Notes: generated by a model from the sequence alone, not told the origin. A stretch of DNA of 64,000 nucleotides from Chthoniobacterales bacterium (GCA_035635435.1 DASQBB010000013.1:1286-65285); one strand, 5' to 3'; numbered from the stretch's first letter, positions 1-64,000 are shown. A program made the numbers and translations.

Positions 1-916
1 CGGCGATGTCGAGGCCGCGCGCGGCGATGTCGGTCGCGACCATCACTTCGTATTTGCCTGACTTGAAACCTTCGAGCGCTTCGATCCGCTCGCGCTGGGT
101 GCGATTCGAATGGAGAACCGCCACGGAATGATTTCCCTGTTTCAACTTGTGCGCGATGCGATCGGCGCCGTGTTTGGTTCGGGAAAAAATGAGCGCGCTA
201 TCGAAATTGGTTCGTTCGAGCAGCGCCATGAGAAGATCGAACTTTTGTTCGGCCGCGACCGGATAAACCGCATGGGTCACGGTTTCGGCCGGCGAACGGC
301 GGATGCCGATTTCCACCAACTCAGGATCGCGCAAGACCCACGCCGCGAGCCGTTCGATTTCTGGTGGCAGCGTTGCCGAGAAAAGAAGTGTTTGGCGATC
401 GGTCGAAATTTTTTCGACGATACGGCGGACATCCGGCAGAAAACCCATGTCGAGCATGCGATCGACTTCATCGAGCACCAGAACGTTGACCTGGCGCAAA
501 TCCATCGTGCGTTGCTCGAGCAGATCGAGCAGCCGGCCGGGCGTGGCGACGAGAACATCGACCCCACGTTTCAGGTCTTCGCGCTGTTTTCCGTAGCCGA
601 CGCCGCCGTGCACAACGGTCGCGCGCAAATCGGTGAAACGGCCGTAATCGCGGAACGCGGTCTCGACTTGCGCGGCCAGCTCGCGGGTTGGCTCGAGCAC
701 GAGGCATCGGAACGCGCCGTGTTTGGCCAGCAAAGTTAAGATCGGCAGGGCAAACGCCGCGGTTTTGCCGGTGCCGGTCTGCGCCGTGCCAATTAAATCT
801 TTGCCAGAAAGAATAATCGGGAAGGCGCGAAGCTGGATCGGCGTGGGCTCGGTAAAGCCCATCGCCTGGGTGCCGTGCACGACTTCCGGCGAAAGTTCGA
901 AATTATTAAATGACAC
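1..916 (-). CDS. DEAD-box ATP-dependent RNA helicase (C-terminal part runs off the left edge)
   Basis: My own minus-strand translation gives AQTGTGKTAAF, VLDEVDRMLDMGF, LLFSATLP and VMVATDIAARGLDI. It is absent from the ORF track because there is no stop inside the window. The GTG start at 916-914 (VSFNNFELSPEVV) is inferred. Confidence 0.85.
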   Translation of the reverse strand, partial: MSFNNFELSPEVVHGTQAMGFTEPTPIQLRAFPIILSGKDLIGTAQTGTGKTAAFALPILTLLAKHGAFRCLVLEPTRELAAQVETAFRDYGRFTDLRATVVHGGVGYGKQREDLKRGVDVLVATPGRLLDLLEQRTMDLRQVNVLVLDEVDRMLDMGFLPDVRRIVEKISTDRQTLLFSATLPPEIERLAAWVLRDPELVEIGIRRSPAETVTHAVYPVAAEQKFDLLMALLERTNFDSALIFSRTKHGADRIAHKLKQGNHSVAVLHSNRTQRERIEALEGFKSGKYEVMVATDIAARGLDIA

Positions 917-964
917 GAGGTGAAACTAGAGCGCAGATTCCTGGAAGCAATCGGCGTACTCAAT

Positions 965-1405
965 ATGACAAGAGTATTTGTTGTTGCGGACACTCATAAC
1001 AAGTTGCCGCAGAAAATTGTCGATCTTGCGCGCGACGCGGACGAGATCTGGCATCTCGGCGATGTTTGCGCGGAAATCATTTTGGATGAACTGCGCGCCA
1101 TCGGTCCGCCGGTCACGATCGTGCGCGGGAATTGCGACAGCAATTCCGAGTGGCCGCTGGTTGTCGATCTTACGCGAGAGGGTTTGAGATTTCGGCTGGA
1201 ACATATTCCGCCGGATCTTCTGCCCGATGATGTCGATGTTATTTTGCATGGTCATACCCACGTCCCGGGAAATGAAAAGCGCGGTGGCGTTCTGTTTCTA
1301 AATCCGGGTTGCGTCACGCGACCGAACCAAGGTTCGCCCGCGAGTGTTGCCTGGCTCGAAATCGCCAATGGAAAAATAAAGTGGCGATTAGTCCCGCTGC
1401 GCTGA
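965..1405 (+). CDS. YfcE/MJ0936-type metallophosphoesterase
   Basis: MTRVFVVADTHNK, WHLGDV, GNCD and HGHTH motifs. I chose the internal ATG at 965 rather than the ORF-track start at 920. Confidence 0.8.
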   Translation: MTRVFVVADTHNKLPQKIVDLARDADEIWHLGDVCAEIILDELRAIGPPVTIVRGNCDSNSEWPLVVDLTREGLRFRLEHIPPDLLPDDVDVILHGHTHVPGNEKRGGVLFLNPGCVTRPNQGSPASVAWLEIANGKIKWRLVPLR

Positions 1406-1414
1406 AATGCGGAT

Positions 1415-1954
1415 CTATTTCTCCTCGCTTGATTTCCGGCTGAACCAACGCCGCTTTTTCTTTGGCTCCTCCGCTGCCGGCGCTTCCTTTTCTTTCGCCT
1501 TGGGCTCTTCGCGTTTCGTTTCTTTCTGTTTTGGCTCGGCCTTTGGCTCTTTCTTTTTCGCCTTCTTTTCTTCGGCCGGTTTTTCTTCGACCACGACCTC
1601 GGCATCAACCCATTCGATGAACGCCATCGAAGCGGAATCGCTCTTGCGCTGACCGAGTCGCACGATGCGGGTGTAGCCGCCATTGCGTTCGGTCGATCGC
1701 GGCGCGATTTCGTCGAACAATTTTTTGACGGCGTCTTTGTGTCGCAACGTCGAGAAGGCCGTGCGGCGCGCGTGAATCGAGCCGTTCTTGCCGAGCGTAA
1801 CCATTTTTTCGGCAATGGGGCGGACCGCTTTCGCTTTGGCCAGTGTGGTTTTGATCCGCTGATGCTCGATTAAATTGCAAACCTGATTGGCAAGCAGCGC
1901 ATTGCGATGCGCAGCTTTGCGGCCGAGCTTCACCGTCTTTTTTTGATGTCTCAT
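1415..1954 (-). CDS. rplQ: 50S ribosomal protein L17 with a Lys/Glu/Pro-rich C-terminal extension
   Basis: MRHQKKTVKLGRKAAHRNALLANQ...RIKTTLAKAK is a typical L17 N-terminus. It lies directly downstream of rpoA. The last ~60 aa form a KE-rich tail. Confidence 0.9.
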   Translation of the reverse strand: MRHQKKTVKLGRKAAHRNALLANQVCNLIEHQRIKTTLAKAKAVRPIAEKMVTLGKNGSIHARRTAFSTLRHKDAVKKLFDEIAPRSTERNGGYTRIVRLGQRKSDSASMAFIEWVDAEVVVEEKPAEEKKAKKKEPKAEPKQKETKREEPKAKEKEAPAAEEPKKKRRWFSRKSSEEK

Positions 1955-1972
1955 CGGTTTGCCCTAATCGGA

Positions 1973-3022
1973 TTATTTGCGTTCGGTTGCGGCGACAGCA
2001 GCGCCGTTTCCAGAAGCGCCATCGGGTCCGGCAACAGGCTCGACCAAGCCGGCCTCGAATTTCATCCCGAGACTCAGGCCGAGCTGTTGCAGTTTGTCTT
2101 TGATCTCGTTGAGCGACTTCTTGCCGAAGTTGCGATACTTGAGCATTTCGCTTTCGGTCTTCTGCGCGAGCTGGCCAACGGTGGTGATGTTGGCGTTGTT
2201 CAAGCAGTTGGCCGCGCGCACGCTGAGCTCGATTTCGTTGACACTCATGTTGAGCAGCTTCTTGAGCTTCAGGTTCTCCTCGCTCACGCCCGCCGGCGTT
2301 TCGTCGAACTCGATCACTTCTTCGTTGAAGTTGACGAACACGTCGAGGTGATGGCGCAGAATCGCGGAGGCTTGGAGCAGCGCGTCGTCCGGAGTCAATC
2401 GACCGTCGGTCCAGACTTCGAGAATGAGCTTGTCGTAATCGGTGCGTTGGCCGACACGCGTATTCTCGACCGCATACTTCACGCGCGTGACCGGTGAGAA
2501 AATGGAATCGATCGGGATCAGGCCGATCGCTTGGTCGGCGCGTTTGTTTTCTTCGCCGGTGGCGAAACCGCGACCGACGCGGACTTCGAGCTCGGCGTCA
2601 AATTTGTGTTTCTTGTCCAAGGTGCAGATGACCAGCTTCGGGTTGAGCACCTCGTAGCCGGCCACTTCCTGGATGTCCCCGGCAGTGACTTCGCCTTCCT
2701 TGTTCACCATCAACGAAAGTTTTTTCGGCTCGTGATCTTCGGCTTTGAATTTCACCTTCTTGAGGTTGAGCACGATGTCGGTCACGTCTTCAACCACGCC
2801 AGGGAGCGTGGCGAACTCATGTTGCGCGCCGGTGATTTTTACCGCGGTAATGGCAGCGCCTTCGAGCGACGAAAGCAAAACGCGCCGGAGCGAATTTCCG
2901 ACGGTGTGCCCGTAGCCGGCTTCAAACGGCTCGGCGGTGAACCTGGCGTAAGTGTCTGTGGCTGTGCTCTCATCTTTGGTGAGAGTCTTCGGCATTTCAA
3001 AACGACCGTAACGAACTGGCAT
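1973..3022 (-). CDS. rpoA: DNA-directed RNA polymerase subunit alpha
   Basis: EPFEAGYGHTVGNSLRRVLLSSLEGAAITAVKI at the N-terminus. The C-terminal domain reads VNEIELSVRAANCLNNANITTVGQL. Confidence 0.95.
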   Translation of the reverse strand: MPVRYGRFEMPKTLTKDESTATDTYARFTAEPFEAGYGHTVGNSLRRVLLSSLEGAAITAVKITGAQHEFATLPGVVEDVTDIVLNLKKVKFKAEDHEPKKLSLMVNKEGEVTAGDIQEVAGYEVLNPKLVICTLDKKHKFDAELEVRVGRGFATGEENKRADQAIGLIPIDSIFSPVTRVKYAVENTRVGQRTDYDKLILEVWTDGRLTPDDALLQASAILRHHLDVFVNFNEEVIEFDETPAGVSEENLKLKKLLNMSVNEIELSVRAANCLNNANITTVGQLAQKTESEMLKYRNFGKKSLNEIKDKLQQLGLSLGMKFEAGLVEPVAGPDGASGNGAAVAATERK

Positions 3023-3031
3023 ATGTTTTAG

Positions 3032-3113
3032 GGATGAAGGATGAGGGATGAATTATGAAAAGAGAAAATGCGTCTGCGGCTTTTTCATCCTTCTTCGTTC
3101 AACCTTCATCCTT
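3032..3113. repeat. Imperfect long inverted repeat built from GGATGAAGG-type words
   Basis: Left arm ggatgaaggatgagggatgaattat (3032-3056). Right arm ttttcatccttcttcgttcaaccttcatcc (3082-3113). It lies in the 236-nt spacer upstream of rpoA. Confidence 0.5.
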
Positions 3114-3258
3114 TCGGATTGCCGGGTTTCCCCTGGCGAGTGTGGTCTCACGTCTAGCGACGGAGACCCAGGGACCAACGGCGTAATTTTAAAAACTCGC
3201 TGCGGAGCGTGGAATAAAGAGCATCAAGGCACTTTTGCAAGTGGTGATTTAGCCGAAC

Positions 3259-3696
3259 CTAGCCTTCGACGATTTCGTCCGGCAACCCGGAAGATGTCGA
3301 TCTTTTCGGAAAATACGAAGCCAGCGCTTTCCCAGCTTCCTCGATCGTGTCGACCAAAGCGTGGCTGAACTTCTCATTTCGAAAATGCTCGCGCATTCCT
3401 TCCACCAGGCGTTGCCAAAATTGCTCGCCGCACTTTTCGTGGATCGCCTTGTCGCCCACGACGGCGAACTTGTGCGCGCGCGGCGCGACGAAAATGAGGA
3501 CCGCATTGCGCTCGGGCGCTTTATGCATTCCGAGCCGGTGAAATTTTTTCTGTGCAGCGATCAACGGATCGACATCCAGCTTGCCGCGCTGAATAAAAAC
3601 CCGAATCTGGCCCGAAGTTTTCGATTCGGCCTCGCGAATTGCGCCGACGATCCGATCGTGTTCGAGTTTGCCGAGAAATTCTTTCGTTCTCATCAC
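3259..3696 (-). CDS. TPM-domain protein (TLP18.3/Psb32/MOLO-1 phosphatase family)
   Basis: AIREAESKTSGQIRVFI...ERNAVLIFVAPRAHKFAVVGDKAIH pattern. It is translationally abutted to the upstream TPM gene. Confidence 0.75.
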   Translation of the reverse strand: MMRTKEFLGKLEHDRIVGAIREAESKTSGQIRVFIQRGKLDVDPLIAAQKKFHRLGMHKAPERNAVLIFVAPRAHKFAVVGDKAIHEKCGEQFWQRLVEGMREHFRNEKFSHALVDTIEEAGKALASYFPKRSTSSGLPDEIVEG

Positions 3697-4463
3697 TACC
3701 AGCTGGAGCCTGCGCCACCGCCGCCGAAACTTCCGCCGCCGCCGCTAAATCCGCTGAATCCAGCGCCACCGCCGCCGGATGACCAGCCACCGCCACCGCC
3801 CGAACCAAGCGCCCAGGCCCATCCCGCGCCGGAGCTGCTGTAATGATATCCGCGTTTTCGACCCAATCGCGACAGAATCAGCGCGACGATGATAAAGAGG
3901 ACAAAGAAAACGAGATTGCCGCCGAAATTGCCCGTCTCGCTATGCCGCTCTCTCGCTGTTTTTCCAGTTCCTTTGTACTCGCCGCGGACCGCTTTGAAGA
4001 TTGAATCGATGCCTTCGGACAGTCCGCCTTCGTAATCGTTGCTCCGAAAATGCGGTTTGATGCGGTATTCGGTGATGTCGAACGCGGTGGCATCGGGAAG
4101 TGCACCTTCCAAACCGTAGCCGACCTGAATGAACATCTTGCGGTCTTGGGTGAAGACGAACAGCACCACGCCGTTGCGTTTTTCCTTTTGTCCAACGCCC
4201 CATGCCTGTGCGACGCGTTGCGTGTAATCGGCAATCTCCGAGTCGCTTTCCATTTTTGGAAAGACCGCGACCACGACTTGATTGGAAGTCTCACGTTCGA
4301 ATTGAGCGAGCTGTTCGTTGAAGCGATTAGCGGCTTCTTTTGAAACGACGCTGGCGTAATCGTTGAAGTAGGCGGCCGGTTTCGGTGGAATGACTTCCGC
4401 CGCGCGCGACTCAATCGCGACGAACGCGATAAACGTTGCAAGACTAAATGCGATTCGTTTCAC
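3696..4463 (-). CDS. YgcG-like TPM-domain membrane protein with a Gly-rich tail
   Basis: Signal peptide, then YFNDYASVVS...VVVAVFPKM...NGVVLFVFTQDRKMFIQVGYGLEG, a TM helix, and a GGGGAGFSGFSGGGGSFGGGGAGSSW tail. Confidence 0.8.
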   Translation of the reverse strand: MKRIAFSLATFIAFVAIESRAAEVIPPKPAAYFNDYASVVSKEAANRFNEQLAQFERETSNQVVVAVFPKMESDSEIADYTQRVAQAWGVGQKEKRNGVVLFVFTQDRKMFIQVGYGLEGALPDATAFDITEYRIKPHFRSNDYEGGLSEGIDSIFKAVRGEYKGTGKTARERHSETGNFGGNLVFFVLFIIVALILSRLGRKRGYHYSSSGAGWAWALGSGGGGGWSSGGGGAGFSGFSGGGGSFGGGGAGSSW

Positions 4464-4471
4464 ACGAAAAA

Positions 4472-4527
4472 CTGTAGAGGCAGCCGTCTCGGCTGCAATG
4501 GCGCGGGCGACACGCCCGCCACTACAG
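4472..4527. repeat. Structured intergenic element, copy 1 (outer stem plus two GC hairpins)
   Basis: ctgtagagg / gcagcc-gtctc-ggctgc / aatg / gcgggcg-aca-cgcccgc / ccactacag. A second copy at 47095-47159 carries compensatory changes. Confidence 0.5.
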
Positions 4528-4545
4528 CAAGATCGACAATCACTC

Positions 4546-5199
4546 TTACGGCGTGCCCGCAGGCGAGGCTACGGGTGCCGGCGAGGCGAAATTGAACTGC
4601 ACCGGCGGCGGTTTTTCCGCGCCCGGTTGGGCGTTAAAGAACGGCCGCGGCGAAAAGCCAAACATGCCGGCAAATAACTTCGTCGGGAACGTCATCACGG
4701 CAGTGTTATAGCTCTGCACCGTTTCGTTGAATTTATTGCGCTCGACCGAGATTCGATTCTCCGTCCCTTCGAGTTGCGCCTGCAGGCTGAGGAAATTCTG
4801 GTTCGCGCGCAATTCCGGGTAACGTTCGCTCACGACTAGCAAGCGTGAGAGCGCGTTGCTCAACTGGCCTTGCGCGGCTTGGAATTGCTCGAGTTGCGCC
4901 GCATCGGTAGGCGCCTTATTCGGATCCAATTGCACGCGCCCGACGCTGGCGCGCGCGTTGGTTATCTCGGTCAGCGTGGATTTCTCGAAATTGGCTGCGC
5001 CTTGCACGGTGTTGACCAAGTTTGGAATCAAATCCGCGCGCCGCTGATAAACATTTTGCACCTGCGCCCATTGCGCGTCGACCCCCTGCTGCAATTTGAC
5101 CAAACGATTATAGGTGCCCATCAGAGCGAGTCCCGCAACGATCGCGATAAAAAGAATGATGACGAGGAGACCGCCGCAACCGATCGCAAACTTGTTCAT
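4546..5199 (-). CDS. LemA family protein
   Basis: N-terminal TM helix, then YNRLVKLQQGVDAQWAQVQNVYQRRADLIPNLV. It shows the classic LemA-TPM-TPM gene order. Confidence 0.9.
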   Translation of the reverse strand: MNKFAIGCGGLLVIILFIAIVAGLALMGTYNRLVKLQQGVDAQWAQVQNVYQRRADLIPNLVNTVQGAANFEKSTLTEITNARASVGRVQLDPNKAPTDAAQLEQFQAAQGQLSNALSRLLVVSERYPELRANQNFLSLQAQLEGTENRISVERNKFNETVQSYNTAVMTFPTKLFAGMFGFSPRPFFNAQPGAEKPPPVQFNFASPAPVASPAGTP

Positions 5200-5258
5200 A
5201 AGGTCGACAATGTAAGTGTCAGCAACCGTTCAGGAAAGAGCTGGCTAAGTCAAACCCG

Positions 5259-6284
5259 CTATCGGCCGAGGACGAGGCGCAAAAAATATGCGTCGGAGAA
5301 CTTCGCGCTCCATCCCTGCCGGACGATGAGCGCGTTCAGCGACGGAATGATAAACAAGCGTTCATAATTCGAACCGAGCGCGACGACCGTGTCGGGCGGC
5401 GCTGCTCGGCAAACGCAGATGCCGGTCCAATGTGCGCGTTGCCATTTCAGGTCCAACTCTTTTTCGAGATCGATCTCGCGAGCGTTCGGTGCTTGCCGGT
5501 TCAACCAAAACGTCAGGCCGTAAGAAGGATTTGCGCTCGAACCGATGAACGCCTGGCCGAGCAAGTTCGCGGGAATAATTTGTTTCCCGTGATAACTTCC
5601 GTGGCCAAGCATCAACTCGCCGAACCGCCCCCATTCCCGCGCGCTCAGTTCGAAGCCGCTGGCCGGAAGCGGATTGCCGCGAAAATCTTTTTTGAATTCG
5701 AGACTCGTTAGACCGAGCGGTGAAAGAACATTCTCATCCAAATACGAGATGGTCGAGCGCCCGTTCAGTTTTCGCCGCAAGACTTCGGCGAAAATTTGGA
5801 GATGACTCGGGCCGTAAGTGAAGGCGGAACCTGGAGCAGCAGCGAGCGGCAATTGAATTGCGGCGGCATTTCGGTCGCGAATCGACTCGCTATGAAGATG
5901 CGGCGCCGGCTCGATTCCATCGGTTTGATTCAACAACTGGCGAATCGCAATCTGCGATTTGCGCGGATCGTTTTTCCATTCGGTAATGGTGTCGGCGACG
6001 CGGTCGTCGAGCTTGATCAAACCATCGCGCACGGCGCAAAGCGCCGCAATGCCCCAAAAGCTTTTGGTGCCGCTGAAAATCTTGCAGCGCAAATCGGCCC
6101 CGCCGCCATTGGCGTAATGCTCGAAAACGGTGCGCCCGTTCTGCATCACGAGCATGGAAAAGCCGCGCTTGTTTTCGGAATAGCTGGCGGCGCGCGCGCA
6201 ATTGCCGGGCTGAATGTCGGCGATGGACGATGGCGCTGATACGATTATCGCCAGAAACGACAGCGCGACAAAGCGCGCCGTCAT
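5259..6284 (-). CDS. Secreted serine hydrolase (beta-lactamase/PBP-like fold)
   Basis: Signal peptide. S-x-x-K motif in FSGTKSF. The length and overall pattern fit class C-like beta-lactamase family proteins. Confidence 0.7.
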   Translation of the reverse strand: MTARFVALSFLAIIVSAPSSIADIQPGNCARAASYSENKRGFSMLVMQNGRTVFEHYANGGGADLRCKIFSGTKSFWGIAALCAVRDGLIKLDDRVADTITEWKNDPRKSQIAIRQLLNQTDGIEPAPHLHSESIRDRNAAAIQLPLAAAPGSAFTYGPSHLQIFAEVLRRKLNGRSTISYLDENVLSPLGLTSLEFKKDFRGNPLPASGFELSAREWGRFGELMLGHGSYHGKQIIPANLLGQAFIGSSANPSYGLTFWLNRQAPNAREIDLEKELDLKWQRAHWTGICVCRAAPPDTVVALGSNYERLFIIPSLNALIVRQGWSAKFSDAYFLRLVLGR

Positions 6285-6922
6285 TCCGGTGCTGATGCTG
6301 GTGTCGCCGAGGTTGCGCTTTGGTCGTCGGGCGCGGGCACGGATGGGCGCGGGCTCACCGGCAGATGGCGGGTGCGGAGTTCCTCAACGTTTGGCAGTTC
6401 GTCGAGATTGCGCAGACCGAAATGGTCGAGAAAAAATTCGGTCGTTTCGTAAAGCAACGGACGACCGGGAATCTCGGCGCGTCCCGAAATTTTGACGAGC
6501 CCGCGCTCCATCAACGTTTGCAAAACTCCATCGATGGTGACGCCGCGGACTGCTTCGACATCGGCGCGCGTGATTGGCTGGCGATAAGCGATGATGGCGA
6601 GCGTCTCGAGCGCGGGCGAACTCAAGCGCGCCGGTTTCGGCGCGGGGAAAAGACCGCGCACCCATTGGGCGTATTTTGGATCGCTGGCCAGCTGCCAACC
6701 GTCGGCTTTTTCCGCGAGCTGAAATCCGTGTTCGTGTTCAATGTAATCGACCTTCAACTGCTCAATTGCGGCGGCGACTTCGGGCGGTCGGATTTTCGCG
6801 AATTCGTTGGGTGAAAATTCATCCTCGGCGCCGGCGTTATGGAGAACATCGACAATCTCTTTGATCGAGAGCGGCTTTTGGGCGCTGAAGAGCAAAGCCT
6901 CAATTACCCTGGCGAGCGTCAT
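6281..6922 (-). CDS. scpB: Segregation and condensation protein B
   Basis: IEALLFSAQKPLSIKEI...LETLAIIAYRQPITRADVEAVRGV...LMERGLVKISGR. Confidence 0.85.
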   Translation of the reverse strand: MTLARVIEALLFSAQKPLSIKEIVDVLHNAGAEDEFSPNEFAKIRPPEVAAAIEQLKVDYIEHEHGFQLAEKADGWQLASDPKYAQWVRGLFPAPKPARLSSPALETLAIIAYRQPITRADVEAVRGVTIDGVLQTLMERGLVKISGRAEIPGRPLLYETTEFFLDHFGLRNLDELPNVEELRTRHLPVSPRPSVPAPDDQSATSATPASAPE

Positions 6923-6927
6923 ATGAT

Positions 6928-8334
6928 CTAATTTGCGCCGATCGCGCTTTGAATTGCGTCCGCGATGCGGTTGGCGTGTTTGTCGATCTTATCGAGCTCA
7001 CGGCCCTCGATCAAAAGGCGGATCTTTGATTCCGTGCCGGAGTAGCGGAGCAGAACACGGCCTTTGCCGGCCAGCTCGCGCTCAACTTCATCGCGCAATT
7101 TCACCACTTCACGCAGTTCCTCGATCGGTGGTTTTGATTTCACTACCAGATTGCGCTGCGCCTGCGGATATTTTTTGAGACACTTCTTCAATTTACTCAA
7201 CGGCTGACCGGTCTCGTGCATGATGCGTAAAATCTGGAGCGCGCTGATGATTCCATCCCCGGTGGTCGTGAAATCGCGAAAGATGATGTGGCCGCTTTGC
7301 TCCCCGCCGAGATTGAGATTTTGCTTCATCATTTCCTCAATCACGTAACGATCGCCCACTTTTGTGCGGATCATTTTGCCGCCGTTGGCCGCGAGCGTTT
7401 CGTCCAGGCCAAAGTTGCTCATCACCGTCGCGACAAGTGTATTTTCGCGAAGCTGATTCGTTTTCAAGAGATCGAGCGCGACGATCGCGAGAATTTCATC
7501 GCCGTCGACGATCTCGCCGTTCTCGTCGCAAAGAAGAACGCGGTCGGCATCGCCATCGTGAGTGATTCCGACGTCGGCGTTGGCGAGATTCACGGCCCGT
7601 TGGATTTCTTCGGGATGCATGCTGCCGCAGCCGTCGTTGATGTTCACCCCGTTGGGCTCGTTGTGAATGATCGCCACTTCGGCGCCGAGTTCGCGCAAAA
7701 TACAGGGCGTGGATTTGTAAGCCGCGCCGTTGGCGACGTCGACCGCGACACACATTCCTTCGAGCGACATGTCACGGGGGAAACTGCGTTTCGCGAATTC
7801 AACATAGCGCCCAAGCGCGTCATCGATGCGCGCGGCGCGCCCGATTTTTCCCGCAGTTGGGCGGATGTTGTCGATCTTGCCAGTGAAAACGAGGTCCTCG
7901 ATTTGCGCTTCGATCTGGTCGTCGAGTTTGTAGCCGTCGTGCCGGAAAAATTTGATACCGTTGTCCTCGTAAGGATTGTGCGAAGCGGAAAGAACAATGC
8001 CGGCATCGGCCCGCAATGAACGCGTGATGTAAGCCACACCCGGCGTTGGCAAGGGACCAATGATGAGAACATCGACACCGAGCGAAGTGATTCCGGCGAC
8101 GAGCGCGTTCTCGAGCATGTAACCGGAAAGGCGAGTGTCTTTGCCAAGCACGATTTTCGGGCGCGCGCCTTCCGGGAGCGTGCGCGGATTCAGTTGGGTG
8201 AAAACATGCGCGGCAGCGCGGCCAAGTTTGAGCGCGGTCTCGGCCGTGACCGGCTCGACATTGGCGACACCGCGGACGCCGTCAGTGCCGAAAATCTTTG
8301 TCGCCTGTTTCACAGCCTTACTGAAACGCTCCAA
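6928..8334 (-). CDS. glmM: Phosphoglucosamine mutase
   Basis: FGTDGVRG, the active-site loop SASHNPYEDNGIKF, DGDADR and GGEQSGH. Confidence 0.95.
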   Translation of the reverse strand: MERFSKAVKQATKIFGTDGVRGVANVEPVTAETALKLGRAAAHVFTQLNPRTLPEGARPKIVLGKDTRLSGYMLENALVAGITSLGVDVLIIGPLPTPGVAYITRSLRADAGIVLSASHNPYEDNGIKFFRHDGYKLDDQIEAQIEDLVFTGKIDNIRPTAGKIGRAARIDDALGRYVEFAKRSFPRDMSLEGMCVAVDVANGAAYKSTPCILRELGAEVAIIHNEPNGVNINDGCGSMHPEEIQRAVNLANADVGITHDGDADRVLLCDENGEIVDGDEILAIVALDLLKTNQLRENTLVATVMSNFGLDETLAANGGKMIRTKVGDRYVIEEMMKQNLNLGGEQSGHIIFRDFTTTGDGIISALQILRIMHETGQPLSKLKKCLKKYPQAQRNLVVKSKPPIEELREVVKLRDEVERELAGKGRVLLRYSGTESKIRLLIEGRELDKIDKHANRIADAIQSAIGAN

Positions 8335-8373
8335 TACCGGTTCGTAAACGGGAAAGTGAAGTGATCATCGCGT

Positions 8374-9792
8374 TTAGGTAGATTCGGTTTTGGCCGCGAT
8401 TTCTTTCTTTGCTGTTTTCATTTCGTTGATTTTGCGGTGCAACGTGCGCCGGCTGATCCCGAGTTTTTTTGCGGCCGCAGTGACGTTGCCATTCGTGGTC
8501 GCCAGTGCCTGCAATATAAGCTTGCGCTCCGTTTCGTGGAGATCGAGCGGGCTGGTTTTCTCACCGAAAGCTTTGGTCGGGGAAATTCCGCGCGGGAGAG
8601 TTGCGCCTGCCGCCTGTCGCAAAGCAGAAGGTAAATCGCGCGGCGCAATTTTTGATCCCGTTGCCATGACGACGCCATGTTCGATGGCGGTACGCAGTTC
8701 GCGGACGTTACCAGGCCAGTTGTAGGTTAGCAGGGCGTTCATCGCTTCGGGCGTCAGATCGGCAACTTCCTTGTTGTTCGCTTTGGAAAATTGCCGCAAA
8801 AACGCGCGCACCAACAGCGGGATGTCGTCTTTGCGCTCGCGCAACGGCGGCATGACGATCCGCACCACGTTGAGACGAAAATACAAATCATCCCGAAATT
8901 TTCCCTCTTTCACTAATTGCTCGAGATTTTTGTTGGTTGCGGCGATGAGGCGGACGTCCGCACGCAAAGTTTGATTGCCGCCCACGCGCTCAAAGGCGCG
9001 CTCTTCGCTGATCACGCGCAGCAATTTTACTTGTGTCGCTGGCGGAATTTCGGCGACTTCGTCCAAGAAAATTGATCCGCCGTTCGCTTGCTCGAAGCGC
9101 CCGATCCGGCGTTCATGCGCGCCGGTGAACGCGCCTTTTTCGTGGCCGAACAATTCGCTTTCAAGCAATGTGGGCGAAAGCGCGGCGCAATGGACAGTGA
9201 CGAATTTCGCTTTGTTGCGCCGGCTCAAATTGTGGATCGCGTGTGCGGCCAGTTCCTTGCCCGTGCCGCTTTCGCCTTCGACCAAGACATTCGCCGAGGA
9301 CGGCGCGACCTGGCGGATGGTGTCGATCACTTCATGCAACGCCGGCGATTCGCCGATCATGTTCTCGAGGCCGTAACGTTCGTCGACTTGTCGCCGCAGC
9401 GTTTGATTCTCCTGCTCGAGCTTACTCTCCCGCAGAGCGCGCGAGATCAGCATTTCCACTTTGTCGAGATTTAGCGGTTTGGTCACGAAATCGTAAGCCC
9501 CGCTCTTCATCGCTTCGACCGCGGTGTCGACCGAGCCGTAGGCCGTCATCATGATGCAAGTCGGCGGCCGCGGCATTTTTAGTGCGCGCTCGATTAATTG
9601 CATTCCGTCTTCGGCGCCGAGGCGGAGATCGGTCAAGAGAAGATCGACATCTTCGCGCTCGAGGACATTCATTGCGCTGGCAATATCGCCCGCCACATAG
9701 ACATCGTAATCGTTTTCGAGCAGGCGGCGCAGTCCGTCCCGCGTATGTTTTTCGTCATCAACGATAAGGATGATGGGTTGGATAGAATCCAT
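8374..9792 (-). CDS. Sigma54-dependent Fis-family response regulator (REC-AAA+-HTH)
   Basis: ILIVDDE receiver domain, GESGTGKE Walker A, the GAFTGA sigma54-contact motif and a C-terminal Fis HTH ([16 protein letters not shown]). I chose the start at Met16 (9792). Confidence 0.9.
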
Positions 9793-9902
9793 GAATAGCT
9801 TTCGGAAATGGCAAGTGCGCCATTTATTCTCACTCAATCACGCCATCTCTCAATCAGGAAGATAATGCTAGCAAGTTTCGGAACTGGCGGTAAAAGCGCA
9901 CG

Positions 9903-10658
9903 ATGCCGTTGAAAGTAGTTTTAATTATTTTGATCGTTTACGCGATCGGGTTCGCAATTTTGCTGGCGCGAAAGGCGCCGCAGCGCAAATCGTCGAAACC
10001 AATTTCGCGCGGCTGGGGCAATCGACTGCGAATCCTGATTATTGGTGCGACCGGACGGACCGGGCGCGAGTTTGTCCGGCAGGCATTGGAACAGGGTCAC
10101 CAAGTTACGGCGCTCGTGCGAAAGCCGAAGAAGATGAAGCTCGAGCACCCGAATTTGCGCGTCGTTAAAGGGAACGTTGCTGACTACGCTTCAATCGAAT
10201 CGGCAATGCGAGGGCAGAGCGCGGTGGTCTGCGCGATCGGGACGAAGCGGTTCTTTTATCCGAACCGTGTCTTATCAAAGGGGACAGCGAACATTCTTCG
10301 CGCGATGAAAAGTTGCAATGTGCCGCGCCTGGTTTGCGAAAGTTCGCTCGGCGTCGGCAACAGTGTTGGCCAGCTCGGGCTGATTTACACGTTCTTTGTC
10401 GTGCCGGTGATTTTACCGTTTATTTTTTACGACAAAGTCCGCCAGGAAAAATTAATTGAAGAGAGCGACGCCGACTGGGTGATCGTGCGCCCGGCCGTTC
10501 TCACGAATGCGCCAGCGCGCGGGAAGTATCGGCACGGCCGCAAGATTGGAAATTACATTTGGACCAATCGAATTGCACGCGCGGACGTCGCCGATTTCAT
10601 GCTCAAGCAATTGACGGATGACGATTATATCGGCTCGGCCGTCGGTGTTGCCTGGTAG
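9903..10658 (+). CDS. NAD(P)H-binding (NmrA/atypical SDR-like) protein with an N-terminal TM helix
   Basis: ILIIGATGRTGREFVRQALEQGHQVTALVR Rossmann motif. Confidence 0.7.
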   Translation: MPLKVVLIILIVYAIGFAILLARKAPQRKSSKPISRGWGNRLRILIIGATGRTGREFVRQALEQGHQVTALVRKPKKMKLEHPNLRVVKGNVADYASIESAMRGQSAVVCAIGTKRFFYPNRVLSKGTANILRAMKSCNVPRLVCESSLGVGNSVGQLGLIYTFFVVPVILPFIFYDKVRQEKLIEESDADWVIVRPAVLTNAPARGKYRHGRKIGNYIWTNRIARADVADFMLKQLTDDDYIGSAVGVAW

Positions 10659-10667
10659 AAGCGCCGG

Positions 10668-11008
10668 CTATTGCCGCGTCGACGGTGCTTCGTGATAAGG
10701 CGAGCCGGATTGATAAAGGGCGATCTTATTTCGCAGCGATTCGGCGAGAGATGTGATGCCGTTGGCATCGGCGATTTGAAGCGCGTCTTTCGCAGCGGCG
10801 ACAGCTTTGTCGAATTCACGGTTTTCCGCGTAGGCAGCGGCAAGTGTGTGAAGCAGAACCGGATCGTTTCCATCGGTCGCTAGAACGGCCTGTTCTGCGA
10901 GTTCCACGCCGGCAGATAAGCGAGGGCGGTGGCAACGATTAGCGCGAGACTAAGGAGCCAGATCCGTTGCGAATTTTTAGCTGCGCTTCTTGCGTCCGAC
11001 TTCGCCAT
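10668..11008 (-). pseudogene. Remnant of a membrane-anchored TPR protein (N-terminal stub plus frame-shifted C-terminal TPR fragment)
   Basis: The ATG at 11008 directly follows the kinase stop. It gives MAKSDARSAAKNSQRIWLLSLALIVATALAYLPAWNSQNRPF*. A different frame from the GTG at 10907 gives a 79-aa TPR-like tail (LHTLAAAYAENREFDKAVAAAKDAL). Confidence 0.35.
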
Positions 11009-12253
11009 TCAATTCGCGCTCGAGGTCGATTTCGAATCTCCTGCTTCCAGCATACGAACGCGTCGGTCGATGTAGGGCAGACGAATCGTCAGCGTGAGTC
11101 CTTTACCTTCACTGCTTTCAATCGACATTTCGCCGCCGTGTTCGCGCACAATCCGGCGAACGATCAAGAGGCCGAGTCCAGTGCCACTTGTCTTGGTGGT
11201 AAAATAGGGCTCGAAGACGCGGCTGAGATTCTCCGCCGAAATTCCGCCACCCGTATCCGTGAAGCGCACGATCACGTGTGATTCGTCCATATCGGTGCGA
11301 ATTCGCAAGATTCCGCGGGACTTCATCGCTTCGAAACTGTTTTTGATCACGTTGTAAAACGCTTGCTTCATCTGGTCGCGGTCGAGCTCGAGCAGCGGCA
11401 GATCGGAGCGCAGTTCCTGCTCGACGACGATGTCGCGGTCTTTGATTTCCGGCGCAAAAAAACGGACCGCTTCTTCGACAATGGCATTGATGTTTTCCGG
11501 GCGCAGCTGCGGACGGGTTGGACGAATCGCACGCAGGAATTGACTGATAATGGAATCGAGCCGGTTCACTTCCGCACGCGCTACTTCGACCGATTCCTGA
11601 AGTTCGGCGCGTTTTGAGCCGTCGAGGTTGCGCGCTTCGCGTTCAATCAGCTGTAAATGAATGTTCAGGGAATTGAGTGGGTTGCCGATTTCATGAGCGA
11701 CGCCGGCGGCGAGCAGAGTCAGCGCGTTCAAGCGCTCCGACTCGATTGTTTGCTGTTCGCTGCGCCGACTTTCAGTGATGTCACGAAGAATGATCGCGTG
11801 TCCGACCTTTTCGCCCGAGGTGTCGATTTTTCGATTGCCAGTCGCGCCGGAGCTTTGCGAAGGCGGATCGATCTTATCGTCAGTCGGCTGACGTTCGATT
11901 ACGAGAGGGACGCTGTAGAAATTGATGAAGCGGTTAGACGGATAAAAGATTTCCATGTCGCGGCTGACCGCGCCTTCCTGTGACAGAGCGTTCCAATCCA
12001 AGCCGCGAACCCGCTCGTCCAAGCGTTTACCGAGCGAATCTTCCGCTTCCAATCCAAACAATTGGCAGGCGGCGTTGTTCAAGTAAGTGATTTGGCCTTT
12101 CGCGTCGGTGACGATGATTCCTTCCTGGATGGAATTGAAGACCGTTTCGAGAAAGCCTTTCTCTTGCGCCAGACGCAGAAAATAATTCTGCACCTCCTCC
12201 GGCCCGATCTTGCCGAGGCGCCCGATCAGTTTTTCAACGAACCCGGCTTTCAT
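11009..12253 (-). CDS. PAS-domain sensor histidine kinase
   Basis: PAS region (SIQEGIIVTDAKGQITYLN), H-box AAGVAHEIGNPLNSL, and HATPase N/G boxes (FTDTGGGI, TSGTGLGL). Confidence 0.9.
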   Translation of the reverse strand: MKAGFVEKLIGRLGKIGPEEVQNYFLRLAQEKGFLETVFNSIQEGIIVTDAKGQITYLNNAACQLFGLEAEDSLGKRLDERVRGLDWNALSQEGAVSRDMEIFYPSNRFINFYSVPLVIERQPTDDKIDPPSQSSGATGNRKIDTSGEKVGHAIILRDITESRRSEQQTIESERLNALTLLAAGVAHEIGNPLNSLNIHLQLIEREARNLDGSKRAELQESVEVARAEVNRLDSIISQFLRAIRPTRPQLRPENINAIVEEAVRFFAPEIKDRDIVVEQELRSDLPLLELDRDQMKQAFYNVIKNSFEAMKSRGILRIRTDMDESHVIVRFTDTGGGISAENLSRVFEPYFTTKTSGTGLGLLIVRRIVREHGGEMSIESSEGKGLTLTIRLPYIDRRVRMLEAGDSKSTSSAN

Positions 12254-13230
12254 GAGCTGGTTGTAGCCTCAATCTTCGACATTTCGACGCGCAGATAATT
12301 CAAGACCACCGGTGCCAGCACCATTCCAGGAATGCCCATCAAACGTTCCCCGATGACGAGCGCGATTAGTGTCAACCAGATCGGATTACGAATACGATCG
12401 CCGATAATTTTGCTGTTAAGGAAATATTCCAGTTTGTGAATCGCGATCAGGAAAATGAGCGCAACGAGCGCGGTCTTCAACGAAACCGTGAAGGCAACGC
12501 AGACAATGATCGTGTTACTGACGAGATTTCCGACGATTGGGAGCAGGCCGCAAAGAAATGTTACTCCGATGAGCAGGGGCGCGTCTGGCAGCTGAACGGT
12601 CAGCACAAAAATGGCGGTCAGGAACGTGTTGATGAGGGATATGGTAATCTGTGCGCCCATTACTGTGGCGAAGCTTTGGTAGAAATCGCGGAAACGCGCA
12701 GAGAGTTCGCCGCCAAGAACTGAATAGAGATTGTTTCGGGAAGCCGGAACTCTTCGAGAAATATCCAGTTGGCTGTTAATGAACAAACTGACCGCCGCCA
12801 CAATTCCGATCGCGACAAATATTAAGACCGTGGTGGCGCTTCTGGCGAAGCTCGCGACGTCTTTTAGATAGTTCGTTTCTTCCTTGAAGGCGTCGATGAC
12901 GAATGCCTTCAGGCTATCGAAATCGGTAAAAGGCAACTCGATCTGCCGCGCTTGGGCCCAGGCGCTGGCTGACGGAAGAGAGCTATCGGCAACTTCTGGT
13001 AATTCGCGGATCGCGGCCCGAGTAAAGTATGCGGCGCCGCAAGCGATCCCGCCGACAACCAGGACAAACAAAATGAATGCGACCCACTTGTTTTTTGTGA
13101 CTGCGAGCAATTTGCACAACGCAAAATAGGAAAACAGAACCGCCAGCAGTGGCGCGCCGAGTCGTAACCAACCCGCCAGTACCAGCGTGGACACGAGCAC
13201 GGCGTAGGAGATTCGTCTCGGCGTTAACAT
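12250..13230 (-). CDS. AI-2E (PerM/UPF0118) family transporter
   Basis: Multi-TM protein with the C-terminal IGERLMGIPGMVLAPV signature region. It overlaps the kinase start by 4 nt. Confidence 0.8.
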   Translation of the reverse strand: MLTPRRISYAVLVSTLVLAGWLRLGAPLLAVLFSYFALCKLLAVTKNKWVAFILFVLVVGGIACGAAYFTRAAIRELPEVADSSLPSASAWAQARQIELPFTDFDSLKAFVIDAFKEETNYLKDVASFARSATTVLIFVAIGIVAAVSLFINSQLDISRRVPASRNNLYSVLGGELSARFRDFYQSFATVMGAQITISLINTFLTAIFVLTVQLPDAPLLIGVTFLCGLLPIVGNLVSNTIIVCVAFTVSLKTALVALIFLIAIHKLEYFLNSKIIGDRIRNPIWLTLIALVIGERLMGIPGMVLAPVVLNYLRVEMSKIEATTSS

Positions 13231-13314
13231 GGTCGGCCTCCGTCAGCTGTCCTCAATACAGCTTTCACGACGAAGTGAAATTCTTCACTTCAGCGGGAAA
13301 TAACAACAAAAGAA

Positions 13315-15474
13315 TCAGCGCTTCGCCGGTTCGTAATCCTCGGGCGCTTGCTGTCCGGTTTCTTTTTCGGCCCGTTCTTTCAACGCGGCTTTACGGGAAA
13401 GTTTTACCCGGCCCTTGTCGTCGATCCCAATGCATTTGACCCAGATCATGTCGCCAATTTTAACGACGTCTTCGGTCCGTTTCACTCGGAAATCGGCCAA
13501 CTCAGAAATGTGCACCAGACCGTCCTTGCCCGGCAACACTTCCACGAATGCGCCGAACTCTTTGGTGGAAACGACGCGACCCTGATAAGTCTCACCAATC
13601 TCGATCTCCTTCGCCATCCCGCCGATGATTTCCTTGGCACGCGCCATCGATTCGCCGCTGGTGGCGTAAATGTGGACTGAGCCGTCGTCTTCAATATTAA
13701 TCTCTGCGCCGGTCTCGGCCACGATCCCCTTGATCGTTTTGCCGCCCGGTCCGATGAGCGCGCCGATCTTCTCGGGATTAATTTTAATCGTCTCGATTCG
13801 CGGCGCGTACTTGGAAAGTTCGGCCCGCGGTTTGTCGAGCGAACCGCGCATGGTCTGAAGAATCTTGGTGCGGGCTTCTTTGGCGCGAGTGATCGCCTCA
13901 GCCATGATTTTGTGGCTGACGCCTGGGAGTTTCAGATCGAGCTGGAATCCGGTCACGCCATTATCCGTGCCGCAAAGTTTGAAATCCATGTCTCCGAAAT
14001 GATCTTCCGAACCGATAATGTCAGTCAGCAGTTCGTACCGTTTCAATTGTCGATCTTCGCCGTGCTCGGTCACGAGTCCGACCGAAATTCCGGCGACCAT
14101 TCCCTTAACCGGCACACCCGCGTCCATCAGCGCGAGCATTCCGCCGCACACGCTCGCCATTGAAGTCGAGCCGTTGGATTCCATAATCTCACTCGAAATT
14201 CGAATCGCGTATCGAAAATCATTTTCGCCGGGCACAACCGGTTCGATCGAACGCTCCGCCAAAGCGCCATGCCCGATCTCGCGGCGTCCGGGCCCGCCCG
14301 TCCGGCCGGTTTCGCCCACGCTGAACGGCGGAAAATTGTAATGCAGAATGAAGCGCTTCGAAGTTACTCCGCCACCGTAGGCGTCGATGTTTTGCGCTTC
14401 TTCAATTGGCGCGAGCGTAACGAGCGCGAGCGCCTGGGTTTCGCCGCGCTGAAAAATTGCCGAGCCGTGTGCTCGCGGAATCACTCCGACTTCGCAAGTG
14501 ATTTGCCGCAAATCCTGATAACCGCGGCCATCCATACGTTTCTGTTTTTCCAGAATGCTTTTGCGAAACGCTTTCTTCTGGACGTGGTCGAATGCCTGCG
14601 AAATTGAGAACGCATCGGTCTCGGGATATTTTTCCAAGATCGACATCTTCACTTCTTCACGCAGCGCTTCGACGGCCTTGGCGCGGGCGACTTTGCCCGG
14701 CGTGTAAAGCGCGGATTCAATTCGGTCGCCGGCCACTTGATAAGCGATTTCGAGTAACTCTGGTTTGACGTTGAGCAACGGCATCTCGCGTTTTGGTTTC
14801 GCGATCTGCGACGCGAGCTCTTTTTGAATCCGAATCATCTCGCGCGTCTGCTCATGCGCGAACTCGAGCGCTTTCGCGAAATCGGCTTCCGGGATTTCGT
14901 CGGCCGCGCCTTCAATCATGATCACGTCGTTTTCAGTGCCGACGTAAACCAGGTCGAGATCGCTTTGTTGCCGCTCGGTGTGAGTTGGGTTCGCGACGAA
15001 CTGTCCGTTAACCCGGCCGACGCGCACCGCGCCAATCGGACCGGCGAATGGAACGTCCGAAACAGACAGCGCCGCCGAGGCGCCGTTGATCGCGAGAATG
15101 TCCGGATCGTTCTCGCCGTCGGCGCTGAGCAAGATCGAGATGATCTGCGTGTCGTAAAAGTAACCTTGCGGGAAGAGCGGCCGCAGCGGCCGATCGATCA
15201 TCCGCGAAGTAAGCGTTTCCTTTTCGGTCGGGCGACCTTCGCGTTTGAAGTAACCGCCGGGAAATTTTCCGGCAGCGGCTGCTTTTTCACGGTAATCGAC
15301 CGTGAGCGGGAAATAATCCTGACCTTCCTTGATCGCGGTGGCGGAGACTGCGCTCACTAACACCATCGTGTCGCCGCACGAAACGATGACTGCGCCGTCA
15401 GCGAGCTTGGCGATTTTGCCGGTTTCTATCGATATCTGATTAGACCCAATTTGGGCTGTGACCTTCTGTTGCAT
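13315..15474 (-). CDS. pnp: Polyribonucleotide nucleotidyltransferase (PNPase)
   Basis: Two RNase PH domains, a KH domain ([15 protein letters not shown]) and an S1 domain ([15 protein letters not shown]). Confidence 0.97.
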
Positions 15475-15520
15475 TGTAATTTTCCTGGATGTGCGAGTTC
15501 CAAGTCGGTCACCCTGACTG

Positions 15521-15561
15521 TAGGTTTTAACTCCGAAATTTCCGGACGGACCTAAAACCTA
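15521..15561 (-). promoter_or_regulatory. Bipartite hairpin in the rpsO-pnp spacer (candidate pnp leader structure)
   Basis: taggtttta (15521-15529) pairs with taaaaccta (15553-15561), with an inner tccg/cgga stem. By analogy with the RNase III-processed pnp leader of E. coli. Confidence 0.3.
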
Positions 15562-15657
15562 AATTCAAGGTGCCTGGCGACCTGGTTGTCGCGTTGTTAA
15601 TTTTCGAATCGGCGTCGCACTGAAACGCGGACGCTAAGATCGACATCCGGCCCGCGG

Positions 15658-15921
15658 TTATTTCCGCAGGTTTAGTTTGTCGATTAACTTCTTGTAGCGT
15701 TCGGCTTGGGACCGGCTCAAATAATCGAGCAAACTCCGGCGCTGGGCCACCATTTTAAGGAGACCGCGGCGCGAAGAATGGTCCTTGGCGTGGCTTTTCA
15801 AGTGTTCGGTCAGTTCCCCGATCCGGCGCGTCAACAGCGCGACTTGAACGTCTGCGCTGCCGGTGTCCTTCCCGTGCAACTGGAACTGCTTGATATCCAA
15901 CGTTTCCGTGTTCTCAGCCAT
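15658..15921 (-). CDS. rpsO: 30S ribosomal protein S15
   Basis: [42 protein letters not shown]. Confidence 0.95.
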
Positions 15922-15979
15922 TTCGAAGCGCCTATTGTAGACTAAGACCGCGGAATCGCAAGGTCGCGACTTGAGCGTT

Positions 15980-16240
15980 TCAATGCATCATGGCCGCGCC
16001 CCATTTGCTCCAGACCCAGAGCAAAATAAGTGCGCCGATGATCGACATGATAAAGCCAGCCGGATGAAACGCGGAGCCAGGGGCCGGCTTGGAAAATATC
16101 CGCCCGATCAAACCGCCAACAATGGATCCGCCGATGCCTAGAAGCGCCGTCAGCAAGAAGCCCATTTGGAACCCCATGAAAGACTTGGCAATCCAACCGA
16201 CAATGAAACCGATAATGATCGACCAAATGATGTGTAACAT
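15980..16240 (-). CDS. GlsB/YeaQ/YmgE family stress-response membrane protein
   Basis: [14 protein letters not shown]...[13 protein letters not shown]. Small Gly-rich three-TM protein. Confidence 0.8.
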
Positions 16241-16335
16241 GAGGGTAATGCTAAACGCCTGGATGGCTTAAAGGCGATCCTTTTCTCACCGCTAAAATCG
16301 ATGCGCCTTTGCTGAAGCTACGGCGCGGCAAGCAT

Positions 16336-16677
16336 CTATTTGCGCCGGCGGTTCGCTTCGTCGATCGCGAGATATTCGTCGCGCGGCGGGCTGAACGTGT
16401 CGAGGACGCGGGTTTCGTCGATGGTCTCGACGCCGTGGGGAACGTTGCTCGCGAGATAGTATGAATCGCCGGTCTTCATTTCGTGTGGCGTTCCATCGAC
16501 AATCAATTTCATTCGTCCGGACAAAACGTGGACGATCTGCTCCTGCGGGTGCTGATGCGCCGGCATCTTGCTCCCGGGCTCGAGCGTCGCCAGCATCTGA
16601 TACATTGTTTTTCCGCTCGTCACCGTCTGGCGTTTGATGCCGGGACAAATTGCGATCCAGGGATTTTCGTTTTTCAT
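16336..16677 (-). CDS. Cupin-domain protein
   Basis: PAHQHPQEQIVHVLSG...GDSYYLASNVPHG two-motif cupin signature. Confidence 0.8.
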   Translation of the reverse strand: MKNENPWIAICPGIKRQTVTSGKTMYQMLATLEPGSKMPAHQHPQEQIVHVLSGRMKLIVDGTPHEMKTGDSYYLASNVPHGVETIDETRVLDTFSPPRDEYLAIDEANRRRK

Positions 16678-16679
16678 AA

Positions 16680-17123
16680 TCAGGCCTCGGGTTCGATCTT
16701 AATCCGAAAGTGGTAGGAGGAAATGCTCATCCGTCTGGAAAAATAGAAACGATGGGCGTCGAAACGCTGCACTCCGGAATCGAGCTCGAGATTTTCGCAG
16801 CCATGTTCGCGCGCCTGTTGGATTAACCAATCCAATAACTCACCGCCAAATCCACCAGAGCGGTCGCTCTCGCGCGTGACCAGATCGTCCACGTAAAGAA
16901 ATTTTCCAGAGAAGAGCGATTCAAGAAAGCGATAACCGGCGACGGCGCGCACGTCGCCGTCGGACTCGACGAACGCGAGCAAATACCCTTGTTGCTGCTG
17001 ACGCTGAACGCGCTCGATAAATTGTTCCGGGTTTTGAAACAGCGGTCGGAGTTCCCGCATAACCGGATGACAGCGCAAGATGTCTTTAGTCGTGGTTGCG
17101 ACTGCGGTGCGCGATTTTGTCAT
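16680..17123 (-). CDS. GNAT family N-acetyltransferase
   Basis: YVDDLVTRESDRSGGFGGELLDWLIQQAREHGC is acetyl-CoA motif A. The ATG at 17123 makes an ATGA overlap with the GT2 stop. Confidence 0.75.
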   Translation of the reverse strand: MTKSRTAVATTTKDILRCHPVMRELRPLFQNPEQFIERVQRQQQQGYLLAFVESDGDVRAVAGYRFLESLFSGKFLYVDDLVTRESDRSGGFGGELLDWLIQQAREHGCENLELDSGVQRFDAHRFYFSRRMSISSYHFRIKIEPEA

Positions 17124-17833
17124 GGGATGGATGTCGATCTTTGCTCGCGTTTGCCATCGTACCAGATGTGCAACCCGTCGCGCGAACGCGCTGCGCGGGG
17201 GCCGCACAGAATTACTCGAAAGGAATTTCCCAGGATTTCGCGCGCGGAATACATGCGGAGTTTGCGACCTGAAGTAACGATTGGTTCCGGCAGAATCGTA
17301 AATCGGCCGAGCTTTCGCAGCGCCAGGCTGAAGTAAATTTCTTCGCCGACAAAAAGAGTTTCGTCGAAGCCGCCGACGGCATCGAAGTTTTTGCGCGTCG
17401 TGAAAAGGAACGCGCCGGCGCCAAAGTTAAGTCCGAAATAAAGGACAGAGAAAGCTTTGATGAAGATGCGTGACCAGAGTGGAATCGTTCCGCCGATTAC
17501 GATGCGCGCACTACCGCCCGCGCAACCTTGCTCCAGCGCCGCGATTGCACCGGCCACATGCTTCTGACTGATGTGGGTGTCGGCATCGACAAAGAGCAAG
17601 GCATCGCCCTGCGACGCGCGCGCGCCGGCGTTACGTGCAGCTGCGATCTGTCGCCTATTAATCGAAATGACTTTCGCACCGGCGTCGCGCGCGACCTGAA
17701 CAGTCATGTCAGTGGAAGCATCGTCGACTACGACGATTTCATATGGCCGATCTCGAGCAGCTTCGCGAATCGCGGCGATGGTGGACGAGAGTTCCAGCTC
17801 CTCGTTGTAAGCCGGCACGATAAACGAGAGCAC
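17120..17833 (-). CDS. Family 2 glycosyltransferase
   Basis: SFIVPAYNEE...VVVDDASTD...LLFVDADT motifs. Confidence 0.85.
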   Translation of the reverse strand: MLSFIVPAYNEELELSSTIAAIREAARDRPYEIVVVDDASTDMTVQVARDAGAKVISINRRQIAAARNAGARASQGDALLFVDADTHISQKHVAGAIAALEQGCAGGSARIVIGGTIPLWSRIFIKAFSVLYFGLNFGAGAFLFTTRKNFDAVGGFDETLFVGEEIYFSLALRKLGRFTILPEPIVTSGRKLRMYSAREILGNSFRVILCGPRAARSRDGLHIWYDGKREQRSTSIP

Positions 17834-17869
17834 GTCCTTCTGTAGCGGCGCGACTTCTCTCCCGCAACT

Positions 17870-20800
17870 TTAGTGAATGGTAATGTCGCCGGTTACTGGA
17901 TTGCCGCTGGCGGAGTAACCGTTGCTAAGATGGATCGAGAAGAAATCGTTAGTCCCCGGGTAACCGTTGTCGATCACGTCTACGGTGAAGCTCACGTTTG
18001 CTCCGTTAGCCTTGCCCTTGCCCGCGATGTGCGCCTGGTTCCCGTTGAAGGTAAGCGTGGTGATTTTGGTGGAATGGAATGAAAGCGGTGTTGCGGGATC
18101 ATCGAACATCACGTTACCGATGATCTTGGTCTTTTTCTTGAATTTCTGCAGTGCCACGCCGAGATCGAAGCTCGCCTGATTCTCGTGCGGTCCCACGATC
18201 GTACCGTGTCCATCCACATCTGTAGGTGAAGTTGCCGGAGTCGGAGTAGGTGTCGGTGTCGGGGGAGGCGTCGGAGTCGGTGTAGGAAAAGGAGTAGGAG
18301 TAGGTGTCGGCGTGGGCGTTGGGGTTGGAGTGGGTGTCGGTGTTGGAGTGGGTGTCGGTGTCGGCGTAGGAGTAGGAGTAGGAGTAGGTGTCGGGGTAGG
18401 TGTGGGCGTAGGTTGCGGCTTGCACTTCCCCGCGCCGCCCGCGTTGTAGATCGCCTTGACTTCGTCAGCACTTAGGGCGCGATTGAAGATTTCCACTTCG
18501 TCGATCAGGCCATTCCAGAAATCGGACTGTGCGCTCAACGCGCCCAAATAGTTATTGCTCGCGCCGGACAGATCGAGCGCTTCAGAGTCGCTCGCAGTGC
18601 CGGTCACTGCGCCATCGATATACAGTGTCCATGTCGATTGGGATCTCGTTAAGGCAAAGTGGTGCCACTGGTCATTCGTGTAATCGCCGAGAGACCCAAC
18701 CTGAATAGCATTGTTTCCGTTGCTGCCTCCGTTGCTGTTCCAGTAAACCCACAGACCAAAAGTGTCGTTGAAATCGAAGTCGAGGTTCCTGACTCCACCG
18801 GCCGGCGCGAAGTCGAGCGCGTACATCCGGCTCGTGCCGGTGGCGCGCGCCCAGAAATCGAATGTGAACTCGCCGGTGCCGAAGTTCCAGTCGGTGCTGT
18901 CCGGGATCGAAACGCTATCACCGTCGCCGTTGAAGCTAAATGCATCCCTTACCTCGCCCGGACCGAAACCTGCGCCGTTCAATGTGGCGTCATGACCGCC
19001 TTGGATGTCGGTCGTGTTATCATCGGCCGGCCACCAGGCAATCATATTATTCGGTGGCGAGACGCAGGGGCACTTACCCTTGCTTCCGGCGTCAAATATC
19101 TTTTGAATTTCAGCCTGACTGAGCGCGCGATCGAAGATTTCTGCTTCGTCGATCAAACCGTTCATCATATGGGTCGTGCCGACGTCGCGACCAATCAAGA
19201 GATCCGCCGTTCCGGAGAAAACAGAGGTCACGCTAGAAGTCTTGGACGCGACTTGTGCGCCGTTCACGTAGATCTTCCAATCCCCAGCATTGAATGTCGT
19301 GGCTACATGGTACCATGAACCGGTGGTGACGACTCCTGCTCCAGAGATCAGAGAGTCGAGGCTACTGCCATCGCCGCTAACATTGGAGCGAACGCTTCCG
19401 TCAGGCTGCAGATGTAACTCATAGCTACCATTTCCACTGTTAAACTTGCTAAAGAGCATCGGGAAATCGCTCAGGTCGGTTGTATTGACCCATGCATCCA
19501 ATGTGAACTTCGTGGTGACATCGAGATTGTCAGCATCCGGCACAAGAACCCCGCCATTGCCATCGAAACTAAAAGCTTGACCTACTTTGCCTGGAGAAAA
19601 GGTGACCCCGGTTTGCAGTGTGCCGTTGTTGCCGTCCTCGACGTCCATTGCGTTACCCTCAGCTGGCCACCAGCTAATCATCCCGCCGGGCGCGGGCGTG
19701 CAGGTTCGACATTTACCTGCGCTGCCTGCGCTGTAGATCGCCGCGACTTCCGAATTGCTAAGTGCGCGAGAGAAAACTTCGACTTCGTCGATCAGACCGC
19801 CGAACGGATCGCTTACTCCATCGCCTGCCATACCTATCTTGGCCGACAAGTCGTTCTCTTCAGGTGTTCCGCCGTTGTCAGCGAAGACTGACGCAGGCGC
19901 GTTAACTCCGTTGATATAGAACAGCATTTTTGGACCCTCCACCGCATTACCGTCGTAGGTCACGGCAACGTGCTGGAAGCTACCAGTCGTAACAGCGCTA
20001 TTCGTTTCGTATATTGTGAAAGCGCCATTAGTGTTGCGTACCGATGCAATCAGGTTGCCATCAGTGTTAATCTCCAAGAAGTAGCTGCGCGCGGTGTTTC
20101 CGTCGTCTTTGGAAATGATGGAGTGAGTGATCGAGAGGTTCGTGGGGTTGATCCAGGCATCGATCGTAAAAGTGACTGGAAGATCGACATCTCCAACATC
20201 GACATATTGATTGCTGCCATTAAGAGTAAATGCTTGTCGTACTTCGCCGGCGGCGAAGCCGGCGCCGTTTTCCAACGTCCCGTCGTTACCGTCCTTCGAA
20301 TCAACGGCATCGCCTTCGGCGCGCCACCAACTCACCATCCCGTCCGGCGCGGGTGTGCACGGGCATTTGCCTAAGCTGCCCGCGTTGAAAATCCGGGCGA
20401 CTTCAGTGTCGCTCAGCGCGCGATCGAACAGTTCTACTTCGTCAACGAGTCCTTTGAAATTACGGGTGTGAGTGGAATCGAACGCCCCGATAACAAAGGG
20501 CGCGGAAGTCGGCGTCAGATTTCCTGAAGAGGGACTGCCGGATGCAACCACGACTCCGTTGACGTAAAGCTTAGTGGTAGAAGTTTCAGCATTGCCATCG
20601 TAGACGACCGCAACGTGTGTCCACGTGTTAGTGGGCGGGGTAAAGTTCGCTTGGACGGCGCCGGTATTTGCTCGTCCAACCAGTACGCCCGGGTCGCCCG
20701 GTTCCCATTCGATTGCATAGCGCACAGTTCCATCGCCCGATTTACCAAAGAACCACGACTCGGTGGTGAGATCCGCGCTCGGATTGATCCACGCGTCAAT

Positions 20801-21778
20801 CGTGACCTGGCTGCCGGTTAGATTGATCGAGGCCGAGTTGCCGGCGTCAACGTAATCATCGATTCCGTCGAAGTTAAATGCCTGGCCGACTTCGCCAGGA
20901 GCGAAGGTAGCGCCTCCGATCATTCCGTTATTGTCGTCCTGACTGTCATCAGCATTTCCTTCGGCCTTCCACCAACTGATCATGCCCGCCGGAGCTGAAT
21001 CACAGCTAGCCAGACCGACGAATTCCAGCGCGTTGGCCATGATCTTTACCCCGTCGGTGGAAGAAACCCAAAAGTCGTTCCGGCTGTCGGTGGATGGCGG
21101 AAAGAAATTAAGATCCACCCGGCGATTTCCGTTGATAGTCCGGCGCGCGATCAGCGGCTCACCGTCCGACCAATCGGCCACTCGGACGGCATTCGCATTC
21201 AATATCGGATTACCGTCGCGAAAGGAGCTAGTGCCTCCGTCAAACGATGTCACGCCCGCCATTAGAGGGCTGCTCGGCTCGTAAACCGTTCCGAGCGTAA
21301 GCTGCCCGCTCCCTTGGCTGTTAGGCTCAAGGACGTAATAATCATCTGAAACGAAACGACCGCTCAGAGGAACCGATGCATCAGTGAAGACAGCGATCAC
21401 CACCCCGCCGCCGCCGTCCACGTAATCGGCGAGATTGTTGCCCAGTGCGGTTGAGTCCCCAAAGCTGCTGTCGCTCCAAACCAACACGCTTTTATACGCC
21501 AGTAATTGCGCGAGCGTCGGTGTTGTGGTTCCGGCATCAATGGTGTCCACCTGACTGAAACGACCGGTGGCGACTAACTTGGATTGCACTTCGCTTACCC
21601 ACGACGCGTTGTCCGCCGTGACCAGCGCAATCTTTGGCAAGCTCGGCGCCATTATTTTTGACGCAGTGGATTTCAACGGCGCCTTACCGAGCGCGAGCAA
21701 CGCGCAAGAAAGCGCGGTGAGCCCCACCATCGCACCAAAAGCGCGATTAATTTTCAGCCATGAGGTTATAATTTGCAT
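17870..21778 (-). CDS. Secreted 4x LamG (concanavalin A-like lectin) repeat protein, paralog 1 (1302 aa)
   Basis: Signal peptide, then an alpha/beta N-domain (IALVTAD...VLVWSD...[10 protein letters not shown]). Four ~215-aa modules each start C..AP.GM.SWW.AEG and end GLIDEVE.F.RALS..E...I..AG..GKC. A (PT)n linker follows, then a ~115-aa C-terminal domain ending GDITIH. Confidence 0.85.
18231..18418 (-). repeat. (Pro-Thr)n linker coding repeat in paralog 1
   Basis: In-frame ACN-CCN dinucleotide-codon repeat giving PTPTPT...[19 protein letters not shown]. Confidence 0.9.
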
Positions 21779-21862
21779 AATCGGTCTCCTGTTTTGATTG
21801 CGGAGGAATCAACTGAGCCGCGGGCAGCCAGAGAATTATTTTGGAACGCGCGCCTGTGCGCT

Positions 21863-21971
21863 GGGGTCATTCCGCGCTGAAAAGAAAAAATCATTTGAGC
21901 GCGCCGAAGTTCGGCGCTGCCGGAGCGATTCTTGCGTGAATATGCGTGATGCGGTCAAGCTTTTTCCGCAA
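21863..21971 (-). promoter_or_regulatory. Conserved promoter/leader block upstream of paralog 1
   Basis: Shared with 30537-30646. Minus-strand TTGACC (21958-21953), a 19-nt diverged spacer, then AAGAAT (21933-21928). A leader follows with the palindrome gcgccgaa-g-ttcggcgc (21901-21917). Confidence 0.35.
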
Positions 21972-22059
21972 GAGGCGAGACACGAATTGCACTAATTTTC
22001 ACGAATTTCTTCGTCAGATTGGTGCCGATTCGTGTAATTGGTGTCTCACTCGCCGTCTC

Positions 22060-22108
22060 TGAATTTTACGTCCGGCTTTTTGCACTTCGCGATAAGGCAG
22101 AAGCCAGA
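22060..22108 (-). pseudogene. Relic of the 3' end of a VOC/glyoxalase gene
   Basis: tgaattttacgtccggctttttgcacttcgcgataaggcagaagccagac aligns with the last codons and stop of the intact VOC gene at 32762-32812. Confidence 0.55.
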
Positions 22109-22160
22109 CCCGCCTCCGTCAAGACTTCGGCGCGGCAAGCAGAGCGAGGCGGCTACAACT

Positions 22161-25100
22161 TTAGTGAATGGTAATGTCGCCGGTTACTGGATTGCCGCTG
22201 GCTGAGTAACCGTTACTGAGATGGATTGAGAAGAAGTCGAGTGTGCCGGGTGAGCCGTTGTCGATCGCGTCTACGGTGAAACTCACTCTCGCCTTCCCAT
22301 TCTTGCCGGCGCCCGCAATGTGAGCCGAGTTACCATTGAAAGTGAGCGTGGTCACCTTGGTTGTGCGAAACGAGATACCAGAAGCAGGATCGTCGTAGCC
22401 GAGGCCGCCGATGATCTTGGTTTTGTTTTTCACCATCTGCAGTCGCACATTGATGGAGAAAGTGCCCTCGGTCTCGTGTGGGCCAAGAATGGTACCGTTG
22501 CCGTCGACATCCTGAAGCGTATTAACCGGAGTTGCAGTCGGTGTCGGTGTCGGGGGAGGCGTAGGAGTTGGTGTAGGAAAAGGAGTTGGAGTTGGTGTTG
22601 GGGTAGGAGTTGGAGTAGGCGTCGGCGTGGGCGTTGGCGTCGGGGTAGGTGTCGGTGTAGGCGTAGGCGTGGGCGTCGGAGTAGGCGTGGGCGTGGGAGT
22701 AGGAGTTGGAGTTGGTGTCGGCGTGGGCGTTGGGGTTGGGGTTGGAGTAGGAGTCGGTGTCGGTGTCGGGGTAGGAGTTGGAGTCGGCGTCGGCGTCGGC
22801 GTAGCTTGAGGTTTGCACTTACCCGCGCCACCAGCGTTGTAGATTGCTGCGATTTCTTCATCGCTCAGGGCGCGGTTGAACAATTCAACTTCGTCAACCA
22901 ATCCATTAAAGAATTCCTGGCTGCTTTCGTTCGTGGGATTTTCGTGATGGCCTATTTCGAGAGGACCAGAGGTGCTGGGAAGAATTAGTCCACCTTTTTC
23001 GACGCTGTTATCAAGCACGCCGTTGATGTAAACCTTTGCGATCGCGAGATTGCTGTCATACGTGCCAGCGATGTGATACCAAACATTGTCCTGGATCGTA
23101 GTGTTCGATAAGACGACGTCTTCCCACGAGCCGGTATTAAAAGCGAAATCGACCTGGCGCGTCTCCGACAGGACGATCAATCCATAACGGAGATTGTCAC
23201 AACAGCCCGGGTTCGTGTCGGTTTGCTTAAGCAGAACAATGCAGTTGTCAGTGCAATTGCCCTTCTTCATCACCCATGCGTCAATGCTGATAGCGGCCTG
23301 AATGTTTTGATTGATGTTGTGCGGGATAGTGACGTATCCGCTTGATCCATCCAAGCTGAACGCTTCGCCGACCTCGCCATTCGCGTAGGTGGCACCGCCT
23401 ACCAGCATGCCATGATTGTTATCTTGATAATCGAACGGGTTAAGATCCGCCGGCCACCAGCTGACCATGCCCGACGGTGGCGGTGTGCAGGGGCACTTAC
23501 CTTTGCTGCCGGCGTCGTAGATTTTTTGAACTTCGTTCTTAGTCAAAGCCCGCCCGAAGGCTTCCGCTTCGTCAATCAAGCCGATGAAATTGGCGCTGGC
23601 GCCATTTGAACCGAGGAACAGGTCGTCAGTGCCTGGAAAGACCGAAGAGGTGTTGAACGTGTCTGATCCGACTACGGCACCGTTTACGAAAAACTGCACC
23701 GACCCGGCATCGAAGGTCACGGCCACATGTTGCCACTGGTTGGCGGAGACGACGCCGGCAGCGGTGCTGCGTGAATCATTAGTCGAGCCGTCGCTGCTGA
23801 TGTAGAGGCGAAGGCTACCGTCGCTGAATACATCGAATTCGTAACTAATCGACGTGCCCGAGCCGTTGATCTTGCTAAAGAGAATCGCGGTGGTCAAAGG
23901 ATTGGGATAAATCCATGCGTCGAGAGTAAACGCACTCGTAAAGTGGAGATTGTTCGCATCAGGGACCCTCACTACTCCATTATTAGACCCATCGAACTGA
24001 AAGGCCTGACCTACTTCGCCCGGCGCAAAAGTCACACCAGTGCCCACTGTCCCATTGTTGTTGTCCTCACTGTCGCTGGCGTTGCCTTCGGCCTTCCACC
24101 AACTGATCATTCCACCGGGAGCGACTGTGCAAGATCGACATTTACCCGCGCCGCCGGCGGCATAGATGGCCGCGACTTCGGAATCGCTAAGTGCGCGGTT
24201 GAACACTTCGATCTCATCGAGCAACCCGTGGAAAAAGTGTTGCACGCCGGCGCGAGTGCCAAATGCAAGCACGCCTGTGCTTGGACTGCGCGTGGCCGGG
24301 GCCGAGGCGGCAAGCGTGCCGTTAATGTAGACCTTCACGGTACTGCCATCGAATGTTTGCGCGACGTGAAACCACTGATTCAAAGGCACGCTGCCGTTGG
24401 CCGTACTAAACGATGTTCCATTAACGATGCTGAGAAGATTTTGATCGGGCGCATAAATGAAGATGGAATAGCTATCTTCGCCGCCTGAATCCTGAGTTTT
24501 GACCAGTAAGGCATCGTGACTCGATCCGTTAATCAACCCTTTCCAATAAACCCAGATGTCAAAACTATAGGCGGCGTTTGGATCCGGAAAACTATCCACC
24601 GTTACCGTCTGGCTCGTCCCGTTGAAGCTCATCGCCTGGTTCACCTCGCCCGCTTCAAACGTCGGCCCGCCGTTAACCGGTGTTCCGTTATGACCACCTT
24701 GTCTGTCGTCGAGATTCCCCTCGCCCGGCCACCAACCGGTCATTCCATCCGGTGCCGGTGTGCACGGACATTTGCCGTTGCTGCCCGCATTGAAAATTCG
24801 AGCAACTTCAGTCCCGCTCAGCGCGCGCTCGAACACTTCGACCTCATCAACGAGTCCGTTGAAATTACGCGTGTGGCTGGAATCAAATGCGCCAATCACA
24901 AATGGGACCGACGAGCTTGATAGATTTCCTGAAGAGGGGCTTCCAGAAGCCACCACCACTCCGTTGACGTAGAGAGTCGTCGTGGGATTGGCATTGCCAT
25001 CATAAACGACGGCAACGTGTGTCCATGTGTTAGCGGGCGGAGTAAACGTAGCTTGGACGCTGCTTGTATTTGCGCGTCCAACTAAAGAGCCCGATTCCCA

Positions 25101-26357
25101 TTCGATCGCATATCGTACGGCGCCCTCGCCGTCTTTGCCGAAGAACCAGGACTCAGTCGTGAGCGGCGAGCTCGGGTTGATCCAGCCATCGATGGTTACC
25201 TGACTGCCGGTCAGATTCAGCGAATTCGGATTGCCGACATCAACATAGTCGTCCACGCCATCGAAACTAAATGCCTGGCCGACCTCCCCACCGGCAAAAG
25301 TAGCGCCTCCGATCGTGCCGTTGTTATCGCCTTGACTGTCTTTGGCATCTCCTTCGGCTTTCCACCAGCTGACCATGCCCGCCGGAGCACCGACGCAAGA
25401 CGTGGCGGCCACACCTTGGTCAAAATCACACTGACTATTAACTGTGTCGGTGACCTGGATGGTGGTCGTAAATTGCCCGGCCGTCTGATAAGTGTGCGTT
25501 CCCGAAACCGTGTAGGGTCCGGTGCCGGGACCGCCACTCACAACTCCGGTTGTCGTCGGCGTGCCATCGCCCCAGTCGATCGTGGCCGTGAAATTAGTCG
25601 CGACGGCATCGTTTCTTAAGGAAGTAAAAGTCGCGACTGGTCCGTTGAAATTATTGCCAACGGCAGATTGAAACGTGGCGGCCCTGACAACGAGATCAAA
25701 GGTGAAACTGTACTCGGTGCCGGGAGCGGGAACAGTGTGGCAAGCGACCGGCAGGGTGTATTGGCTGCCGGTGTCTCGTTGGACGCCGATTCCACCAATG
25801 CCACTGCTTATGCTCCCATAGATGAAATCGATTCGCGGGCAACCTTCACGGAGCCGGACCTCGAAATTCACGACCGGCGGTCCAGAGCTGCAACAGTACT
25901 GCGTTCGCCATTCGATATTGAAAATTCGGTTGGGCGCCGAGCCGCTCACCGATGTGAAAATGCCCTGGCCACTGCCAGAGTCGCGCGTATACAAATCTGT
26001 CCAGCCCGGAGCGATCAAATTATTGGCGGAACTGTCCGGCACGCAGACCGTGCAGCAACTTTCGCCCGAGGTGAAATACAGGTTTCCGTTCGAGTACACT
26101 ACCGCGCTGGTGAAAACTTGGTCGTAAAATGTCACCGAAAACGGCAACGTGATTCCGGTCCCGCAATCGTCACAATGATTGCCAACGTCGGTATCGCCGG
26201 GCACGATCCGCGCACCGGTACCCGTGACTGCGGTATAATCCGGTGGCGGCACAGCTTTTGCCGCAAGCAAACCAAACACTGCTACCGCGACGATGACCTT
26301 GGCAGCGCGCGCGTTCTGCGCCGCAATCGACTTCGCCCGCTCATATGGGTGCGCCAT
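22161..26357 (-). CDS. Secreted 4x LamG repeat protein, paralog 2 (1398 aa), with a different N-terminus (Cys-rich NIDO-like plus PKD-like)
   Basis: N-terminus [27 protein letters not shown]...IAPGWTDLY, then the PKD-like IDWGDGT...YTVSGTHTY...IQVTD. It has the same 4 LamG modules, the longest PT linker and the same C-terminal domain. Confidence 0.85.
22531..22806 (-). repeat. (Pro-Thr)n linker coding repeat in paralog 2
   Basis: The longest of the four tracts. Its + strand shadow is the MGVGVGV... ORF at 22627-22809. Confidence 0.9.
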
Positions 26358-26544
26358 TTACGAGTGTCGAAGGGTCGACGACTCTGGGATCATTATTGTC
26401 CGATTGCGCTCGATGGGGTCAAGTTTTTTCGGCGAGGACGAAAACAGGAAATCGCTCGCACGCTTTCGTTCTTTAGTGTTTCGTTCGGCGGCTCGGAAGC
26501 CGCCGCTCCTTGTTATGCGACGCTCATAGAGCGCCGCTACAAAA

Positions 26545-29500
26545 TCAGTGAATGGTAATGTCGCCGGTTACTGGATTACCGCTGGCGGAGTAACCGTTAC
26601 TCAGATGGATTGAGAAATAGTCGTTGGTGCCGGGATAGCCGTTGTCGATCGCGTCCACGGTGAAGCTCACGTTTGCTCCGTTAGCCTTGCCCCTGCCCGC
26701 AATGTGCGCCTGGTTTCCGTTGAAGGTAAGCGTAGTGACTTTCGTGGAATGGAATGAAAGCGGGGTTGCCGGATCATCGAACATCACGTTACCGATGATC
26801 TTGGTCTTTTTCTTGAATTTCTGCAGTGCCACGCCGAGGTCGAAGCTGGCCGCACTCTCATGCGGCCCCACGATCGTCCCATGTCCATCCACATCAGTCG
26901 GTGAAGTTGCCGGAGTCGGAGTAGGTGTCGGTGTCGGGGGAGGCGTCGGAGTCGGTGTAGGAAAAGGAGTAGGAGTAGGTGTCGGCGTGGGAGTAGGAGT
27001 TGGAGTTGGTGTCGGCGTGGGCGTTGGGGTTGGAGTGGGAGTCGGGGTCGGCGTTGGGGTAGGTGTCGGAGTGGGAGTTGGAGTAGGCGTCGGGGTAGGC
27101 TGAGGTTTGCACTTACCCGCGCCGCCCGCGTTGTAGATAGCGGCGACTTCATCGGCGGTCAGGGCGCGGTTGAAAATTTCTACTTCATCGATTTTGCCAT
27201 TGAAGAACTGATCGATGCCACCGCGGCTGCCAATAGCTTTGGTATTGCCACCGTCGTCAGGTATCGCTCCCGAAGTCGCCCGGGTAGTGGGATCCTGAAC
27301 GCCGTTGATGTAAAGCCGCGCCGTTTCGCCGTCCCAGGTCAACGCCAAATGCGTCCACTGATTCGCCGGAATGGTGTTCGTGCTGTCGGCGCTGCCGCTA
27401 GCTGAATTATTGATGGCAAAACGAACCTGTGCCGTCGGTGTCAGTTGGATCCACCAGATGTTGGTCGGGCCGGGATAGATGATGCCTTGGTAATCGGAGA
27501 AGCCGGTTGGATAAACCCACGCATCGATCGTGACTTGCGTGAAGCCGCCGAGGAGGTTTTGCGCACCCAGATCGACATATCCAGTAGTGCCATTGAAGCT
27601 AAATGCCTTTTCAACTTCGCCACTGGAAAAGGACGTGTTTCCCTGCAGTGTGCCATCGCGGCTATCCTGAATGTCATTCGCGTTTCCATCCGCCGGCCAC
27701 CAATTGACCATGCCTTCCGGAGGGTTAGTGCAGGCGCACTTACCCGCGCTGCCGGCGTCGTAAATTTTTTGAACCTCGGCTTGGGTCAATGCTCGATCGA
27801 ACATTTCAACTTCGTCAATGATGCCGGCGAAGTTGTCGTAGAATCCACTCGTCTCGCTGTCGCCAATGACGAAGCGAGCGGTGTCAACGTTCAAGGTATC
27901 GCTCCCGAATACTTGCCCGACTTGTTCGCCGTTCGCGTAAAGTGTCATTTCGCGACTCTCACCATTATTTCGCAACGTGAGTGCAACGTGGGTGAACTGA
28001 TTGGCCTGAATAACGCCCGGATTCGAGCAAACATTCAAGACGTCGCTATTGAGATACCCGCAGAGCGAGCCGTCCTTTTTGATTTGCATGCCAATTCGAT
28101 TGAAGAGGGCAGTGCCCTTTTCAAAGACCACCGGACCGGTGACCTGATCGAGGTTGAGCGTGCTTGGATTTATCCAGGCATCGAGCGTGATCTCGGAGTT
28201 CGTCGGCGGAGTCTGGTTAACGCCGACCGAATCATCATTCCCATCGAGACTGAAACCTTGATCGACTTCGCCGGCTCCAAAGGTTGCGCCGTTCTGAAGC
28301 GTGCCGTCGTTGTGACCAATCACGTCAGCGGTGTTTCCATTGCCCGGCCACCACCCGGCCATTCCGCCGGGCGCGGGAGTGCAGGCTCGACATTTACCGG
28401 CGCCGCCGGCGGTGTAGATGGCCGTGATTTCGTCGGCGCTCAGGCCACGGTCGAATACTTCTACTTCATCAATCAAGCCAGTGAAGAAGAGACCGCCCGA
28501 TCTGCCGCCAATCGTAAATGATTCGCCGGAGTCATCGATGGTTCCACTAAAGGAGGTTGAACCGACATTTGCGCCGTTGGCGTAAACCGTCATTGTGTCT
28601 CCATCATAGGTCAGCGCCACATGGGTCCAGGCGTTAACCGGCGGAAAATAACCGGTGTTAATTTCGTGCTCGGTTCCGCCCGTTTTTATTATTGCAACGA
28701 GTTGGCAGGTTGGGCCGAAGATACAGAGCAGGGTATAGTCGTTGCCGCCCGACTGGGACTTGCCAAAATAGTTAGCCTCGTTCGTATCTGACGGATTTAT
28801 CCAGCCATCAAGGGTGACTTGGCCGCCAATGTTGATAAGATTTGAAGGCCGTCCTGCATCAGCGAAGCCACTTCCATTGAAGCTGAATGCCTGTCGGACC
28901 TCACCAGCACCAAAGGTCGCGGGACCAAGCGATAAATTATTCTGGCTAACGATATCGTCGCCGTTGCCGTCTCCTGGCCACCAGCTGATCATGCTATCCG
29001 GCGCGGGTGTGCACGGGCATTTGCCTAAGCTGCCCGCGTTGAAAATCCGGGCGACCTCAGTGTCGCTCAGCGCGCGATCGAACAGTTCTACTTCGTCAAC
29101 GAGTCCTTTGAAATTACGGGTGTGAGTGGAATCGAACGCTCCGATGACAAAGGGCGCGGAAGACGCCGTCAGATTTCCTGAAGAGGGGCTGCCGGATGCA
29201 ACCACGACTCCGTTGACGTAAAGCTTAGTAGTAGAAGTTTCAGCATTGCCATCGTAGACGACCGCAACGTGTGTCCACGTGTTAGTGGGCGGGGTAAAGT
29301 TCGCTTGGACGGCGCCGGTATTTGCTCGTCCAATCAGGGTGCCCGGGTCGCCCGGCTCCCATTCGATTGCATAGCGCACGGTTCCATCGCCCGATTTGCC
29401 AAAGAACCACGACTCGGTGCTGAGGTCCGCGCTCGGATTGATCCACGCGTCAATCGTGACCTGGCTGCCGGTTAGATTGATCGAGGCCGAGTTGCCGGCA

Positions 29501-30456
29501 TCAACGTAATCATCGACGCCATCAAAGCTAAATGCCTGGCCGACTTCGCCAGAGACAAACGTGGCACCGCCGATCGTACCGTTGTTACCGCCTTGACTGT
29601 CATCGGCATTGCCTTCCGCTTTCCACCAACTGATCATGCCGGCTGGAGCTGAATCGCACGAGGCCAGGCCGACGAATTCGAGCGCGTTGGCCATGATCTT
29701 TACGCCATCGGTAGAAGAAACCCAAAAGTCACTCTGACTGTCGGTCGATGGCGGAAAGAAATTAAGATCCACTCGGCGATTGCCATTGATGGTTCGGCGC
29801 GCGATCAGCGGCTCACCGTCCGACCAATCGGCCACTCGGATTGCGTTCGCATTCAATATCGGATTACCGTCGCGAAAGGAGCTGGTGCCGCCGTCAAACG
29901 ATGTCACGCCCGCCATGAGTGGGCTGCTCGGCTCGTAAACCGTTCCGAGTGTAAGATGCCCGAGCGTGTCGCCGTTAGGCTCGAGGACGTAATAATCATC
30001 AGATACAAAACGGCCGCTCAGAGGAACAATTGCATCCGTGAAGACAGCGATCACCACCCCGCCGCCGCCGTCCACATAGTCGGCGAGATTGTTGCCGAGT
30101 GCTGTGTCGTCGGCAAAACCACTATCGCTCCAGACGAGGATACTCTTATAGGCGCGTAATTGATTGGCCGTTGGCGTGGTTGAACTTGCATCAATAATGT
30201 CCACCTGACCGAACCGGCCGGTCGCGATCAATTTTCCCTGAACCTCGCTCACAAATGAAGGGGCGTCCGCCGCCACAAGCGCGATCTTGGGCAAGCTCGT
30301 CGCCGGTAGTTTTGGCGCGGACGGTTTGATCGAGACATGCGTGCTCGATTTCGACGGCGCTTTACCGAGCGCGAGCAGCGCGCAGAAAAGCAGAGTAGTC
30401 GTGACGGTTGCACCAAGCGTTCGATTAATTTTCAGCCACGAGGACAACAATTTCAT
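26545..30456 (-). CDS. Secreted 4x LamG repeat protein, paralog 3 (~1303 aa from Met50 of the tracked ORF)
   Basis: [18 protein letters not shown] aligns with the [18 protein letters not shown] start of paralog 1. The N-domain, module 1, PT linker and C-domain are nearly identical to paralog 1. Modules 2-4 are divergent. Confidence 0.85.
26911..27100 (-). repeat. (Pro-Thr)n linker coding repeat in paralog 3
   Basis: In-frame PT repeat. Confidence 0.9.
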
Positions 30457-30536
30457 GGGTGCTTCTTTTGCCTTGAACTGCCGCCAACGAATCGATCGGC
30501 GAAGATCGACATCTCGCGCGACACGCGCTTGCGCGT

Positions 30537-30646
30537 CGGGGTCATTCCGCGCTGAAAAGAAAAAATCATTTGGGCCCGCCGAAATTCGGCGCTGCCGCAG
30601 CAATTCTTGTCCGACTTCGCCCTACGCGGTCAAGCTTTTTCCGCAA
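30537..30646 (-). promoter_or_regulatory. Conserved promoter/leader block upstream of paralog 3
   Basis: Minus-strand TTGACC (30633-30628), a 19-nt spacer, then AAGAAT (30608-30603). The hairpin cgccgaa-a-ttcggcg lies at 30577-30591. The hexamers are conserved while the spacer differs from the paralog 1 copy. Confidence 0.35.
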
Positions 30647-30764
30647 AACGAAAACGCAAATCTGCTGAGATTCCTCGCACAAAGGGCACGACGGACACAA
30701 CGAAATATTAGCTTTTCCTTTGTGGGCCTTTGTGCGCTTGGTGCGAGCTTTGATTTCTCCGCAA

Positions 30765-30840
30765 ACTTCACGCCCGCTTTTTGCACTTCGCGATAAGGCG
30801 AAAGCCAGGCTAGCGATTCATCATGAAGATCGCACGTTGT
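30765..30840 (-). pseudogene. Relic of the 3' end of a VOC/glyoxalase gene
   Basis: acttcacgcccgctttttgcacttcgcgataaggcgaaagccaggctagcgattcatcatgaagatcgcacgttg aligns with 32768-32843. In the VOC frame it now contains a stop (QRAIFMMNR*). Confidence 0.6.
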
Positions 30841-30844
30841 TCTA

Positions 30845-32740
30845 CTACCTTTTCTTCACTGTTACCGTGAAAGTCTTGGTAGCGTTGTTGCCGCAATTAT
30901 CGCTCGCCGTCACGGTCACTGTCGTGGTTCCAATCGGGAAGAAACTGCCCGATGCCGGGTTGGCGATGGCTTGAACCGGGCCGTTTTCAGGATCGTTGGC
31001 GCTAACGTTGAAGAAAACGAAGGCGCCTTTCTGACCACCAACTCTCTTTCTCTGCGCCTTGGTCACGATATCGCCCGGAACCGTGATGACCGGCGGATTG
31101 GTGTCGCAGGTCGGAGTTGATGTGGGCGTTGGTGTTGATGTTGGCGTCGCAGTCGGTGTTGGCGTCAGCGGGGGTGTGGCCGTCGGTGTTGGTGTGGGCG
31201 TCGGACCGACAGCAGCAAAGACATCGACTCGGCCCCATCCAAAGACGTTATTTGGTGTTCCTGAACTGCTGCAAGCGGTGGAATTGATTTGAACGGCGGA
31301 GTTGTTCAACCTCGCTTCGGTCGCGTTGACATCGTGCCGCAGATCCGGCCGCGCTGACCAGAGCAAGGCGACTGCGCCGGCGATGTGCGGGGTCGCCATC
31401 GAAGTCCCGCTAAGAGATGCATATGCGGTATCAGATGTGTTGTAACTGGAGCGCGTGCTTGTGCCGGGCGCGGTGATATCGGGTTTTGTGCGGTTGCTGC
31501 CATCCACTGTAACGGGGCCGCGGCTACTAAAAGAAGCGATTGTGTCTGACCCGGTATTTAGCGCCCCGACCGTGTAGGAGGCGTCATAAAGGGAAGGCGG
31601 ATCGACGATCGTAGAACAGCCCGGTCCGGAATTGCCGGCCGCAACCACCATCACGATTCCAGCAGCGCGTTGACCTTCGACTGCGGATTGTAAGGTGTTC
31701 ACTGAACAACCTTCCGAGGGCGGACAACCCCACGAATTGATCGTGGCGTCGGGAGCTTTGGCCGGATCACCTTGACTTGGGTTACCGTTTACCGGGTACG
31801 GTGCGAGGAAGAATTCCATGCACTCGATGTATCGTGCCGGCGTGCCGTCGCCCTGGTCCATGTTACGGCAACCGATACCTTTGGCTTGGGGCGCCATCCC
31901 GATCTTATTGCCGCCGCCGTCATCGCCAATGGCAGTTCCGAGAGTGTGTGTGCCGTGACCGGAATCGTCGCAAGGAAACGGCGAATCGTTGCCGCACGGG
32001 TTGAGCGTGCTGCCGTGGATCGAGTCGTGCCAGTTGTAATCGTGGTTGGCGGTAACTCCGTCCCAACCGCGGTAATGCGGCTTGATTGCATTGTGCGTCC
32101 AGCGGAAACCAGTATCTGCCCCGGCTACGACTATGCCTTGGCCGAAGAAGCCAAGCGCCCAGACTTGAGGCGCATTAGTATAATTGATGCCCGGTTCAAT
32201 CGTCGCGGGTGCGCTCGGCTGTGACGGCGCTTCAACAGCGCCCAAACCTTGCGGGAAATTTTGGATGTGCGGATTGCCCTCGACCCGCGCCACTTCCGCT
32301 CGCGCGGCCAGCTCCTCGACGATCGAGCGGTCACCTTTCACCCAAAGCGCATTGACGATGTAAAACGAGCGGTGCTCGATTCCGCGCTCACTCAGCCATT
32401 GCCGAATCGGAGCTTGGGTGGTCTGACTCTTATTCCACAACTCGTCGCGAACGTAGCGACTCTTTTCGCTTTTGGTCGACATCGCCGCTGCCTGACTCAA
32501 GTCGGCTTGATCGGCGAGCACAACGATGAATTCGGCCTGCTGTCCATTGGTCGTGTGCTCTACCACCCACGGCGCAATCTTCGCCCCAACCGCCTGCTCG
32601 TTCGGCCAGTCGGCCGGATTTGTAGCGCGAGAAGGACTTATTGCCGCGAGCGCCACTACCGCCGCTGCCCCAAGGAACAATGAGCAAAAGATGCGTCGCC
32701 ATCCTGGCGGCGTAAATGGGCGCTTTGTGTTAATGATCAT
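30845..32740 (-). CDS. Secreted subtilisin-like S8 peptidase with an I9 propeptide, a T/P-rich linker and a C-terminal HYR-like domain
   Basis: Catalytic triad contexts VVAGADTGF, HGTHTLGT and SGTSMATPHIAG. Linker [31 protein letters not shown]-terminus CDTNPPVITVPGDIV...TVTVTASDNCGNNATKTFTVTV. Confidence 0.9.
   Translation of the reverse strand: MIINTKRPFTPPGWRRIFCSLFLGAAAVVALAAISPSRATNPADWPNEQAVGAKIAPWVVEHTTNGQQAEFIVVLADQADLSQAAAMSTKSEKSRYVRDELWNKSQTTQAPIRQWLSERGIEHRSFYIVNALWVKGDRSIVEELAARAEVARVEGNPHIQNFPQGLGAVEAPSQPSAPATIEPGINYTNAPQVWALGFFGQGIVVAGADTGFRWTHNAIKPHYRGWDGVTANHDYNWHDSIHGSTLNPCGNDSPFPCDDSGHGTHTLGTAIGDDGGGNKIGMAPQAKGIGCRNMDQGDGTPARYIECMEFFLAPYPVNGNPSQGDPAKAPDATINSWGCPPSEGCSVNTLQSAVEGQRAAGIVMVVAAGNSGPGCSTIVDPPSLYDASYTVGALNTGSDTIASFSSRGPVTVDGSNRTKPDITAPGTSTRSSYNTSDTAYASLSGTSMATPHIAGAVALLWSARPDLRHDVNATEARLNNSAVQINSTACSSSGTPNNVFGWGRVDVFAAVGPTPTPTPTATPPLTPTPTATPTSTPTPTSTPTCDTNPPVITVPGDIVTKAQRKRVGGQKGAFVFFNVSANDPENGPVQAIANPASGSFFPIGTTTVTVTASDNCGNNATKTFTVTVKKR
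31111..31206 (-). repeat. Thr/Pro-rich linker coding repeat in the S8 peptidase
   Basis: Same kind of ACN-CCN repeat as in the LamG paralogs. Confidence 0.8.
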
Positions 32741-32764
32741 GGTTGGTGAGTGCTCTGTGTTTGT

Positions 32765-33169
32765 TTAGAATTTTACACCGGCTTTTTGCATTTCGCGATA
32801 CGGCAAAAGCCAGATGAGCGATTCATCGTGAAGATCGACAACCTGGATCCGGTTGCCCCAGGGATCGTGAAAGTCGCAGCGGAAGGGCGGCTCGAGTTTG
32901 AGTTTATATTTGCCGGTTAATTTCTTTCTGACTTCTTCGAGCTGTTCTTCATCGCGCACCATGATTCCGAAATGGCGCACGTTGGCCGGCTGCACTTTCT
33001 CGACTTCAAAGATGGCGAGGAACTGGTGCTCGCCGAGCTTGAAGAAGGCATCGCCTTCGCCTTCGTCGAGTTTTTCCAAATTAAAAACGTCTTGATAAAA
33101 CACGACCGCCTTCTCGATGTCGTCGACTTCGATTGCGACGTGATTGCAGCCGTAAACTTGCACGCTCAT
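32765..33169 (-). CDS. VOC (glyoxalase/bleomycin resistance/dioxygenase) family protein
   Basis: GCNHVAIEVDDIEKAVVFYQDVFNL...HFGIMV...FHDPWGNRIQVV. Confidence 0.85.
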   Translation of the reverse strand: MSVQVYGCNHVAIEVDDIEKAVVFYQDVFNLEKLDEGEGDAFFKLGEHQFLAIFEVEKVQPANVRHFGIMVRDEEQLEEVRKKLTGKYKLKLEPPFRCDFHDPWGNRIQVVDLHDESLIWLLPYREMQKAGVKF

Positions 33170-33576
33170 TCTTTGAGTCGCTCCAAAGTCTTGATCAGTT
33201 CGGCGCTGCGGCTGCGGATCTCTTTCCGGTGCACGGTGGCCAGTTCTTCAATCATCTTCTCTCCTTTTGCGGTGAGCTGAACGTGGCGCCGGCGCCGATC
33301 CGTCTCGCCAGCTTCGCGCGTGATGAATTTTCTTCCGACCAAGCGGTCGACGATGTTGACGGCGGAGTGATGTTTTATCTGAAGCCGCTCGCTCAACTGA
33401 GAGATCGTAAGTCCTCCGACTGACGTAAACGCTTTGATGGCCAGGAGCGCCTCGTACTGCTCGGGGCTGAGATCTCCGTTGGTCTTTAGGAAATCTTTGC
33501 TGAAACGGAGAAACTTGCGAAGCAGGTAGCGAAAATTCGCCAGCGCATCGTAGTCGTCGGGATCAAGTCGTAACAT
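33166..33576 (-). CDS. MarR family transcriptional regulator
   Basis: The winged-HTH region reads LSPEQYEALLAI...GLTISQLSERLQIKHHSAVNIVDRLVGRKFITREAGETDRRRRHVQLT. It overlaps the VOC start by 4 nt. Confidence 0.85.
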   Translation of the reverse strand: MLRLDPDDYDALANFRYLLRKFLRFSKDFLKTNGDLSPEQYEALLAIKAFTSVGGLTISQLSERLQIKHHSAVNIVDRLVGRKFITREAGETDRRRRHVQLTAKGEKMIEELATVHRKEIRSRSAELIKTLERLKE

Positions 33577-33658
33577 GCGACTCCCCGTCAGATTTCGCCT
33601 TACTAACTATCGAGCGTCGATACATTGGCATGCCGGCTGCTATTCTTTTCTATATCTC

Positions 33659-33670
33659 TATATATATATA
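33659..33670. repeat. (TA)6 dinucleotide tract
   Basis: tatatatatata runs into the ATG of the pilin-like gene, in the MarR/pilin divergent spacer. Confidence 0.9.
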
Positions 33671-34071
33671 TGAATACATCCGCCGCCAAGTCGCACCAAG
33701 GCTTCACCCTCGTCGAGATCATGATCGTGGTCGCCATCATCGCACTGCTCGCCGCTATCGCCGTGCCCGGGTTTCTCCGTGCCCGCAAGCGCTCTCAGGC
33801 TAGCCGCATCTTGAACGACCTGCGGATGATCGATTCGGCGGTGGACCAATATGCTATCGAAACAAATCGCAAAACCGGTGATGCCGTGGGCGTCGCGGAT
33901 TGGACCAATTATCTCAAGAAAGGTTCGCTCCTTTATAATAACGGAAACAGCTTGCTCGGGACCGCTTACGGCTCACAAACCGTCGACACACTCCCGCAAG
34001 TGCCGCCGGCCGATTACACTGTCTTGTCCGACGTGGCCGCGACTGGTTTCTGGTCGCCTTACGGACCATAA
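33670..34071 (+). CDS. Prepilin-type N-terminal cleavage/methylation domain protein (type II/IV pseudopilin-like)
   Basis: HQGFTLVEIMIVVAIIALLAAIAVPGFLRARKRSQ. I chose the ATG at 33670. Confidence 0.8.
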   Translation: MNTSAAKSHQGFTLVEIMIVVAIIALLAAIAVPGFLRARKRSQASRILNDLRMIDSAVDQYAIETNRKTGDAVGVADWTNYLKKGSLLYNNGNSLLGTAYGSQTVDTLPQVPPADYTVLSDVAATGFWSPYGP

Positions 34072-34142
34072 CGCGATTCAGTTCGGCAAAATTTAAGGCG
34101 CAAATTTTCTTCGACGGCTAGATTTCTGCTTTTCCAAAGGTC

Positions 34143-34616
34143 ATGGATCGGCAAGCGACCATCGATCAATTGGAACAACTTCTTCCGCTGGCGGCGCAGT
34201 GGGCGGCACAACAGGAACGGCACGTTCTCTGCGAAGGCGTCCGTCTTTCTGAAATCGAATTGGCCGACGCTAGAGCGATCGGTGTGCGCAATCCGGAGCG
34301 GGTCCGTTTGTTGCGGGTCGACGCCGTCCCGGTTCCGGCGCATCCAATGCTGCGGGCGGCGGCCGCTTCAATTAATTTTCTGACTGCCGCGCCACGCGGT
34401 CTGGCTTTGGAATATGGAATTTTTGTTCGCGCTGATCACTGGCGTGATCGCGCGCTCATTGCGCACGAGCTTGTGCACACCGCGCAATTTCAAAGGCTCG
34501 GCGGCATTCTACCATTTCTTCAGACTTACATTTTCCAGTGCGCAATCGTCGGCTATCCGAACGCGCCTTTGGAACTGGAAGCGATCGCGACCGCAGCGCG
34601 GATTTGTCCGGATTAA
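34143..34616 (+). CDS. Small HExxH zincin-like protein (resembles the DUF4157 core)
   Basis: YGIFVRADHWRDRALIAHELVHTAQFQRLG. The family assignment is from memory of the DUF4157 pattern (..LLAHELTHVVQ). Confidence 0.4.
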   Translation: MDRQATIDQLEQLLPLAAQWAAQQERHVLCEGVRLSEIELADARAIGVRNPERVRLLRVDAVPVPAHPMLRAAAASINFLTAAPRGLALEYGIFVRADHWRDRALIAHELVHTAQFQRLGGILPFLQTYIFQCAIVGYPNAPLELEAIATAARICPD

Positions 34617-34689
34617 CCGACCTTTCTCGACTGGGCGAAACCGTTTGCAGGCTGGCGGAGTTGTTCCAAAGGCACGACCCTGTGGTTCG

Positions 34690-35568
34690 TCATTTCACAA
34701 CGAAGTTTAACGCGCGCGGCAGGATTTGAAATACCGCGGGTGCGTTGCCAACGAGTTCGCCGTCCACGTTGAAACACATTCCTGGCCGCGACCGGACAGA
34801 AATTTTCTTGGCCCGTCGAAATACCGTCGCATTGCTCGAAAGATGTTTACCTAAAACGATTTCGGCCGCGAGCAATGCAATTTCAGGGGCGCCGAGCTTT
34901 GGAATCAAAACGACTTCAAGCAAACCATCGCTCGGATCGGCATCGGGCGCGATTGGCAACCCGCCGGCGACGAAGCGGCCATTTGCAACGACCACATTAT
35001 AAAGCTCGGCCGACAATTGCTCATCGTCGTTTAATAAAATCTGCGTGTGATAGGCGTGTAGTTTCGGCAACGCAGCGGCCGCCCCGCGGATGTAAGCGAG
35101 CGGTCCCCATGTTCGCTTAATCTTTGGTGTTATTTTTTCGTCCACCATGCCGCTAAAACCGCCGGCTGACACGTTCACGAAATATCGGATGCGCTTGCTC
35201 TTAACCCGAACGAGATCGATTCGCTTTGTTCGGCCCGAACGAAGAATGTCGATGTTCTGCTCGATCGAAAACGGCAGTCCGAGTGTGCGCGCAAAGTCAT
35301 TCCCCGTTCCAAGCGGGACGATTCCGATACGAACGTTCTTTGCGGCGGTGGCTAATCCATTCACCACTCCGTTTAATGTTCCATCACCGCCCGCGACCAC
35401 GATGTAATCATATTTTGCCCTGACCGCGTTTCGCGCCCATTTTTCGGCGTCGCCGGCCTTTCGCGTGATCCGCAATGCCATCGGATTTAATTGTGCCAGT
35501 TGTGAAAGAACTTTTTCCCGATTGGTAACGGAACCGGCACGGGGATTTAAAATGACGTATGGCTTCAC
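34690..35568 (-). CDS. Diacylglycerol/lipid kinase family protein (YegS/BmrU-like)
   Basis: ILNPRAGS...IVVAGGDGTLNGVVNGL...IVPLGTGNDFAR. The GTG at 35568 (VKPYVILNP) is my preferred start. The tracked ORF extends to 35670. Confidence 0.7.
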   Translation of the reverse strand: MKPYVILNPRAGSVTNREKVLSQLAQLNPMALRITRKAGDAEKWARNAVRAKYDYIVVAGGDGTLNGVVNGLATAAKNVRIGIVPLGTGNDFARTLGLPFSIEQNIDILRSGRTKRIDLVRVKSKRIRYFVNVSAGGFSGMVDEKITPKIKRTWGPLAYIRGAAAALPKLHAYHTQILLNDDEQLSAELYNVVVANGRFVAGGLPIAPDADPSDGLLEVVLIPKLGAPEIALLAAEIVLGKHLSSNATVFRRAKKISVRSRPGMCFNVDGELVGNAPAVFQILPRALNFVVK

Positions 35569-35584
35569 CGCGCAGTAAATCAGC

Positions 35585-35601
35585 AGATCGACTGTCGATC
35601 T
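35585..35601. promoter_or_regulatory. Perfect 17-bp palindrome made of two inverted copies of the dispersed motif
   Basis: agatcgac-t-gtcgatct, in the divergent spacer between the lipid kinase gene and the DUF4912-like gene. Confidence 0.35.
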
Positions 35602-35668
35602 TCGCCTGCGCGGTGCAACATTTGCTCTTTTCGTCCCGCCAATTTTCGCCAAATTCGGGTTCAACATC

Positions 35669-36454
35669 ATGCCGGAAGATACTGATACTCAATCGACGCC
35701 ACACTCCGATCCGAGAACAGGATACCGAATCTCGGACGGGCCGGTGGTGCGTCTCGCTCGAAGCGACCCCAAGCTTCCCAACGATTTACCCGAAGCCGTT
35801 GAATTGCCGAGGGTTTATGGCGCGCCACTTTTGTTCGCCATCGCGCGCGATCCGCGGACGCTGTTTGTTTATTGGAATGTCGATTGGTCCTCGATTTTCG
35901 AGAACACTGCGCCGGTGGATCGGCAAGTTCACTTACGCGTTTATCGCAGCGATGGCAGCGAAGAAATTACGGCGGCGGTCGAGCCGATGGTGGGTAATTC
36001 CTACCTCACCGTTTCCGAACCTCGAGAAAGTTACCGCGTCGAGATCGGATATTATCATCCGGCAGCGGTTTGGAATTCAGTCGCAACATCGGACGAAGTC
36101 AAAATGCCGCCGGAACGCGCGGCTGAAAACGTAGATGTCGATGTTGTCACGATTCCGTTCCATCTCAGTTTTCAACGATTAATCGATCTCTTTCGCGCTT
36201 CCCACACCGGCGCGCTCAGCGAAATCATTTCCCGGCTCCAAAAGCGGGCCGTGACCGATCAAGATCGGGCGCTTTTGACTCCCGAAGAATGGGAAGTGTT
36301 GCGAGCGATGAATTTATCGATCGACGAGATTGGTGCCGCCCGCGGCGCTTTTCTTGATCGCGGAAACGGCGCAGCGTTGCGCCGGCGCGCCGAAGCGTTG
36401 CTGGGATTCGGCGCGAGCAGTGCCTCGCGCGGTTTCGGCGGCAGCAGTTGGTAG
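35669..36454 (+). CDS. DUF4912-like protein
   Basis: LPRVYGAPLLFAIARDPRTLFVYWNVDW matches my memory of DUF4912. The C-terminus reads GASSASRGFGGSSW. Confidence 0.45.
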   Translation: MPEDTDTQSTPHSDPRTGYRISDGPVVRLARSDPKLPNDLPEAVELPRVYGAPLLFAIARDPRTLFVYWNVDWSSIFENTAPVDRQVHLRVYRSDGSEEITAAVEPMVGNSYLTVSEPRESYRVEIGYYHPAAVWNSVATSDEVKMPPERAAENVDVDVVTIPFHLSFQRLIDLFRASHTGALSEIISRLQKRAVTDQDRALLTPEEWEVLRAMNLSIDEIGAARGAFLDRGNGAALRRRAEALLGFGASSASRGFGGSSW

Positions 36455-36469
36455 TTAGCGGCCGCGAGT

Positions 36470-37975
36470 CTACCGACCGAGCTTGATCCCTTCCGGCATT
36501 TCCGGCGGTGGCGTATTGATGCGACTGTGGTTTTTCCCGTAGCCGAAATAGAAAACGAACCCGATCAGCAACCAGACGATCAATCGCATCCAGTTCGTCC
36601 ATCCCAGACCGTAGATCATCGCGCCGCAGGTAATGATTCCGAGGATTGCGACAACGGGAGCCGCTGGAACGCGGAAACCACGCTCCACGTTGGGGTGCTT
36701 GACCCGCATGATCCAGACGCCGGCACAAACGAGACTGAACGCGAACAATGTTCCGATGCTCGTCATTTCGCCGGTGACATCGGCCGGCACCAACGCTGCG
36801 AGCGCGCCGGTGAAAACGAAAAAGAGCATGTTCGATTTCCACGGCGTGCGATATCGCGGATGAACTTCGGAGAAAATCGGCGGCACGAGCCCGTCGCGAC
36901 TCATGGAAAAGAACACGCGGGATTGGCCGAGCAACATCACGAGAATGACGGAGGAAAATCCGGCGAGGATCGCGACCGTGACCGCGCGTGAGAGCCATTC
37001 GTAACCGTGCATGTATTTGCTGATCGCGAACGCGACCGACGCTTCACGGCCAGCGGCGCGGAAATCATCGACTGTTCCGACGCCGCTGAGCACAAACGAA
37101 AAGAGCACGTAGAGAATGGTGCAGAAGAACAACGAACCCAGAATGCCAATTGGCATATCGCGTTTCGGATTGCGCGCTTCCTGAGCGGCGGTCGAGACGG
37201 CGTCGAATCCGATGTAAGCGAAGAACACGACGCCGGCCGCGCCGAGAATTCCGAGCAAGCCGCCGTAATGATGCGTGATGCCTTGCGCGGTCGTGTGGGC
37301 GGTCGCCGCCGGAATGAACGGCGTGTGGTTGGCCGGATTAATGAAGTGCCAGCCGATGCCGATGAAGAGTAGCACGATTGACACCTTCACAATGACGATG
37401 AGCCCGTTAACGAACGCCGATTCTTTCGTGCCGCGGATGAGCAGCATCGTAAGGATCAACAAAATGAAAAGCGCAGGCACGTTCATGATGCCGTAGGTGC
37501 CGCCGGGATCGTGCTCGAACGGCGAATGCGTCCATTGATAAGGGAGCTGCCAGTTAAACCAACTCAGAACGCGATTAGCGTACTCGCTCCACGCGTCTGA
37601 TACGGTCGCTGCGGCCACGGCATATTCGAGAATCAAATCCCAGCCAATGATCCAGGCGACGAGTTCGCCCATCGTCGCGTACGAATATGTGTAGGCGCTG
37701 CCCGCGACTGGAATCATCGACGCGAATTCGGCGTAACAAAGTCCGGCGAAAGCGCAGCCGATTCCTGCGACGACGAACGCGAGCACAACCGACGGACCGG
37801 CGCGATCGGCGATGGCCGCGGCGGTTCGAACGAACAGACCGGCCCCAATGATTCCGCCGATTCCAAGCGCGACCAGGTTTACCCAACCGAGCGAACGTTT
37901 GAGACTGTGCTCGCCGACTTCCTCGGCTTGGGCCATGAGACGCTCGATCGGTTTTTTCGCGAATAGATTTCCCAT
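36470..37975 (-). CDS. APC-superfamily amino acid permease (cationic amino acid transporter-like)
   Basis: 12+ TM helices. N-terminal SLGWVNLVALGIGGIIGAGLFV signature. Confidence 0.9.
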   Translation of the reverse strand: MGNLFAKKPIERLMAQAEEVGEHSLKRSLGWVNLVALGIGGIIGAGLFVRTAAAIADRAGPSVVLAFVVAGIGCAFAGLCYAEFASMIPVAGSAYTYSYATMGELVAWIIGWDLILEYAVAAATVSDAWSEYANRVLSWFNWQLPYQWTHSPFEHDPGGTYGIMNVPALFILLILTMLLIRGTKESAFVNGLIVIVKVSIVLLFIGIGWHFINPANHTPFIPAATAHTTAQGITHHYGGLLGILGAAGVVFFAYIGFDAVSTAAQEARNPKRDMPIGILGSLFFCTILYVLFSFVLSGVGTVDDFRAAGREASVAFAISKYMHGYEWLSRAVTVAILAGFSSVILVMLLGQSRVFFSMSRDGLVPPIFSEVHPRYRTPWKSNMLFFVFTGALAALVPADVTGEMTSIGTLFAFSLVCAGVWIMRVKHPNVERGFRVPAAPVVAILGIITCGAMIYGLGWTNWMRLIVWLLIGFVFYFGYGKNHSRINTPPPEMPEGIKLGR

Positions 37976-38061
37976 GGGTTAACTCTCCTTGTTTGTGTAA
38001 CTACTTCGCCCGCGACGTTGTTTTGGTTTCAATAAAAGGCAGCATGCAGCAGGCCGAAAAG

Positions 38062-39561
38062 CTAAGCGGTCGGCGACTTTCGCCACAGAAAATAAATTGG
38101 GACGCCGGTCAGCACGATGATGAGTCCAGGCCATGTTGTGGCCGTTTGGTAAATGAAAAGAACAGCGAGGATCACACTCGCGCCAACGATGTAGAGAGCG
38201 GGCACGATCGGATAACCGAATGCTTTATACGGACGCTCAGCATCGGGTCGTTTCCGGCGCAGCACGAAGATGCCGATGATCGTCAGAATGTAGAAGATGA
38301 GCGCCGCGGAAATGACGTAGTCGAGTAGATTTCCGTAAAGATTTCCGTAACCGGTGACGTTGCCGGCCGCATCCGTTTTCACAGTTCGCGGAAGCACGAG
38401 CACACCGGCCCAAATTCCTTGAATGATGAGTCCCCAGGCAGGCACGTGATTTTTGTTCAACTCGCCGACCCGCCGGAAAAATAGACCGTCCCGCGCCATC
38501 GCGTAATACGCGCGCGCACCCGCGAGAATCAGTCCGTTATTGCAGCCGAAAGTCGAGATCATGATCGCGACCGCCATAATCGTCGCGCCCGTTCCTGGGA
38601 AAATCACATTGGCCGTTTCCGATGCGACACGATCACTTGGCGCATTCTGGATCGCCGCGAATGGAAGCGCCGCGAGGTACGCGACATTCGCCAACAGATA
38701 CAGTCCGATCACGAGAAATGTTCCGAACGCGAGCGAAAGTGGAATGTTCCGGCGCGGTTCTTTCACTTCGCCGGCGGTGAAGGTGATGTTGTTCCAGGCA
38801 TCGGCCGAAAAAAGCGAATTGGTTTGCGCCACGCAAATGCCGACGAACAGACCGAAAGCTGTCGCGGCCGTGAGCCCGGCGCCAACTTCCTGTAAACCGC
38901 CGCGCAAAGTCCAAAAGTCTTTGAAATTCTCCGCCCCGGCGCCCGATTTTACGCCGACAATAATGCCGAGCAAGATCAGCGCGATGAGTGCCCCGGTCTT
39001 GGCGGTTGTAAAAATATTCTGGACGATTTTGCCAAGCTTCAATCCGCGCGTGTTCATGAACGTGAGCAAGGCGATCATTGCCAGGCCAAGAAATTGCGCA
39101 GTGGAAAGGGAGACCGCATAACCGCCGAAACGAATTGGTGCGATCAAGTAATTCGACTCGGAGAACCACGGGATGAGGACTCCGGTATAACGCGCGAATC
39201 CGACCGCAACGGCCGCGATCGTCCCCGTTTGAATCACGAGAAAAAGCGTCCAGCCGTAAAGAAAACCCCAAAGCGGCGAGAACGCTTCCCGCAGATAAAC
39301 ATATTGGCCGCCTGCTTTCGGCATCATCGCCGCCAGCTCTCCGTATGAAAGAGCTGCCATCAGCGTTAACAGACCGGTAACGATCCAGACGACAAGCAAC
39401 CAGCCGGGGGCGCCGACCTGCCGCGCGATGATCGAGGAAACGATGAAAATTCCCGAACCAATCATCGAGCCCGCCACGAGCATCGTTGAATCGAGCAAAC
39501 CTAGCCCGCGAACAAACTTCTGTTCCTCAACCGGAGTCGCTGTGGCTTCTAGTGCTGACAT
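38062..39561 (-). CDS. APC-superfamily amino acid permease (LAT/APA-like)
   Basis: LGLLDSTMLVAGSMIGSGIFIV...PKAGGQYVYLREAF. Confidence 0.9.
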   Translation of the reverse strand: MSALEATATPVEEQKFVRGLGLLDSTMLVAGSMIGSGIFIVSSIIARQVGAPGWLLVVWIVTGLLTLMAALSYGELAAMMPKAGGQYVYLREAFSPLWGFLYGWTLFLVIQTGTIAAVAVGFARYTGVLIPWFSESNYLIAPIRFGGYAVSLSTAQFLGLAMIALLTFMNTRGLKLGKIVQNIFTTAKTGALIALILLGIIVGVKSGAGAENFKDFWTLRGGLQEVGAGLTAATAFGLFVGICVAQTNSLFSADAWNNITFTAGEVKEPRRNIPLSLAFGTFLVIGLYLLANVAYLAALPFAAIQNAPSDRVASETANVIFPGTGATIMAVAIMISTFGCNNGLILAGARAYYAMARDGLFFRRVGELNKNHVPAWGLIIQGIWAGVLVLPRTVKTDAAGNVTGYGNLYGNLLDYVISAALIFYILTIIGIFVLRRKRPDAERPYKAFGYPIVPALYIVGASVILAVLFIYQTATTWPGLIIVLTGVPIYFLWRKSPTA

Positions 39562-39711
39562 CTGAATCGCTCGGCTGGCGCAGAGTTAAGCAATCCCGCC
39601 CAGATCAAGCAACGTCAAACATTGTCTTTGGTTGCGTTTTTTCCGCCGCTAAAAATACTGAGGAGCGCGAAACCGCTTTCGTGTGAAACGAACCATGCTA
39701 TTCTCCGCCGC

Positions 39712-40695
39712 GTGAAAATCCTGGCCCGGTGCTTCTCCCCCCAAACTTTTTCGATCTTGCTCATCGGTCTTTTCGCGCTCGCGGAAATCTGCCCGGCTGC
39801 CCAAAGAGATCCGCGCGTTCCCAAGTCTTCCGCGCCGCGCTTTGAAGCGCTGCCACTAACACGGTCGCGGCAAAATCATTTGTTAGTTCGAGCATTCATC
39901 AATGGAAAACCGGCGCTGCTCGGGGTGGATAGCGGCGCGCCGATCAGTGCCATCGCCCTAAAACGCCGCGCGCATTTTGGGCTGACCGGCATTCCCGGGA
40001 GTTCGACTCTGCCGGCCCGGCTGCAGATTAATGGCGCGTTTAACAACGTTGCCATCGCGCGCAACTTCCGCCTGGGCGCGCTCAATCTGGTCGATGAGCC
40101 AGTGGTGGTTGTCGATCTTTCCGGCTCAGGGCGCGCGTCCCGTTTGCGTAATGAGCAGGAAATCGATGGGATTTTAGGGGCTGATATTCTCTTTCCGACC
40201 GGCGCAGTTCTCGACTGCCAGAAACAAGTGTTGATTCTGAAAATGGACCCTGAGCTCTCTGGTAGAGCGCCTGGCCTGCAATATCGCGGGTTCCGCAGCG
40301 TGCCGATTCGCGTGAGCGAAACTTACAATTTGTATGTTGATGTTGCGATCAACGGAGAACCAGCGCGACTGATGGTCGATACCGGCGCGTTTGCGACTTT
40401 GCTCCACCGCGGGTTTGTCCGCCGATTGCACGTGCCGCTTCAACAAACCGCCTTTAGTTCATCGGCCGTCAACTTAAAGCAGCGTGGCGTGTCGATTGCC
40501 CGGATCCGCCGACTATCGGTGGGTTCGGTGGATATTGTTGGCAAGGACGTCGGGGTGGTTGATCTCGAAGGCCTGATCCACAGCGATCTTCTTCGAGGTG
40601 CTCAGCCGGTGGCGGGTTTACTTGGCGCCGAGATCCTGCGCAGCCACCACGGAATTATCGATTTCGGGACTCGCACACTTTATCTGAAGAACTGA
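39712..40695 (+). CDS. Secreted tandem retropepsin-like (clan AA) aspartic protease
   Basis: Two D-S/T-G-A motifs: INGKPALLGVDSGAPISAI and INGEPARLMVDTGAFATLL. I chose the GTG at 39712, followed by a signal peptide. Confidence 0.65.
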   Translation: MKILARCFSPQTFSILLIGLFALAEICPAAQRDPRVPKSSAPRFEALPLTRSRQNHLLVRAFINGKPALLGVDSGAPISAIALKRRAHFGLTGIPGSSTLPARLQINGAFNNVAIARNFRLGALNLVDEPVVVVDLSGSGRASRLRNEQEIDGILGADILFPTGAVLDCQKQVLILKMDPELSGRAPGLQYRGFRSVPIRVSETYNLYVDVAINGEPARLMVDTGAFATLLHRGFVRRLHVPLQQTAFSSSAVNLKQRGVSIARIRRLSVGSVDIVGKDVGVVDLEGLIHSDLLRGAQPVAGLLGAEILRSHHGIIDFGTRTLYLKN

Positions 40696-40780
40696 TCGTT
40701 CGAAGGCGCGCAGTACTCGGGGCGCTCGTCGCCTGGGCCTCGGGCCGGAGGTTAAGTAAAGATTTGCGATGCTGAAACTG

Positions 40781-40804
40781 ATATGCAACCATTTGGTTGC
40801 ATAT
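40781..40804. promoter_or_regulatory. 10-4-10 perfect inverted repeat, candidate ArsR operator
   Basis: atatgcaacc-attt-ggttgcatat ends 10 nt upstream of the ArsR-family ATG. Confidence 0.5.
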
Positions 40805-40814
40805 TGTTCCCAGT

Positions 40815-41129
40815 ATGGACCACGTCTTTAAAGCCTTGGCCGACCCAAGCCGGCGTGCCCTCCTCGATCAGCTCCACCAAGACAACGGCCAGACTCTCAA
40901 CCAACTCTGCCGCCATCTCCGCATGACGCGCCAGGGCATTACCAAACACCTCGGCCTGCTAATCAAAGCCGACCTCGTTGTCCCCTTGTGGCGCGGCCGC
41001 GAAAAGTTGCATTATCTCAACCCGGCCCCGCTCAAGCAAATTTCCGAGCGTTGGATCGATAAGCACAAAAGCGCCTGCCTTCGCGCCTTAAATGATCTGA
41101 CCAAAGGTTTGGATGATTTGAAATCGTAG
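40815..41129 (+). CDS. ArsR/SmtB family transcriptional regulator
   Basis: VFKALADPSRRALLDQL...TLNQLCRHLRMTRQGITKHLGLL. Confidence 0.85.
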   Translation: MDHVFKALADPSRRALLDQLHQDNGQTLNQLCRHLRMTRQGITKHLGLLIKADLVVPLWRGREKLHYLNPAPLKQISERWIDKHKSACLRALNDLTKGLDDLKS

Positions 41130-41148
41130 CCGAATTGAAAGCCGGCGC

Positions 41149-41649
41149 TCACTCGACGTCGATTTCGCGGACGCCTTTTTGCTGACGAATTGTTTCGACT
41201 TGATTTCGAATTTTGTCCGCCAGGCCGACGTGATGCGGTATCGCTTCGACGAAGACGAATGGTGAAGAGGTATCCGACGTGTTGAGTTGGACGTTTTCGA
41301 TGCCGCACAGGCGATAGAGAAATGGTTGCCGCGTCTCGATGTCTTTCACGCGATACCATTCGAGCGTGTCGGTCAGTTTGCTAAAAACGCCCTCTGTCGT
41401 TTTCAATCGTTCGGTCGTTAACTCGTAAATCCTGCATTTCGTTTGGAGATAACGCTTGCCAGCGATAAAGATTGGTACCGCAAGAAGAATCAAAATGTAC
41501 GGACCAAAATTGCTAATCTGCGGCGACGAGCTTCGCCACGTTAAGACAAAAATGATGCCGATTGCCGCGGCGAGCAAAAATTGGAGAACGAAGAATCCGA
41601 AGTTTTTCCATTGCGAAACGCTCCCGCGCCAAACAGTTTCTTCGGCCAT
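41149..41649 (-). CDS. Bacterial PH-domain (bPH_2/DUF304) membrane protein
   Basis: Two TM helices, then YELTTERLKTTEGVFSKLTDTLEWYRVKDI. Confidence 0.65.
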   Translation of the reverse strand: MAEETVWRGSVSQWKNFGFFVLQFLLAAAIGIIFVLTWRSSSPQISNFGPYILILLAVPIFIAGKRYLQTKCRIYELTTERLKTTEGVFSKLTDTLEWYRVKDIETRQPFLYRLCGIENVQLNTSDTSSPFVFVEAIPHHVGLADKIRNQVETIRQQKGVREIDVE

Positions 41650-41666
41650 TCCGGAGTTCTAACGCC

Positions 41667-42614
41667 ATGGCTTCGATCAAACAAGCATTCGTCCTCGGCG
41701 CCGGGCTTGGGACACGGCTGCGCCCGCTCACGGACGATTTGCCGAAACCGCTGGTGCCGATTTTTCAGAAGCCGCTGATTACCTTCGGACTTGATCATTT
41801 GATCGACATCGGGATCGGCAAATTTCTCATTAACACCCATCGTTTGCCGCAGGCTTTTGGCGAAGCATTTCCGCAAGACAACTATGCCGGAGTTAACCTC
41901 AAGTTTGTCAACGAACCCGTGCTTCTCGAGACCGGTGGCGGGATCAAGAACCTGGAAGCCGATCTGGGAAGGGAACCGTTCATTACATATAGCGGCGATG
42001 TTTTGACCGACATTCGTTTGCAGCCGCTGGTCGAAGAGCATTTCAATCGAGGTAATGACGTCACCCTCGCGTTGCGCAAAACCGGCTTGGGTTCGGCAAT
42101 TGCCTTTCGCGAAAATCGCATAGTCGATATTTCCAACCGCTATGGCATTCCGGGCGAATACGACTTTGCCAATATTGCAGTCTGGAATCCGTCAGTTTTC
42201 GGGCGCATCCCGCCCAAACAAAAAATCTCATTCATCCCGGTTCTTGGAGATTGGATCTCCCAAGGCGGGAAAATCGGAGGGATCGTGCTCGAGAAGGGAA
42301 GGTGGTTCAATCTCGGCTCGCGCGCGGAATATTTCGAAGTGCATCGCGCGATTGCGGACAAAGGTTGGCGGCCGGCGCATGTCAAAGCGCCGGAATGGTG
42401 GGCGCCGGTGCATCCGAGCGCGGTGGTCGACCCGAGCGCGCGGATTAGTGGCTGCTCAGTTATTGGGAAGGATTGCCGGGTCGGCGCTGGCGCGGTTTTG
42501 GACGACACAATCTTGTGGCCGGGTGCACAAATTGCTTCCAAAAGCGAGTTGGTTGGTTGTATTGTCCGCGCCCGAAAAACCGTCACCGGCATCCATCGCA
42601 ACATCGACATCTGA
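41667..42614 (+). CDS. Sugar-1-phosphate nucleotidyltransferase with a C-terminal hexapeptide-repeat domain (MurU-like)
   Basis: AFVLGAGLGTRLRPLTDDLPKPLVP. It is adjacent to a kinase of the AmgK type. Confidence 0.65.
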   Translation: MASIKQAFVLGAGLGTRLRPLTDDLPKPLVPIFQKPLITFGLDHLIDIGIGKFLINTHRLPQAFGEAFPQDNYAGVNLKFVNEPVLLETGGGIKNLEADLGREPFITYSGDVLTDIRLQPLVEEHFNRGNDVTLALRKTGLGSAIAFRENRIVDISNRYGIPGEYDFANIAVWNPSVFGRIPPKQKISFIPVLGDWISQGGKIGGIVLEKGRWFNLGSRAEYFEVHRAIADKGWRPAHVKAPEWWAPVHPSAVVDPSARISGCSVIGKDCRVGAGAVLDDTILWPGAQIASKSELVGCIVRARKTVTGIHRNIDI

Positions 42615-42617
42615 CAA

Positions 42618-43589
42618 ATGAGAACCGAGGTCCTTCTTCGCCAGACGCGGCGACACTTTCCGCGATTCAATGTCGACGAAGTAAAGATTTTGCCGATCGA
42701 GAAGGGTGGGTCGGACCGGAAATTTTACCGCGTTCGTTGTTCCGCGGAACAGTCGCTCATTCTGGTAAAGTACAATCTCGAGCGGGAAGAGAACCGCCAC
42801 TATGTCGAGATCGCGCAATTTCTTGAGACGCACGGCATTCGTGCTCCGAGAATTTATTATCACGATGCCGATGAAGGTTTGGTCTGGTTGGAAGATCTCG
42901 GAGAGAGCGACTTGTTCAGTCACCGCGGTGAAAGCTGGCTGGTGCGACGCGCATTCTACGAATCAGCGTTGGATGAAGTCCGCAAACTGCACCAACTGCC
43001 CGAATCGGTTTGTGTTGAAATGCATCGGCATTTGCCGGCCGAATTCAATGCCGCTCTCTATCTCTGGGAGCAGAATTATTTCTTCGAGAACTGTCTGGGC
43101 CGTTATTTCGAAGTGGAACAAACTGAGATCGATACCTTGGCCGGACTTCCTGTCTTGCAAAAGATCGCCGAGAAGCTGGCGCAATTACCTCGAGTCCTGG
43201 TCCATCGCGATTTCCAGTCGCAAAATATTCTCCTCCGCAACGGCCAGGCCTACCTAATCGATTTCCAGGGCATGCGTCCCGGTCTCGCGCACTACGACCT
43301 GGCCTCGTTGCTTTTCGATCCATATGTCGATCTAAGTGATGCTGAGCGGAACGAACTGCTCGAGCACTACTGCGGCGAAAAACCCGACGCCGCTTTTCTG
43401 GAGACCTTGCGCCTCTGTGCCATGCAGCGGTTGATGCAAGCTTTGGGGGCGTACGGATTTCTTGGCCTGGTTAAAGATCACAGACATTTTCTCCAGCACA
43501 TCCCGAAGGCGGTGCGTTCACTCCGCGAAATCGCAGGAGACATCGCCGGTCTCGAATCGCTCGAAAACTTTCTGGCCAAGCTTGGTTAA
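42618..43589 (+). CDS. Aminoglycoside-phosphotransferase-fold sugar kinase (AmgK-like)
   Basis: LVHRDFQSQNILLRNGQAYLIDFQG catalytic loop. The start lies 3 nt after the upstream stop. Confidence 0.6.
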   Translation: MRTEVLLRQTRRHFPRFNVDEVKILPIEKGGSDRKFYRVRCSAEQSLILVKYNLEREENRHYVEIAQFLETHGIRAPRIYYHDADEGLVWLEDLGESDLFSHRGESWLVRRAFYESALDEVRKLHQLPESVCVEMHRHLPAEFNAALYLWEQNYFFENCLGRYFEVEQTEIDTLAGLPVLQKIAEKLAQLPRVLVHRDFQSQNILLRNGQAYLIDFQGMRPGLAHYDLASLLFDPYVDLSDAERNELLEHYCGEKPDAAFLETLRLCAMQRLMQALGAYGFLGLVKDHRHFLQHIPKAVRSLREIAGDIAGLESLENFLAKLG

Positions 43590-43656
43590 GTTTTCGCGCA
43601 GCGGTCGAATGCGCGGGCGCGGGTTACGTCGAACTCTGCAAATAAAGGAGTTCGCT

Positions 43657-44031
43657 ATGAAGAAGCTGATTTTAGTTATTGCGTTTGGGCTGAGCCTAGG
43701 AAGCGCTTCGGCTTTCGCGCACGAGGACGAATACGGTTACAACCAACGTTCGCAGTACATGCCGGTGCGGCACAACCAAACGGCGTCCGAGATAAATCAT
43801 ATTAACCGCATGCTTGGGCATGTGCAGCGACAGATGGCTCGATACGGGGCTGACTGGCGGACGCGCCGCGAAGTCCGTCATATTTCCCGTGAAGTGAATC
43901 ACGTCAATTGGGAATATCAGACAGGGCGTTTTGGCTGGTATCATCTGCGCAGCGAGATCGAGCATATTCACAACGAATTGCACAACGTGGAATTGCGTTT
44001 CCGTCCGAACGATTATTACCGCTGGTATTAA
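43657..44031 (+). CDS. Small secreted His-rich protein with a threefold internal repeat
   Basis: AAGGAG RBS at 43645-43650. Signal peptide MKKLILVIAFGLSLGSASAFA. Repeats: EINHINRMLGHVQRQM, EVRHISREVNHVNWEY and EIEHIHNELHNVELRF. Confidence 0.6.
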   Translation: MKKLILVIAFGLSLGSASAFAHEDEYGYNQRSQYMPVRHNQTASEINHINRMLGHVQRQMARYGADWRTRREVRHISREVNHVNWEYQTGRFGWYHLRSEIEHIHNELHNVELRFRPNDYYRWY

Positions 44032-44045
44032 CCGGCATTTTTAGC

Positions 44046-44657
44046 TCAGCTCACAAACGGATTCGTCATTCGTTCGGTGCCAATCTTCGTCGGCGGCCCG
44101 TGACCGGGCAGCACCGTCACGTTGTCGCCTAGTGGAAATAACTTTTCGCGAATTCCTCTAAATAGAAGATCGACATCTCCGCCGGGCAGATCCCAGCGCC
44201 CGACGCCGCCGGCAAAAAGAACATCGCCACCGATCAGCAAATCATCTTTGCGTGAGAAGAAACAAAGACTGCCGGGACAATGCCCCGGCACTTCCAGTAC
44301 CTGAAATTCTGCTCCCAGAAAATTTCGAGCCGGCGTTTCCTCAATAAAAAAGTCCGGCTTTGCTGGCTCGACTTCCAATTCGAAACCGAAGTTCCGAAAA
44401 AAATCCCGGTCCGAAATCATCGGCGCGGTCGCGGGATGGCAACCGATCTGGCATTTGAAGCGATCTTTGATTTTGGCGACGTCCTGGACGTGATCGATGT
44501 GGCCGTGGGTAAGCAATAACAACTTTAGATCGACATCGCGCGAGTGGACCCAGTCGCAAGCGCCTTGGGGCGCATCGAATAGAATCCAGCCTTCGGGCGC
44601 GGAAACGAGATAGCAGTTCGTTTCGAAAACCCCGCCGCAGAACGCTTCGTAAGTCAT
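44046..44657 (-). CDS. MBL-fold metallo-hydrolase (glyoxalase II-like)
   Basis: LLLTHGHIDHV...VPGHCPGS...GDVLFAGGVGR. Confidence 0.85.
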   Translation of the reverse strand: MTYEAFCGGVFETNCYLVSAPEGWILFDAPQGACDWVHSRDVDLKLLLLTHGHIDHVQDVAKIKDRFKCQIGCHPATAPMISDRDFFRNFGFELEVEPAKPDFFIEETPARNFLGAEFQVLEVPGHCPGSLCFFSRKDDLLIGGDVLFAGGVGRWDLPGGDVDLLFRGIREKLFPLGDNVTVLPGHGPPTKIGTERMTNPFVS

Positions 44658-44865
44658 TGCATTTGATCTTAAATGAGCCTGGTCGGACCTGCCAGCAGCG
44701 CTGGGGATTCAACCGATCCCGGTCTCAGGTGGCAATAAGATGAAAGATTTTGAATGTTCTTAGCGTATAATTGTCAGACCTCCTTACATGTCGATCCAGG
44801 GCCATTTGTTTGCGTTTGGGCACAAAGTCTGCGAACCTGAAGGCCGCGCTTTTCCGATTTTTCCG

Positions 44866-47082
44866 ATGAAACTACGTTTTCAGCTTCTCTCAGCGATCAC
44901 CGCGCTCAGTTTGATCAGCGTCACGCCGCAGGCGCTCCAGGCAAAGTCGGATGCTGAGCAAATCTGCGTCTCAGTTGGCCGGCTTCTCGAAGAGGGTCAT
45001 TACACTCATCAACAACTGAATGCCGAGATGTCGCAGAAATTTCTGCGCAATTACCTCGAGTTGCTCGATTTCAGTCATCTCTTCTTCACTCAAAAAGATG
45101 TCGACGCGTTAACAGCAAAGTACGGCACCGCCCTGGCGGACGATGTTTTGCTCGGAAATCTCAAACCGGCCTACGAGATTTACGACCTCTACCAAAAGCG
45201 GATTGATGAACGGGTCGCCAAAATCAAGGAGCTGCTAAAGCAGCCGATGGAGTTCAAGACCGACGCCAAGGTGGAGTTGCGTCGCGAAAAAGCGCCGTGG
45301 CCAAAGGATGAGGGTGAGGCGGATGAACTCTGGCGCGGGCGGGTCGCAAGTGAACTGCTTCAGGAGAAACTAAGCGAACATCCGATCGAACCGGGCCCTC
45401 AATTGATTGGACGTCGCTACGATCGTATCGCGCGGAACGTGCATGAGGAAGACCGAGAGGAGCAGGTGAAACTTTATCTCGATGCGCTCGCCCAAAGCTA
45501 CGACCCACATTCGGAATATTTGAGCAAGGCCGACTTCAAGAATTTCAACATCCAGATGGGACTCTCACTGGTCGGCATCGGCGCAATGCTGCGCACGGAA
45601 GACGGCTATGCCAAGATCGAGAATCTTGTTACTGGCGGTCCGGCACAAGTGGACGGGCGGCTGAAAGTTGGCGACCGGATCACGGCCGTTGGTCAAGCTC
45701 AAGGCGAGCTTGTTGATGTGCGCGACATGCGCTTGGACAAAGTCGTCGAAATGATCCGCGGGAAGAAAGGCACCAAGGTTCGCCTGCTCGCGATTCCGGC
45801 CAACGCCCCTGATCCGTCGCAGCGCAAGAACGTCGAGCTCGTGCGCGATGAAATTAAACTGAAAGACCAGGAAGCGCGCGCCGACATTATTATTAAGAAG
45901 GACGAGAACGGCAATCCAGTGAAGCTCGGCTGGCTCACGCTCCCGTCGTTTTATGCCGATATGGATCGGCATTCGAAGAGCACCACTCGCGACGTGCTCG
46001 CTCTTCTTAAGCGCCTGAAGAAGGAAAATATCGCCGGGTTGATTGTCGATCTTCGCCGCAACGGTGGCGGTTCACTCGAAGAAGCGATCGCGCTCACTGG
46101 TTTATTTTTGAAATCGGGACCGATCGTGCAAACGAAAGGTTCCAACGGGAACATCGTCATCTCGAGTGATCCGGATCCGGGCGTCGCTTATGGCGGGCCG
46201 CTGATTGTTTTGACCAGCCGGCAAAGCGCCTCCGCCAGCGAAATCTTCGCTGCTGCGCTCCAGGATTACGGACGCGCCGTCATCGCTGGCGACAAGAACA
46301 CATTTGGCAAAGGCACCGTGCAGACAATTCTGCCCATTGGCCGATTCACGTCGCTTCTTGGCAGCCGGTCCGATGACGATGGCGAGCTTAAGTTAACGAT
46401 TCAGAAATTCTATCGCGTGGCCGGGGGTTCCACTCAACTTCACGGCGTGGCTTCGGATATCGTGTTGCCGACGCTGACCGATCTGCCGGAATTCGGCGAA
46501 GGCGCGCTAAAAAACTGCTTACCGTATGACGAAGTGCCCAAGGCGCGGTTCACGAAATGGTCCGACGGTCATCCTTTGTTTGTCGAGGAACTGAAACGTC
46601 GTTCGGCCGAACGCGTCCAGCACGATGCCGAATTTCATTATGTGATGGAGGACATGGAGCGGCTCCGCCACAAGCTCGATGAGAACCGCATCACCCTGAA
46701 CGAAGACGCGCGCCGAAAAGAGATTCAGGACGACAAGCTCCGAAAAGACATGCGCTCGAAAGAGCGTTTGGCTCGTCACCAGGAAGAGCCGAGCATTTAT
46801 CGGCTTACTCTCGACACTGTCGATAAACCAAATCTGCAGTTGATCATGTATCCGGGAAAACTGGCTGAAGCCAAAGCCAAAGCCGGCGTGACCAAAGTTT
46901 CACCAGAAGCAGCGCCGGACGACGACACCGATACAATCGGCACCGCCGACGACACGAAAGAGCCCGCAATCGATCCCGAGCGCGACGAGGCGTTGAATAT
47001 TCTGGCAGATCTTGTCGACCTTTCGCGCGGTCCGAAAACCGCCAGCACCAACGTCAAGAAATCGGCCGAGCAACGGCCGTAA
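44866..47082 (+). CDS. prc: Tail-specific (C-terminal processing) S41 peptidase
   Basis: PDZ region (GIGAMLR...GGPAQVDGRLKVGDRI), then LIVDLRRNGGGSLEEA and SASASEIFAAALQDYGRAVIAGDKNTFGKGTVQ. I chose the ATG at 44866, before the signal peptide. Confidence 0.9.
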   Translation: MKLRFQLLSAITALSLISVTPQALQAKSDAEQICVSVGRLLEEGHYTHQQLNAEMSQKFLRNYLELLDFSHLFFTQKDVDALTAKYGTALADDVLLGNLKPAYEIYDLYQKRIDERVAKIKELLKQPMEFKTDAKVELRREKAPWPKDEGEADELWRGRVASELLQEKLSEHPIEPGPQLIGRRYDRIARNVHEEDREEQVKLYLDALAQSYDPHSEYLSKADFKNFNIQMGLSLVGIGAMLRTEDGYAKIENLVTGGPAQVDGRLKVGDRITAVGQAQGELVDVRDMRLDKVVEMIRGKKGTKVRLLAIPANAPDPSQRKNVELVRDEIKLKDQEARADIIIKKDENGNPVKLGWLTLPSFYADMDRHSKSTTRDVLALLKRLKKENIAGLIVDLRRNGGGSLEEAIALTGLFLKSGPIVQTKGSNGNIVISSDPDPGVAYGGPLIVLTSRQSASASEIFAAALQDYGRAVIAGDKNTFGKGTVQTILPIGRFTSLLGSRSDDDGELKLTIQKFYRVAGGSTQLHGVASDIVLPTLTDLPEFGEGALKNCLPYDEVPKARFTKWSDGHPLFVEELKRRSAERVQHDAEFHYVMEDMERLRHKLDENRITLNEDARRKEIQDDKLRKDMRSKERLARHQEEPSIYRLTLDTVDKPNLQLIMYPGKLAEAKAKAGVTKVSPEAAPDDDTDTIGTADDTKEPAIDPERDEALNILADLVDLSRGPKTASTNVKKSAEQRP

Positions 47083-47094
47083 GATTCTTCTGTG

Positions 47095-47159
47095 CTGTGG
47101 AGGCAGGCGTCTCGCCTGCAATGTATGAAAAGGAGCAGCCGGGGACGGCTGCCACCACA
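47095..47159. repeat. Structured intergenic element, copy 2
   Basis: ctgtggagg / gcaggc-gtctc-gcctgc / aatg / spacer / gcagccg-ggga-cggctgc / caccacac. Base pairs covary relative to copy 1. Confidence 0.5.
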
Positions 47160-47162
47160 CTC

Positions 47163-47789
47163 TCAAGGATAAACCGGGCGCGACTGATAAATTCGCTCCC
47201 GTCCGTATTGCGGCCCGACCGGTCGCTGAAACCACGGCCACGGCGGGCGTTGTTGCTGCGGTTGGCCGCCGTATTGTTGGAAGTATTGATTCGTTCGCGG
47301 TGTTCTGCCGAAAACTGTGACCGGCGTGCCGACCTCGACCGCATTGTAAAACGCGACCGCTAATTGATCGGGCATCCGTACGCAGCCGTGTGACGCGGGA
47401 TAACCTGGCAAATATCCGGCATGCATTCCGTCAGCGCCGTGGAAGCGCATGAAATAAGGCATCGGCGCGGGAACAAATCTGCAACCGCGCGGCACATGCA
47501 TATCCACGTCTGCGTCCGCAATCACGGTTCGTCCGCTTCCATCGACCATCTTGCCATAGATGCTCGAGTGATGGCTCCGCTCTTTTTCGACGACCTTGAA
47601 CGAGCCGGTTGAAGTGAGATGGCCGTAGCGCCCGCTCGAAATGGGCGATTGCATAACCACACTCCGCCCGCGAATCAGGGAGGCCGTTTGCTGGCTCAGG
47701 TCGATCTCGACCCGGTACGGATTTTCATCCTGGGCCAACAACGAGCCCGCGAACAAAAACAGAATTAGTAATCCCCAGAACGCCCTCAC
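47163..47789 (-). CDS. L,D-transpeptidase (YkuD domain) with a Gln/Pro-rich tail
   Basis: GYPASHGCVRMP active-site motif, plus a signal peptide. Confidence 0.85.
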   Translation of the reverse strand: MRAFWGLLILFLFAGSLLAQDENPYRVEIDLSQQTASLIRGRSVVMQSPISSGRYGHLTSTGSFKVVEKERSHHSSIYGKMVDGSGRTVIADADVDMHVPRGCRFVPAPMPYFMRFHGADGMHAGYLPGYPASHGCVRMPDQLAVAFYNAVEVGTPVTVFGRTPRTNQYFQQYGGQPQQQRPPWPWFQRPVGPQYGRERIYQSRPVYP

Positions 47790-47853
47790 ACTTAGTTGAA
47801 CCCAACAGAAATCAGAAAGTCTCAGATTGCAAAGGGCCAGTCCGGCTCGGACC

Positions 47854-48690
47854 TCACACAGCGATTGGCGCTTTGATCGAGGGGTGCGGGTTGTAATCGA
47901 CCAGTTCGAAATCTTCGAACTTGAAGTCGCGGATGTTTTTGATCGTCGGACTCAATTTCATCCGCGGCAAAGATCGACAATCACGGGTCAGTTGTTCGCG
48001 CGCCTGGTCGAGATGGTTTTGGTAAAGATGCAAATCACCGAAGGTGTGGACGAAATCGCCTGGAGTAAGATCGACAGCTTGCGCCATCATCATCGTAAGC
48101 AGCGCGTAGGACGCGATGTTGAACGGGACGCCGAGAAATAAATCGCAGCTGCGTTGGTAAAGCTGGCAGCTCAGCTCACCGTCCTGGATATAAAACTGGA
48201 ATAGCACGTGACATGGCGGCAGCGCCATCTTCTCGATCTCAGCCGGGTTCCACGCGGTCACAATCAATCGTCGACTCGACGGATTTTTTTTGATTTGCGC
48301 GATGACGTTTTCGATCTGATCGACGCGCACGCCGTTCTCGCCGCGCCAATCGCGCCATTGCGCGCCGTAAACGCGCCCGAGGTTTCCTTTTTCATCAGCC
48401 CACTCGTCCCAAATCGTGACGCCATGTTCGTTGAGATATTTGATGTTCGTATCGCCGCGGAGAAACCAGAGCAGCTCGTAAATGATCGATTTGATGTGGA
48501 GCTTCTTCGTCGTCAGCAGCGGAAATCCTGGACCGTTCGGTCGGAGATCGAAACGCGCTTGCGCACCGAAGATCGACAACGTGCCGGTGCCAGTGCGATC
48601 CGCGCGGGGCTGACCTTCTTCCAAGACGAGCCGGAGAAGATCATGATATTGCCGCACGCCAAAAAGTAACCATGCGCGCGCGGTTATCAA
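47854..48690 (-). CDS. thyA: Thymidylate synthase
   Basis: [12 protein letters not shown]...[11 protein letters not shown]...[24 protein letters not shown]. The true start may be the GTG at 48657 (VRQYHDLL). Confidence 0.95.
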
Positions 48691-48739
48691 AGAGCAGCAA
48701 TTGGATGCAACGTCACGTTGCCTGCCTCCACAGTTCCGC

Positions 48740-49198
48740 TTACGCCTTGTTCGGGCCCAGCTGTTTTTCGAGCTGCGCCTTGCGATCGTTCAAGGTCTGC
48801 AAACGCAGCTGCCAGCGATGCAATTGGATCGTGAGTTGATTGATGTAACCAGTCACTTCGGCGCGCTGCGATTCGTTTTCCTTCAGCTTGCCGCGAATTT
48901 CGTCGGCGTACGCGAGCGCGCCCGCATTTGGTTGTTCCGGTTGCGGAACGAGTGTCTGCTCTCCGCATTTCTGACACGCCAAATTCATCCCGGCGGCCGA
49001 TCGGTTCGCGACCAGCGCGGCTTTGCAATGCTGGCAGTGAAAGAAAATATCGGGATCGGATTCGACTTTGCGGACAGAATGCACGGCCAATAAACGAGCA
49101 GTCGCTATGCCGCGCTGTCCCACATTCAATCTTCGAAAAGGCCGGCTTGGTGACGCTTTGTCCCGTTTCAGCTGATTTGAAACTGGCCCATAATCCAC
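48740..49198 (-). CDS. Hypothetical zinc-ribbon plus coiled-coil protein
   Basis: CQHC-x17-CQKC, then a heptad-like C-terminus. The start is uncertain. Confidence 0.4.
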
Positions 49199-49225
49199 GC
49201 TAAGCCCTGTAGAACAGCGGTTTAG

Positions 49226-51268
<2,043 letters not shown>

Positions 51269-51271
51269 CAA

Positions 51272-52027
51272 ATGAAAAACGGAAAGCTTCAGGGAAAAGT
51301 TGCAGTCGTAACTGGCGCCTCGAAAGGGATCGGCGCGGGAATCGCTAAAGAGTTGGCCGCCGAAGGCGCTGCCGTGGTGGTTAACTACGCATCGTCAAAA
51401 ACGGATGCGGACAAAGTCGTCGACGAAATCGCGAAACGCGGCGGCAAAGCCGTCGCCGTGCAGGGAAGCGTCGCGAGCAAGTCGGAAGTTCAGCAGCTTT
51501 TTGCCGCAGCAGAAAAAGCCTTCGGCAAGATCGACATCCTGGTCAACAACGCCGGGGTTTACGAATTCGTGCCGTTGGACAGTGTCACCGAGGAGCAGTT
51601 CCACAAACATTTTAATACGAACGTTCTGGGAATAATCCTCGTCACTCAAGAGGCGCTGAAACATTTCAATTCCGAGGGCGGAAGCATCGTCAACATCGGT
51701 TCGCTCGCCAGCTCTCTCACTCCACCGACTGCGGTGGTTTACAATGCGACCAAAGGCGCGGTCGATGCGATCACCCGGACGCTGGCGAAGGAACTCGGAC
51801 CGCGAAAGATCCGCGTAAATTCGATTAACCCCGGCGTGGTGAAGACCGAGGGGTCGATCGCTGGCGGTTTCATGGAGGGCGATTTCGTGAGGACGCTCGA
51901 AGCGCAAACGCCGCTCGGTCGCGTCGGTGAACCCGACGACATCGCGCCAGCCGCGGTGTTCTTCGCGTCGGACGATTCGAGATGGATCACTGGCGAGACG
52001 CTACTAATCGCGGGGGGACTTCGTTAG
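51272..52027 (+). CDS. SDR family oxidoreductase
   Basis: TGASKGIGAGIA and NNAG, plus the Y-x3-K catalytic motif (YNATKGAV). Confidence 0.9.
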   Translation: MKNGKLQGKVAVVTGASKGIGAGIAKELAAEGAAVVVNYASSKTDADKVVDEIAKRGGKAVAVQGSVASKSEVQQLFAAAEKAFGKIDILVNNAGVYEFVPLDSVTEEQFHKHFNTNVLGIILVTQEALKHFNSEGGSIVNIGSLASSLTPPTAVVYNATKGAVDAITRTLAKELGPRKIRVNSINPGVVKTEGSIAGGFMEGDFVRTLEAQTPLGRVGEPDDIAPAAVFFASDDSRWITGETLLIAGGLR

Positions 52028-52036
52028 AAACAATTT

Positions 52037-52070
52037 GCCGGTGGCTGTCGCAACATCGACAGTCGCCGGC
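52037..52070. promoter_or_regulatory. Imperfect 14-6-14 inverted repeat between the SDR gene and groES
   Basis: gccggtggctgtcg-caacat-cgacagtcgccggc (2 mismatches). There is no T-run, so it could be a weak terminator or an operator. Confidence 0.3.
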
Positions 52071-52110
52071 TCAACCAAAAAACAAAAACCAAGAAGGAGT
52101 TAATTAACTT

Positions 52111-52407
52111 ATGGCAGGAGTGAACGTAAAACCGCTCGGAGACCGGGTGCTGGTGCAGCCGATTGAAGAGCAGGAAACAAAAAAAGGCGGGATCATTATT
52201 CCCGACACTGCGAAAGAAAAACCGCAGGAAGGCAAAGTGGTCGCTCTCGGCACCGGCAAGGTGAACGAAGAGGGCAAGAAGGTGGATTTCACCGTGAAGA
52301 AAGGGGACAAGGTTCTCATTTCGAAATACGGCGGCACCGAAATCAAAATCGATGGCGAAACTTTCCTGATCATGCGCGAGGACGACATCCTCGGCATCAT
52401 CGGCTGA
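52111..52407 (+). CDS. groES: Co-chaperonin GroES
   Basis: [42 protein letters not shown]. Confidence 0.97.
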
Positions 52408-52444
52408 TGCGCCAAATAACATTTAACCAATAACTAGGAACTAA

Positions 52445-54082
<1,638 letters not shown>

Positions 54083-54110
54083 TCCGAAACCGAAACAACA
54101 ATTAACAAAC

Positions 54111-54145
54111 AGCCGAGCTCGCAAGGGCTCGGCTGTTTTGCTTTT
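54111..54145 (+). terminator. Rho-independent terminator of groESL
   Basis: agccgagc-tcgcaagg-gctcggct followed by gttttgctttt. Confidence 0.7.
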
Positions 54146-54211
54146 GCATCCCGTTCCGGAGCCCGCACGTGAAGATTCCTACGGAGTGATAATCCAAATA
54201 GGAGGCCGAGG

Positions 54212-54997
54212 TTAAATTGCTTCGTGAATCCATAGGAGTGAAAGGCTGCGGTTAAGTGTCGGGAAGTAAATCGCGTCTTCGGTAATGCAGGATTTATCGT
54301 CGCCTCGGAAGCCTTCTAGCCAATGGCCCGCTTCGATATCTGAGCAGCGAGAACATCGCTTGGTTTCGTTCACCTCGGCCGCGCAACTGTGCCCGTGAAT
54401 ATAATCATCCTCAAGGAGGGAGAACGAAAAGCCAGCCGACGGAATGAACCACAAACGGCGCCTATTTTGGGCCGAAATCAGCACGCATTCCTCCGTTGTC
54501 GTTAGAACGAATTGCACCGCTGTTGCCGTAAGGGCCGTCTGAAAGTCTTCGGCCACGCGTTTGATCAGCTCGAAGGAAGGCTCCTGATTGGCGGTGCGCG
54601 CTTTGATAAATTCCCGCGGCATCAGCAGTTCGGCTGCAAAAAGATTGGCTTCGTACTCTTCGGTTTCCTGCCGTTCTGACCAGTTATTTGTCTGCTTGTC
54701 GTCCACCGTTTCAATCTGTCGTGTATCTGGATGCAAAAAGAAGTGGCCGAGTTCATGGCCGATAACGAACCGCTTTTGTCCCTCGTATCTAAGCGAGCGC
54801 CGAACTGTGATCACTGCTGAGACGCCCCTCCGAACAAGACAACCGTCCATTCCTTGTAGCGAAGCGTAGCGGACCTCAGCATTCTTAAACATAGCGATTC
54901 GTTCGATGTCGATCTCGCTCGGATCTTTGATCTGCAATTCGGCGAGCAGGCCGTCTGCTTTGGCGAGGACAATGGCTTTACGTTGGCTGGACGCCAT
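54212..54997 (-). CDS. ImmA/IrrE-family zinc metallopeptidase with a ~110-aa C-terminal extension
   Basis: FVIGHELGHFFLHP (HExxH) and EEYEANLFAAELLMP. The C-terminal part contains HGHSCAAEVNETKRCSRCSDIEAGHW. Confidence 0.75.
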   Translation of the reverse strand: MASSQRKAIVLAKADGLLAELQIKDPSEIDIERIAMFKNAEVRYASLQGMDGCLVRRGVSAVITVRRSLRYEGQKRFVIGHELGHFFLHPDTRQIETVDDKQTNNWSERQETEEYEANLFAAELLMPREFIKARTANQEPSFELIKRVAEDFQTALTATAVQFVLTTTEECVLISAQNRRRLWFIPSAGFSFSLLEDDYIHGHSCAAEVNETKRCSRCSDIEAGHWLEGFRGDDKSCITEDAIYFPTLNRSLSLLWIHEAI

Positions 54998-55426
54998 TTA
55001 AGTGCTGTCAGTGCCCTTTCCCTGAGTTCGTTTTTGTAAACGTTCATCGGCTTCGAGGATGGCTGCCATATCCTGCAAGGAAAGAGTCCCCTTGTTTTTG
55101 AACGCAAGAGCCCTCTCAGGACCGCCGGCCTTCAAGAACCTGGCGAACGCTATAAGTACGTGTTCTGGTTTTTGATCGGACCATTGCGCTCCGGGCGTCT
55201 CCGCTATACGAAGGGATTCTTTTTTTTCATCAGCAACTCGCATCCATGCGAGGCGCTCATGCTTGTCATGGGCCGCTATAATTGCATCCATCTTCTGCAG
55301 GAGCGCATCGATATCGATCCCGCGATCTTGTAGCTCGATTCTCAACTGATCGGACGAGAGGGCATCCGACTGTTGATCCAATCCGTTCAATAGATTCTCC
55401 ATTGGACCTGGCTCATCATTCGTCAT
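54998..55426 (-). CDS. Hypothetical acidic 142-aa protein
   Basis: I recognise no motif. Its stop abuts the ImmA start and its start lies 1 nt after the sigma-like stop. Confidence 0.5.
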   Translation of the reverse strand: MTNDEPGPMENLLNGLDQQSDALSSDQLRIELQDRGIDIDALLQKMDAIIAAHDKHERLAWMRVADEKKESLRIAETPGAQWSDQKPEHVLIAFARFLKAGGPERALAFKNKGTLSLQDMAAILEADERLQKRTQGKGTDST

Positions 55427-55427
55427 T

Positions 55428-56081
55428 TTAGTTTCCTTCCTGTAATCGCCGCTGCAATTCTTCGAAGTTAGTGACTCCGAAAAATTTTCGGGCGTATTTC
55501 GTCAATTTCCTCCGAAGTTCATCCACCTGAGCACCGGAGATTCCCATTAATTCACTTATCTCTGATCGTTTGAAGCCGACACTCAATGCTTCGATGTATT
55601 TTTGCATTTCGTCGTCGCCGTCAAACGAGGCTATCAGCGCCCCAATGCACCGCCGCTGATCTTCACGAAGCTCGTCACCGCGCAATTTCTCATCAGGCGT
55701 GAGGGCTATCGCTACGGCAGTCGAAATTGGATCGGACGGATTTCCCTCCTCATCAGTTTCCTTAGTATAATCGACGATGCCACTGCGGTCGGAGCGCTTC
55801 TTTTCTGCAGATATTAAGCTATCAGTGACGGAATTGAGGTTATCGAGAAGCGGTCTGCTCGGGTCAAAAGCGCGCCGACCGTTAATCAGTCGCAAGACTG
55901 CTTCCGAGACGAAATCCTTTGCCGTCTTATCGCCGACCATTACCTCACCCTGTGCGGAGTATCTCGGACGGTAGCCGCGCCAGATATATCTCCGGATCGT
56001 TGTGTCAGCGTGGATCGCGGCACGGGCGACCGTGTCGCGATAGCCCGGCTCGGCTAACGCAGCTTTTAGGGCAGGGTTCAT
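55428..56081 (-). CDS. Sigma70-family (ECF-like) factor candidate
   Basis: Region-2-like AKDFVSEAVLRLINGRRAFDP. Region-4-like HTH YIEALSVGFKRSEISELMGISGAQVDELRRKLTKYARK. I chose the ATG at 56081, because the longer tracked ORF (to 56234) would overlap the Ubl gene head-to-head. Confidence 0.5.
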   Translation of the reverse strand: MNPALKAALAEPGYRDTVARAAIHADTTIRRYIWRGYRPRYSAQGEVMVGDKTAKDFVSEAVLRLINGRRAFDPSRPLLDNLNSVTDSLISAEKKRSDRSGIVDYTKETDEEGNPSDPISTAVAIALTPDEKLRGDELREDQRRCIGALIASFDGDDEMQKYIEALSVGFKRSEISELMGISGAQVDELRRKLTKYARKFFGVTNFEELQRRLQEGN

Positions 56082-56210
56082 TTGGGGGGACCATTGGGTT
56101 CTCTCAGTAAACGCTCCGGATGAAAAGTTTTTTGGAAGATTTTTCCAGAAATCTCTGATTTCGGAGCGGAAGAAGGTGAGCGCGGACAACCCCGCCTCCT
56201 TTAACCTACT

Positions 56211-56489
56211 ATGAATACAACCCCGGAAACACAACAGCAGAAGACGCCGACTTCGCCAAACGCGAAGAAACCGGACATCGTGGAAATCTCAATCAACAGC
56301 AAGAAGTTCTCGACTGAACGTGGTAAGAACTCCGTGCAACATTTGCGGGAGCTTGGAAGCGTGCCGGCTAGCGAGATCTTGAGCGAGCTTAAGAACGGAA
56401 AATTCCATGACCTTCAGAACGACGGTCACGTCGAGATCAAGGGCGGCGAGGTGTTCGTTAGCCATCCTCCAAGCGGCGGTTCCTCCTAG
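56211..56489 (+). CDS. Ubiquitin-like (single beta-grasp, multiubiquitin-type) protein ending GG-SS
   Basis: IVEISINSKKFSTERGKNSVQHLRELGSVPASEILSELKNGKFHDLQNDGHVEIKGGEVFVSHPPSGGSS. It is the first gene of an operon with E2, JAB and E1. Confidence 0.6.
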   Translation: MNTTPETQQQKTPTSPNAKKPDIVEISINSKKFSTERGKNSVQHLRELGSVPASEILSELKNGKFHDLQNDGHVEIKGGEVFVSHPPSGGSS

Positions 56490-56842
56490 TGAGCTTCCCT
56501 CCAGACGAAATCGCAGAGATGAAAGCGGCCTTCGCTGGTTTATCGACAGCCAGCGAGGGCGGAACTGAGTTCATTCTAATATCTTCGCTCAAATTACCCG
56601 ACGGGTGCGATCCTGCCGTTGTAGATGCACTGCTGTGTCCATCGACGCGTGATGGATATCCGTCGCGGCTTTATTTATCCGCTCGAGTCAGTCATCAAGG
56701 CCCAGGCCAAAATTGGAGCGCCGATCAGGTTATTCTTGGCCGACGATGGTTTGCAGTGTCGTGGCGAACGCAAGAGTCTGCGGGTCGCCTCCTGGCGATT
56801 CTTGCGGGGCATCTTGAAGCGTTTACATGCAAACGAAGCTAA
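56489..56842 (+). CDS. Mini E2/UBC-like protein (prokaryotic E2 family E-like)
   Basis: LKLPDGCDPAVVDALLCPSTRDGYPSRLYL...RRWFAVSWRT. The GTG start shares one nucleotide with the Ubl stop. The family call is from memory and operon context. Confidence 0.5.
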   Translation: MSFPPDEIAEMKAAFAGLSTASEGGTEFILISSLKLPDGCDPAVVDALLCPSTRDGYPSRLYLSARVSHQGPGQNWSADQVILGRRWFAVSWRTQESAGRLLAILAGHLEAFTCKRS

Positions 56843-58182
56843 AGATTCCAAGGTTACTAGTCGAAGCAGCGCTTGCAGACCTATATCGGCCGCACCCAGT
56901 CGCAGCTGAACGCGTCGGGTTCTTCTCTACAAAAGTCACTCGCGCTAAGAGCATCGTAATCGTCCATTGCATCGCATATCATCCGGTGTCAGACGCGGAC
57001 TACATTCGCGATAATTCGGTTGGAGCTCGGATCGGGTCGGGAGCTATTACAGAGGCGATGGCGCGCTGCGCCGCCGATGTTGGGCAGCTTCATGTTCATG
57101 CGCACGGCGGCCGAGGTACGCCCGTACCGAGCATCACGGATAGCAGCGAAACACCTTCGGTAGCACGGAGCTTGTGGAATGTTAACCGAAAGCATGCGTG
57201 CGGCTGGGGAATTCTCAGCGACGACGGCGGCTGGGCGTCCGTCCTTATTTCACCTGAGCGAGACGATGCTGTGGAAGGCCAGGTTGCGCTGATTGGGTAC
57301 CCGATCACAGTCGCCCGGGCGCGACGCATAGCGGTTCAAGCGCCGCTGTGGTGGCGAAAACTATTTCGCCGAAAGTGCGCAATAGGGAATAGGTACGATC
57401 GACAGAGCTTTCTTGGCCCAGATTCAGACAAAATCTTTGCGAACTTGCGCGTCGGGATCGTTGGTCTCGGCGGCGGCGGATCTCACATCGCGCAACAATT
57501 GGCGCATCTCGGTGTGTGCCACTTCGTGCTTTGCGATCCTGACACGATTTCGGAATCAAATCTCAACCGCACGGTGGCAGCGACAGAGTCCGACGTCGAC
57601 CACCACACCTGCAAAACGACAATCGCGAAGCGACAAATTCGCGGATTACATCCGGATGCCGATATTGTTGTTATTGGAAAATGGCAAAGCCGCAGTGAGC
57701 CCCTGCTTCATTGTGACGTTGTCCTAGGATGCGTTGATACTTTCGCTGGCAGACGGGATTTGGAATCCTTTTGCCGCCGCCATCTAATTCCCTATGTCGA
57801 TGTTGGCATGGACGTGCTTAAAGAATCAGGTCGCGGCCATGAAATCATCGGCCAAGTAATTCTCTCAATGCCCGGCCGACCGTGCATGCATTGCATGGGT
57901 TTTCTAACGGAAGAGCTGCTCGCCGAGGAGGCTCGCAGATACGGTGCTGCGGGAGGACGACCACAGGTTGTCTTTGCTAACGGAGTAATCTGCTCAGCGG
58001 GGGTGGGCGTCGTTGTCGATCTTGTAACAAGTTGGTCGGGTAATCGGCGTCAGTCGGTGTATCTAAACTTCCGCGGCAGTGACCTGTCATTGCGTGATGA
58101 TCCGCGACTCCGGCATTTGGCCGACACATGCGAGCATTATCCATTGATCCAAGCGGGCGATCCTACCTGGACCCCGTTGTAA
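56827..58182 (+). CDS. JAB/MPN+ metalloprotease fused to a ThiF/E1-like adenylyltransferase
   Basis: JAB: Glu28 (AAERVGFF) and HVH-x10-SITD. E1: RVGIVGLGGGGSHIAQQL, LCDPDTISESNLNRT and PCMHCMG. Confidence 0.8.
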   Translation: MQTKLKIPRLLVEAALADLYRPHPVAAERVGFFSTKVTRAKSIVIVHCIAYHPVSDADYIRDNSVGARIGSGAITEAMARCAADVGQLHVHAHGGRGTPVPSITDSSETPSVARSLWNVNRKHACGWGILSDDGGWASVLISPERDDAVEGQVALIGYPITVARARRIAVQAPLWWRKLFRRKCAIGNRYDRQSFLGPDSDKIFANLRVGIVGLGGGGSHIAQQLAHLGVCHFVLCDPDTISESNLNRTVAATESDVDHHTCKTTIAKRQIRGLHPDADIVVIGKWQSRSEPLLHCDVVLGCVDTFAGRRDLESFCRRHLIPYVDVGMDVLKESGRGHEIIGQVILSMPGRPCMHCMGFLTEELLAEEARRYGAAGGRPQVVFANGVICSAGVGVVVDLVTSWSGNRRQSVYLNFRGSDLSLRDDPRLRHLADTCEHYPLIQAGDPTWTPL

Positions 58183-58183
58183 G

Positions 58184-58645
58184 ATGATGAACGGGCAGGA
58201 TCCAAAATTGCGCGAAATATGGTTTCAGAAAGACATTCCAGTTGTTTATCGTCCTGGCGGATCAGATCAGTTACTCGTGCGTTTGCCGTATGCTTCGGAC
58301 AATCGCGTTTGGCTTAAAGGGCACCACCGGATTAAGCCAAAATGGAATCCGGAACACAAACGATGGGAGATCGCGAAGGCTTGGTTCGAGGATGTGGTGA
58401 AACGTGCGATGGCGAAGTACGGATCCGTTTACGTTATTGAACCTTTTCGCGTGCAAAAGAAATGCGCACCGGCCTGTTGGAACGCGAAGGGACTCGAGTG
58501 CGACTGCTCATGTATGGGCGAGTATCACGGAACGGGCGACCCAGGCGGTCGATGGTACGTTATTGCCGATTCACTCGCCGTGAATTGGGGGCCACGTCGG
58601 TACTCTTATAAACTGCTGAAACCTACGGCACCGGCTTCACTCTGA
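58184..58645 (+). CDS. Hypothetical Cys/His-cluster protein, fourth gene of the Ubl operon
   Basis: LLVRLPYASDNRVWLKG...KWNPEHKRWEI, then CAPACWNAKGLECDCSCMGEYHG. The start lies 1 nt after the E1 stop. Confidence 0.5.
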   Translation: MMNGQDPKLREIWFQKDIPVVYRPGGSDQLLVRLPYASDNRVWLKGHHRIKPKWNPEHKRWEIAKAWFEDVVKRAMAKYGSVYVIEPFRVQKKCAPACWNAKGLECDCSCMGEYHGTGDPGGRWYVIADSLAVNWGPRRYSYKLLKPTAPASL

Positions 58646-58739
58646 TTGCTGTGTCTTCGTGATCTTTCGTGTGCTTCGTGGTGAAGCCGTGGGTCGCGTT
58701 TGCTGACGGGGCGTTTTTCTGCAACCTTTCCCGCCACCT

Positions 58740-60101
58740 GTGGAAAATTACGTTTCGAATTTGATGGCCGAGGTGAAGGCCAAGAACCCGGGCGAAACCG
58801 AGTTTCACCAGGCGGTGCAGGAGGTGGTCGAGTCGCTTACGCTGGTTTTGGATCGAGACTCGCGCTATCGCAAAGCGAAAGTCCTCGAGCGCATTATTGA
58901 GCCGGAACGTGTGATCATGTTCCGCGTGCCGTGGCAAGACGACAAAGGCGAGATCCACGTCAATCGTGGTTTCCGGGTGCAAATGAACAGCGCGATCGGA
59001 CCTTACAAAGGCGGGCTGCGATTTCATTCCACCGTCAATCTCGGCATCCTGAAATTTCTGGCTTTCGAACAAGTTTTTAAAAATGCGCTGACCACACTTC
59101 CAATGGGCGGCGGCAAGGGCGGCTCCGATTTCGATCCGCATGGAAAAAGCGATGCCGAGGTGACGCGTTTTTGTCAGGCGTTCATGTGCGAACTTTTCCG
59201 CCACATCGGCCCCGACACGGACGTTCCGGCGGGCGACATCGGCGTCGGCGCCCGCGAGATCGGGTTTTTGTTCGGAATGTATAAGCGGCTCAAAAACGAA
59301 TTCACCGGCGTGATGACGGGCAAAGGATTGACCTGGGGCGGATCAGTCATTCGTCCGGAGGCGACCGGTTACGGTGCGGTTTATTTCGCGGAAGAGATGC
59401 TCAAAACGCGCAAGGAAGATCTCAAGGGCAAGACCGCGCTCGTTTCGGGAAGCGGGAACGTCGCGCAATACACGGTCGAGAAATTGATCACGTTAGGCGC
59501 GAAGCCGGTCACGATGTCGGATTCCACCGGCTACATTTTTGATGAGGAAGGAGTCACGCGCGAGAAATTGGCGTTCGTGATGGACCTGAAAAATGTCCGG
59601 CGCGGGCGCATCTCCGAATACGCCGACAAATTCAAAGGCGCAGTGTTCACGCCGACGAACCCGAAGCTCGATCACAATCCGCTGTGGAATCACAAGGCGG
59701 AGTGCGCGTTCCCGAGCGCGACCCAGAACGAGATCAACGGCAAGGACGCAGCCAATCTGTTGAAGAACGGCGTTTACGTTGTTTCCGAAGGCGCGAACAT
59801 GCCGACGACAATCGACGGCATCAATCAGTTCTTGGACGCGAAGATTTTGTTCGGACCCGGTAAAGCGGCGAATGCCGGCGGCGTCGCGACTTCCGGATTG
59901 GAGATGGCGCAGAACAGTATGCGGATCAGGTGGACGCGTGAAGAAGTTGACGCGCGCCTGTTCAACATCATGAAAACGATCCACGAAGTTTGCGCGCGCA
60001 CCGCCGAGAAGTACGGGACGCCGGGAAATTACGTGAACGGCGCGAACATCGCCGGCTTTGTTAAAGTGGCCGACGCGATGCTGGACCAGGGACTCGTCTA
60101 A
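58740..60101 (+). CDS. gdhA: Glutamate dehydrogenase
   Basis: NPGETEFHQAVQEV and LPMGGGKGGSDFDPHGKS, plus GSGNVAQY. Confidence 0.95.
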   Translation: MENYVSNLMAEVKAKNPGETEFHQAVQEVVESLTLVLDRDSRYRKAKVLERIIEPERVIMFRVPWQDDKGEIHVNRGFRVQMNSAIGPYKGGLRFHSTVNLGILKFLAFEQVFKNALTTLPMGGGKGGSDFDPHGKSDAEVTRFCQAFMCELFRHIGPDTDVPAGDIGVGAREIGFLFGMYKRLKNEFTGVMTGKGLTWGGSVIRPEATGYGAVYFAEEMLKTRKEDLKGKTALVSGSGNVAQYTVEKLITLGAKPVTMSDSTGYIFDEEGVTREKLAFVMDLKNVRRGRISEYADKFKGAVFTPTNPKLDHNPLWNHKAECAFPSATQNEINGKDAANLLKNGVYVVSEGANMPTTIDGINQFLDAKILFGPGKAANAGGVATSGLEMAQNSMRIRWTREEVDARLFNIMKTIHEVCARTAEKYGTPGNYVNGANIAGFVKVADAMLDQGLV

Positions 60102-60103
60102 AA

Positions 60104-60138
60104 AGTGACGAGTGACGAGTGACGAGTGACGGGTGACG
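60104..60138. repeat. Heptamer tandem repeat (AGTGACG)x5
   Basis: agtgacg agtgacg agtgacg agtgacg ggtgacg. It starts 3 nt after the gdhA stop. Confidence 0.85.
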
Positions 60139-60143
60139 AGAGG

Positions 60144-60575
60144 ATGAGCGCGAAGTATCCGAAGAGTCCGAACGAGAAAACTGCGAACGGCATGGTTTAT
60201 TTCTCGCGGATGCTGGACAAGATCCGGCTCCACGCGCGCGGCGAGCTCCACCAGGATTATCATAAGAATCTTGGCGCGATGAGAGCGGCCGACGGCGCGT
60301 GCTGCAATTTTTTGCGGGTGGATTATGCCGATCTTCGCGAGCGAGTGGCGCAAGGCGGAAGCGACGAAGAAATTCTGGAATGGTGTTTCGAAAAAGGCCG
60401 CCGGCTTAACGAAGGCGACATCGTGGTCTGGAACGGGTTCGCCTCCAAACTGGGCTGGCGCGACTTCATGTCGCCGCGGTTTCAGAAATTAAAAGAAGAG
60501 CAAGGTTGCGCCGATCGCGACGATATCGTGTGCGTTCCCGACCTGATGGATTTCGAAGAAGGGCGACTCAAGTAG
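60144..60575 (+). CDS. DUF5069-like protein
   Basis: YPKSPNEKTANGMVYFSRMLDKIRLHARGEL matches my memory of DUF5069. I chose the ATG at 60144. Confidence 0.5.
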   Translation: MSAKYPKSPNEKTANGMVYFSRMLDKIRLHARGELHQDYHKNLGAMRAADGACCNFLRVDYADLRERVAQGGSDEEILEWCFEKGRRLNEGDIVVWNGFASKLGWRDFMSPRFQKLKEEQGCADRDDIVCVPDLMDFEEGRLK

Positions 60576-60602
60576 CAAAGGGCTAGGAGCTAAGAGCAAA
60601 GT

Positions 60603-61043
60603 GTGAAGCTTTCCATCGCGATCATTTCTAGCTCCTTCCTCTTGGCTCCTTGCTCTTGGCTCGTGGCCGGTGATGCGGTCGCAATCGGCTACAATGCCGA
60701 CGGCATTTGGACGGACGTGACCTATTATCGATCGGGAACGCCGAAACGCGGGAAGGATTACCGAACTTCCGACCAAGCTCGCGAGTTCGCGTTGCGCGAT
60801 GTGCGCAGGCGAAGCCAATCTGCCATCGCGACGACGCACATTCTTTCGTCTTCGGATTCAACCGGTTTTGTTGCCGTGGCCCGCGGCCAGGATAAGTCCG
60901 GCAGAGACTTTCACGCGGTCGGTCATGCAAAATCGCAGGCAGAGGCCGACAAAAAGGCTATCGGCGAGCTGAACGAGGCCGGCGCTGGCGCAGAGCAGAA
61001 AATCGTTTACCGATATTTCTCCTACGGCGCGGATTCAAAATGA
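60603..61043 (+). CDS. Hypothetical secreted protein
   Basis: Signal-peptide-like N-terminus (GTG start). I recognise no family. Confidence 0.4.
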   Translation: MKLSIAIISSSFLLAPCSWLVAGDAVAIGYNADGIWTDVTYYRSGTPKRGKDYRTSDQAREFALRDVRRRSQSAIATTHILSSSDSTGFVAVARGQDKSGRDFHAVGHAKSQAEADKKAIGELNEAGAGAEQKIVYRYFSYGADSK

Positions 61044-61102
61044 AGTCCGAGGTGCGAGGTCCGAGCCGGACTGGCATTGCACTGGCGTTGGACGGGCATT
61101 TT

Positions 61103-62584
61103 ATGTCGATCTTATTTGTTTCGTTCGCCTTTTTGGTTCTCGCCGCTTCTTCGAAGGCTCAGAGCGGAAGTCCAGTCGAAGGATCGACAGCCACCCCTAC
61201 GCCGACCGCGACGCCGGTTGTTTTTTCACCGCAAACGCTCATGGATTTGAAACGACTGCAGCAAGCCGCGCTGAGCAGCGATTACGCTTATCGGCAGGTC
61301 GCGCATCTGGCGGACAACATCGGGCCGCGCTTGACCGGATCGGCGCAGGCCGCGAAGGCGGTTGAGTACGTCGCGGCCGAATTGAAAGCGATCGGTTGCG
61401 AAGTGGAGCTGGAGAAGGTGATGGTACCGCACTGGGTCCGCGGCGAAGAAACCGCCGCGCTGGTGAGCTGGTCGGGAATGGCGGCCGGCACCACTCAGAA
61501 GATTTTGCTCTGCGCGCTGGGCGATAGCGTGGCGACGCCGAAAGAAGGAGTTACTGCCGATATGGTGCCAGTAAAAAATTTCGACGAATTAAAAGCGATG
61601 CCGCGGGACAAAGTGGCGGGCAAAATTGTGCTCTTTAATTATCCGTTCGACAAACAAATGGCGGCGCAAGGGCACGCCGGCCAGGCTTACGGTGAAGCGG
61701 TCGAGTATAGGAGCGATGGTCCGAGCGCGGCGGCGCGACAGGGCGCGGTCGCGTGTTTGATTCGTTCAGTAGGCGGCGCGGATTATCGAATTCCGCACAC
61801 CGGGCAAACAAAATATGCCGACGACGCGCCAAAAATTCCTGCAGGTGCGGTCACGTCGGAGGATGCGGACCTGATTGTCGATCTTGTAAAGCAGGGCCCG
61901 GTGAAAATGAAACTGACGCTAACGCCACAAACTTTGCCGAACGTCGAAAGCGCGAACGTGATCGGCGACATCAAGGGCAGCGAACATCCCGAACAAATCG
62001 TGATCGTCTCCGGCCATTTAGATTCATGGGATTTGGGAACGGGCGCGATCGATGACGGCGCCGGCGTCGCGGTTTCGATGGAGGCGGCGAACCTGGTTCA
62101 GAAGCTGCATTTGAAACCGAAGCGAACGATTCGCATGATCGCGTGGATGAACGAAGAAAACGGATTGGCCGGCTCGAAGCAGTACGTCAAAGATCACGCC
62201 AAAGATTGGGCGAATCATTTCGCGTCGATGGAAACTGACGGCGGCGCGGATCATCCGATCGGTTTGCACATCAAGGCGAAGCCGGAAGTGAAGGCGATGT
62301 TAAAAGCGGTCGCTTCGATTTTGCAGGAGTCCGGCGCTGGAGCGCTCGATCTGGCCGAGAATGCCGGCGCCGATATCGGGCCGATGGAAAAAGTGGGCGT
62401 GCCGGCGTTCGCGCCGATTCAGGACAATCGATTTTATTTCAATTTTCATCACACCGCGGCCGACACGCTGGACAAAATCAATCCGAAATATCTGGCGGAA
62501 ACGTCCGCGGTGGTCGCGGTCGCGGCGTATGCCTTGGCGAATTCAGAGCAACCGCTGCCGCGGTCCGAGCCGGACCGGCACTAG
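61103..62584 (+). CDS. M28 family aminopeptidase with a PA-domain insert
   Basis: VIVSGHLDSWDLGTGAIDDGAGVAVSME...WMNEENGLAGS...FHHTAADT. I chose the ATG at 61103, before the signal peptide. Confidence 0.85.
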   Translation: MSILFVSFAFLVLAASSKAQSGSPVEGSTATPTPTATPVVFSPQTLMDLKRLQQAALSSDYAYRQVAHLADNIGPRLTGSAQAAKAVEYVAAELKAIGCEVELEKVMVPHWVRGEETAALVSWSGMAAGTTQKILLCALGDSVATPKEGVTADMVPVKNFDELKAMPRDKVAGKIVLFNYPFDKQMAAQGHAGQAYGEAVEYRSDGPSAAARQGAVACLIRSVGGADYRIPHTGQTKYADDAPKIPAGAVTSEDADLIVDLVKQGPVKMKLTLTPQTLPNVESANVIGDIKGSEHPEQIVIVSGHLDSWDLGTGAIDDGAGVAVSMEAANLVQKLHLKPKRTIRMIAWMNEENGLAGSKQYVKDHAKDWANHFASMETDGGADHPIGLHIKAKPEVKAMLKAVASILQESGAGALDLAENAGADIGPMEKVGVPAFAPIQDNRFYFNFHHTAADTLDKINPKYLAETSAVVAVAAYALANSEQPLPRSEPDRH

Positions 62585-62603
62585 TGACGAGTGGCAAGTG
62601 AGT
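62583..62603. repeat. Degenerate heptamer repeat (AGTGACG AGTGGCA AGTGAGT)
   Basis: It starts inside the M28 stop codon and belongs to the same word family as 60104-60138. Confidence 0.5.
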
Positions 62604-62670
62604 CCGAGCCGGACTGGCCTTTGACAAGAACTTCGTCGTCAGATGCGACGCGGTTTGATAAAACTCAGGC

Positions 62671-63165
62671 GTGAGCCTGGAAACCGTTAATTCAGTGGCG
62701 CAGATCATTGCAGCGATTGGTGTGATCGCGTCATTGTTTTATCTGGCAGTCCAGATTCGGCAGAACACGCGCTCAATGCGCGCGGTGGTCGTCGATGCGC
62801 TGACGCGCGGAATCGCCGAGATCTTATCGGGGCAAACGCCTGAGACCCTGCGATCTTTCGCGCGAGTTTCAGAGGATGTGCAGAGCGCGACCGAGGAGGA
62901 TCGGCTGCGCGCGTTGCCACAATTCTTCGCGCTTTTCAAATTATTCGAGAACGCGTGGTTTCAACAACGCCAGGGCACGTTGGATCGGGAACAATGGCAA
63001 GGTTGGGACGCGTACATCCGGACTTATTATCACCGTCCAGGGGTGAAGAGCTGGTGGCTGATGCGACGCGCTACATTTGCTCCCGGATTCCGCGATTATC
63101 TCGAAGCGACGGAGCCAATTACCGAAGCCGTTTCACTGACAGATCTGATTCGAGGCAATCGATAA
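62671..63165 (+). CDS. Hypothetical membrane-anchored protein
   Basis: A single N-terminal TM helix (VAQIIAAIGVIASLFYLAV). I recognise no family. Confidence 0.4.
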   Translation: MSLETVNSVAQIIAAIGVIASLFYLAVQIRQNTRSMRAVVVDALTRGIAEILSGQTPETLRSFARVSEDVQSATEEDRLRALPQFFALFKLFENAWFQQRQGTLDREQWQGWDAYIRTYYHRPGVKSWWLMRRATFAPGFRDYLEATEPITEAVSLTDLIRGNR

Positions 63166-63169
63166 CCGC

Positions 63170-63820
63170 ATGGAAGGAATTTTTCCCGATCGCGCCGAAG
63201 CCGGACGGGTGCTTGGGCTAAAGCTCTCGAAGTATGCAGGTCGCGACGATGTGATCGTGCTCGGTTTGCCGCGCGGTGGCGTGCCGGTCGCGTACGAAGT
63301 CGCACAAGCGCTGCGCGTTCCGCTCGATGTTTTTATTGTGCGCAAACTTGGCGTGCCAGGTTTTGAAGAGCTCGCGGTGGGCGCGATCGCCTCCGGTGGT
63401 GTGCGCGTCTTGAATGAAGACGTCGCGCGCGCGTTGCCGAACGCGGTCGACATCATCGAAGCAGTGACCGCCAAAGAAACGGCCGAATTACAGCGGCGCG
63501 AGCAAAGTTATCGCGATGGAAGGCCGGCGCCGGAACTGCGGGATAAGACGGTCATTCTCATCGACGACGGTTTGGCCACGGGCGCGACTATGCGCGCAGC
63601 GATCAAAGCATTGCGGCAACGTGGCGTCGCCAGAATTGTGGTCGCGGTCCCAGTCGGCCCGCCGGACACGTGTCGCGAGTTCGAAGACGAGGCCGACGAA
63701 GTCATTTGCGCGAGCGCGCCCGATTTTTTTCAAGCGGTCGGCCAGTATTACGAAGATTTTTCGCAAACCAGCGACGAAGAAGTGCGCGAGCTGCTCGCGC
63801 GCGCCGCCCAAGGCATTTGA
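63170..63820 (+). CDS. Phosphoribosyltransferase family protein
   Basis: VLGLPRGGVPVA and the PRPP loop VILIDDGLATGATM. Confidence 0.85.
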   Translation: MEGIFPDRAEAGRVLGLKLSKYAGRDDVIVLGLPRGGVPVAYEVAQALRVPLDVFIVRKLGVPGFEELAVGAIASGGVRVLNEDVARALPNAVDIIEAVTAKETAELQRREQSYRDGRPAPELRDKTVILIDDGLATGATMRAAIKALRQRGVARIVVAVPVGPPDTCREFEDEADEVICASAPDFFQAVGQYYEDFSQTSDEEVRELLARAAQGI

Positions 63821-63824
63821 TCCG

Positions 63825-64000
63825 TTATTGCGGCGACGTTTCGGGAGAAGGACTAACGCCTCCGTGCCAGTGATGTTGGAACCAACGTCGATGGCGTTCT
63901 TCCACCTGTTTCAAGCGCTGCTGTTGCTCCGGCGTAAGGATCGGCGCGATCTCGCGGTGCGCTTGAACCATCGTGTCGCGCACGTGGCGGCCGGTGTCGC
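63825..64000 (-). CDS. Spy/CpxP-like periplasmic protein (N-terminus off the right edge)
   Basis: My own minus-strand translation gives ...HREIAPILTPEQQQRLKQVEERHRRWFQHHWHGG...*. It contains an LTPEQ-type motif. Confidence 0.35.
   Translation of the reverse strand, partial: DTGRHVRDTMVQAHREIAPILTPEQQQRLKQVEERHRRWFQHHWHGGVSPSPETSPQ

What the first reader, a model, noticed from the sequence alone, without database searches (positions are those of the whole stretch)
56211..58645. Complete ubiquitin-like conjugation operon: Ubl(GG-SS), mini-E2, JAB-E1 fusion and a Cys-rich protein
Four translationally coupled + strand genes: a 1-nt stop/start overlap at 56489, a 16-nt overlap at 56827-56842, and a 1-nt gap at 58183. 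(1) A 92-aa protein whose residues ~22-85 look like a single beta-grasp Ubl of the 'multiubiquitin' type. It ends PPSGG-SS, a di-glycine followed by two removable residues. (2) A 117-aa protein with the LPDG..D.LLCP...DGYPSRLY...W..VSW pattern that I associate with prokaryotic E2 family E. (3) A 451-aa fusion of a JAB/MPN+ metalloprotease (Glu28, HVH-x10-SITD) to a ThiF/E1 adenylation domain (GLGGGGSH, DPDTISESNLNRT, CMHC). (4) A 153-aa Cys/His-cluster protein. Ubl, E2, E1 and JAB together are the full parts list for a conjugation/deconjugation cycle. The JAB domain could both trim the SS tail and reverse conjugation. Related bacterial systems (CBASS Cap2/Cap3, BilABCD, Bub operons) have been linked to anti-phage defence. 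This architecture differs: a free single-domain Ubl, a free mini-E2, JAB fused N-terminally to E1, an extra Cys-rich gene and a sigma/ImmA module next door. To my knowledge (from memory, unverified) it has only been predicted computationally and has no known target or phenotype. The E2 has no Cys in a canonical HPN...C context (Cys40, Cys50 and Cys114 exist). I cannot tell whether it uses a thioester or, as reported for Bub pathways, an oxyester.
Basis: partly seen in the sequence, partly recalled or inferred. Interest (0 to 1): 0.85.

Follow-up and report, generated by a model that had tools for sequence, protein, structure and literature searches.

The report
Bub-like ubiquitin-type conjugation operon, no BubE
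This is a real three-gene bacterial ubiquitin-like tagging system (small tag, E2-like carrier, protease-E1 fusion), a distant and unstudied cousin of the recently characterised "Bub" pathway; it sits beside a DNA-damage-type switch, and the fourth, cysteine-rich gene probably belongs to that switch.

Summary
The order Ubl, E2, JAB-E1 is conserved in about 80 loci from many phyla. The JAB-E1 family occurs in 314 of 185,579 species genomes.

The closest known system is Type I Bub (the "6E/DUF6527" operons). *Citrobacter* BubCD is the best solved-structure match to the 451-aa protein. It aligns collinearly across the JAMM motif and the adenylation domain. BubB is the only convincing fold match to the 117-aa protein. 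Relatives of the Ubl hit Pfam Multi_ubiq.

It is not a member of Type I Bub as defined:
- No DUF6527/BubE is present here or in any of the 80 related loci.
- Ubl and E2 are separate genes.
- The His that partners the catalytic Ser in BubB is replaced by Lys or Arg.
- The window's Ubl, E2 and JAB parts fall below Pfam, NCBIfam and PADLOC thresholds.

The invariant residues favour Bub-type oxyester chemistry: E1 Tyr372 and E2 Ser91. "CMHC" is half of a structural zinc site. The Ubl "GG" is not conserved, but a tiny-residue tail ending in SS is.

The Cys-rich gene is not a core part. Close relatives lack it, and elsewhere its one recurrent neighbour is capP. The "ImmA" gene is CapP, here paired with a sigma-like protein and a 142-aa partner instead of CapH. 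Target and phenotype remain unknown.

The parts
54212..54997 (-). CapP: ImmA/IrrE-type (M78) metallopeptidase, 261 aa. It is the regulator protease of the adjacent operon.
   Evidence: PADLOC capP 4.9e-54 over the full length. Pfam Peptidase_M78 3.6e-16. A CapP-like gene lies upstream of the Ubl operon in 59 of 82 related loci.
54998..55426 (-). 142-aa acidic protein between the sigma-like gene and capP. It occupies the position that CapH (an HTH repressor) holds in most relatives. It is the candidate CapP substrate or anti-sigma partner (inferred).
   Evidence: No hit in Pfam, NCBIfam, PADLOC or PHROGs. A gene of about 115-165 aa sits in the same position in at least 15 loci that carry a sigma-like gene plus capP, but its sequence is poorly conserved.
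55428..56081 (-). Divergent sigma-70/ECF-like protein, 217 aa, with a region-2-like N-terminal part and a region-4-like C-terminal HTH.
   Evidence: TIGR02937 1.6e-5, below the cut-off. Sigma70_r2 0.007-0.011. Iterative search finds the family upstream of capP in 19 loci, including next to a CBASS operon. Lau et al. 2022 report 24 CBASS systems with capH and capP plus a predicted sigma factor.
56082..56210 (.). 129-bp divergent intergenic (promoter) region with two short inverted repeats, TGGAAgatttTTCCA and GAAATCtctGATTTC.
   Evidence: Read directly from the sequence. No sigma-70 consensus promoter is found here. The window repeats are below the repeat finder's threshold. Stronger AT-rich palindromes occur at the same place in L013, L061 and L022.
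56211..56489 (+). Ubl precursor, 92 aa. It has a disordered, polar N-terminal ~21 residues and one predicted beta-grasp domain, with the tail ...IKGGEVFVSHPPSGG-SS.
   Evidence: ORF. Homologues lie immediately upstream of E2 in 78 of 82 loci. 9 of 29 family members hit Pfam Multi_ubiq, best 1.6e-4, but the window protein itself does not. Conserved tail.
56489..56842 (+). Mini-E2 (BubB-like trimmed UBC fold), 117 aa. The invariant Ser91 codon is at 56759-56761.
   Evidence: AF2 model pLDDT 87.8. Foldseek against PDB: the top and only convincing hit is 9eae_C, Citrobacter BubB (prob 1.00, TM 0.63/0.59); next is an L. major E2 at TM 0.41. Invariant residues are D46, Y57, W87, S91 and W92. hhalign to a Prok-E2_E protein gives 71%, E 3.7e-5.
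56827..57321 (+). JAB/JAMM metallopeptidase domain of the 451-aa fusion (residues ~1-165), with E28, H91, H93, S102 and D105.
   Evidence: The motif is invariant in 32 homologues. The family profile aligns positions 74-331 with chain residues 75-317 of solved Citrobacter BubCD across HxH...D, E 8e-24. BubCD active-site residues are E28, H91, H93 and D104. Only 1 of 32 members hits Pfam Prok-JAB.
57394..58182 (+). ThiF/E1 adenylation domain of the fusion (residues ~190-451). It has the GLGGGGSH nucleotide loop (213-220), R248 and D304, a zinc site (C353, C356, C435, H437), and an invariant crossover-loop Tyr372 (codon 57940-57942).
   Evidence: Pfam ThiF 1.8e-28. BubCD is the best PDB match, 1.4e-12. 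Invariant residues. Alignment with canonical BubCD proteins.
58184..58645 (+). P4: Cys-rich small protein, 153 aa (152 aa from the second ATG). It has an N-terminal alpha/beta domain, an invariant C94-x3-C98-x7-C106-x-C108-S-C110-x4-H115 cluster, and a C-terminal beta-hairpin. It is an accessory gene that is more often linked to capP than to E1.
   Evidence: Family alignment. AF2 pLDDT 86.9. No PDB fold match. Phage homologue and HARP-like partial matches. Not DUF6527. Absent from all 80 genome loci and from the close relatives L175 and L176. capP lies directly upstream in 15 loci.

Best explanation
The window carries an inducible protein-tagging system from a distinct, uncharacterised sister clade of Type I Bub. 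It also carries a CapP-based stress switch.

**Switch (inferred from homologues).** CapP is a metallopeptidase that, in studied systems, is activated by single-stranded DNA. Here it is paired with a sigma-like protein and a 142-aa partner instead of the usual HTH repressor CapH. DNA damage or phage replication would activate CapP. CapP would then cleave its partner, and the divergent Ubl operon would be transcribed.

**Conjugation (inferred by homology to assayed Citrobacter Bub proteins).**
1. The JAB domain trims the two C-terminal serines of the pro-Ubl (...SGG|SS).
2. The dimeric ThiF-type E1 domain adenylates the exposed C-terminus.
3. The invariant crossover-loop Tyr372 takes the Ubl as an oxyester.
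4. The Ubl passes to the invariant Ser91 of the trimmed UBC-fold E2.
5. It is then attached to lysines of unknown targets.

No BubE serine protease is present, so the JAB domain is the only candidate for reversing conjugation.

**The Cys-rich protein.** It is not part of the conjugation core. It is a zinc-cluster protein with a probable DNA-binding domain that usually follows capP. It most likely works with the switch.

**Shown here:** the ORFs, their conservation, the homology and fold relationships, and the invariant residues. **Not shown:** any activity, the chemistry, the target or the phenotype.
For: - **Conserved synteny.** Ubl, E2, (JAB)E1 occur in that order in 78-82 of 82 loci across many phyla, and the JAB-E1 family is found in 314 of 185,579 species genomes.
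- **JAB-E1.** ThiF 1.8e-28. Citrobacter BubCD is the best PDB hit: 1.4e-12 for the single sequence, and 8e-24 for the family profile, which spans both domains. E28, H91, H93, S102 and D105 are invariant.
- **E2.** A confident model (pLDDT 87.8) has BubB as its only convincing structural match. Ser91 is the only invariant nucleophile apart from Tyr57. MAFFT places it on the Ser of the 'WSRH' active-site motif of an Agrobacterium BubAB.
- **E1 chemistry.** Tyr372 is invariant, 16 residues after the CxxC. It sits in a segment whose flanking G373, P379, V381, N385 and S390 also align with canonical BubCD proteins. C353/C356 and C435/H437 align with the CxxC...CxxC of canonical Bub E1s, so they are zinc ligands. 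Bub biochemistry (Tyr370 and Ser333 oxyesters, JAB cleavage after Gly) comes from Ye et al., bioRxiv 10.1101/2024.11.21.623953.
- **Ubl.** Multi_ubiq hits in 9 of 29 relatives. The tail is conserved. A naturally fused Ubl-E2 relative keeps ...PSGGSS-SIIP... at the junction.
- **Switch.** capP 4.9e-54. CapP-like genes flank 59 of 82 loci. The same capP, ~140-aa, sigma-like trio is present in close relatives. 31% of Bub operons carry CapH+CapP.
- **P4.**
Against: - There is no experimental evidence for this clade.
- The window's Ubl, E2 and JAB parts do not reach any curated HMM threshold.
- The Ubl fold was not modelled.
- The Tyr372 to BubCD Tyr370 correspondence is positional only. The loop is about 10 residues shorter, MAFFT places Tyr372 on a different Bub residue two to three positions from the invariant Gly, and the C-terminal profile found nothing in the PDB.
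- The His at +2 from the catalytic Ser in Type I BubB is Lys, Arg, Asn, Gln or Met here.
- E2 Cys50 is nearly invariant (33 of 34, Ser in the exception), so a thioester cannot be excluded.
- The Gly at the presumed processing site is replaced by Ser, Ala or Thr in many relatives, so the true C-terminal residue is unknown.
- The sigma assignment is weak. Palindromes in the promoter regions of relatives would suit a dimeric repressor better than a sigma factor.
- Bub operons themselves have not been shown to protect against phage (PMC13373217).
Confidence: 0.68

Rival explanations
1. Same machinery but classical thioester chemistry. The nearly invariant E2 Cys50 (LLCP) is the E2 nucleophile, so this clade differs mechanistically from Bub.
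For: Cys50 is conserved in 33 of 34 homologues, and the single exception has Ser, another nucleophile. Canonical Bub E2s have Pro at that column, so the Cys is clade-specific. The His partner of the Bub catalytic Ser is missing here.
Against: Cys50 lies at the end of strand beta-3 of the model, not in the loop before helix alpha-2 where E2 catalytic residues sit. Ser91 is at that position and is invariant. The E1 crossover region has no Cys other than the zinc ligands, so there is no E1 thioester donor.
Confidence: 0.15
2. The Cys-rich protein is this clade's functional replacement for BubE (the 'metal-binding protein Y' of family 6e). In that reading it is a Ubl-specific peptidase, an E3 or a target adaptor, and the four genes form one machine.
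For: - It occupies the position that DUF6527 holds in 6e/Bub operons and is translationally coupled to E1.
- It has an invariant Cys cluster plus an invariant Ser109 and His115. This recalls BubE's C4 zinc site and Ser-His dyad.
- The arrangement recurs in one independent contig, L088.
Against: - No DUF6527 hit in 35 members. hhalign probability is 0.7%.
- The predicted fold is alpha/beta plus a hairpin, not BubE's beta-sandwich.
- It is absent from all 80 genome loci and from the 75%- and 67%-identical relatives L175 and L176, one of which sits at the same groEL site.
- Of 89 P4 loci, only the window-type ones place it after E1. Its one recurrent neighbour is capP.
- Fusions are to GIY-YIG and T5orf172 domains, not to Ubl machinery.
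Confidence: 0.12
3. The 'sigma-like' protein is not a sigma factor. It is a dimeric HTH repressor that is itself the CapP substrate, a long-form CapH. The 142-aa protein would then be an accessory.
For: Sigma models are only weakly matched and fall below cut-off. Several members score as generic HTH domains. Divergent promoter regions of relatives carry clear palindromes, for example the 13+13 nt perfect palindrome in L013, which is typical of dimeric repressors.
Against: TIGR02937 aligns over residues 102-247 of the long ORF, covering both region-2-like and region-4-like parts. No sigma-70 consensus promoter precedes the Ubl operon. Lau et al. also classed the CBASS-linked homologues as sigma-70 family. 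The window's own inverted repeats are short.
Confidence: 0.25
4. It is not a protein-conjugation system at all. Instead it is a ThiS/MoaD-type sulfur-carrier or peptide-modification (MccB-like) pathway, with an inactive RWD-like E2 domain.
For: Iyer et al. 2006 predicted the 6e E2-like domain to be catalytically inactive. ThiF, MoeB and MccB are among the E1 domain's sequence matches.
Against: - The closest relatives, the Citrobacter and E. coli Bub proteins, do conjugate in vitro and in cells.
- There is no rhodanese or biosynthetic partner gene.
- The distribution is sporadic, includes plasmids, and is linked to CapP.
- The E2 has an invariant Ser/Trp site.
Confidence: 0.05

Closest known systems
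Type I Bub operons (6E.1/DUF6527: BubAB, BubCD, BubE). Ye, Gong, Chambers & Corbett, bioRxiv 10.1101/2024.11.21.623953; PDB 9ea4, 9ea5, 9eae
   Same: - A JAB-E1 fusion of the same length and domain order (451 aa against 456 aa), with the same JAMM residues.
- A single homodimer-type adenylation domain with no catalytic-Cys domain.
- An invariant crossover-loop Tyr.
- A trimmed UBC-fold E2 with an invariant Ser.
[quoted passage not shown]
- Frequent CapP-type regulators.
   Different: - No DUF6527/BubE here or in the 80 related loci.
- Ubl and E2 are separate genes; only one fusion was seen, L018.
- JAB and E1 are also split in about 20 loci and on plasmids.
- E1 identity to canonical BubCD is only 23-28%.
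- The crossover loop is about 10 residues shorter.
- The E2 His at +2 is replaced by Lys or Arg.
- The Ubl ends in [G/S/A][G/S/A/T]-S-S rather than running on into E2.
- Canonical Bub proteins pass Pfam Multi_ubiq, Prok-E2_E, Prok-JAB and DUF6527 with large margins. The window's proteins do not.
Split-gene Bub variant on Bradyrhizobium plasmids (L174: Multi_ubiq 83 aa, Prok-E2_E 127 aa, JAB-ThiF, phosphotransferase, DUF6527)
   Same: A free single-domain Ubl and a free small E2 followed by the E1.
   Different: It still has DUF6527 plus a kinase-like gene. Its proteins are ordinary members of the Pfam families. E1 is 28% identical to the window's.
Bil (Type I/II BilABCD). Chambers et al., bioRxiv 10.1101/2023.09.26.559546
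   Same: It has Ubl, E2, JAB and E1 components. The gene order Ubl-E2-JAB-E1 matches the split form of this clade on the Methylovirgula plasmid.
   Different: Bil E1 is a multidomain IAD-AAD-CYS protein with a catalytic Cys, and Bil E2 has a catalytic Cys (CEHH motif). Neither feature is present here.
CapH+CapP regulators. Lau et al., bioRxiv 10.1101/2022.04.27.489752
   Same: A full-length CapP homologue is encoded divergently from the regulated operon.
   Different: No HTH CapH is present. Instead there is a sigma-like protein and a 142-aa protein with no family. Lau et al. noted 24 CBASS systems with an added sigma factor but did not study them. The P4 gene that often follows capP does not appear in the papers read here.

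Membership tests
Type I Bub (6E.1) | BubCD: an N-terminal JAB/JAMM peptidase fused to a single ThiF-type E1 domain | tested here: met
   Pfam ThiF 1.8e-28. The family profile matches solved BubCD at 8e-24, collinear over both domains. The JAMM residues are invariant.
Type I Bub (6E.1) | BubE: a DUF6527/PF20137 serine protease encoded in the operon ('all Bub operons possess bubE') | tested here: not met
   No DUF6527 hit for the fourth protein or for 35 of its homologues. hhalign probability 0.7%. No conserved downstream gene and no CxCxC ORF in the 80 related loci. Positive controls score 4e-23 and 7e-18.
Type I Bub (6E.1) | BubAB: Ubl and E2 made as one polypeptide that BubCD cleaves | tested here: not met
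   They are separate ORFs with a stop after ...GGSS. Only L018 is fused.
Type I Bub (6E.1) | E1 crossover loop without a catalytic Cys and with an invariant Tyr | tested here: inconclusive
   Tyr372 is invariant and the only Cys residues nearby are zinc ligands. The residue-level equivalence to BubCD Tyr370 is not resolved by alignment.
Type I Bub (6E.1) | E2 with an invariant Ser, plus His at +2 and an upstream Asp | tested here: inconclusive
   Ser91 is invariant and aligns with the Ser of WSRH. Position +2 is K, R, N, Q or M, so the His is not met. The Asp equivalent is ambiguous: D46 by MAFFT, none by hhalign.
Pfam Prok-E2_E (PF14462) | Score at or above the gathering threshold (25 bits) | tested here: not met
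   No hit for the window protein at E <= 1. 3 of 34 homologues hit, at E >= 0.12. The fold is nevertheless BubB-like.
Pfam Multi_ubiq (PF14452) | Score at or above the gathering threshold; beta-grasp fold | tested here: inconclusive
   The window protein has no hit. 9 of 29 homologues hit, best 1.6e-4. The N-terminal domain of the L018 relative scores 2.7e-17. The fold was not modelled.
Pfam Prok-JAB (PF14464) | Score at or above the gathering threshold | tested here: not met
   No hit for the window protein, and 1 of 32 homologues at 0.002. The catalytic motif is present.
Bil (BilABCD) | A multidomain E1 with a mobile catalytic-Cys domain, and an E2 with a catalytic Cys | tested here: not met
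   The E1 is a single adenylation domain of about 260 residues with no inserted domain. The E2 has no Cys at the catalytic position.
Type II CBASS Cap2/Cap3 | An E2-E1 fusion acting on a CD-NTase encoded in the operon | tested here: not met
   PADLOC E1-E2 models match only the adenylation core. There is no CD-NTase gene in the island.
CapH+CapP regulator pair | A CapP M78 peptidase plus an adjacent HTH repressor, CapH | tested here: inconclusive
   CapP is met (4.9e-54). CapH is not met: the adjacent 142-aa protein has no HTH or any other family. A sigma-like protein is present instead. ssDNA activation cannot be tested here.

The most novel reading that the evidence does not exclude
This would be a third branch of the Bub-type oxyester conjugation systems. 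It would work without the BubE protease and use a different E2 catalytic environment (Ser with Lys/Arg instead of Ser-His). It would be switched on by a new kind of defence-system regulator, in which the ssDNA-activated protease CapP destroys an anti-sigma-like partner to release a dedicated sigma factor. A small HARP-like zinc-cluster DNA-binding protein (P4) would act as a fourth module component. P4 is found next to capP in CBASS and other systems as well.
Probability: 0.3. Interest if true: 0.75.

Novelty: new variant of a known kind. Interest (0 to 1): 0.58.

Why it matters
Bub pathways are the only known ubiquitin-type cascades that run on oxyester intermediates. Their biological role is still unproven, and they were catalogued through DUF6527.

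This clade is in 314 species genomes and on plasmids of cultured rhizobia and methylotrophs. It has the same core but no BubE, a different E2 active-site partner, and proteins that Pfam, NCBIfam and PADLOC do not recognise. It is therefore missing from defence-system censuses.

It offers a natural experiment on three questions: what BubE is for, whether the Tyr/Ser relay is general, and what the minimal conjugation set is.

The CapP, sigma-like and 142-aa cassette, and the P4 family (831 cluster representatives with no annotation), point to an unstudied way of coupling DNA damage to defence-gene transcription. The same cassette is also attached to CBASS.

Tried and rejected
**Searches that found nothing**
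- Sequence and profile searches of the PDB with the E2, the Ubl, P4 and the E1 C-terminal third gave nothing significant. The E2 assignment therefore rests on fold, and the Tyr372 to Tyr370 match on position.
- Foldseek of P4 against the PDB found no convincing match (best E 0.015, TM 0.32).
- Direct repeats flanking the island: only weak, chance-level pairs.
- Sigma-70 promoter scan of the divergent region: none.
- Inverted-repeat search of the window's intergenic region: nothing above threshold.
- Literature search for a 'Type III Bub' or a BubE-less Bub: none in the held library.

**Ideas rejected**
- P4 as DUF6527/BubE.
- P4 as the 'CEHH' protein of Type II Bil. CEHH is the Bil E2, which is unrelated.
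- P4 as a conserved operon member.
- CMHC as a catalytic Cys motif. It aligns with the CxxC zinc motif of other Bub E1s, and the solved Citrobacter BubCD lacks it.
- GG as the defining Ubl terminus.

Full report
**1.

The + strand carries four tightly packed ORFs.
- A 92-aa ORF at 56211-56489, ending PPSGGSS.
- A 117-aa ORF at 56489-56842. Its GTG start shares one base with the preceding TAG.
- A 451-aa ORF at 56827-58182, which overlaps the previous gene by 16 nt.
- A 153-aa ORF at 58184-58645, starting one base after the TAA. Homologues start at the second Met.

The same sequence occurs on two metagenome contigs, where gene callers made the same calls. The seven-gene island lies between groES-groEL and gdhA. 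A hairpin terminator follows groEL at 54107-54138. The island's G+C is slightly lower than the flanks, 0.50-0.56 against 0.55-0.59.

**2. What curated libraries say**

Only two parts are recognised outright. The 451-aa protein has a ThiF domain (Pfam 1.8e-28, residues 196-399). The 'ImmA-like' neighbour at 54212-54997 is a full-length CapP (PADLOC 4.9e-54; Pfam Peptidase_M78 3.6e-16).

The Ubl, the E2, the N-terminal third of the 451-aa protein and the Cys-rich protein have no hit at E <= 1 in Pfam. They also have none in NCBIfam or PADLOC.

**3. The JAB-E1 protein is a distant BubCD**

The best solved-structure match is *Citrobacter* BubCD, a peptidase-E1 fusion of 456 residues (1.4e-12, E1 part only). 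A profile of 32 homologues raises this to 8e-24. It also extends the alignment from profile position 74 to 331, through the HxH...S..D peptidase motif.

The family's invariant residues:
- E28, H91, H93, S102 and D105. BubCD uses E28, H91, H93 and D104.
- The GxGGGGSH nucleotide loop, R248 and D304.
- C353, C356, C435 and H437.
- Tyr372.

Aligned with two canonical Bub E1s from plasmids and the *Citrobacter* sequence (identity 23-28%), C353/C356 and C435/H437 fall on the CxxC...CxxC pairs of the canonical proteins.

BubCD's catalytic Tyr370 lies in LERGY-ITG...AP-S-V-I (the chain numbering is offset by 2). The window has EARRY-GAAGGRP-Q-V-V. The Gly, Pro, Val, Asn and Ser that follow are shared, but the loop is about 10 residues shorter, and MAFFT does not place the two tyrosines in the same column. 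A profile of the C-terminal third alone found nothing in the PDB.

I take Tyr372 as the probable equivalent. It is the only invariant nucleophile in the crossover region. The equivalence is inferred, not shown.

**4. The 117-aa protein is a BubB-like E2**

About 100 homologues were found. All are free-standing proteins of 81-122 aa with no Pfam domain. The AlphaFold model is confident (pLDDT 87.8).

In the PDB its only convincing neighbour is chain C of 9eae, *Citrobacter* BubB (probability 1.00, TM 0.63/0.59, 119 aligned columns). A *Leishmania* E2 follows at TM 0.41. hhalign links the family to a plasmid-borne Prok-E2_E protein at 71% probability (E 3.7e-5, N-terminal 58 residues only). Only 3 of 34 members touch Pfam Prok-E2_E, at E >= 0.12.

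Invariant residues are D46, L48, Y57, L61, W87, S91 and W92. C40, C50 and H108 are nearly invariant. Ser91 ends the last strand before helix alpha-2, which is where E2 catalytic residues sit. MAFFT puts it on the Ser of the WSRH motif of an *Agrobacterium* BubAB.

The His two residues later, invariant in Type I BubB, is Lys or Arg in most members here. Cys50 is conserved in 33 of 34, with Ser in the exception. It is a Pro in canonical Bub E2s. It lies at the end of beta-3, which is an unlikely catalytic position but cannot be excluded.

**5. The Ubl**

A homologous ORF precedes the E2 in 78 of 82 loci. Lengths run from 67 to 294 aa. The long forms carry extra N-terminal Multi_ubiq domains; the L018 N-terminus scores 2.7e-17. 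Of 29 short homologues, 9 hit Pfam Multi_ubiq (best 1.6e-4), but the window's protein does not.

The conserved C-terminus is IKGGExFxSHxxx[G/S/A][G/S/A/T][S/A]S-stop. The di-glycine is often GS, GA, GT, SG, AG or SA. Nearly all members stop exactly two residues after that position. The one natural Ubl-E2 fusion keeps ...VPSGGSS-SIIPHEQLEDLK... at the junction.

This fits descent from a BubAB-like fusion that the JAB domain cleaves, with the two serines as retained P1'-P2' residues.

**6. This is a separate clade, not Type I Bub**

A scan of one genome per species found relatives of the JAB-E1 in 314 of 185,579 species. Cultured hosts include *Flavobacterium fluvii*, *Zavarzinella formosa*, *Niabella aurantiaca*, *Larkinella bovis* and *Mucilaginibacter*. 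Relatives also occur on plasmids of *Bradyrhizobium*, *Methylovirgula*, *Bosea*, *Sphingobium*, *Rhizobium* and *Spirosoma*.

In the 80 loci fetched:
- The core is always Ubl, E2, (JAB)E1.
- No gene is conserved downstream of E1.
- No ORF with a DUF6527-like CxCxC motif lies near the core.
- In about 20 loci, and on the *Methylovirgula* plasmid, JAB and E1 are separate genes. NCBI annotates the E2 and JAB there as 'hypothetical protein'.

As controls, two canonical Bub operons from plasmids pass Pfam Multi_ubiq (8e-41), Prok-E2_E (3e-48 and 1e-13), Prok-JAB (7e-10) and DUF6527 (4e-23 and 7e-18). Ye et al. state that all Bub operons possess bubE, and the Bub catalogue was assembled from DUF6527-containing operons. 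This clade would therefore not have been collected.

Iyer et al. (2006) described family 6e as polyUbl, an inactive E2/RWD-like domain, JAB-E1 and a metal-binding protein. I found no description of the BubE-less form in the held library. The 2026 journal version of Ye et al. is not held.

**7. The Cys-rich protein (P4) is an accessory that travels with capP**

Its family has 831 cluster representatives at E <= 1e-3. Almost all are free-standing proteins of 140-200 aa with no Pfam domain. Invariant residues are W61, C94, C98, W99, C106, C108, S109, C110, G112 and H115.

It is not DUF6527. None of 35 members hit that model, and hhalign probability is 0.7%.

The model (pLDDT 86.9) has an N-terminal alpha/beta domain, a Cys-rich loop and a beta-hairpin. 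It has no convincing PDB neighbour. In the viral library it has one clear homologue (138 aa, 32% identity, E 1e-8). Its N-terminal domain gives partial matches to phage 'HepA-related' and SMARCAL1-like proteins, including a 73-aa target at TM 0.72. Its Cys motif matches phrog_6842 at 2.4e-4.

The resemblance to the HARP fold, and the sequence pattern LLVRLPY...W...KPKWNP..K.W, rest on those Foldseek matches and my own reading. They were not confirmed by any HMM. Three homologues are fused to GIY-YIG or MUG113/T5orf172 domains, which fits a DNA-binding role.

Its genomic contexts:
- It is absent from all 80 genome loci.
- It is absent from L175, whose E1 is 75% identical and which sits at the same groEL-adjacent site, and from L176 (67% identical).
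- It follows E1 only in the window's own contigs and in L088.
- In 89 P4 loci, the single recurrent neighbour is capP, directly upstream on the same strand (15 loci, median spacing -31 nt).
- One such cassette (sigma-like, 148 aa, capP, P4) faces a CBASS operon, and others face different E1/Ubl systems.
- In one 68%-identical relative, an unannotated 153-aa gene lies just beyond capP. No DNA was available to check it.

**8. The switch**

CapP-like genes lie upstream of the Ubl operon in 59 of 82 loci. They are usually paired with an XRE-type HTH of about 120 aa, which is CapH.

The window and its close relatives instead have a 217-aa sigma-like protein and a protein of about 140 aa with no recognisable family. 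The sigma assignment is weak: TIGR02937 1.6e-5, below cut-off, and Sigma70_r2 0.007-0.011. Iterative search finds this family upstream of capP in 19 loci. Lau et al. noted 24 CBASS systems in which capH and capP are accompanied by a predicted sigma factor.

The model 'CapP cleaves an anti-sigma-like partner and frees the sigma' is my inference. Palindromes in the divergent promoter regions of relatives (13+13 nt perfect in L013) argue that a dimeric repressor may be involved instead. The window's own repeats are short.

**9. Verdict**

The kind is known and biochemically characterised (Bub). This clade is a distinct, uncatalogued variant: no BubE, split genes, a different E2 catalytic partner and a conserved Ser-Ser tail.

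The fourth gene should be moved from the conjugation machine to the regulatory side. Function, target and phenotype are unknown. Even canonical Bub operons have not been shown to protect against phage (PMC13373217).

Noticed in passing
window 54212-56081 (- strand); also L175 2400-4260, L176 2383-4239, L091 4076-5961, L093 6063-7985, L098 2751-4637: A three-gene cassette (sigma-like ~200-230 aa, a poorly conserved ~115-165 aa protein, then capP) recurs as an alternative to capH-capP. It sits next to this Ubl system, a CBASS operon and other E1/Ubl systems. Only a one-line mention of the sigma factor was found in the literature (Lau et al. 2022).
   Followed up: partly
window 58184-58645; L091 6001-6447, L093 8001-8462, L115 8004-8477, L151 7995-8450, L165 4099-4662, L169 3438-3902: The Cys-rich P4 family (831 cluster representatives, no annotation) most often sits immediately downstream of capP. 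Its N-terminal domain gives Foldseek matches to phage HepA/SMARCAL1 (HARP-like) proteins. A few members are fused to GIY-YIG or T5orf172 domains, and a phage homologue exists (A0A6M3T8A1).
   Followed up: partly
window 56082-56210; L013 5267-5292; L061 5254-5296; L022 4845-4935: AT-rich palindromes lie in the divergent promoter regions of sigma-type loci. L013 has a perfect 13+13 nt palindrome, CGATTTTTTGCCA/TGGCAAAAAATCG. The window has only short ones (TGGAAgatttTTCCA, GAAATCtctGATTTC). They look like operator sites for a dimeric DNA-binding protein.
   Followed up: partly
L175 298-9000 compared with window 52111-60575: A related metagenome contig carries the same island at the same place, directly after groES-groEL, with a DUF5069 gene downstream. 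It lacks both P4 and gdhA, and has three other small genes after E1. The 3' edge of the island is therefore variable.
   Followed up: no
L028, L035, L061, L063-L082 (E1 ORF starts ~500 nt after the E2 end); L177 3423-4897: In about 20 loci and on several plasmids, the JAB domain and the E1 domain are separate, overlapping genes. This gives the order Ubl-E2-JAB-E1, the same order as BilABCD.
   Followed up: partly
L174 5151-6755: A canonical split-gene Bub operon on Bradyrhizobium symbiosis plasmids has a 534-aa 'phosphotransferase' gene inserted between the E1 and DUF6527.
   Followed up: no
L177 5074-8292: On the Methylovirgula plasmid, the Ubl-E2-JAB-E1 genes are followed on the same strand by an 'ATP-binding protein' and an S8 family peptidase. 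These may be an effector pair or an adjacent defence system.
   Followed up: no
window 54107-54138: A strong bidirectional hairpin (14 bp stem, 8 G-C pairs) lies between the end of groEL and the end of capP. It marks the left edge of the island.
   Followed up: no
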